From assembly GCA_041571435.1 (NCBI GenBank), contig JBFFUI010000022.1:1-34193 (forward strand): DNA of 34,193 nucleotides. Direction: 5' to 3'. Both the position numbers and the translations under genes were made by a program. Shown here in pieces: positions 1 through 34,193 of the stretch. Position 1 is the first letter of the stretch; each line of letters opens with the position of its first letter. The notes beneath the pieces were generated by a model. That model was not told where the DNA came from. It did not search any database and was given only the letters and a program-made list of their open reading frames with translations. Source of the stretch: Sulfurimonadaceae bacterium. Lineage in GTDB: Bacteria > Campylobacterota > Campylobacteria > Campylobacterales > Sulfurimonadaceae.

Positions 1-48
1 AATCTGCTCCCTATGGGTTCCCAGGTTCGACTCCTGGTCTCACCACCA
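1..48 (+). tRNA. tRNA-Tyr, 3' part (anticodon just outside the window)
   Basis: Begins AATCTGC (3' anticodon arm), long variable arm, T-arm CCAGG-TTCGACT-CCTGG, ends CTCACC-A-CCA. Matches the GGTGAG-type tRNA-Tyr usually found before tRNA-Gly(TCC). Confidence 0.8.
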
Positions 49-59
49 TCAATGATGAC

Positions 60-136
60 GCGGGCGTAGCTCAGTTGGCTAGAGCGTCAGCCTTCCAAGC
101 TGAGGGTCGAGGGTTCGAGTCCCTTCACCCGCTCCA
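60..136 (+). tRNA. tRNA-Gly(TCC)
   Basis: GCGGGCG-TAGCTCAGTTGGCTAGAGC, anticodon arm TCAGC-CTTCCAA-GCTGA, T-loop GTTCGAGT, ends CCCGC-T-CCA. Confidence 0.97.
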
Positions 137-284
137 TTGAACACCACCTATTTTCTTCAACATCTGTTTTTCCCTACCGATAATTTAAAACCTATACCGC
201 TGTCCGCTGCTTTTTTGCAGGCCATGGCCGAAACCCTTCGCAACGCTGTATAATGTCTGTAGAAAAGAAGAGAGAGGTGCAGCG

Positions 285-866
285 ATGATCCCCTTTAACC
301 ACCTTGGCCGGCTGTTCAAGTACTTCGGTCCTGTTGCCTACCCCAAAGAGGCCATTGCGGCGCTCTGCGACTTTTTACAGCCCGTTTCGCCCAACGCCTC
401 GCTGCTCGACCTCGGTGCGGGCACAGGGGTTTTGAGCGAATTCGCTTTTTCGTGCAGAGAGGACCTTGCGTTTGTTGCGCTGGACCCCGCCGAGGGGATG
501 CTGAAGTTCTCCCCGTACTACGTCCGCACCCACACGGCCAGAGCCGAGGCGCTCCCCTTTGAGGAGAGCAGTTTTGACGTCATACTCATCGGCGAGGCGC
601 TGCACCACTTTCAGGAGCCAGAGCGGGCACTGCAGGAGATCGCGCGGGTGCTTAAAGGTGACGGTCGGCTCTTTATCTATGAGTTCGACCCGGGCACCGT
701 GATGGGCAGAAGCCTCTGCCTGGCGGAGAAGCTGGTCGGCGAGCCGGGACACTTCTATGCACCCGAGGTGCTGCAGGCGATGCTGGAAACCCACGGCTTC
801 AGTGTGAAGCTCAACCGGCACGGCTGGCGCTACACGCTTCTTGCACAGCAACAGGAGTTTCGTTAA
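285..866 (+). CDS. Class I SAM-dependent methyltransferase (Methyltransf_11-like)
   Basis: LLDLGAGTG motif I, AEALPFEESSFD, LHHF..ALQEIARVLKGDG. RBS GAGGTG and TATAAT at 249-254. Confidence 0.88.
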   Translation: MIPFNHLGRLFKYFGPVAYPKEAIAALCDFLQPVSPNASLLDLGAGTGVLSEFAFSCREDLAFVALDPAEGMLKFSPYYVRTHTARAEALPFEESSFDVILIGEALHHFQEPERALQEIARVLKGDGRLFIYEFDPGTVMGRSLCLAEKLVGEPGHFYAPEVLQAMLETHGFSVKLNRHGWRYTLLAQQQEFR

Positions 867-968
867 AATAGTATGCAAGAGGTCTGAAAAAGCGTTTCGG
901 ACAGAACCCAAAGGCGTGAAATGACGACGTGCATCGGCGGATGAGAAGAGTTAAGAGGTAGTAAAGTT

Positions 969-1556
969 ATGTCAGAGCAGGACCGGAAGAAGTGGGATGA
1001 GAAGTACCGCACCAAGCAGCAGCTGCTGAAGCCGCGCGAGGCGAGCGAGAACATCAAGAAGTTTGTCAAGCCGACGGTCGGCGGCAAGGCGCTTGACCTT
1101 GCCTGCGGGGCGGGGCGCAATGCCATCTACCTGGCCAAACAGGGCTACGAGGTCGACGCGCTCGACATCGCCGAGGCGGCGCTCATGGCCCTGACAGCGG
1201 AGGCGCGCCGCGAAGAGGTGGGACTGCTGATCAACAGCCGTCTGATCGACCTCGACAGCTATACGCCGCCCAAGGAGAGCTACGATCTCATCATCATGAT
1301 GAACTTTCTCGACCGCGGCCTCATCATGCGGGCGTATGAGGGGCTCAAACGCGGGGGGCTCTTCATCGTCGAGACCTACATGGACGACGACAGCAACGAG
1401 AAAGAGGGCTCCAGCGCCGACAACCTGCTCAAAAAAGAGGAGCTCAAGATCATCTTCGGCGAGAAGGACGAGGTGCTCTTTTACGACGAGTTCGAGAACG
1501 AAGCGTATGAGCTCTACAGCATGCAAAAACAGGTCATCGTCGTCAGAAAACGCTAG
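969..1556 (+). CDS. Class I SAM-dependent methyltransferase (TehB/TPMT-like)
   Basis: KWDEKY N-terminus, ALDLACGAGRNAIYLAKQGYEVDALDI. Confidence 0.88.
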   Translation: MSEQDRKKWDEKYRTKQQLLKPREASENIKKFVKPTVGGKALDLACGAGRNAIYLAKQGYEVDALDIAEAALMALTAEARREEVGLLINSRLIDLDSYTPPKESYDLIIMMNFLDRGLIMRAYEGLKRGGLFIVETYMDDDSNEKEGSSADNLLKKEELKIIFGEKDEVLFYDEFENEAYELYSMQKQVIVVRKR

Positions 1557-1597
1557 GCCGTTCGTTCTTTGCGGCCGTCAAGCAGAAGAGGGAAAAG

Positions 1598-2470
1598 ATG
1601 AAGGTCATTAATTTCGGTTCGATCAACATCGACCACGTCTACAGCGTCGACCATTTTGTCCGTCCCGGCGAAACGCTGGAGAGCCGGAGCTACAGCCTCT
1701 TCTCCGGCGGCAAGGGGGCGAACCAGTCCATCGCTCTGGCGCGCGCCGGCGCAGCGGTGATGCATGCGGGAAAAGTGGGTCCGGACGGCGACTGGCTAAC
1801 AGCGAAACTGCGCGACAACGGCGTGGATGTTAGTCTAGTCGAGACGGCGGCTGAACCCACCGGACATGCCGTCATACAGGTCAACAGAGAGGGCGAGAAC
1901 GCCATCATAATCCACGGCGGCGCAAACAGGTCTGTTAGCGAAACTAACATCAAAAAGGTGCTGGAAAACGCTAAAGAGGGTGACCTCCTGCTGCTGCAAA
2001 ACGAGATCAATTCTGTGGCGGATATTCTCGAAAAAGCCAAGGGGCTCACCGTTGTCTTCAACCCGGCGCCGATGAGCGACGCGGTCAGGCACTATCCGCT
2101 GGAGAAGGTGGACATCTTCATCGTCAACGAGACCGAAGGCGAAGCGCTGACCGGCGAGAGGCAGCCCGAAGCGATCCTCGATGCCATGGCGGCACGCTAC
2201 CCAAAAAGCCGTACCGTTTTGACACTGGGCAGAGCGGGTGTGCGCTACGGCGACGGGGCGCAGCGCATCTCTGTGGCGGCGCTGGAGGTCGAGGCTGTCG
2301 ACACGACCGGTGCGGGTGACACCTTCATCGGCTATTTCCTGGCGGAACTGGTACGCGGCAGCAGCGTCAAGGCCGCTATAGAGCTGGGTGTCAGGGCCTC
2401 GGCGCTCTGTGTCACCCGCAAAGGGGCGGCCGATTCCATCCCCGAAAGAGAGGAGCTGCAGTATGCGTAG
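1598..2470 (+). CDS. rbsK: Ribokinase (PfkB family)
   Basis: GSINID, GGKGANQSIALARAG, LLQNE, NPAP, VNETE, VDTTGAGDTFIG signatures. Confidence 0.88.
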   Translation: MKVINFGSINIDHVYSVDHFVRPGETLESRSYSLFSGGKGANQSIALARAGAAVMHAGKVGPDGDWLTAKLRDNGVDVSLVETAAEPTGHAVIQVNREGENAIIIHGGANRSVSETNIKKVLENAKEGDLLLLQNEINSVADILEKAKGLTVVFNPAPMSDAVRHYPLEKVDIFIVNETEGEALTGERQPEAILDAMAARYPKSRTVLTLGRAGVRYGDGAQRISVAALEVEAVDTTGAGDTFIGYFLAELVRGSSVKAAIELGVRASALCVTRKGAADSIPEREELQYA

Positions 2471-2969
2471 TGTTGCAATATTGATCGATGAGATGTTTGA
2501 AGATTCGGAGTTTATCTACCCCTACTACCGTCTGCTCGAGGCGGGGATGAACGTCGATGTCGTGGGGCGCGAAAAACGGGCCTACCGCGGCAAGCACGGC
2601 ACGACCGCAAAAGCGACCAAAACAATCTATGAGATCGGGAGCGGCAGTTACGAGGGGGTCTATGTGCCCGGCGGCTATGCCCCCGACAACCTGCGCAGGG
2701 TGCCGGAGATGGTCGCCTTTGTCCGCGCGATGTATGAGCAGGAGAAGACGGTCTGTGCGCTCTGTCACGGCCCCTCGCTGCTCATCTCGGCAGGCATACT
2801 CAACGGCAAGCGGGTAACGGCCTACCGCTCCATCGGCGACGACCTGCGCAATGCCGGTGCCCTCTATAGCGACAAAGCGGTCGAGCAGGACGGCAACATC
2901 ATCACCGGCCGCGACCCGAGATCGCTTCCGGCCGTGATGAAGCTCTTTCTGGCGCGCCTGAACTCCTAG
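2463..2969 (+). CDS. PfpI/DJ-1 family protease/deglycase
   Basis: Start moved to ATG 2463 (MRSVAILIDEMFEDSE, RBS GAGGAG), overlapping the rbsK stop. VPGGYAPD, ALCHGP catalytic Cys-His, DGNIITGR. Confidence 0.9.
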   Translation: MRSVAILIDEMFEDSEFIYPYYRLLEAGMNVDVVGREKRAYRGKHGTTAKATKTIYEIGSGSYEGVYVPGGYAPDNLRRVPEMVAFVRAMYEQEKTVCALCHGPSLLISAGILNGKRVTAYRSIGDDLRNAGALYSDKAVEQDGNIITGRDPRSLPAVMKLFLARLNS

Positions 2970-2972
2970 CGG

Positions 2973-3320
2973 CTATAGGCCCGCTTTTTTGGCGTCCGCG
3001 ACACAGTAGCGGGTGTGCGGTTCGGCGCGCAGACGCTCGACAGGGATGGTGTCGCCGCTCGCTTCGCAGATGCCGTAGGTGTGGTTGCCCAGCTTCGTGA
3101 GGGCATGGTTGACCTCTTCGAGTTCATGGCGCTGCTGCTTGAGCAGTGCGCTATGGTGCATGCTGTCGCTCTCCTGGGTTGCCATGTCCTGCAGGTCGTC
3201 GATATCATCATCGATAACGATCGCTTCGAGCTCCTGGCTGAGACGGGTGATGTTGGCTTCGAGCTCGCGTTTCATCTCCAGCAGACGCTCTTCAAATTCC
3301 TGATAATCCAATGCTGACAT
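2973..3320 (-). CDS. DksA/TraR family transcription factor (2-Cys variant)
   Basis: Coiled coil with DLQDMA (DxxDxA) tip. YGICEASGDTIPVERLRAEPHTRYC C-terminal domain. RBS AGGA. Confidence 0.88.
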   Translation of the reverse strand: MSALDYQEFEERLLEMKRELEANITRLSQELEAIVIDDDIDDLQDMATQESDSMHHSALLKQQRHELEEVNHALTKLGNHTYGICEASGDTIPVERLRAEPHTRYCVADAKKAGL

Positions 3321-3583
3321 CTTCTATCCTTTATGTTCTCTTTTCAACTATCTTAACATAATTTGGCAGCAAATGAGCATATAAAAAAAAGCATTTTCGC
3401 CAATGGCGGCGCTGCCCGGATCGGTGCGCTCTGCACGTCGAATGCGCTCCTTGCTTTCTTCTGTTTTGTGTCGGGTCCCGGGCTGTGCCGTGTTTTTTTG
3501 GTAATTTTAAAGTAAACCGGAGTAGTGTATAGCATAGGTAGTTATCGCAACGACACATTTTGACGAAAGAAAGAAGGAATGTT

Positions 3584-5404
3584 ATGGCAATCATTGGTAT
3601 AGATCTCGGAACATCAAACTCTGCCGCCGCAGTGCTCCGCGGCGGCAAACCGGTCATCATCCCCAGTACGGAGGGGATCAGCCTGAGCGGAAAGGCCTTT
3701 CCCAGCTATGTGGCCATCACGGCGGACGGGCACAAACTCGTCGGCGAACCGGCCCGCAGACAGGCGGCCGAAAACCCCGAGGGAACGGCAAAAGCATTTA
3801 AACGCAGAATGGGCCGGCGCGAGAGGATCCGGCTGCGCGACAAAGAGTTCACACCCGAGCAGCTCTCCGCTTTTTTGCTGCAGAAGATCAAAAACGATGC
3901 CGAAGCCTATCTGGGCGAACCGGTCGAAAAAGCGGTCGTGACGGTGCCGGCCTACTTCGACGACAACCAGCGCAGTGCGACCAAGGATGCCTGCAAGATC
4001 GCCGGACTGGAGGTGGTCAGGCTGGTCAACGAGCCGACGGCGGCGGCACTGGCCTACGGGCTTGACCGCAGCGGCGAAGACATCAAGATCGCCGTGATCG
4101 ATTTTGGCGGCGGTACGCTTGACGTCACGATCATGGAGTTCGGAAACGGCGTCTTCGAGGTCAAGTCGACAAGCGGTGACACGCAGCTCGGCGGTACCGA
4201 CATGAACGAGAAGATCTTTGACCATCTGGCCGAAAAGTACAAAGCGCAGTCCGGCGTTGATATCGCAGCGGACAGAAAAGCAACGGCGCGTCTGATGGAG
4301 GCTGCGGAGATGGCCAAGATCGAGCTGACCACGAGTACGACGACCCATATCAGCCTCCCCTACATCGCAGCGGACAAACATCTGGAGCTTGACCTGACAC
4401 GAACGGAGCTCGAACGGCTGGTACGGCCGGTCATCGAACGCTGCCGCGGGCCGATCGAACAGGCATTGAGCGATGCGGGTGTTGAGGACAAGGTCGACCG
4501 GATCGTCTTTGTCGGGGGTCCGACACGCATGCCGGTCGTGCGTGAATATTTTGAGGGGCTGCTCGGCCAGAAGGCGGAAGGCGGGGTCGATCCGATGGAG
4601 TGTGTCGCCAGCGGCGCGGCCATACAGGCGGGCGTGCTTTCGGGCGAGGTCGGCGACATCGTACTGGTCGACGTCACCCCGCTCAGCCTCGGCGTCGAGA
4701 CCCTCGGCGGCGTGGTCAGTGTCCTGATCGGACGCAACGCGCCGATCCCTGTCAAACATACGGAGACCTTTACGACAGCGGCTGACATGCAGACCAGTGT
4801 GACGGTCCATGTTGTTCAGGGCGAACGCCCGATGGCCGCGGACAACACCTCGCTGGGGCAGTTCAATCTCGACGGCCTCGTCCCGGCGCCCCGCGGTATC
4901 CCGAAGATCGACGTGACCTTCGACATCGATGCGAGCGGTATCCTCAATGTGACGGCCAAAGATGTCGCGACGGGCAAAAGCCAGTCCATCAAGATCACCG
5001 CTTCGACGCGCCTCTCCAATGAGGATAAGGAGCGGATGGTCCAGGAGGCGGAGCAGTATGCCGAAGCGGATAAAAAACGCAAAGAGGAGGCCGACAGGCT
5101 CAACGCGGCCGACGCGGTCTGTTACGAAGCCGAGAGGCTGCTGGCCGAATACGGCGACAAACTCGCGAGTGAACTGCGTGCGAAGATAGAGGTGAAACTC
5201 AAGGAGACGAAGAGTGCGCTCGAGAGCCGCGACATCGATCTGGCGACGACCCATGCCGATGCGCTCAAAGCGCTTATGAAAGAGGCCGGCAGCACGATCT
5301 ATGCACAGTCCCAGGGCGAAGGGTCACCGCAGGGCACGGGCAGCGACAGTGCGAACCCGCCGTACGAAAGGGTGGTGGATGCCGACTACCGCGAAACCAC
5401 CTGA
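3584..5404 (+). CDS. dnaK: Hsp70 chaperone DnaK (archaeal-type, probably a secondary copy)
   Basis: IIGIDLGTSNS, TVPAYF, NEPTAAALAYG, DFGGGTLD, VDVTPLSLGVET, PAPRGIPKIDVTFDID. ATG 3584 follows AAGGA. Confidence 0.96.
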   Translation: MAIIGIDLGTSNSAAAVLRGGKPVIIPSTEGISLSGKAFPSYVAITADGHKLVGEPARRQAAENPEGTAKAFKRRMGRRERIRLRDKEFTPEQLSAFLLQKIKNDAEAYLGEPVEKAVVTVPAYFDDNQRSATKDACKIAGLEVVRLVNEPTAAALAYGLDRSGEDIKIAVIDFGGGTLDVTIMEFGNGVFEVKSTSGDTQLGGTDMNEKIFDHLAEKYKAQSGVDIAADRKATARLMEAAEMAKIELTTSTTTHISLPYIAADKHLELDLTRTELERLVRPVIERCRGPIEQALSDAGVEDKVDRIVFVGGPTRMPVVREYFEGLLGQKAEGGVDPMECVASGAAIQAGVLSGEVGDIVLVDVTPLSLGVETLGGVVSVLIGRNAPIPVKHTETFTTAADMQTSVTVHVVQGERPMAADNTSLGQFNLDGLVPAPRGIPKIDVTFDIDASGILNVTAKDVATGKSQSIKITASTRLSNEDKERMVQEAEQYAEADKKRKEEADRLNAADAVCYEAERLLAEYGDKLASELRAKIEVKLKETKSALESRDIDLATTHADALKALMKEAGSTIYAQSQGEGSPQGTGSDSANPPYERVVDADYRETT

Positions 5405-5414
5405 GGAGTAGGGC

Positions 5415-6518
5415 ATCGAAGCAGCAGACAAACGCGACTATTACGAAGTGCTCGGCGTCGACAAAGATGCCGATCAGAAGACGATCAAAGAGACCTTTCG
5501 CAAACTGGCGTTGAAGTACCACCCCGACAGGAACAAAGAGCCGGATGCCGAGGCGAAGTTCAAAGAGATCGCCGAAGCCTATGCGGTGCTCTCCGACCCT
5601 AAAAAGCGCAAAGAGTACGACAACCGCGGTTTCGCCGGTGTATCAGGCTTCTCCCAGGAGGACCTTTTCGGCGGTATCAATTTCGACGATATTTTCGGGG
5701 GCGGCGGTTTCGGTGTCGACCTCGGCGGTTTCGGCGGCGGGCTCTTTAACAGTTTCTTTCAGGGCGCGAGGCACCGCGACGGCCGCGGCGCCGATATCCG
5801 GATCGAGATCGTCGTACCCCTGGAGAAGATCGTCTCCGGCGGTGACGAAGCGGTGCGTATCAGCCATCCGAGGGTCTGCCCGGAGTGCCAGGGAAGCGGA
5901 GCGGCCTCTGCCGGCGATGTGCGGAGCTGTGAGGTCTGTCATGGCACCGGGCAGCAGGTCAACACACGCAAAGAGGGAAATGTCGCCTACCAGGAGATCC
6001 GCCCCTGTCCGAACTGCGGGGGAAAGGGAAAGTTTATCGACAAACCGTGCCCCAAATGCATGGGAACGGGCAGGATCGACACCCCCGAGACCCTGACGGT
6101 CAGGATACCTGTCGGTGCGGAGGAGGGGATGGTGCTGCGTATACCGTCGCACGGCAGGCCGAGCCCAACTCCGGACGGCAAGCAGGGTGATCTGCTGGTC
6201 ATCGTACGGACGGCCTATAACCCGGATTTTGAGCGTTCGGGGGCGGACCTCTGGCGCAAACAGAGCATCGAACTCATCGATGCCGTGCTGGGCAAAGAGA
6301 TCGATGTTAAGACCCTGGACGGAAAGGTGAAAGTGACCGTTCCGCAGGGGACGCAGCCCAATGCGGTCCTGCGCCTGAGCGAAAAAGGGCTTCCCTATTT
6401 CGGTGAGAAGCGATGGGGTGATCTCTACCTCCGGCTCAATGTGCATGTTCCCGAACATCTCACGGATGAAGAGCGGAGGCTCTACACCCAGCTGCAAACG
6501 CTGCGTGAAAAACACTAA
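5415..6518 (+). CDS. dnaJ: Class A chaperone DnaJ
   Basis: [15 protein letters not shown]-domain, G/F region, four CxxCxGxG repeats. The frame is open back to ATC at 5415, 6 nt after GAGGAG. The ORF-track start GTG 5448 truncates J-domain helix I. Confidence 0.93.
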
Positions 6519-6662
6519 AGAGATTTTTAAACGTTACAGTGCGATGGGTTATGGAGTAGATAAAAGCAGGGCCGTTTAAGACGGCGCTTGAAGTAGAGGA
6601 TGGATACATTCTCTAGCTATCTGTATGCAGTTTGTAGAGCTCGCGGATAAGTTGAAGTTCTG

Positions 6663-6803
6663 TTAAGAGCTCTTCTTTTCCGCTTTCTCCTTTTTTGTGT
6701 AGGACTTCGTCTGTTTCTTGATCTGCTGCTTCAGCTCTTTTTTGAGCAGGTTCTTAACCTCTTTTTTAACAAGCTTTTTGACTTTTTTCTTTTGCATAAT
6801 CAT
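6663..6803 (-). CDS. Small lysine-rich protein (46 aa)
   Basis: Hand-translated MIMQKKKVKKLVKKEVKNLLKKELKQQIKKQTKSYTKKEKAEKKSS*. AAGGA directly upstream. Not in the ORF track. Confidence 0.65.
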   Translation of the reverse strand: MIMQKKKVKKLVKKEVKNLLKKELKQQIKKQTKSYTKKEKAEKKSS

Positions 6804-6886
6804 CTTCCTTTTTCTGAATTATAGGGGGTACCTACTATTAATCATAGGACGTTCTTGCTTACCGAATCCTAAAAGCAGCTGCCTGC

Positions 6887-8233
6887 CTAGAGATAGCTGA
6901 TGATCTCGGCGACGCTCGGGTGGGCATGGATCATGGACTTGAGCTCTTTGAACGTGACCTCTCTCTCGACGGCGAGCAGCAGTTCGTGGATGATCTCTGT
7001 CGCTTCGACCCCGACAATCGAGGCGCCGAGGATGACGCCGTTTTCAGCATCGACAAGCAGTTTGGCAAAGCCCGCATCGTCGCCGAGGATCTTCGCCCTG
7101 GCATTGGCTTTGAAGTAGGCCTTCTTCACCTCCACACGGCGCCCTTTGGCTTCGGCCTGGCTCTCTGTCAGACCGCAGCTGGCGACGGCCGGATGGGTGA
7201 AGATGGCGGAGGGGGAGAATGCGGTGTTGGCAAGGGCTTCGCCGGTGGCGATGTTGTGTGCCGCGATCCTCGCTTCGGCGTAGGCCGTGTGGGCGTAGGC
7301 AGGCGTGTCTATGCAGTCGCCGAGCGCGTAGATGTGCGGCTGGGCGGTCTGGAAGGCGGCATTGACCTGGACGAACCCCTTCTCGCTCACGGCCACACCC
7401 GCTTTGTCAAGTGAGAGTCCGCCGGTGTTGGGAACGCGTCCGGCAGCGCAGAGCACCGTTTCGCAGAGTATCTTCTCACTGCTTTCGCCTTCGAGCAGCA
7501 GCTCCACACCCTCGTCGCGGACGACCGCTTGCTGTACGGTCGATGCTGTGATGATGCGGATGTCGCGTTTTTTAAACGCGCGCATCAGTGCTTTGGCGAG
7601 CTCCTCATCTTCGCCCGAGAGAAGCCGGGACCCCCGCACGATCAGCGTCACCTGGACACCGAAGGCGGCAAAGAAGCTGGCGAACTCGCAGCCGATGGGG
7701 CCGCCGCCGACGATGGCGATGGAGAGGGGGAGCCGTTCGAGTTCGAACACCTCTCTGCTGGAGATGATGCGTTTGCCGTCGATGGGCAGCTGGGCAACCT
7801 GCCGAAGCTGCGAGCCCGTCGCGATGATGCACCTCTCGAACGAAATAGGTTCGCCCGAGACCTCGAGGGTGTGGCTGTCAATGAAACGGGCCTCGCCATA
7901 GAGCAGCTCCACACCGGCCTGATCGAGCAGCCATGAGACTCCTGAACGCAGCTCGTCGACGAGCTCGAAGGTCTTTGTTCTGAGCTTCGGGAGGTCGAGC
8001 CCTGTAAAGCCGATCTCAAGGCCGTTCTCTTTGAAATGGGCGACCCGCATCGCATAGCCGGCGCTCTCGATGTAGTTCTTCGCCGGAGTACACCCTTCGT
8101 TGAGGCAGGTGCCGCCGAGACGCGCTTTGCTTTTGTCGATCAGCAGGGTCTTCACCCCCGCTCTGGCGAGCTCAAGGGCCGCCTCGTAGCCGCCGGGGCC
8201 GGCGCCGATCACGATGGTGTCATAGGTTCTCAT
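6887..8233 (-). CDS. lpdA: Dihydrolipoamide dehydrogenase (E3)
   Basis: IGAGPGGY FAD motif, GGTCLNEGC redox disulfide, VGGGPIGCE NAD motif, HAHPSVAE catalytic His-Glu. Confidence 0.93.
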   Translation of the reverse strand: MRTYDTIVIGAGPGGYEAALELARAGVKTLLIDKSKARLGGTCLNEGCTPAKNYIESAGYAMRVAHFKENGLEIGFTGLDLPKLRTKTFELVDELRSGVSWLLDQAGVELLYGEARFIDSHTLEVSGEPISFERCIIATGSQLRQVAQLPIDGKRIISSREVFELERLPLSIAIVGGGPIGCEFASFFAAFGVQVTLIVRGSRLLSGEDEELAKALMRAFKKRDIRIITASTVQQAVVRDEGVELLLEGESSEKILCETVLCAAGRVPNTGGLSLDKAGVAVSEKGFVQVNAAFQTAQPHIYALGDCIDTPAYAHTAYAEARIAAHNIATGEALANTAFSPSAIFTHPAVASCGLTESQAEAKGRRVEVKKAYFKANARAKILGDDAGFAKLLVDAENGVILGASIVGVEATEIIHELLLAVEREVTFKELKSMIHAHPSVAEIISYL

Positions 8234-9090
8234 GGTCTCTCCAGATATTCATGTGCCATATAGCTGCTGCGCGTATAGGGCGAGCTCTTGATGAAGCGAA
8301 ACCCCATCGCCGTACCGATCTCCCTGAAACGGTCGAACCGCTCGGGCGGTACATACTCCTCTACCGTCGCATATCCGGACGAAGGGGCAAGGTACTGTCC
8401 GATGCTGAGATAGCGGCAGCCGACATCCAGAAGGTCCTGCATCAGCGCGATCACCTCCTCTTCACGCTCTCCGAGGCCGAGCATGATACCGCTCTTGGTT
8501 GCGACGGCGGGATTGGCTGCGGCAAGGGTCTTGAGCACCCGCAGCGAGCGTTCGTACTTGGCCCCTTTGCGGACATGGTAGAGGCGCGGCACGGTCTCCA
8601 TGTTGTGGCCGATGATCTCGGCGCCGCTCAGGGCGATATCGGTCAGTGCCTGCAACTCCTCTTTGAGGTCGGGGATCAGGAGTTCTACGGTAATGGCGCT
8701 GTCCAGGGCTTTGACGGCACGCACTGTCTCGCAAAAGTGTCCGGCACCGCCATCGGCGAGGTCGTCGCGGGTAACACTGGTGATGACCACATGCCTGAGC
8801 CCGAGCTCCCGGACCGTTCGGGCGACATGTTCCGGTTCATGCGGGTCCACCGCCAGAGGTCGTCCTTTGCTGACGGCACAGAAGGTGCAGGCGCGGGTGC
8901 AGACGGTGCCGAGGATCATAAACGTCGCCAGCTTCTGGCGGAAACATTCACTGATGTTGGGGCACATCGCCTCTTCGCAGACCGTGTTGACCTGCCATTC
9001 GGAGAGAAGGGACTTCACCCCTTCGTGGGCACTCGGCGTGATCTTTTTGCGCAGCCACGCCGGCTTACGACTGATCGTGCTTGGCGTCAA
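8230..9090 (-). CDS. lipA: Lipoyl synthase
   Basis: CEEAMCPNISEC, CTRACTFC radical-SAM motif, RSSY. TTG start after GGAGG. Confidence 0.96.
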   Translation of the reverse strand: MTPSTISRKPAWLRKKITPSAHEGVKSLLSEWQVNTVCEEAMCPNISECFRQKLATFMILGTVCTRACTFCAVSKGRPLAVDPHEPEHVARTVRELGLRHVVITSVTRDDLADGGAGHFCETVRAVKALDSAITVELLIPDLKEELQALTDIALSGAEIIGHNMETVPRLYHVRKGAKYERSLRVLKTLAAANPAVATKSGIMLGLGEREEEVIALMQDLLDVGCRYLSIGQYLAPSSGYATVEEYVPPERFDRFREIGTAMGFRFIKSSPYTRSSYMAHEYLERP

Positions 9091-9859
9091 AATTCCACCT
9101 CCTTTGACTGTATTTTCGGGCCAGAAGTTTCCTGGCGCTTTGGACTTCCGAGAGGCGCAGGGTGTCGGGCATCAGTGTTGCGCCGAAGGTCTCGCAGAAG
9201 CTTTTTTTCATCAGGGCGGCAAGGGCCTCATAGGTCAGGGGACTTCCCAGCTTATGCAGCGTTGCCGCGTTGTCCAGCCCGGAGGGCTCCAGAAAAAGAG
9301 GCTGGAAGAGCGGCGCGTTGAGCTGCATCGGTATGGTACCGTGCTGAAAGAGCGCTTTGGCGGTGTGGCGCTGGGCATTGCCGCCCATCTTCTGCCCTTC
9401 GATCACAATATCGCAGGCCTCATTCCCGGCGAGGCAGATATTGGTGCGTTCGCTCTCCATGGCCAGCTCCTGCGCAAAGCGGGCGGTATGGCCCAGCTTC
9501 GCATAGAGTGCGATCAGAAAGCGGCAGAGATGGCGGTAGCTCTCTTTGACCCCGCGTTCTTTGAGCGGCGTTTTGGGCAGGATCAGGGAGTAGGAGAGGT
9601 CCTGCCCATGGACAAGAATGCCGCCGCCGCTCATGCGGCGGACACAGGGGAGTTTCAGCGCTTCCGTCTGTGCAAGGTCGACGCTTTTACGAGCGTTAGA
9701 GAAGCGTCCGAACGTCATCGACGTCTCCCATCCGTAGAGCCTCAATATCGGTAGATCACCCTCTTTAAAAGCGTTCAGAAGCGCTTCGTCGACGGCCATG
9801 TTCCAGCCGGCAGAGCACTCGCCGCTTTCGATCAGCCGCCAGGTCTTTGGTTCGATCAT
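9065..9859 (-). CDS. Lipoate-protein ligase family, single-domain LipM-like octanoyltransferase
   Basis: WRLI..NMAVDEALL, LRLYGW, VRRMSGGG, C..DIVIEGQKMGGNAQR, QHGTI. No LplA C-terminal domain. ATG 9859 after GGGGAG. Confidence 0.85.
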   Translation of the reverse strand: MIEPKTWRLIESGECSAGWNMAVDEALLNAFKEGDLPILRLYGWETSMTFGRFSNARKSVDLAQTEALKLPCVRRMSGGGILVHGQDLSYSLILPKTPLKERGVKESYRHLCRFLIALYAKLGHTARFAQELAMESERTNICLAGNEACDIVIEGQKMGGNAQRHTAKALFQHGTIPMQLNAPLFQPLFLEPSGLDNAATLHKLGSPLTYEALAALMKKSFCETFGATLMPDTLRLSEVQSARKLLARKYSQRRWNFDAKHDQS

Positions 9860-10002
9860 TGTCTCCCCTTTTGCACGATACACTTGACGTGCTGAAGCTT
9901 CGTCTTATCAGTGAAATGCGCCGTTGTATCGCTTTTGATTATATTATATGTTATTATAGGTTTAACCTTAAGCATTTCAACTGACTTTTTAAAGGATGTG
10001 CA

Positions 10003-11751
10003 ATGGTAGAGAAGAGGATCGAAAAAAGTACAGACAATTTAGCACGCCGCCCGAACCTTGTGGCGTATGAAAAGGCATGTAAAAGCTTTTCGTGGGAAGG
10101 GGTGGCCAAAGAGTTTGCCGGTCTCCCCTCCGGCGGGCTCAACATCGCGCACGAAGCGATAGACCGTCATGCCGACGGCCCCCTGGCCGAGAAGAGGGCG
10201 CTGCTATGGCTCGGCGAGAAGGGTGAAAAAAAGGTCTACACCTTTGCGCAGATGAAAGCGGAGAGTGCCCGCTTCGCCAATGTGCTTTCCGCGCTGAATA
10301 TCGCAAAAGGGGAGCGCGTCTTTACCCTCTCCACCCGGCTTCCGGAACTCTACATCGGCGCCATCGGGACCCTTAAAAACCGGAGCGTCCTCTGCCCGCT
10401 CTTTTCACAATTCGGACCCGAGCCCATTCTGCAGCGGATGCAGCGCGGCGATGCCCGTGTACTCCTGACAACAAAACGCCTCTTTGAGAAAAAAGTGCGC
10501 GCGCTGCTGGACAAGCTTCCGGAACTCCGCTATGTACTTCTGATCGATGCCGATATGGACGAAGACGAGCAGGTACGCTCGCTTCCCAAACTGATGGCAG
10601 ACGCTTCCGAACACTTTGAGATCGGGCCGACCGACCCCGAAGATATGTCCCTACTCCACTTTACCAGCGGTACGACCGGCATGCCCAAAGGGGTGGTGCA
10701 TGTGCACAAAGCCGTCTATGCCCACTGGACGACCGGCCGCTACGTGCTCGACCTTCATCATGAGGACATCTACTGGTGCACCGCCGATCCCGGCTGGGTC
10801 ACGGGGACATCCTACGGCATTATCGCGCCGTGGCTTCAGGGTGCGACCAATGTGGTCGATGAGGCCGAGTTCAATGCCGAGCGCTGGTACAGCATATTGC
10901 AGGATGAGAAGATAAGCGTCTGGTATACGGCCCCTACGGCGGTGCGCCGTCTGATGCGCATCGACAACGAACCGACAGAGGCCTACGATCTTTCGCATCT
11001 GCGTCTGATCCAGAGTGTCGGCGAACCGCTCAACCCCGAGGCGGTGATCTGGGGCGTCGAGAAGCTGAAGATGCCGATCCACGACAACTGGTGGCAGACG
11101 GAGACGGGCGCGATCATGATCGCCAACCTGATCTCGCAGACCGTACTGCCGGGATCGATGGGGCGGCCGCTGCCGGGCATCGAAGCGGCGATCGTGCGCC
11201 AGGAGGAGGGCAAGGTCACTGAGGTGACCGAAGCGGGCAAAGAGGGCGATCTCGCCTTCAGACCGGGCTGGCCTTCGATGTTCCGCGGCTACCTTCATGA
11301 CGAGGAGCGCTACAAAAAATGTTTTGTGGACGGCTGGTATATCTCGGGCGATCTCGCCTACAGAGATGACGAGGGGTACTTTTGGTTCGTCGGCCGCGCG
11401 GATGACATCATCAAGACCTCCGGGCATATGGTGGGCCCTTTTGAAGTGGAGAGTGTTCTGATGGAGCACCCTGCCGTCGCGGAAGCGGGTGTCATCGGCA
11501 AGCCGGACCCGATGATCGGGCAGCTGGTCAAGGCCTTTGTGTCGCTGAAGCCCGGTGTCTATGCGACGGAAGATCTCCGGCGCGAACTGATCGGCTTCGG
11601 GCGCAAGAGACTGGGCGCCGCCGTGGCACCCAAAGAGATCGAATTTCAGGAGAACCTGCCCAAGACACGCAGCGGCAAGATCATGCGGCGGCTGCTGAAG
11701 GCGCGGGAGATGGGCGAGCCTGAGGGCGACATCTCGACGCTTGAAGATTAG
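10003..11751 (+). CDS. acsA: Acetate-CoA ligase (AMP-forming, Bacillus AcsA-like)
   Basis: [46 protein letters not shown]. Confidence 0.92.
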
Positions 11752-11763
11752 AAGGAGTTGGCT

Positions 11764-12732
11764 ATGGATGTGACGTTAGCACGTGAATTTTACAAAATGA
11801 TGCTGCTGATTCGCCGTTTTGAAGAGAAGTGCGTGGAGCTTTACAGTGCCCAGAAGATAGCGGGCTTTCTCCATCTCTACATTGGTGAGGAGGCCATAGC
11901 AACGGGGATGATGCATGCGCTGCGAGCTGATGACGGTGTGCTTGGTACCTACCGTGAACACGGACTGGCCCTTGCCCGCGGTATTTCGCCAAATCGTATC
12001 ATGGCCGAGCTCTTGGGAAAAATGGAGGGGTGTTCGCGGGGACGCGGCGGCTCCATGCACCTCTTTGACGCCGAAACCCGTTTCTACGGCGGCAACGCGA
12101 TCGTCGCCGCGTCGTTGCCGATGGCGGCCGGGATCGCGCTTGCCGACAAGATGATGAAGCGAGACCGGGTGACGGTCTGTATTTTCGGTGACGGTGCGGT
12201 GGCAGAGGGGGAGTTCCATGAAGTGATGAACCTCGCCGCCCTCTGGCAGCTGCCGCTGCTCTTTGTCTGCGAGAACAACCACTACGGGATGGGAACGGCG
12301 CTGGAGATCGCGGAATCGGAGACAAACCTTGCCCGCAAGGCGGCCGCGTACAAGATCGAGGCTTCCCAGGTGGACGGGATGGATGTCATCGCCGTAGCCG
12401 AAGCGGCCGAATCGACGGTCAAAGCGATCCGCGCCGGTATGGGCCCGCACTTTCTGGAGTGTCTCACCTACCGTTTTCGTGCCCACTCGATGTACGACGC
12501 CGAACTTTACCGCGATAAGTCTGAAGTGGAGGCGTGGAAGAAGAAGGGACCGCTGAGTGTGTTTCAAAAACGCCTTGAAGCTGAGGGGCTCTGGGAGGAG
12601 ATAGATGTGGCCGGCATCGAAGCCGAGGTTGCAAAGATCGTCGATGAGGCGGTCGAATTTGCCGAAAACGGCACACTGGAGCCAATCGAAGAGCTGCAAC
12701 GCTTCGTCTACTCCGAGGAGGGCGCGCAATGA
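11764..12732 (+). CDS. pdhA: Pyruvate dehydrogenase-type E1 alpha subunit
   Basis: [21 protein letters not shown] motif [19 protein letters not shown] 11764 is better spaced from AAGGAG than TTG 11758. Confidence 0.9.
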
Positions 12733-13712
12733 GTGAGATGACGACCTACCGCGAAGCGGTGAGACAGGCGATCAAAGAGGCGATGGAGCAGGATGAACGG
12801 GTCTTTTTGATGGGTGAGGATGTCGGGCACTACGGTGGCAGTTATGCGGTCAGCATGGGGCTGCTGGAGGCCTTCGGTCCCGAGCGCATCATCGACACGC
12901 CGCTGAGCGAGTCGGCGTTTACCGGTGCGGGTATCGGCGCGGCCGTAAACGGCATGCGGCCGATTGTGGAGATCATGACGGTCAACTTCAGCCTGCTGGC
13001 ACTGGACCAGATCATGAACAGTGCGGCGAGCCTGCTTCATATGTCCGGCGGGCAGTTCAATGTGCCGTTGGTGATCCGTATGGCGACCGGCGGCGGCAAA
13101 CAGCTTGCGGCGCAGCATTCGCACTCTCTGGAGGGGTGGTACGCCCATATTCCGGGCTTGAAAGTGCTGACACCGGCGACTGTGCAGGACGCCTACGATA
13201 TGGTCCGCCTGGCACTGGCTGACCCCGATCCGGTGCTGATCTTCGAGAACGCGCTGCTCTATAACGCCAAGGGTGCGCTTGATACGTCAGCCGCTCCGCT
13301 GCCGATCGGCAGGGCATCGGTGAAACGAGAGGGCAAGGATCTGACTGTTCTTGCCTATGGGATCAACCTCTTCAAGGCGCTTGAGGCTGCCGAGACATTG
13401 GCTAAAGAGGGGATCGATGCCGAAGTGCTCGACCTGCGCACGCTGCGGCCGCTGGATGATGCGGCCATCATGGCCTCCGTCGCCAAGACCCACCGCGTGA
13501 TGATCGTCGATGAGGGGTGGAAGTCGGGCAGTATCGCTGCCGAGATCATGGCCCGCATCAACGAGCAGGCTTTTTATGAACTCGATGCAGCGATGGGACG
13601 GGTCTGCACCGTCGAAGTGCCTATACCCTACGCGAAACATCTTGAAGAGGCAGCGATCCCGCAGCCTGAAAAGATCGTTGCAATGGCGCGTCAACTGATG
13701 GAGGGAGCATGA
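12729..13712 (+). CDS. pdhB: Pyruvate dehydrogenase-type E1 beta subunit
   Basis: [32 protein letters not shown] overlap with pdhA. Confidence 0.9.
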
Positions 13713-14830
13713 GCGAATTTACAATGCCGAGTCTGGGCGCCGACATGGAGTCGGCCGTATTGATGGAGTGGAAGGTCAAAGAGGGTGATCCTGTCGAAAA
13801 AGGGCAGGTGATCGCCGAGGTGGAGACCAGCAAAGGGGTGATCGAGATCGAAGTGTTCGAGAGCGGTGTTGTCGAGAAGATCCTCGTTGACGAGGAGACC
13901 GAGTGTGCCGTTGGGACGCCGCTGGCACTGATAAGAACAGAGAACGAACTGCCGCAGGAGAGAGAAGAGGCAGCGGTTGAAAAGAGTGCTCCGGAACCGG
14001 AGACGGAGCCGACAGAGCGGATCAAGGCGTCGCCGGCGGCGCGGAGAAAAGCCCAGGAACTGGGTGTTGATCTGGGTGCGCTCGCCTCTGGATCGGACGG
14101 TATTGTGCATATGGGTGATGTGAGCGTTACAGGCCCCGATGCTACCCATACTGCCGGCACATCCAAAGATGGGATGAGGCAGGCCATAGCCAGAGCCATG
14201 AGCCGCTCAAACGCCGAGATCCCCCACTACTACCTCTCCACGTCGATCAACATGTCACCGGCGCTGGAGTGGCTTGCCGAGCGCAACAGCCAACGGAGTA
14301 TCGAGGAGCGCATTCTGCCGGCTGCACTCTTGATCCATGCCGTCGTGAAAGTGCTGCACGAGGTTCCCGAACTCAACGGTTTCTGGCAGCAAGATGGGCT
14401 GCAGGTCAGCGAGGCAGTCAATCCCGGTATCGCGATCGCGCTTCGAAAAAGCGGGTTGATCGCGCCGGCACTGCTCAATGCAGAGCAGATGAACCTGGAT
14501 GAGACCATGCGGGCGCTGGATGACCTGATCACCCGCAGCCGAAGCGGGAAACTGCGCGGCTCCGAGATGACGCAGCAGACGATCTCCATCACCAACCTTG
14601 GCGATCTCGGCGTCGAACAGGTCTATGGGGTCATCTACCCGCCGCAGGTGGCTATTGTCGGGCTTGGCCATATCGTTGATTCGCCATGGACGGAGGGCGA
14701 TGCCTTGATGGTGCGTAAAGTGATGCAGGCGACCCTTGCCGGCGACCACCGCGCTACCGACGGGCGCACCGGAGCGCTCTTTCTTGACAAACTGAAGCGA
14801 ACGTTACAAAACCCAGAGGAGCTTTTATGA
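13709..14830 (+). CDS. pdhC: Dihydrolipoamide acyltransferase (E2)
   Basis: One lipoyl domain (VETSKG), ASPAARRKA subunit-binding domain, [12 protein letters not shown] catalytic motif. Confidence 0.9.
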
Positions 14831-15069
14831 CCAAAGAGGAGATCATACGCATCATCATTGAAGAGATATTGGTGGTCGCACCGGATGTCGAAGAAGATGA
14901 GATAGAACCAGGCGAGAACCTGCAGCGTTCACTCGAGATCGATTCGTTCGATTTTTTAAAAGTGCTGACCGCCCTGAAAGAGAGATTGGGGGTTGAGGTT
15001 CCAGAGGCCGACTACGCCAAGGTGGATACGCTGGAGCATATGACAGAGTACTTTATGCAGCGGCTCTAA
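14827..15069 (+). CDS. Acyl carrier protein
   Basis: 80-aa acidic protein with IDSFDF phosphopantetheine-attachment motif and GVEVPE. ATGA overlap with E2. Confidence 0.88.
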   Translation: MTKEEIIRIIIEEILVVAPDVEEDEIEPGENLQRSLEIDSFDFLKVLTALKERLGVEVPEADYAKVDTLEHMTEYFMQRL

Positions 15070-15075
15070 GAGAGG

Positions 15076-15684
15076 TCAGTAGATAAGCGGGACGAAACGG
15101 AAGCCGTAGAAATCTTTCTGCGCGTAACGCCCGTCCTCCTGTTTGTAGATCACCGCGATCTCGTCTTGGATGGGGATCACCATGATACCGCCGGGGTTCA
15201 GCTGCCGGACAAGTTCCATAGGCAGATCTTGTGCCGCAGCCGAGACAAGGATCTTGTCAAATGTCTGCCCCGGCAGACCCAGTCTCCTTCCGGCGAGCTG
15301 CAGCCGGATGTTGGCAAAGTCGTAGTGGCTGAGATTGTTCTTGGCCAGGGTCAGCAGCTGCGGGATGCGTTCAAGTGCCGTGACCGAACCGGAGCTGACG
15401 GTATGGGCCAGCAGCGCGGTGGTCCAGCCCGAGCCACAGCCGATATCCATGACATCGTCCGTCTCTTTGAGTTCAAGAAGCTCCAGCATAAAGGCAACCG
15501 TATAGGGCTGTGAGATGGTCTGACCCTGACCGATCATCAGCGGGTAGTCCTCATAGGCCTGGTCCTGATAGACCTCAGGGACAAAGTCCATACGGTCGAC
15601 CGCGTTGAAGCTCTCGATAAGGATCGGCGAGGCCAATACACCGTGTTTCTGAAGATAGCGGGCAAGTTCATGATGCGTGTTCAT
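15076..15684 (-). CDS. pcm: Protein-L-isoaspartate O-methyltransferase
   Basis: AYEDYPLMIGQGQTISQP, DIGCGSGWTTALL, FDKILVSAAA, FRFVPL. Confidence 0.92.
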   Translation of the reverse strand: MNTHHELARYLQKHGVLASPILIESFNAVDRMDFVPEVYQDQAYEDYPLMIGQGQTISQPYTVAFMLELLELKETDDVMDIGCGSGWTTALLAHTVSSGSVTALERIPQLLTLAKNNLSHYDFANIRLQLAGRRLGLPGQTFDKILVSAAAQDLPMELVRQLNPGGIMVIPIQDEIAVIYKQEDGRYAQKDFYGFRFVPLIY

Positions 15685-15786
15685 ACAACTATTATACATC
15701 TAATCGTTCATGCATCCAAACAAAATGATGCTGAGATTGAAAGATCGACCGACAACAGCTGCTGTCACTTGGTATTAGTGCTGCTT

Positions 15787-15795
15787 TGATATAAT
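15787..15795 (+). promoter_or_regulatory. Extended -10 promoter (TGATATAAT) for the HD-GYP gene
   Basis: Exact TGnTATAAT about 40 nt upstream of ATG 15837. Confidence 0.65.
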
Positions 15796-15836
15796 ACGAG
15801 ATATATGAATATACTGCAAAACCGAGGATAGAACCG

Positions 15837-17063
15837 ATGCGTTACAGGCTCAATTTACGCGAAGTGACCTATGCCCTTTCCGAAGCACTTGACCTTGTCG
15901 GGATCGATGACACAAGACATGGCAAACGGGTAGCGTTCATGGCAGCCGCCTGTGCAAAAGAGGGTGGGTTTGACGCGCAGTTCATCAACGAGATAATCTA
16001 TATCGGTATGCTGCACGATTGCGGGGTCTCCACAACCGACGTGCATAAAAACCTTGTCAACCAACTGGAGTGGAAGGATGAACACTTTCACTGCGAACGC
16101 GGCGCAGCCCTCCTGGAAAAAGTGGGTCTGCTCAAGCAGTACGCTCCCGTTATCTACCATCACCATACCCACTGGGAGGAGCTGAAAACAGTTCCTGTCG
16201 ATGAAAAGACAAAGATGCAGGCAAACCTTATCTATCTGGTAGACAGGGTTGATGCGCTGCGCATTCAGATCGAGGGTGAAGACCTTGACAAAAAAGAGCA
16301 GATCGAACAGGTCATCGAAGAGCATGCGGAGCGTCTCTTCTCCGGTGAACTGATCGACTGTTTCAAAGCAGCGGCAAAACGAAACTCCTTCTGGTTCTAT
16401 CTTGACGACGGATCATTGGAAGAGTATCTGTTGCATTGGGTCTCTCAGGGGGAGACGGAAGAGCTTGCGTTTGAGACGATCAGAGAGCTGGCAATGATGT
16501 TTGCCGATATTGTCGACGCTAAAAGCCCTTTTACGGTGGAACACTCATTTGGCGTTGCCAACCTCTCCGTCTATCTTGCGCAGCGGCTGCAGCTGGACCC
16601 TCAGGATATTGAAACGATAGAGATGGCGGCACTGCTGCATGACCTGGGCAAGCTGCGTGTCCATGATGCGATCTTGAACAAAAATGACAAGCTCGACCAC
16701 ACCGAAGTGATGACCATGCACCGTCACGGTTTTGATTCCAATATGATATTGCGCCAGATCGAGGGTTTCAAAGAGATCGCCTATCTGGCATCGCTGCATC
16801 ATGAGACACTCGACGGCACAGGCTACCCCTACAGTCTAAAAGCGGAAGATATTCCCATGTCGGCACGGGTTATTGCGGTAGCCGATATCTTTCAGGCCCT
16901 GGTACAGGAGCGGCCATACCGCAAGGCACTGGATGCGTCGGAAGCCTACGCCATACTGAAAAACATGGGGGATGAGGGCAAACTTGACAAAGAGGTCATT
17001 GCATTGATAAATGATGATCTTGCAGCGGCGTACAGCAAAGCAAAATGTTTGAATATAAGTTAG
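15837..17063 (+). CDS. Tandem HD / HD-GYP cyclic-dinucleotide phosphodiesterase
   Basis: N-terminal LHDCG..HHH domain. C-terminal LLHDLGK, HHETLDGTGYP, ADIFQAL..RPYRK. Confidence 0.9.
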   Translation: MRYRLNLREVTYALSEALDLVGIDDTRHGKRVAFMAAACAKEGGFDAQFINEIIYIGMLHDCGVSTTDVHKNLVNQLEWKDEHFHCERGAALLEKVGLLKQYAPVIYHHHTHWEELKTVPVDEKTKMQANLIYLVDRVDALRIQIEGEDLDKKEQIEQVIEEHAERLFSGELIDCFKAAAKRNSFWFYLDDGSLEEYLLHWVSQGETEELAFETIRELAMMFADIVDAKSPFTVEHSFGVANLSVYLAQRLQLDPQDIETIEMAALLHDLGKLRVHDAILNKNDKLDHTEVMTMHRHGFDSNMILRQIEGFKEIAYLASLHHETLDGTGYPYSLKAEDIPMSARVIAVADIFQALVQERPYRKALDASEAYAILKNMGDEGKLDKEVIALINDDLAAAYSKAKCLNIS

Positions 17064-17112
17064 CGTCTGTGTGGGTTTAAAAGAGTAGTGTCTGTTTAGG
17101 GAGTGTAGAAGA

Positions 17113-17130
17113 TGCAGGCCGGAGCCTGCA
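17113..17130. terminator. Hairpin between the convergent HD-GYP and csp genes
   Basis: TGCAGGC-CGGA-GCCTGCA perfect 7-bp stem. Confidence 0.55.
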
Positions 17131-17142
17131 AAAGAGAAAAAA

Positions 17143-17361
17143 TTACAGTGGTGTAACGTTTTCTGCTTGAGGACCTTTTTGGCCTTCACCGATTTCGAAA
17201 GTTACTTTTTGACCTTCTGCTAGTGAAACACGACCGTGACCAGTGCTGTTTACTTGACGAAAGTGAACAAATACATCTGCTCCGCCATTGTCTTGTTGGA
17301 TAAATCCGTAACCTTTTTCATCGTTGAACCATTTTACAGTTCCGTTTTGTAATTCTGCCAT
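17143..17361 (-). CDS. Cold-shock protein (CspA family)
   Basis: [15 protein letters not shown] (RNP1), DVFVHF (RNP2), [11 protein letters not shown] 17361 after AAAGG. Confidence 0.96.
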
Positions 17362-17556
17362 TACAGTACCTTTGTAGGAAAATATACACTTCAAATGAAG
17401 CGGAATCAAAATCGGGGAGTCTTCAGGTCTAGCAGATAATACTGGTTACACACTAAAGATGAACTCGAGCCTCATCTTTCATCGCTGGTATTATAGCTAT
17501 GTTTTGGCTTTAAAACAAATGAATGGTCAAATCGTGTGAAATTGTAATGCAATTGT

Positions 17557-17579
17557 GACAATGCCGAAAGCGGCATGTC
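17557..17579 (-). terminator. Hairpin downstream of the ankyrin gene
   Basis: GACA-ATGCCG-AAAG-CGGCAT-GTC inverted repeat just after the stop codon. Confidence 0.45.
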
Positions 17580-17588
17580 GAAGAAAGG

Positions 17589-18308
17589 TTACTTCAAAAG
17601 CTCCATAACGGCTGCGTTTTCGCTCTCTGCAGCGTAATCTTTGGCGCTCATCCCCTCTTCGTTCTTAAGCGAGGCATCAGCACCTTTGTCCAGAAGAAAT
17701 TTGACAAGCTCGGCATTGCCAAGCTCTGCGGCCAACATCAATGCTGTGATGCCCTCATCGTCCGCCGCATTGACGTTGATCGCAGTGCTCATCAACATTT
17801 CGGCAGTATCGGTGTGTTCGCCGATGATCGCTGTAAGGATCAATGAACCGCCGCAAGGGGATTTGACATTGATGTCGGCACCCAGCTTGATAAGGGCTTT
17901 CGCAGTCTCTGTATGTCCGTTTTCAACAGCCCATGTGATCACATACTTGCCGTTTTTGGTCTGCGTATTGATATCACCGCTGTGTTTTACAAGGTAGCTG
18001 AGAATATCTGTGTGCCCTTCGATCGCGGCATAGATGAGCGGACCGAAACCGCCGTTGTCTTTGACGTTGACGTCAGCCCCTTTGTCGACCAGAAGCGTGA
18101 CGACATCCATATGCCCCTCTTTGGCAGCCCACATCAGTGCTGTCGCATTGTTGTACTTGGAGTTGACATCCACTTTGGCAGTAAGCGCTTTGTTCACAGC
18201 GTTGATATCGCCTTTTTTGGCGGCTTCAACCAGCGCTTCATTGGCGAAAGCGGCTGTGAAAAACGACAGCGAGAAAAGGGTAAACAGGGTTTTTGAAAAA
18301 ATAGACAT
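17589..18308 (-). CDS. Secreted ankyrin-repeat protein
   Basis: Start at ATG 18308 (GGAG RBS), signal peptide ending AFA, repeated TALMWAA..GH.DVV.LL..GADVN motifs. Confidence 0.9.
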   Translation of the reverse strand: MSIFSKTLFTLFSLSFFTAAFANEALVEAAKKGDINAVNKALTAKVDVNSKYNNATALMWAAKEGHMDVVTLLVDKGADVNVKDNGGFGPLIYAAIEGHTDILSYLVKHSGDINTQTKNGKYVITWAVENGHTETAKALIKLGADINVKSPCGGSLILTAIIGEHTDTAEMLMSTAINVNAADDEGITALMLAAELGNAELVKFLLDKGADASLKNEEGMSAKDYAAESENAAVMELLK

Positions 18309-18405
18309 AGGAACTCCAGATGAAAAGATATGTTGTTCAATTATATAAACAATTTGCTTAACCGCACCACTTCTTGTGATGATACTTTCATCAGCGTCAT
18401 CGGAT

Positions 18406-18783
18406 TCAGGAAGGTTTCTCCGCCAGATGGACAAAAAAGAGCTGCAGCATATCGGTCACACTCAACTCTTTGAACCCTTCGTCCAGGACATTGCCGCCAT
18501 TGCCGGCACCGGTACCGATCCCGTCATAATATCTGATCGTGGCAGGGTTGTCGATGAGGTTGTTGACGGGTCTGTTGAAGAGGAGCGTATTGGCGTTGAT
18601 GTTATGCAGGGCGCAGAAGTCCAGGATCGCCTTGTAGGGAAGCGTATTGCGCCGTTTCATCGAGGCGAGGGTCGAAGGCGAGAGACCGAGAGCCGCCGCA
18701 ACATCTTTCTCATGGACCTTTGTCTGGCGGGTATGGGAAAGAATAATTTTGAGTTTAGTGATAATCGTTGCAAAATCGTTCAT
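18406..18783 (-). CDS. Phage CI-like HTH regulator lacking the S24 peptidase domain
   Basis: KDVAAALGLSPSTLASMKRRNTLPY HTH, then IRYY..GAGNGG linker and an early stop. Confidence 0.7.
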   Translation of the reverse strand: MNDFATIITKLKIILSHTRQTKVHEKDVAAALGLSPSTLASMKRRNTLPYKAILDFCALHNINANTLLFNRPVNNLIDNPATIRYYDGIGTGAGNGGNVLDEGFKELSVTDMLQLFFVHLAEKPS

Positions 18784-18880
18784 GGTGAAATAATAGGTCA
18801 ATAAATACAGACGACCCAAAAGTATGGCAAGTTGCTATTGTAGGGCCCCGGGTCACAGGAGATCGAAAGAGAGGGATAAG

Positions 18881-18985
18881 TTGACAAAGATGATCTGCAC
18901 AGCATGTAAAAAAGAGATCGAAAGTGGATTGTTGTCTTTTGAAGATGTAAAGCAGTCTGTCTGTTTTTGTAAAATGAATTTTTGA
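18881..18985 (+). CDS. Putative 34-aa CxxC/CxC peptide
   Basis: Hand-translated MTKMICTACKKEIESGLLSFEDVKQSVCFCKMNF* (TTG start after GAGGGA), divergent from the HTH gene. Confidence 0.35.
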   Translation: MTKMICTACKKEIESGLLSFEDVKQSVCFCKMNF

Positions 18986-19073
18986 TGGTGGACAGCTAGG
19001 GATTCGAACCCTAGATAGGTTGCCCTATACCCGCGTTCCAGGCGAGCGCCTTCGACCACTCGGCCAGCTGTCC
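18986..19073 (-). tRNA. tRNA-Ser(GGA)
   Basis: GGACAGC-TGGCCGAGTGGTCGAAGGC, anticodon loop CTGGAAC, long variable arm ATAGG-GCAA-CCTAT, GTTCGAATCC, GCTGTCC-A-CCA. Confidence 0.95.
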
Positions 19074-19118
19074 ATGTTTTGAGAACGAAAGTATAGTTGA
19101 CTCTTCGTTATAGTGTGC

Positions 19119-20510
19119 TTAACTCTTGCGCAAACCGGTGAGAAGATAGGGGATGTCTAGAGACTCCCTAACCCCCTCGGTAAAGGTCTGGATACGTTCC
19201 TGCCGGAAGGTTTTGTAGTCAAAGGGGCGGTATTTTGCATCTATCTGACTGAAATAGTTGTTTCGCCAGCCATCATTGTCGAAGATGCCGTGCAGAAATG
19301 TGCCGTGGAGGTTGTGACGGTGATACCCCACCGGATAGGTGTCGCTTCGGCCATGGTGTATCTCATACCCTTTGATCTCAAAGTCAAAGAGCATCTCTGT
19401 CACTTGCCTCTGGATCTTCTCCTTTTCGAAGCGGATCTCGCCATCTATTCTTCCCAGCCCTTCAAATGATCCCTGCTGTTCAACCCCCTCTTCGTCGACA
19501 AGGGTCTCAAAGAGCATCTCATACCCGCCGCAGATACCAAAAAGCGGCTTCTCCCATCGTTTTATCAGCTCCGTGAAGCCCTGCTGTTCAAGCCACTGCA
19601 GGTCATCGACGGTGCGCCGTGTTCCCGGTAGGATAAGCAGGTCTGTGTTGTCGGTCTGTGAAGGGTGGGTGATAAACTGAAGATTGAGCGAGGGATCATT
19701 GATCAGCGGTTCAAAGTCGGTAAAGTTGCTGAGATGGGGGAACCTGATCACCGTGACGTTGATGGCGCCTTCATGACTCTCCTGAGTGTAGTTCTCCAGC
19801 GACTGGATATCCTCAAAGCCGATATTGAGCGGCAGGTAGGGGACAACGCCAAGCACTTTCAGCCCGAAACGCTCTTCGATGATGTTGACGCCCTCTTCAA
19901 AAAAGGCCATGTCGCCGCGGAACTTGTTGACAATCACACCGATGACATTGCATTTAAGTGCCTCGGGAAGGAGGTTGTAGACGCCCCAGATGGAGGCAAA
20001 GACACCGCCGCGTTCAATGTCGGCGACGAGGATGATCCTGGTCTCAAAGGCCTGCGCGACGTAGAGGTTGGAGAGGTCTTCGTTCATGAGGTTCAGCTCT
20101 ACCGGCGACCCGGCCCCCTCAGCGACGATAATGTCAAAATCGTTTTGCAGCTTCTCGAAAGCCGCTTTGACGATGGGCTTTTTGGCGTCGATGGTGCTGT
20201 AGTACTCACCGACGCTCTGCTCGTCACCGCTTTTACCGTTGATGATGAGCGAGGCCTTGCCGTTACTGCCCGATTTGAGCAGGATGGGGTTCATCTCATA
20301 ACGGGTCTCGAGCCCGACGGCCTCGGCCGCAAAATACTGCGCCTGGGCGATCTCGCCGCCGTCATCGCCGATGCGGGCGTTGTTGGAGACGTTCTGGGCC
20401 TTAAAGGGCGCGACACGGTAGCCTTCATCGTGGAGGATCTTGGTGATCGCCATGGAGAGCGTGGATTTGCCGGCGTCCGAACTGGTGCCGAAAATGGAGA
20501 GTGAGTGCAT
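19119..20510 (-). CDS. cobQ: Cobyric acid synthase
   Basis: GTSSDAGKS, PFKAQN, EGAGSPVELNL, DIERGG, NKFRGD, SNFTDF, GICGGY, GYEIH. Start at ATG 20510 (TGATG coupling). Confidence 0.93.
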   Translation of the reverse strand: MHSLSIFGTSSDAGKSTLSMAITKILHDEGYRVAPFKAQNVSNNARIGDDGGEIAQAQYFAAEAVGLETRYEMNPILLKSGSNGKASLIINGKSGDEQSVGEYYSTIDAKKPIVKAAFEKLQNDFDIIVAEGAGSPVELNLMNEDLSNLYVAQAFETRIILVADIERGGVFASIWGVYNLLPEALKCNVIGVIVNKFRGDMAFFEEGVNIIEERFGLKVLGVVPYLPLNIGFEDIQSLENYTQESHEGAINVTVIRFPHLSNFTDFEPLINDPSLNLQFITHPSQTDNTDLLILPGTRRTVDDLQWLEQQGFTELIKRWEKPLFGICGGYEMLFETLVDEEGVEQQGSFEGLGRIDGEIRFEKEKIQRQVTEMLFDFEIKGYEIHHGRSDTYPVGYHRHNLHGTFLHGIFDNDGWRNNYFSQIDAKYRPFDYKTFRQERIQTFTEGVRESLDIPYLLTGLRKS

Positions 20511-20956
20511 CAGTCGTGGCACTTCTTCATGATCTTTTTCCAATCCTCATCATAATGTTTTTCGACATAGCTGCGATGGTGGGGCACGGTGCAGTTGGAG
20601 CAGTCCTGGTGGATAGCGTCGCCATAGATCCCTTGTGCCCCCTCTTTGGAGTCGATAGCGCAGTTGCTGTAGAGCGTTTTTTCCCCGATCTTTTCCAGAC
20701 CGTCATCATTGAAGCGGAAGTTGGGGCAGGCGCAGAGGTAGCAGTTGAGCTGTTGCATGTCGTGGCACTTCTTCCCGACACGCCCCTCTTCGTTCTTCTC
20801 TCTGTAGAGCGGGCAGAAGTCGGGCTCGTTCTTGACCATGTTGTCAAAGTCAAAATAGGCGATGATCGCCTCTTTTTCAAGCCCCTCTGCCAGCAGCTTC
20901 TGCACCACTTTTTTGTGTTTTTGTGCATGCTCTTCGAACCACTTTAGATAACTCAT
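20510..20956 (-). CDS. Cysteine-rich small-domain protein
   Basis: FCPLY..KCH..LNCYLCACP..C..DCSNCTVPH. Translationally coupled on both sides. Confidence 0.8.
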   Translation of the reverse strand: MSYLKWFEEHAQKHKKVVQKLLAEGLEKEAIIAYFDFDNMVKNEPDFCPLYREKNEEGRVGKKCHDMQQLNCYLCACPNFRFNDDGLEKIGEKTLYSNCAIDSKEGAQGIYGDAIHQDCSNCTVPHHRSYVEKHYDEDWKKIMKKCHD

Positions 20957-21534
20957 AAGGCTGCTTTCACCTTGAGTGTAAAGGCACGCACCAGATAGAT
21001 TATCGTGACGATCTCTACTGCAAGGAGCAGAAAATGGAGATAATAGACCTGTACACTGTTCTCGGTGATCAGGAAGAAGTACTCAAGCACTTTATAGAAG
21101 AGAAATGAGACGATCAACCCCGTAAGGTACCCCTTCTGCTTCGCCACATCGAGAAAAGTGAACAGTTTGCTGCGTTTGAACATGATGGTCTCTGCTCGGA
21201 CCAGATAGGAGCCGAAAGCGAAGGTCGCCTGATAGCCGATATAGATCAAAAGTGCCGTGGCATAGCTGTAGGAGAAGAGCAGAAAGTAGAGCACCAGTGC
21301 CAGCATCACCGCCTCGACCGAGACAGAGATGCGGTAGAAGTAGCGGCGGTTCATAATGTGGGTGTATAACTTGGCAATGAACAGTACAGCCAGAGCGAGA
21401 AATATCCCGCCCACCGAGTAGACGGAGGGCTGAAGGGGCGTGTAGATGGTAAAGATGCTCCCGATCGAGAGTCCGGCAAAAAGAGAGTTGAAAAACTTGT
21501 AGTTGATAAACTCTCTCGTATCGATACTGGTCAT
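20953..21534 (-). CDS. Uncharacterised integral membrane protein (about 6 TM helices)
   Basis: Alternating hydrophobic segments, in operon between the TonB receptor and the Cys-rich gene. Confidence 0.8.
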   Translation of the reverse strand: MTSIDTREFINYKFFNSLFAGLSIGSIFTIYTPLQPSVYSVGGIFLALAVLFIAKLYTHIMNRRYFYRISVSVEAVMLALVLYFLLFSYSYATALLIYIGYQATFAFGSYLVRAETIMFKRSKLFTFLDVAKQKGYLTGLIVSFLFYKVLEYFFLITENSVQVYYLHFLLLAVEIVTIIYLVRAFTLKVKAAL

Positions 21535-21541
21535 TATGTTC

Positions 21542-23434
21542 CTAGAATTTCAGCTTTAACCCTGCGAATGCTGTTCTGGCATAGTTGATAGGATAGATCG
21601 CATCATCAGAAACCCAGAGCCCGTTTGACTGATTAAGCACGTTGTTCATCTTGGCGAAAACCTCATAACGCTCCTGTGTATAGGTGACAGAGATATCAGT
21701 GCTCATATAAGGGTCCTGCTTCTGCGTGAAGTTATTGTTAAAGTCGTTCGCGGCATAGGCCTCTGAACGGTATGTCTCTGTCAGAGAGATGGTTGTGCTT
21801 TGAACAGGCAGATAGTTAACAGTCGCTTTTACATTGTGGTCTGAGACACCCGGTAAAAAGTTGCCTGCATAATCCTGACCTGCCTCCTCATCGATGATGG
21901 CCTGCACATAGTTATAGTTCAGTGCGATGTTCCAAGCCTCTGTGATAAGCCACTTGTCATAGAGATCGATCCCGTATTTATGGGACTTGTCGATATTGGT
22001 ATTGGCAAAAGTCACAGGGTTATAATAGATCTCATTTCGCATATCAACATAGTAGGCTGCGATCTTGAACTTGTTAGTTGGTAGGATGTAGTTGTAGCCG
22101 AGTGTATAGTTATTGGCAGCCATCGGGTCAATAAAACTGTTGAATGTTCCGCCAAAAAGGAAAAACCTGTCGATATCGGGGGATTGGAAACTGCGTGAAT
22201 AGTTGGCAAAGAGTGACTGCTCTTTGGTCAATAGGTAGTTGTAGCCGAGTTCAGCACCGTGCAGCGCATCATCGTCTGTAATATCCGTAGTAAGATCCTG
22301 ATATCGGTAGGTCACTTTTTCATAACGGTAGCCGGCTTTCAATGATGAAGCACCGAAATACCACTGCGTCATCAAAAATCCCGCGATGTTATCTTTGTGT
22401 GTTCTGTTTCCAAACGCTTCACGCTGCCCGTCAAAACTGTCAATACCGACAGAGAGCGCCACCAAACCGGTCTCAATGTCAACGCTTGCCTTGAGTGTGT
22501 CGTAGATGTACTCTGCCGGCGTAAATGGTACATACTGGACTGTTTTCTCTTCGTGGAAACCGTCAAAGTTGACCGAAACAGTATCATTGATGTTGTAACT
22601 CGCGCCTGCATTGACGGTATCGCTTGTAAACTTCTGTTCTTTTGGCGAGCCGGTACCTGGCTGTAAAGGGTCCGTATCATACTCAGCTTTTGTCAGAGGA
22701 CCTCCATAAAACACATCAATGGTTGATGTGGCGGCACCGAGTCTGAACTCAAGTTCTTCAATAGGTGTGTATCCCATGTTAAAAGTAGCCGTTGACAATT
22801 TACTTTTGTCTTTGTTCCCGGCAGCATCGATCGTTCGTATACCGTCATTTCGCTGCATCTCACCGCTTGCAGAGATGCTGACCCTTTTATCACTGTGGCC
22901 AAGGTAGAATGAACCGTCTTTGGTGCCATAGCTGCCGCCATAGAGTGTCACAGATTTGTCATTACTGCCTTTTGTGATGATGTTGATAACACCGGCATTG
23001 GCGCCGTCGCCGCCAACAACAATGCCGCTGGATTTGATGATCTCGATCTTCTCGATCGACTCAGGGCTGATACTTGAAAGCAGTTGCGGGACCAAGTCGA
23101 TATTGTTCATGCGGCGACCATTTACGGTGACGACTATATTCTGGTTTCCGTTCGCGCCGTATCCATGCATGTCAAGTTGTTGCGTAAATGGATTGCCGTA
23201 ATTAGGCATCGCGATGACGGATGTCTGCTGGTTTAGAAACTCGTAGACATTCTGGACATGTGCTTTGTCTATGTCTTCAGCCGTGTAGACTTCGACAGCG
23301 TCGGTTGACTTGAGCTCGTCTGTTTCAATGGCTGTTGAGGAGACGGTTAAGGGTTCAAGCGTGACGCTGTTTGCAGCTGATGCTGCGCATGTCAATGCTG
23401 AAAGTGCAGCAAGTGAGAGTAGTATTTTGTTCAT
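21542..23434 (-). CDS. TonB-dependent receptor, probably BtuB-like (corrinoid uptake)
   Basis: Signal peptide, TonB-box-like EPLTVSS, plug motif IEKIEIIK..GVINIITK, C-terminal Phe. Substrate inferred from cobQ in the operon. Confidence 0.88.
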   Translation of the reverse strand: MNKILLSLAALSALTCAASAANSVTLEPLTVSSTAIETDELKSTDAVEVYTAEDIDKAHVQNVYEFLNQQTSVIAMPNYGNPFTQQLDMHGYGANGNQNIVVTVNGRRMNNIDLVPQLLSSISPESIEKIEIIKSSGIVVGGDGANAGVINIITKGSNDKSVTLYGGSYGTKDGSFYLGHSDKRVSISASGEMQRNDGIRTIDAAGNKDKSKLSTATFNMGYTPIEELEFRLGAATSTIDVFYGGPLTKAEYDTDPLQPGTGSPKEQKFTSDTVNAGASYNINDTVSVNFDGFHEEKTVQYVPFTPAEYIYDTLKASVDIETGLVALSVGIDSFDGQREAFGNRTHKDNIAGFLMTQWYFGASSLKAGYRYEKVTYRYQDLTTDITDDDALHGAELGYNYLLTKEQSLFANYSRSFQSPDIDRFFLFGGTFNSFIDPMAANNYTLGYNYILPTNKFKIAAYYVDMRNEIYYNPVTFANTNIDKSHKYGIDLYDKWLITEAWNIALNYNYVQAIIDEEAGQDYAGNFLPGVSDHNVKATVNYLPVQSTTISLTETYRSEAYAANDFNNNFTQKQDPYMSTDISVTYTQERYEVFAKMNNVLNQSNGLWVSDDAIYPINYARTAFAGLKLKF

Positions 23435-23435
23435 T

Positions 23436-23801
23436 TTATATCCTGTAAGTTATGTTTGTTTGTTGAAAGTCTAAATGAAAATCGGGCGGTGATGTGACCG
23501 AGTTGGCGTAGCGGTAAGGGCGTATGTTTCGTTGTGGTTTCGCATTGTGGCGGATGCGGTTTCGGGTGATGCGGTTATAAAAGCAGTTGCAATGGCCGGC
23601 ATGGGTCGGCAGGGAAAGGACGGTGCAACTGAGCAGCTCTTCGAGCTCGTCGTCGGCGCTCTCTTTTGTCTCCCAGTCGGGCTGGGTAAGATGCGATGCG
23701 TTTACACGTACGGAGGTGGCGCTGAGGTGGTGTTGTACGACTGTTGCCTGTATGGCGGCAAGTGAGAAGTAATTTTTACCGAAACCTTTTGGTGCGCGCA
23801 T
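23436..23801 (-). CDS. Upstream leader ORF (121 aa) of the TonB receptor operon
   Basis: TGCTATAAT promoter, AGGAG RBS, ATG 23801. Stop TAA 1 nt before the receptor ATG. Contains HH, HAGHCNC and TSPP. Confidence 0.7.
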   Translation of the reverse strand: MRAPKGFGKNYFSLAAIQATVVQHHLSATSVRVNASHLTQPDWETKESADDELEELLSCTVLSLPTHAGHCNCFYNRITRNRIRHNAKPQRNIRPYRYANSVTSPPDFHLDFQQTNITYRI

Positions 23802-23823
23802 CGATTCTCCTGGAATTTTCGGA

Positions 23824-23832
23824 ATTATAGCA
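23824..23832 (-). promoter_or_regulatory. Extended -10 promoter (TGCTATAAT) of the leader-TBDR-cobQ operon
   Basis: Exact TGnTATAAT about 22 nt upstream of the leader ATG. Confidence 0.7.
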
Positions 23833-23844
23833 GAAGAGTCTGAT

Positions 23845-24021
23845 TTACTTGGTATCTTCTTTGAACTCTTTGGTACTTTCATTAAAAGACTTTTTGGTGT
23901 TGCCCCAGGCATTTTTAAAGCCTTGGTTAATATTGTGCAGGTTCTTTTTCGACTCTTGTTTGGTACAGCCGACGAAAAAAAGCATGCCTAATGACAGGGT
24001 GATTAAAAACAGCGGTCTCAT
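23845..24021 (-). CDS. Small lipoprotein (58 aa)
   Basis: Hand-translated MRPLFLITLSLGMLFFVG-CTKQESKK...EFKEDTK*. Lipobox FVGC, AAGGA RBS, TGCTATACT at 24065-24073. Confidence 0.8.
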   Translation of the reverse strand: MRPLFLITLSLGMLFFVGCTKQESKKNLHNINQGFKNAWGNTKKSFNESTKEFKEDTK

Positions 24022-24143
24022 TGTTGATAGATCCTTGAATTGATTTAGCTTATAGATAGTAAGAAGTATAGCAAAACGTTCCTATAACAGAAGAGGGAGT
24101 CTTCGCTATAATTGCGCTGACAAACAGCCCCACAAGGATCGGC

Positions 24144-25472
24144 ATGAAACTCTCGCATCTACGACAGATCGTTGACTATATGCAGTCATTGAAGCATATC
24201 AATGCCATCCACCGCATCGGCGACAGTGTTCTCAAGATCGTCTTCGACCGTGATAACATCTTCTACTTCAATATGCAAAAGGGCAACGCCTACATCTCTA
24301 AATGCGCCAAAGAGGTGCGCCGATCCAAGGTCTATAATGCCCCCTTTGATGTCATCATCTCAAAGCGGTTCAACCGTGCCCAGATCGAGAGCATTGAGCT
24401 CTACAACGATGACAAGATCATCCGCATCAAAGCGTCGATCAGCGGTGCCTACAAGGCGCAGAGCACCATCTTGCAGCTTGAGTTCACGGGCAAGACGACC
24501 AACGTCATCATCCTTGACGATGACGAGATCATCCTTGAAGCGCTCAGACATGTGGACGCCTACAGTTCGTACCGGATCATCAAGGTGGGGCAGGAACTTG
24601 TCGCACCGCCCGCTCTGCCGTTCACACCAAAAGAGTACCCGCTTGAGGATGTCGAAGCGTTCTTGCTGGAGACCTGCGAGAAAGAGCAGGCACAGCGTCT
24701 AAACAGTCTGAAAAAACAGAAGTCGGTCTATATCACCAAAAAACTGCACAAACTGGAGCGCCTCTACGCCAAACTCGATGACGAGGCTCTGCTGCAGGAG
24801 GAGGTCGACAGGCTCCAGCACTACGGCAACCTGGTTCTGAGCAACCTGCACACCATCAAACCCTACCAAAGTGTGCTGGCACTGACCGATTATGATGGTA
24901 CGGTGGTCCATGTCGAGGTCGATGACAAGATCAGCGTCCCTTCGCGCTATTCGGACTACCTCTTCAAACGGGCGAAGAAAGCGAAGCAGAAGGTGAAAAA
25001 CCTCCATATCGAGCGCGAAAGTCTTGCCGGAAAGATCAACCACCTCAAACACTTTCTCGACGTGATCCAACATGCCAAAGATGTGGCGGCCATCGACCTG
25101 CTCTTTCCGCCGCGACAGCAGATGAAAAAAGAGAAGCCCAACGAGTCGTATGAGGTCTTCTGGGTGGAGGGCTACAAGGTGCTGCTGGGCAAAAGCGAAA
25201 AGGGGAACATCGAACTGCTCGAGAACGCACGGGCAAAAGATATCTGGTTTCACATGCGTGACCGCCCTTCGGCTCATGTGATCGTCGTGACCGACAAAAA
25301 GAACATTCCCGAAAGCGTCATACACGAGGCAGCCGGTCTCTGCGTCGATTTTACGATGTTTGAGAACGGGCATTATCTGGTCGACTATACGCAGCGTCGG
25401 AATGTGAAGATACAGGATGGGGCAAACGTCCACTATACGGACTATAATACGGTCGATATCGTAAAATATTAA
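24144..25472 (+). CDS. NFACT family protein (RqcH/FbpA-like)
   Basis: LQLEFTGKTTNVIILD NFACT-N, coiled coil, GKSEKGN..DIWFH..SAHV NFACT-R. TATAAT at 24107-24112. Confidence 0.88.
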   Translation: MKLSHLRQIVDYMQSLKHINAIHRIGDSVLKIVFDRDNIFYFNMQKGNAYISKCAKEVRRSKVYNAPFDVIISKRFNRAQIESIELYNDDKIIRIKASISGAYKAQSTILQLEFTGKTTNVIILDDDEIILEALRHVDAYSSYRIIKVGQELVAPPALPFTPKEYPLEDVEAFLLETCEKEQAQRLNSLKKQKSVYITKKLHKLERLYAKLDDEALLQEEVDRLQHYGNLVLSNLHTIKPYQSVLALTDYDGTVVHVEVDDKISVPSRYSDYLFKRAKKAKQKVKNLHIERESLAGKINHLKHFLDVIQHAKDVAAIDLLFPPRQQMKKEKPNESYEVFWVEGYKVLLGKSEKGNIELLENARAKDIWFHMRDRPSAHVIVVTDKKNIPESVIHEAAGLCVDFTMFENGHYLVDYTQRRNVKIQDGANVHYTDYNTVDIVKY

Positions 25473-25604
25473 AAGGGCAAAACCAAACCTGACGCATTGC
25501 AAAGCGAAAGGGTTCTTGACCAACGTTTATTTGTCTCTCGCTAACCCAAGCCACACTTCGCTATAATCACGATAATAATCATATATTGAGATAGCGAGAG
25601 AACA

Positions 25605-26369
25605 ATGGCATTGACTAAGATTTACTCCGAACATAAAGAGCGCATTGATACGGCAGTTTTGATACTGGCTGCGATCATTCTAATAGGTATTTTCCACAAC
25701 TTTATCCTTGTCTGGGCGACCCTGGGGGTGATCTACCTGGTCGCCTTTCGTGAGGCGAACGCCCTCTTCGGGGTGGATAAAGATGCCAATATCATTTTTG
25801 CAGGGGCGTTGTGGATCGCGGCGGCATTTTACCCCAAACCAGATGACCTGTTTATGGTCACAGCGCTTGTCCTCGCGGCGATCTATGCGTATGATCCCAA
25901 ACAGGAGTTCAATAAACTTTTGAGCTTTGTCTACCCGACGGCGGGGATGCTTTTTCTGTTGACACTCTATTCGGATTTCGGCATTCATAGTATCTTTTGG
26001 ATGATTTTGACCGTCGGTGGTGCCGATGTCGGCGCCTACATCGTGGGCAAGAGCATGGGTAAGACAAAGTTCTCTCCAACTTCGCCGAACAAAACGCTCG
26101 AAGGAGTCGTCGGCGGTATTGCGATCGGGACGCTTCTTGGCCTGTTGGTCGGCATCTCTGTCGTCGGAGGCTGGAGTGCACTGCTGATCTCTGTGGCGGT
26201 CGCAGCGATCTCTGTCTTCGGCGATCTCTTTGAGAGCTTTTTAAAACGCCACGCCGGTGTGAAAGACAGCGGCAGCTTCTTGCCGGGCCACGGCGGGGCG
26301 CTGGACCGTATTGACGGCTATCTTTTCGGAGCGGTCGTGATGGTGGTCCTTTTGCGAGGGCTTGCATAA
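25605..26369 (+). CDS. cdsA: Phosphatidate cytidylyltransferase
   Basis: SPNKTLEG, GDLFESFLKRHAGVKDSGSFLPGHGGALDRID. Confidence 0.95.
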   Translation: MALTKIYSEHKERIDTAVLILAAIILIGIFHNFILVWATLGVIYLVAFREANALFGVDKDANIIFAGALWIAAAFYPKPDDLFMVTALVLAAIYAYDPKQEFNKLLSFVYPTAGMLFLLTLYSDFGIHSIFWMILTVGGADVGAYIVGKSMGKTKFSPTSPNKTLEGVVGGIAIGTLLGLLVGISVVGGWSALLISVAVAAISVFGDLFESFLKRHAGVKDSGSFLPGHGGALDRIDGYLFGAVVMVVLLRGLA

Positions 26370-27444
26370 GGTGATCGTCTTAGGCTCTACCGGCTCGATC
26401 GGGGTCAACACGCTCGAGATCGCCAAAAAATTCGATCTCAATGTCGATGTCCTTGTCGCCGGTAACAACCTTACACTTTTAAACCGCCAGATCGAAACCC
26501 ATGCACCAACGGTTGTCGTCGTCGGCGAACATGCCGATCCAAATGCGGTCAATCATCCCAACGTGCTTCAAGGCGAAGCGGCTATTTTAGAGGTGATCGA
26601 AGCGTCGCAGAGCAAACTGGTCGTTAACGCTTTGGTCGGCTTTATGGGACTGCGACCGACACTCAAGGCGATCGAGACAGGCAAACGGGTTGCCCTGGCC
26701 AACAAAGAGTCGCTGGTCGCCGGAGGTGCTTTCATCGATATGTCGATGATACAGCCGATAGACAGTGAACACTTCGGGCTTTGGTATCTCAACAACGTCT
26801 CCCGTCCCATCGACCGCATGCTGATAACGGCCAGCGGCGGCGCGTTCAGAGACTGGCCGCTTGAGAAGATCAAAAACGCCACGTTGGCGGATACCCAAAA
26901 GCATCCCAACTGGGCGATGGGGCAAAAGATCACGATCGACAGCGCTTCGATGATGAACAAGATGTTCGAGCTTTTGGAGGCACGCTGGCTTTTCGGCGAA
27001 GGGGAGTATGATGCGCTCATCGAGACAAAATCGCTTATTCATGCCCTCATAGACTACAAAGACGGTTCAACGACGGCGCACTTCGCCAAAGCCAACATGC
27101 AGCTGCCGATCGCCTATGCGGTGATGGGGCAGGCGGACGAAGAGATCTTGCGACCGGTCAACCTGCTCGAGGTGGGTTCGCTGGAGTTTCGCGAGATCAC
27201 AACAGAACGTTATCCTATCTGGCAGATCAGAGAAGAGCTCCTTGCCAATCCGAAACGCGGTGTCGTGGTCAATGCGGCCAATGAAGCTGCGATAGAGCTC
27301 TTCGTAGAGGAAAAGATCGGCTTTTTGGAGATCTCCGAACGTGTGATCAGTGCCTTTGGACACTTTACAGCGGAACCGCAGAACATCGATGAGGTCTTTG
27401 CACTTGATGTCGAGGTGCGCCAATACGTAAAGGCGATGTCATGA
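26362..27444 (+). CDS. dxr: 1-deoxy-D-xylulose 5-phosphate reductoisomerase
   Basis: LGSTGSIG, LANKESLV, PIDSEH, TASGG, HPNWAMGQKITIDSA, NAANE. Confidence 0.96.
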   Translation: MHKVIVLGSTGSIGVNTLEIAKKFDLNVDVLVAGNNLTLLNRQIETHAPTVVVVGEHADPNAVNHPNVLQGEAAILEVIEASQSKLVVNALVGFMGLRPTLKAIETGKRVALANKESLVAGGAFIDMSMIQPIDSEHFGLWYLNNVSRPIDRMLITASGGAFRDWPLEKIKNATLADTQKHPNWAMGQKITIDSASMMNKMFELLEARWLFGEGEYDALIETKSLIHALIDYKDGSTTAHFAKANMQLPIAYAVMGQADEEILRPVNLLEVGSLEFREITTERYPIWQIREELLANPKRGVVVNAANEAAIELFVEEKIGFLEISERVISAFGHFTAEPQNIDEVFALDVEVRQYVKAMS

Positions 27445-28004
27445 GAGAGAAGGTCCTTTTACTGCACGGCTGGGGCGGAAGCGACTACCCGCACTGGCAG
27501 TCCTGGCTGGCGGGCGAGATCGCCAAAGATTACGGTACAGTGGCTTTTCCGCTTCTGGACCATCCCCATTTCCCGACCAAGAACCGATGGATGAAGCAGG
27601 TCAAGAGTCTACTTGAAGAGTTTCAGCCGGATGTTGTCATCTGCCACTCACTAGCCAACACGCTCTGGTTCCACCTCTGTCACGAGGGGGAGATCAAAGA
27701 GGTTGAACGGCTGCTCCTGGTTGCGCCGCCGCGACTGGACCTTGAGCTCGATACCATTTCAAGCTTTTTCCCGGTCACGCCTCCAGATCGTCTCTTTGCC
27801 ACAGAGGCGATGCTGGTCACCTCCACGGATGATCCTTATATGACGGCGATCGAAAGTGTCGATCTTCAAAGTGCTCTGGGCATTGAGATGAAGGTCCTGC
27901 GAGATGCAGGTCATATCAATGCTGAGAGCGGTTACGGCGAATGGCCCTGGGTCAAAGAGTGGCTGACGCAGGGAAGCAAGAAAAGAGGCGGGAGAGGCGA
28001 ATGA
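27441..28004 (+). CDS. RBBP9/YdeN-family alpha/beta hydrolase
   Basis: [16 protein letters not shown] nucleophile elbow, STDDPY, AGHIN. Confidence 0.88.
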
Positions 28005-28978
28005 TCTTATCTATCGAATCCTCTTGTGATGACAGCTCTATCGCCATCACCGATATAGAGAGTAAAAAACTGGTCTATCATAAGAAAATCTCCCAGGAGC
28101 TGGAGCATGCCGTCTACGGCGGTGTCGTTCCGGAACTGGCTTCGCGTCTGCATGCGGAAGCCCTGCCGAAGATCCTTGAAGAGTGCAAACCCTACTTCCC
28201 GCAGTTAAAAGCGATCGCGGTCACTAACGCTCCGGGACTTGCCGTGACCCTGATGGAGGGGATCACGATGGCAAAGGCACTGAGTCTGACGCTCGACCTT
28301 CCGCTTATCGCGGTGAACCATCTAAAAGGGCATATCTATTCTCTCTTTATCGACAAAGAGGCGATCTTCCCGCAGACGGTCCTGCTGGTCTCCGGCGGGC
28401 ATACCCAGGTCGTCGAGGTCAAATCGCTCAATGAGATGGAGACGGTCGCGACGACGATGGATGACAGTTTCGGAGAGAGCTTTGACAAAGTCGCCAAGAT
28501 GATGGGTCTGGCTTATCCGGGCGGCCCGGTGATCGAGAAGTTGGCCAAAGAGGGCGATCCCAAACGCTATGGGTTTACGATCCCGCTGCAGCAGAAGAAA
28601 ATCTTTGCCTTCTCCTACTCCGGCATCAAAAATGCGGTGCGTCTGGCAGTCGAAGAGGGAAGCGAAGCGGACTACCCGGACATTGCGGCTTCGTTCCAGG
28701 AGGTGGCGAGTGAACATCTGATACGCAAGATCAAAAAGTACCTGGTCGAGCATCCGCCAAAGAACTTCGCCATCGTCGGCGGCGCAAGTGCAAACCTCTA
28801 TCTGCGTGAAAAAGTCGAGGCGATGCTGGCGCCATACGGGGCCAAGCTGCATTTGGCCGAACTAAAATACTGCTCGGACAATGCCGCAATGATCGGCCGT
28901 GTAGCGGTTGAGATGTATAAGGAAAAAGCGTTCACTCCGATGGCCCAACTGCAGGCCATCCCGCGTACACAATTATAA
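28001..28978 (+). CDS. tsaD: tRNA threonylcarbamoyladenosine biosynthesis protein TsaD
   Basis: [54 protein letters not shown] 28001 overlaps the upstream stop. Confidence 0.96.
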
Positions 28979-29003
28979 ATAGGATACTTTTTGTCCTATT
29001 CTT
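28978..29003 (+). terminator. Putative intrinsic terminator after tsaD
   Basis: AATAGGATA-CTTTT-TGTCCTATT stem followed by CTT. Confidence 0.5.
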
Positions 29004-29103
29004 AAATCAAGCTTAGCTAAACCAAACCTTAGAGTCGTTAAGTGAACATAGATTTTTTTATGTGTAAACTCTCGGTATAAAAATTAACAAACAGGAGCCC
29101 AAT

Positions 29104-29607
29104 ATGGCAACTACTAAATTCAAAGGTACAGACGTAGAACTTCTAGGAAACGAAGTAAACGTAGGCGACAAAGCACCAGCAATCACTGTTGTAAACTCAG
29201 ATGGTCTTGGTGACGTTGTAGTCGGTGGCGCAACAGGTAAGAAACAACTTATTATCGTTGTTCCTTCACTAGACACAGGTGTATGTGCTACAGAGACTCG
29301 TAACTTCAATGCGAAAGCGGCAAGCCTTTCAGATGTTACTACTACTGTTGTTTCTCTAGACCTTCCATTTGCTGCAGGTCGTTTTTGTTCAGCTGAAGGC
29401 ATTGACAACTTGACTGTTGCTTCTGACTTCCGTAACAAAGAGTTCGCTAACGCATACGGTGTACTTCTTGGTGGATCAGTTCTAGCTGGTGTAACATGTC
29501 GTGCAATCTTCGTAGTAAACGAAGAAGGTATCGTAACATACAAAGAGATCGTTCCAGAGATCACTGAAGAGCCTAACTACGACGCTGCACTAGCTGCTGT
29601 ACAGTAG
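29104..29607 (+). CDS. tpx: Thiol peroxidase
   Basis: VPSLDTGVC..TRNFN, SLDLPFAAGRFC, EEPNYD. Strong high-expression codon bias. Confidence 0.96.
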   Translation: MATTKFKGTDVELLGNEVNVGDKAPAITVVNSDGLGDVVVGGATGKKQLIIVVPSLDTGVCATETRNFNAKAASLSDVTTTVVSLDLPFAAGRFCSAEGIDNLTVASDFRNKEFANAYGVLLGGSVLAGVTCRAIFVVNEEGIVTYKEIVPEITEEPNYDAALAAVQ

Positions 29608-29773
29608 TCCTGATCAGTAAGAAGATCTCCCCTCTTCTTGCTACTTTCCTCCTTAACGGAGGAGACGTTAACCCCACTTTTCATCTCCCTTCATCTTTAT
29701 TTAACTTTACTCTGATACACTCCTATGACAAAAAATAATGCACATAAAAAAGATGCATATTCAAGGAATGTTC

Positions 29774-30538
29774 ATGAAAAAAACTCTCTCAATTGCAGCA
29801 ATGTCTGTACTGTTAGCGACAGCAGCCAATGCAGATATTATGCGTGTTGAAGGTGCCGTAGGTATGTGGCAAACGGAACCGACCGGGACGATCACTTACG
29901 AAAACAACACCTTTGATATTGTCGACAATGCCGGTTTCGATAAATCGACTGCGACCTATGCATGGATCTATCTCAAGCACCCGGTTCCGGTTATTCCGAA
30001 TGTGCGTCTTGAGTACGTTCAGCCAAGCTATGATTCGACAATATCAAAAGATATTAGCTGGGGCGGTAATACCTATACAGCAGGTATGACGAATGAACTC
30101 TCTTTGACAGAATATGATGCGGTGCTCTACTACAACCTTCTGGACAACACGTTCTGGACAACAGTTGATCTCGGTCTGGATGTCAAGCTGATCAACGGGA
30201 ACTACAAGCTGAGTGACACGACAGGTACCCTGCCTGCTGTCGACGAAAGTTTCGACCTTGCGATGGTACTTCCGTACATGCGTGCACGCGTTCAGCTTCC
30301 GGTGACCAATATCGGTATCGAAGCGATCGCAAGAGGTATTTCATACGGCAACAACAAAGTTGTCGACGCAGAGATCAAGGTCGATTATACAATGGACTTC
30401 GTACCTGTTGTCCAGCCGGGTTTTGAGATCGGTTACCGTTACCAGCAGATCACTATCGATGGCGGAACGGTAGGTGCCGGTGCTGAGCTTGACACGACGT
30501 TCTCAGGCATCTACGGCGGTCTGATGGTGCGTTTCTAA
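29774..30538 (+). CDS. Outer-membrane beta-barrel protein (TIGR04219-like)
   Basis: Signal peptide ANA|D, KHPVPVIPNVRLEY, YYNLLDN, GYRY, terminal Phe. Confidence 0.8.
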   Translation: MKKTLSIAAMSVLLATAANADIMRVEGAVGMWQTEPTGTITYENNTFDIVDNAGFDKSTATYAWIYLKHPVPVIPNVRLEYVQPSYDSTISKDISWGGNTYTAGMTNELSLTEYDAVLYYNLLDNTFWTTVDLGLDVKLINGNYKLSDTTGTLPAVDESFDLAMVLPYMRARVQLPVTNIGIEAIARGISYGNNKVVDAEIKVDYTMDFVPVVQPGFEIGYRYQQITIDGGTVGAGAELDTTFSGIYGGLMVRF

Positions 30539-30556
30539 ACGGCCACTCTTCTTAAC

Positions 30557-30578
30557 ATACGGGCACTTTAGCCCGTAT
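30557..30578. terminator. Hairpin between the convergent OMP and murB genes
   Basis: ATACGGGC-ACTTTA-GCCCGTAT perfect 8-bp stem. Confidence 0.6.
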
Positions 30579-30655
30579 CTCTCTCAAAACAGCATCACAC
30601 TTTTTTAGAATCACAAAGTCATATAGGCAAAATCGTCTGGTTTGACGATCAGCTG

Positions 30656-31501
30656 TTACTGCCTCTTTTCAGGCACTGCTGCCGGAGCGTTCTTGCCCAT
30701 ATAGCGGGTATCGATGATCACGACCTCGTTTTCCAGCCAGATGCCGAACTTTTCATACACTTTATGCTGTGCCAACTCCATCAGTGCAATCGCCTCATCG
30801 AAGGTGCCGCCACCGAGGTTGATCATGAAATTGGCATGCTGTTCACTGTAGGCCATACCGCCGATGCGGTGACCCTTTAATCCGACGGCCTCGATCAGGC
30901 GGCCGGCATAGTCGTTAGACGGGTTTTTAAAAAAACTGCCGGCACTCGGATCGTGCGGCTGATTGGCACGCATCTGTTTGAACATCTCGATCTTTTTTTG
31001 TTCAAACCCTTCCATGATCTCAAAAACGCCTTCAAAAACAACGTCGTCGATATCGGTTTTCCGGTAACCGTATGTGATCTGATCACGCAGCCGGTACCCC
31101 TCTCTAAAACGGACACTGTGGAGGTGGTTAAAGATCTCATACTCTTTCAGCCCGGCATTCATCTGCAGCATACCGCCCAGGGTACCTGGAAGATGGGCGA
31201 CAAACTCAAAGTTGGCAATGTTGTGTTTTTTGCAAAAAGAGACGATCTTACCGCCGGGGGTGGCGGCACCGATGAGGAGTCTGTTCTCTTCGATCTTGAT
31301 GTAGTCAAAAGCTTTTGAGAGTTTCATCAAAGGCGGATGCTGCGGACCGACCAGCAGGTTGTTTGCCGAACCGATCAGGTAGGCACCATCGGGGTAGTCA
31401 AAACTGTCGATCATGTAGACATCGGCAACCGGGCCGACGCGGATTGAGCTGAACTTTGAAAAGTCGATGGATTTCAAAGGGAAGTTGCTGCTATTTGCCA
31501 T
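30656..31501 (-). CDS. murB: UDP-N-acetylenolpyruvoylglucosamine reductase
   Basis: GSANNLL, LPGTLGGMLQMNAG, SAGSFFKNP, HANFMIN, LENEV. Start uncertain (31501, 31477 or 31516). Confidence 0.94.
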   Translation of the reverse strand: MANSSNFPLKSIDFSKFSSIRVGPVADVYMIDSFDYPDGAYLIGSANNLLVGPQHPPLMKLSKAFDYIKIEENRLLIGAATPGGKIVSFCKKHNIANFEFVAHLPGTLGGMLQMNAGLKEYEIFNHLHSVRFREGYRLRDQITYGYRKTDIDDVVFEGVFEIMEGFEQKKIEMFKQMRANQPHDPSAGSFFKNPSNDYAGRLIEAVGLKGHRIGGMAYSEQHANFMINLGGGTFDEAIALMELAQHKVYEKFGIWLENEVVIIDTRYMGKNAPAAVPEKRQ

Positions 31502-31518
31502 CTGCTCTGTACGCAATG

Positions 31519-32382
31519 CTAACTATTGCGCAGCTCACTGTATTCACGGGGGATAAGGTACTCTTCGGCTTTGATCAGTGTGTCGTAAAAACCGTGTTTG
31601 AACCCAAGTTCATAGAGTTTGTCGATCGCTTTGAGCTGAAGGGGACTGAGCTCTACTGAGTCGTCATTGGCATAAAGCTCAAGGTATTTGTCCAGGGTTG
31701 CCCCTTCGATGCGGACCAGCTTCTCTTTGACCAGACGGTCACAGAGCTCCTCTTTTCTAGCGCGGGCGACTTTTACGGCTTCGGTAAGCGTCTTTTCATA
31801 GGCTATCGCTTTTGTCAGCGGTAGCGAGCGGCGGATCGCCATGCCGCCAAGCGGCAGCGGGAGATCTTTGCCGGCAAGTTCCTGCCAGATGTCCCATACC
31901 TCACGTTCCACTTCCAGTTCATCGCCAAAGGTCAAGATGCTTTCATGGATCAAAACACCGGCATCGACCTTGCCGCTTCGTACCGCCTCTTCGATCTCAA
32001 GAAAGTCCATATAGACGGGACGCGCTTGCGGGTAGGCAATACGAAAAAGCATCGCATTGGTCGTGTATTTGCCGCTGAGCGCGACCTTGAAGTTACGTTT
32101 TAAGGTCTTGTCTTTGCGTTTGATGAGCTTGGGACCGTAGCCCTCGCCAAAGCTTACGGCCGTACGGAGCAGAGCGTAGTCATCTCTGATATGCGGGTAA
32201 AGGGCAAAACTGATCGCCGAGATATCGTAGGTTCCTTTGAGGGCTTCAACGTTGAGTGTCTCGATATCGAGAGGGATGTTGTCAAAGTCAACGCCCTCTT
32301 GTGTCACCCAGCCGAATTTGATGGCATAGTACATGAAAATATCATCAGCGTCAGGAGAGTGGGCAATTACCATTTTTTTCAA
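31519..32382 (-). CDS. mqnD: MqnD-family menaquinone (futalosine pathway) protein
   Basis: HSPDADDIF, DIETLN, GYGP, GVLIHE, LPLPLG. TTG 32382 lies 6 nt after AGGA. Confidence 0.85.
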   Translation of the reverse strand: MKKMVIAHSPDADDIFMYYAIKFGWVTQEGVDFDNIPLDIETLNVEALKGTYDISAISFALYPHIRDDYALLRTAVSFGEGYGPKLIKRKDKTLKRNFKVALSGKYTTNAMLFRIAYPQARPVYMDFLEIEEAVRSGKVDAGVLIHESILTFGDELEVEREVWDIWQELAGKDLPLPLGGMAIRRSLPLTKAIAYEKTLTEAVKVARARKEELCDRLVKEKLVRIEGATLDKYLELYANDDSVELSPLQLKAIDKLYELGFKHGFYDTLIKAEEYLIPREYSELRNS

Positions 32383-32592
32383 AAAAAGTCCTAATAGTTG
32401 ATCGACAAATATGTCTGAAAGTAATGTTGATTTTAACCAAACAACGCTAAAATTACGCACTATTGTGATTTTAATAGTTTGGTTCAAAAAATATGTCAAA
32501 ATGCAATTTAATATAGTTAATTATTGCAAATTGACATAGAATACAAGTAAATAATTTAGATGGCAGAAGCTGTCGCGTAAGAGGATTACAAA

Positions 32593-34193
<1,601 letters not shown>

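Follow-up and report, generated by a model that had tools for sequence, protein, structure and literature searches.

A conserved leader-peptide family at the head of vitamin B12 genes in Campylobacterota: candidate corrinoid-responsive arrest peptides

Introduction

In bacteria, riboswitches are usually held to regulate the vitamin B12 genes, and the classical set under their control comprises receptors, transporters, cob genes, cobalt transport genes and metE. The DNA analyzed here, referred to as the window, is a stretch of 34,193 nucleotides from a Sulfurimonadaceae bacterium (assembly GCA_041571435.1, contig JBFFUI010000022.1, positions 1 to 34,193). It harbours an operon with a TonB-dependent receptor gene and cobQ, preceded by an open reading frame (ORF) of 121 amino acids that fills the whole leader. 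A first-pass annotation, made from the sequence alone, suggested that this ORF takes the place of a B12 riboswitch and encodes an arrest peptide sensing cobalt or a corrinoid. The locus raises the question of what the leader is, and whether a translated peptide can do here what elsewhere is done by a structured RNA.

The leader locus

The following elements were located around the start of the operon:

23824..23832, minus strand: extended -10 promoter box TGCTATAAT, read from the sequence
23807..23811, minus strand: Shine-Dalgarno sequence AGGAG of the leader ORF, read from the sequence
23436..23801, minus strand: leader ORF, 121 aa plus TAA (start ATG 23801-23799, stop TAA 23438-23436), from the ORF listing
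23441..23444, minus strand: AGGA Shine-Dalgarno sequence of the receptor gene, inside the leader ORF, read from the sequence

The first-pass annotation had placed the promoter, the ribosome binding site, the 121-aa ORF with its stop, and the receptor ATG with its AGGA at exactly these minus-strand positions. The leader TAA and the receptor ATG (23434-23432) are separated by a single base, and in close relatives the AGGA is found ~38-41 nt after the Pro-Pro (PP) pair described below. The frame of the leader ORF is open further upstream, to an ATG at 23912. At 64 of 79 loci of the leader family a TAYAMT box is present, mostly 23-29 nt 5′ of the leader start codon, which indicates that the leader is the first element on the transcript and the first to be translated; the predicted transcription start is ~15-20 nt 5′ of the leader ORF. 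An SD-like triplet was found at -16 to -4 of the leader start in 66 of 77 family loci. A scan for two-hexamer sigma-70 promoters gave no match at the leader, because the leader promoter lacks a -35 element. Just upstream of this promoter lies an ORF for a 58-aa lipoprotein-like protein (23845-24021, minus strand) with a signal peptide ending in FFVGC, which is kept in the closest relatives (tblastn).

A translated family under purifying selection

ORFs with the same motifs were found 5′ of orthologous receptor genes at 11 of 14 loci, the locus of the window included. Two of the remaining loci are cut by contig ends, with the C-terminal part of the leader visible, and one lacks the ORF. Database searches yielded 58 homologous proteins, unnamed or annotated as hypothetical apart from one evident mis-annotation, and none with a Pfam domain. 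A profile search with the leader returned 168 cluster representatives, and a scan of one genome per species revealed 225 leader loci. Counts of locus context given below rest on the best 80 of these 225 loci, among which all loci with a taxon label belong to the Campylobacterota. In a sample of 401 genomes of this phylum, the profile of the whole leader matched 125 and that of its C-terminal module 158.

Codon-position entropy in 18 amino-acid-conserved columns of 79 leaders was 0.125, 0.07 and 1.224 bits for the first, second and third position, respectively. The invariant prolines of these 79 leaders make use of each of the four Pro codons, and all four Gly codons are used as well. Pairwise dN/dS was ~0.10-0.16 for pairs with up to 30% non-synonymous difference and 0.31 in the most divergent bin, giving about 0.1-0.2 for the family overall. 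Judged by these substitution patterns, the leader ORF is a real, translated family under purifying selection. The first-pass annotation had named conservation and dN/dS of the Ser-Pro-Pro (SPP) and His/Cys residues among the checks on its proposal; ORF, Cys and SPP proved to be strongly kept in the leaders compared.

A sequence search of the PDB with the leader profile gave no match, and AlphaFold2 produced no confident fold for the leader peptide (pLDDT 58.5, pTM 0.20). Its neighbours in a protein atlas were unnamed clusters, next to a weak lead to CzcI-like proteins.

Anatomy of the leader peptide

The peptide can be divided into the following parts:

23745..23792, minus strand: N-module, residues 4-19 (PKGFGKNYFSLAAIQA); P4, G6, F7, G8, K9, N10, Y11, F12 and A19 are invariant in 25 sequences, with third codon positions varying freely
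23583..23603, minus strand: His/Cys cluster HAGHCNC, residues 67-73; Cys71 is invariant, and many relatives have CHCNC
23484..23591, minus strand: C-module, from Cys71 to Pro106, basic and free of acidic residues
23484..23492, minus strand: SPP, proposed ribosome arrest site; PP is invariant
23439..23483, minus strand: tail of 15 aa after PP, unconserved as seen from the drop in identity, overlapping the G-poor spacer

Cys71 is the sole invariant Cys of the family, and P105 and P106 are likewise invariant. In 77 leaders the spacing between Cys and PP is 34 (21 leaders), 36 (50), 37 (1) or 39 (5) residues; 34-39 residues is about the length of the ribosomal exit tunnel. The residue before PP is Ser in 74 of 79 leaders and His in the other 5. 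Conservation ends at this point: mean identity over 241 pairs is 0.68 in the last 30 residues before PP versus 0.15 in the first 8 residues after it. The tail varies from 0 to 86 aa, being absent in 8 of 79 leaders and at most 5 aa long in 30 of 79. The leader of L031 / L005 (a relative of the window) lacks a stop codon and reads through in frame into the receptor gene.

QHHL, THAGHCNC, an Arg-rich stretch and SPP (23492-23484), the motifs picked out by the first-pass annotation, are all present in the window peptide. Across the family the Cys and SPP held up, whereas QHHL and the Arg-rich run turned out not to be family features, and the Cys motif takes the form CxC or CHCNC and not CxxC.

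Several variants of this architecture were found. Leaders of 63-78 aa that consist of the C-module only, the N-module being absent, precede MetE in several genera. One genus has leaders of 49-53 aa before receptors, with an N-module, a short stretch that contains a Cys in most, and SPP; the CxC cluster is absent and the Cys stands just ~14 residues before PP. Neither the N-module nor the C-module is universal; the xPP end alone is.

The leader N-module corresponds to the N-terminus, or signal peptide, of some TonB receptors, which suggests, on sequence likeness, that the first half of the leader derives from the 5′ end of a receptor gene, or the reverse. The hydrophobic core of the N-module is short, and in many relatives an Arg is found inside the would-be core. 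The receptors of L122, L123, L126, L127, L128 and L013 have the N-terminus KGF[KRG][GK][RK]YFSLAAI..., followed by an acidic stretch.

Genes behind the leaders

In the window, the leader is followed by four genes:

21542..23434, minus strand: TonB-dependent receptor, 630 aa, with Plug and barrel domains
20953..21534, minus strand: multi-pass membrane protein of 193 aa, of no known family by domain searches
20510..20956, minus strand: Cys-rich protein of 148 aa, with a weak match to PF04071 (20.8 bits versus a cut-off of 27)
19119..20543, minus strand: cobyric acid synthase CobQ (NF001989, 477.2 bits versus a cut-off of 273), with its likely ATG near 20510

The receptor scores 75.5 bits against TIGR01779 (TonB-B12), with a cut-off of 599.7, and is BtuB-like by context but only weakly so by sequence. 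In relatives, the 193-aa membrane protein is found where other operons have BtuFCD-like genes, and it may be a new inner-membrane corrinoid transporter. The idea that it is BtuM-like was dropped, since a PDB sequence search gave a chance match only. The gene for the 148-aa Cys-rich protein recurs in 26 related operons; a PDB sequence search with this protein likewise returned chance matches only. Directly after cobQ lies a tRNA-Ser gene (18986-19073), and further along a gene for an ankyrin-repeat protein of 281 aa with matches to several Ank families (17589-18434, minus strand).

The next gene could be called at 68 of the best 80 of 225 loci. It codes for a TonB receptor at 56 loci, for a porin followed by CbiM at 7, and for MetE at 5; the porin before CbiM is OmpL-like. 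Among the 50 receptor operons with further co-directional genes, 43 contain Cob enzymes (CobQ/CbiA-type, CobU, CobS, CobT-like or CobC-like) or PBP/ABC/FecCD genes, the latter coding for a BtuF-like binding protein, an ABC ATPase and a FecCD permease. All three gene classes (receptor, porin-CbiM and MetE) follow leaders with one and the same CHCNC...xPP module. By gene content, the leader family heads three unrelated gene sets that correspond to the classical B12 regulon. With leaders also found before MetE and porin-CbiM, the link to corrinoids is firmer than could be seen from the window alone.

Some receptor-BtuFCD-like operons contain a YcaO gene, located between the permease gene and the gene for the Cys-rich protein (L050:9715-11334 and 11 other loci); the NCBIfam model that it matches best is of the S12-accessory type, with 505 bits versus a cut-off of 700. 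A reading of the leader as a RiPP precursor was rejected: YcaO is present at just 12 of the 80 loci and at none of the MetE or CbiM loci.

A second leader in the same genome

The genome from which the window derives encodes a second leader (locus L113, contig C17:25474-25809, minus strand). It is 111 aa long, has a GTG start and ends in ...RRTGVHPPLFTL. It is located ~110 nt upstream of the gene for MetE, which scores 1058 bits on NF003556 versus a cut-off of 541. MetH is also present. CbiC, CbiD and CbiM were not found in this genome, which is scored 100% complete. With both MetE and MetH present and these Cbi proteins absent, the organism is therefore taken to be a corrinoid salvager with both methionine synthases. 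The genes rho and efp (EF-P) are present as well.

Search for a riboswitch, RNA structure or terminator

At gathering scores, Rfam searches of the window returned two tRNAs and no cobalamin family, and in 23300-24150 a single chance match to SCARNA7, and again no cobalamin family, was obtained at E<=10. RF00174 was found in 0 of 41 genomes (the own genome and 40 relatives) and in 0 of 150 genomes of a wider sample of the phylum; the same search gave matches in 7 of 14 well-known genomes that served as controls. RF01482 and RF01689 were not found in the own genome. The first-pass annotation had seen no cobalamin riboswitch by eye, and the model-based searches agree: the window, its genome and 190 further sampled Campylobacterota genomes were all empty. 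Neither a riboswitch hit nor a lack of ORF and motif conservation in orthologous leaders, both named by that annotation as refuting its proposal, was thus obtained.

The consensus fold of 30 of the 79 leaders (RNAalifold) has ~11 pairs, and the fold of the window leader is no more stable than that of shuffled sequences (z-score +0.21). No intrinsic terminator-like site was found in 23200-24100. Classical amino-acid attenuation of the trpL type was rejected, as there is no terminator-like site and no conserved structure. A divergent cobalamin riboswitch or other structured RNA, with the ORF incidental, would fit the position and the regulon, but its probability is close to negligible in view of the missing Rfam cobalamin match even at E<=10, the confinement of variation to third codon positions, the almost empty consensus structure and the fold z-score.

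The C-rich tract and the spacer

One further element was marked by its composition:

23461..23580, minus strand: C-rich, G-poor, rut-like tract with 45 C and 15 G, by count

An earlier hand count of this tract proved exact. Among 11,447 windows of 120 nt from long ORFs of the same genome, 0.017% have a C/G skew at least as high as the 0.50 of this tract. Across the leader family the median skew is 0.50 (range 0.22-0.70). G makes up 5.5% of third codon positions in the C-module versus 16.4% in the N-terminal part. The G-poverty of the tract is largely explained by amino-acid composition, G making up 6% of first codon positions.

The spacer behind PP contains 7.7% G, varies in sequence between loci and is followed by AGGA. 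Despite the lack of conservation in spacer sequence, the next start codon follows PP at a distance of 40-70 nt at 45 of 67 loci. For a classical intergenic rut site the spacer is too short. Masking of the ribosome binding site by a hairpin was rejected as a mechanism, the spacers being G-poor and unconserved, and termination-reinitiation coupling was rejected as a general mechanism, since the gap between stop and start ranges from overlap to >60 nt. At ~15 loci, among which L058, L059, L073, L076, L087 and L062, the stretch from PP to the receptor start is interrupted by GC-rich inverted-repeat hairpins (units with CGTCATTGCGAG), in some cases as tandem copies.

Comparison with known systems

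Cobalamin riboswitches (RF00174, RF01482, RF01689) precede the same genes (btuB-like, btuFCD-like, cob, cbiM and metE) and occupy the same 5′ leader position as the leader family, but the riboswitch is a structured RNA whereas the leader is a translated peptide. TnaC, SecM and SpeFL-type peptides, which respond to a ligand or to force, stall the very ribosome that makes them at a site with Pro, and the stalled ribosome governs either the access of Rho or translation downstream; any codon, a stop codon included, can follow the arrest site. The leader family is unrelated to these peptides in sequence, and its proposed ligand is a corrinoid. The nearest case is reported from Mycobacterium tuberculosis, where a B12 riboswitch controls a uORF before metE (PMC11260477). 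There the sensor is the RNA, whereas the leader family has a conserved peptide sequence and no detectable riboswitch.

The closest parallels are CruR and CutF. In CruR of Bordetella pertussis (Bp2923, DUF2946/PF11162), copper, via CXXC, relieves arrest at RAPP and lets Rho terminate transcription. The Cys motif of CruR and its PP are ~45 residues apart, with RAPP ~3 residues from the end, and an N-terminal export signal or transmembrane segment is present in >95% of the DUF2946 members (PMC9426467). CruR and the leader family have in common that the peptide is encoded by the first ORF of a TonB-dependent-transporter operon, that a Cys motif stands at a fixed distance from a C-terminal xxPP, and that the RNA is C-rich. 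Rho termination is proposed for CruR; in the leader family a C>G tract and a rho gene are seen, and a role of Rho may be assumed by analogy.

The leader family differs from CruR in several respects. Its motifs are CxC/CHCNC and SPP/HPP versus CXXC and RAPP, so that the likeness to RAPP is in PP alone, and its Cys-PP spacing is 34-39 residues versus ~45. The tail of the leaders is variable, there is no long intergenic region and the regulon is that of B12, whereas the CruR regulon is that of copper. CruR usually has an export signal (PMC9426467); the leader N-module equals the signal peptide of some receptors, but with a short core, often with Arg, and the short metE forms lack the N-module altogether.

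Membership of the leader family in DUF2946 was rejected. PF11162 (cut-off 23.7 bits) matched 0 of 25 family members even at E<=10, and an hhalign comparison of the leader family with the DUF2946-like ORFs of the genus gave 0.4% probability over 7 columns. The earlier suggestion of an independent family is borne out by these comparisons. A six-frame search of the genome with PF11162 did return a match, to another ORF on contig C16 and not to the leader. This CruR-like ORF (L143, C16:1269-1532, minus strand) encodes 88 aa with a transmembrane segment, CQVC, and SRAPP five residues from the end. It scores 19 bits on PF11162, below the cut-off of 23.7, is located upstream of a gene for a signal-peptide protein without a Pfam match, and is kept in the genus (alignment A2). 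The genome therefore contains two unrelated Cys...PP leader families.

CutF of Rhodobacter capsulatus stalls at a proline-rich motif during export (PMC9973294; bioRxiv 10.1101/2025.02.05.636593), and clusters of His-rich CutF-like proteins adjoin Ni/Co genes (PMC9973294). CutF-like proteins and the leader family share, by analogy of layout, a length of <150 aa, a Cys/His motif, a proline stall motif close to the C-terminal end, and presumed cis control of the next gene. The length and neighbour rules by which CutF-like proteins are recognized agree with the window peptide, and its 15 residues after PP are borderline. CutF needs Sec export and melts a stem-loop that masks a ribosome binding site (PMC9973294), whereas the leader family is without a conserved stem-loop. 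Short forms of the leader would be too short to reach the periplasm while arrested.

The leader family resembles CruR and CutF on every anatomical count and yet, by sequence, does not belong to the CruR family (DUF2946). The supplementary member lists of the CruR and CutF studies could hold leader-family members under another name. A literature search outside the subscription journals turned up no account of this motif, nor of an arrest peptide that responds to B12.

Proposed mechanism

The reading that we hold to be rather probable is that the 121-aa ORF is a cis-acting, corrinoid-responsive arrest-peptide leader of the B12 regulon, with a CruR-like way of working and belonging to an independent family; we infer the ligand, the stall and the part of Rho. 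The leader probably does the job of the riboswitch with a nascent peptide instead of an RNA, because a conserved Cys...PP leader heads B12 genes and no B12 riboswitch was found in the sampled genomes of the phylum.

The ribosome would arrest at the invariant Ser-Pro-Pro. During arrest, the basic C-module of 34-36 residues would fill the exit tunnel, placing the invariant Cys of the H/C-x-C cluster at the tunnel vestibule. A corrinoid, or a corrinoid-loaded factor, would then act on the emerging chain and change the arrest. If the leader works as CruR does, the C-rich, G-poor tract would be covered by the arrested ribosome and the operon would stay on, while relief of arrest by the ligand would allow Rho to terminate, so that uptake, salvage and MetE are turned off once B12 is abundant. 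Least certain are the direction of the switch and the part of Rho, both modelled on CruR. Arrest relieved by the ligand is favoured because B12 would be expected to turn off every gene under this control. As for the ligand, a corrinoid is a better candidate than Co2+ because MetE and salvage genes share the sensor and the genome cannot make the corrin ring. Direct occlusion of the next SD is unlikely, as the stall site is ~40 nt away from it.

Several points speak against this arrest-peptide reading. The leader peptide contains no known B12-binding motif, and cobalamin is bulky for a ligand that binds in the tunnel. Clusters of Cys and His are found more typically in sensors of metal ions. The shortness of the spacer, its inserted hairpins at ~15 loci and the composition-driven G-poverty of the tract count against a rut site. 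The short metE leaders lack the N-module, and the receptor leaders of 49-53 aa lack the CxC cluster. Extended to its most specific form, the proposal would be that the whole phylum swapped the cobalamin riboswitch for a nascent-peptide sensor, in which the Cys/His cluster ligates the cobalt of the corrinoid at the ribosome exit, alters arrest at SPP and gates Rho on the C-rich tract. In this full form the proposal is tentative and its truth somewhat doubtful.

Alternative explanations

The same arrest-peptide device might use its Cys and His residues to sense Co2+ or some other transition-metal ion. Such a ligand would suit the CHCNC/HxxHCNC cluster and the CbiM cobalt-transporter genes behind 7 of the leaders. 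CzcI-like small proteins are among the language-model neighbours of the leader (0.92), a weak lead of low recognition. Copper is the ligand of both CruR and CutF, and His-rich CutF-like clusters occur beside Ni/Co genes (PMC9973294). We nevertheless regard metal-ion sensing as unlikely. The same motif heads MetE and corrinoid salvage operons, cobalt says little about B12 status in a genome without CbiC, CbiD and CbiM, and there is no obvious logic in repressing corrinoid uptake when cobalt is present.

A second alternative keeps the leader translated and needed in cis, and assigns the reading of B12 to a partner in trans that recognizes the nascent N-module or the leader mRNA. The partner could be a corrinoid-binding protein, for instance the 148-aa Cys-rich protein, or a small RNA. 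The invariant PxGFGKNYF module would be outside the tunnel at the time of arrest, the Cys-rich gene is found in 26 operons, and the lack of universality of either module would be accommodated. However, MetE and CbiM leaders occur at loci with no gene for the 148-aa protein nearby, and more parts are needed than in the direct model. A partner in trans is considered quite unlikely.

That the leader is an ordinary small protein of corrinoid uptake or trafficking and no regulator, exported for example by its signal-peptide-like N-terminus, is very improbable. Strong purifying selection and the identity of the N-module with the signal peptide of some TonB receptors agree with such a role. They have to be set against the lack of a confident AlphaFold2 fold, a C-terminal tail that is unconstrained and sometimes runs into the next gene, a size of just 49-78 aa in some forms, and the Arg in the would-be hydrophobic core of many relatives. 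Moreover, a separate copy precedes each of the unrelated operons, that of the cytoplasmic MetE included.

Implications

If the leader family is indeed a set of corrinoid-responsive arrest peptides, a widespread class of riboswitches can be replaced in its role by regulatory arrest peptides, and a cofactor would join the short list of ligands that are read by nascent chains. Such a leader would be the first sensor of vitamin B12 that is a protein and acts co-translationally, as well as the first arrest peptide with an enzyme cofactor as its ligand. In Sulfurimonas, Sulfurovum, Sulfurospirillum and relatives, the leader would also mark B12-regulated genes at the sequence level. The 193-aa membrane protein, the 148-aa Cys-rich protein and the porin-CbiM pair would then be candidate new parts of corrinoid transport.
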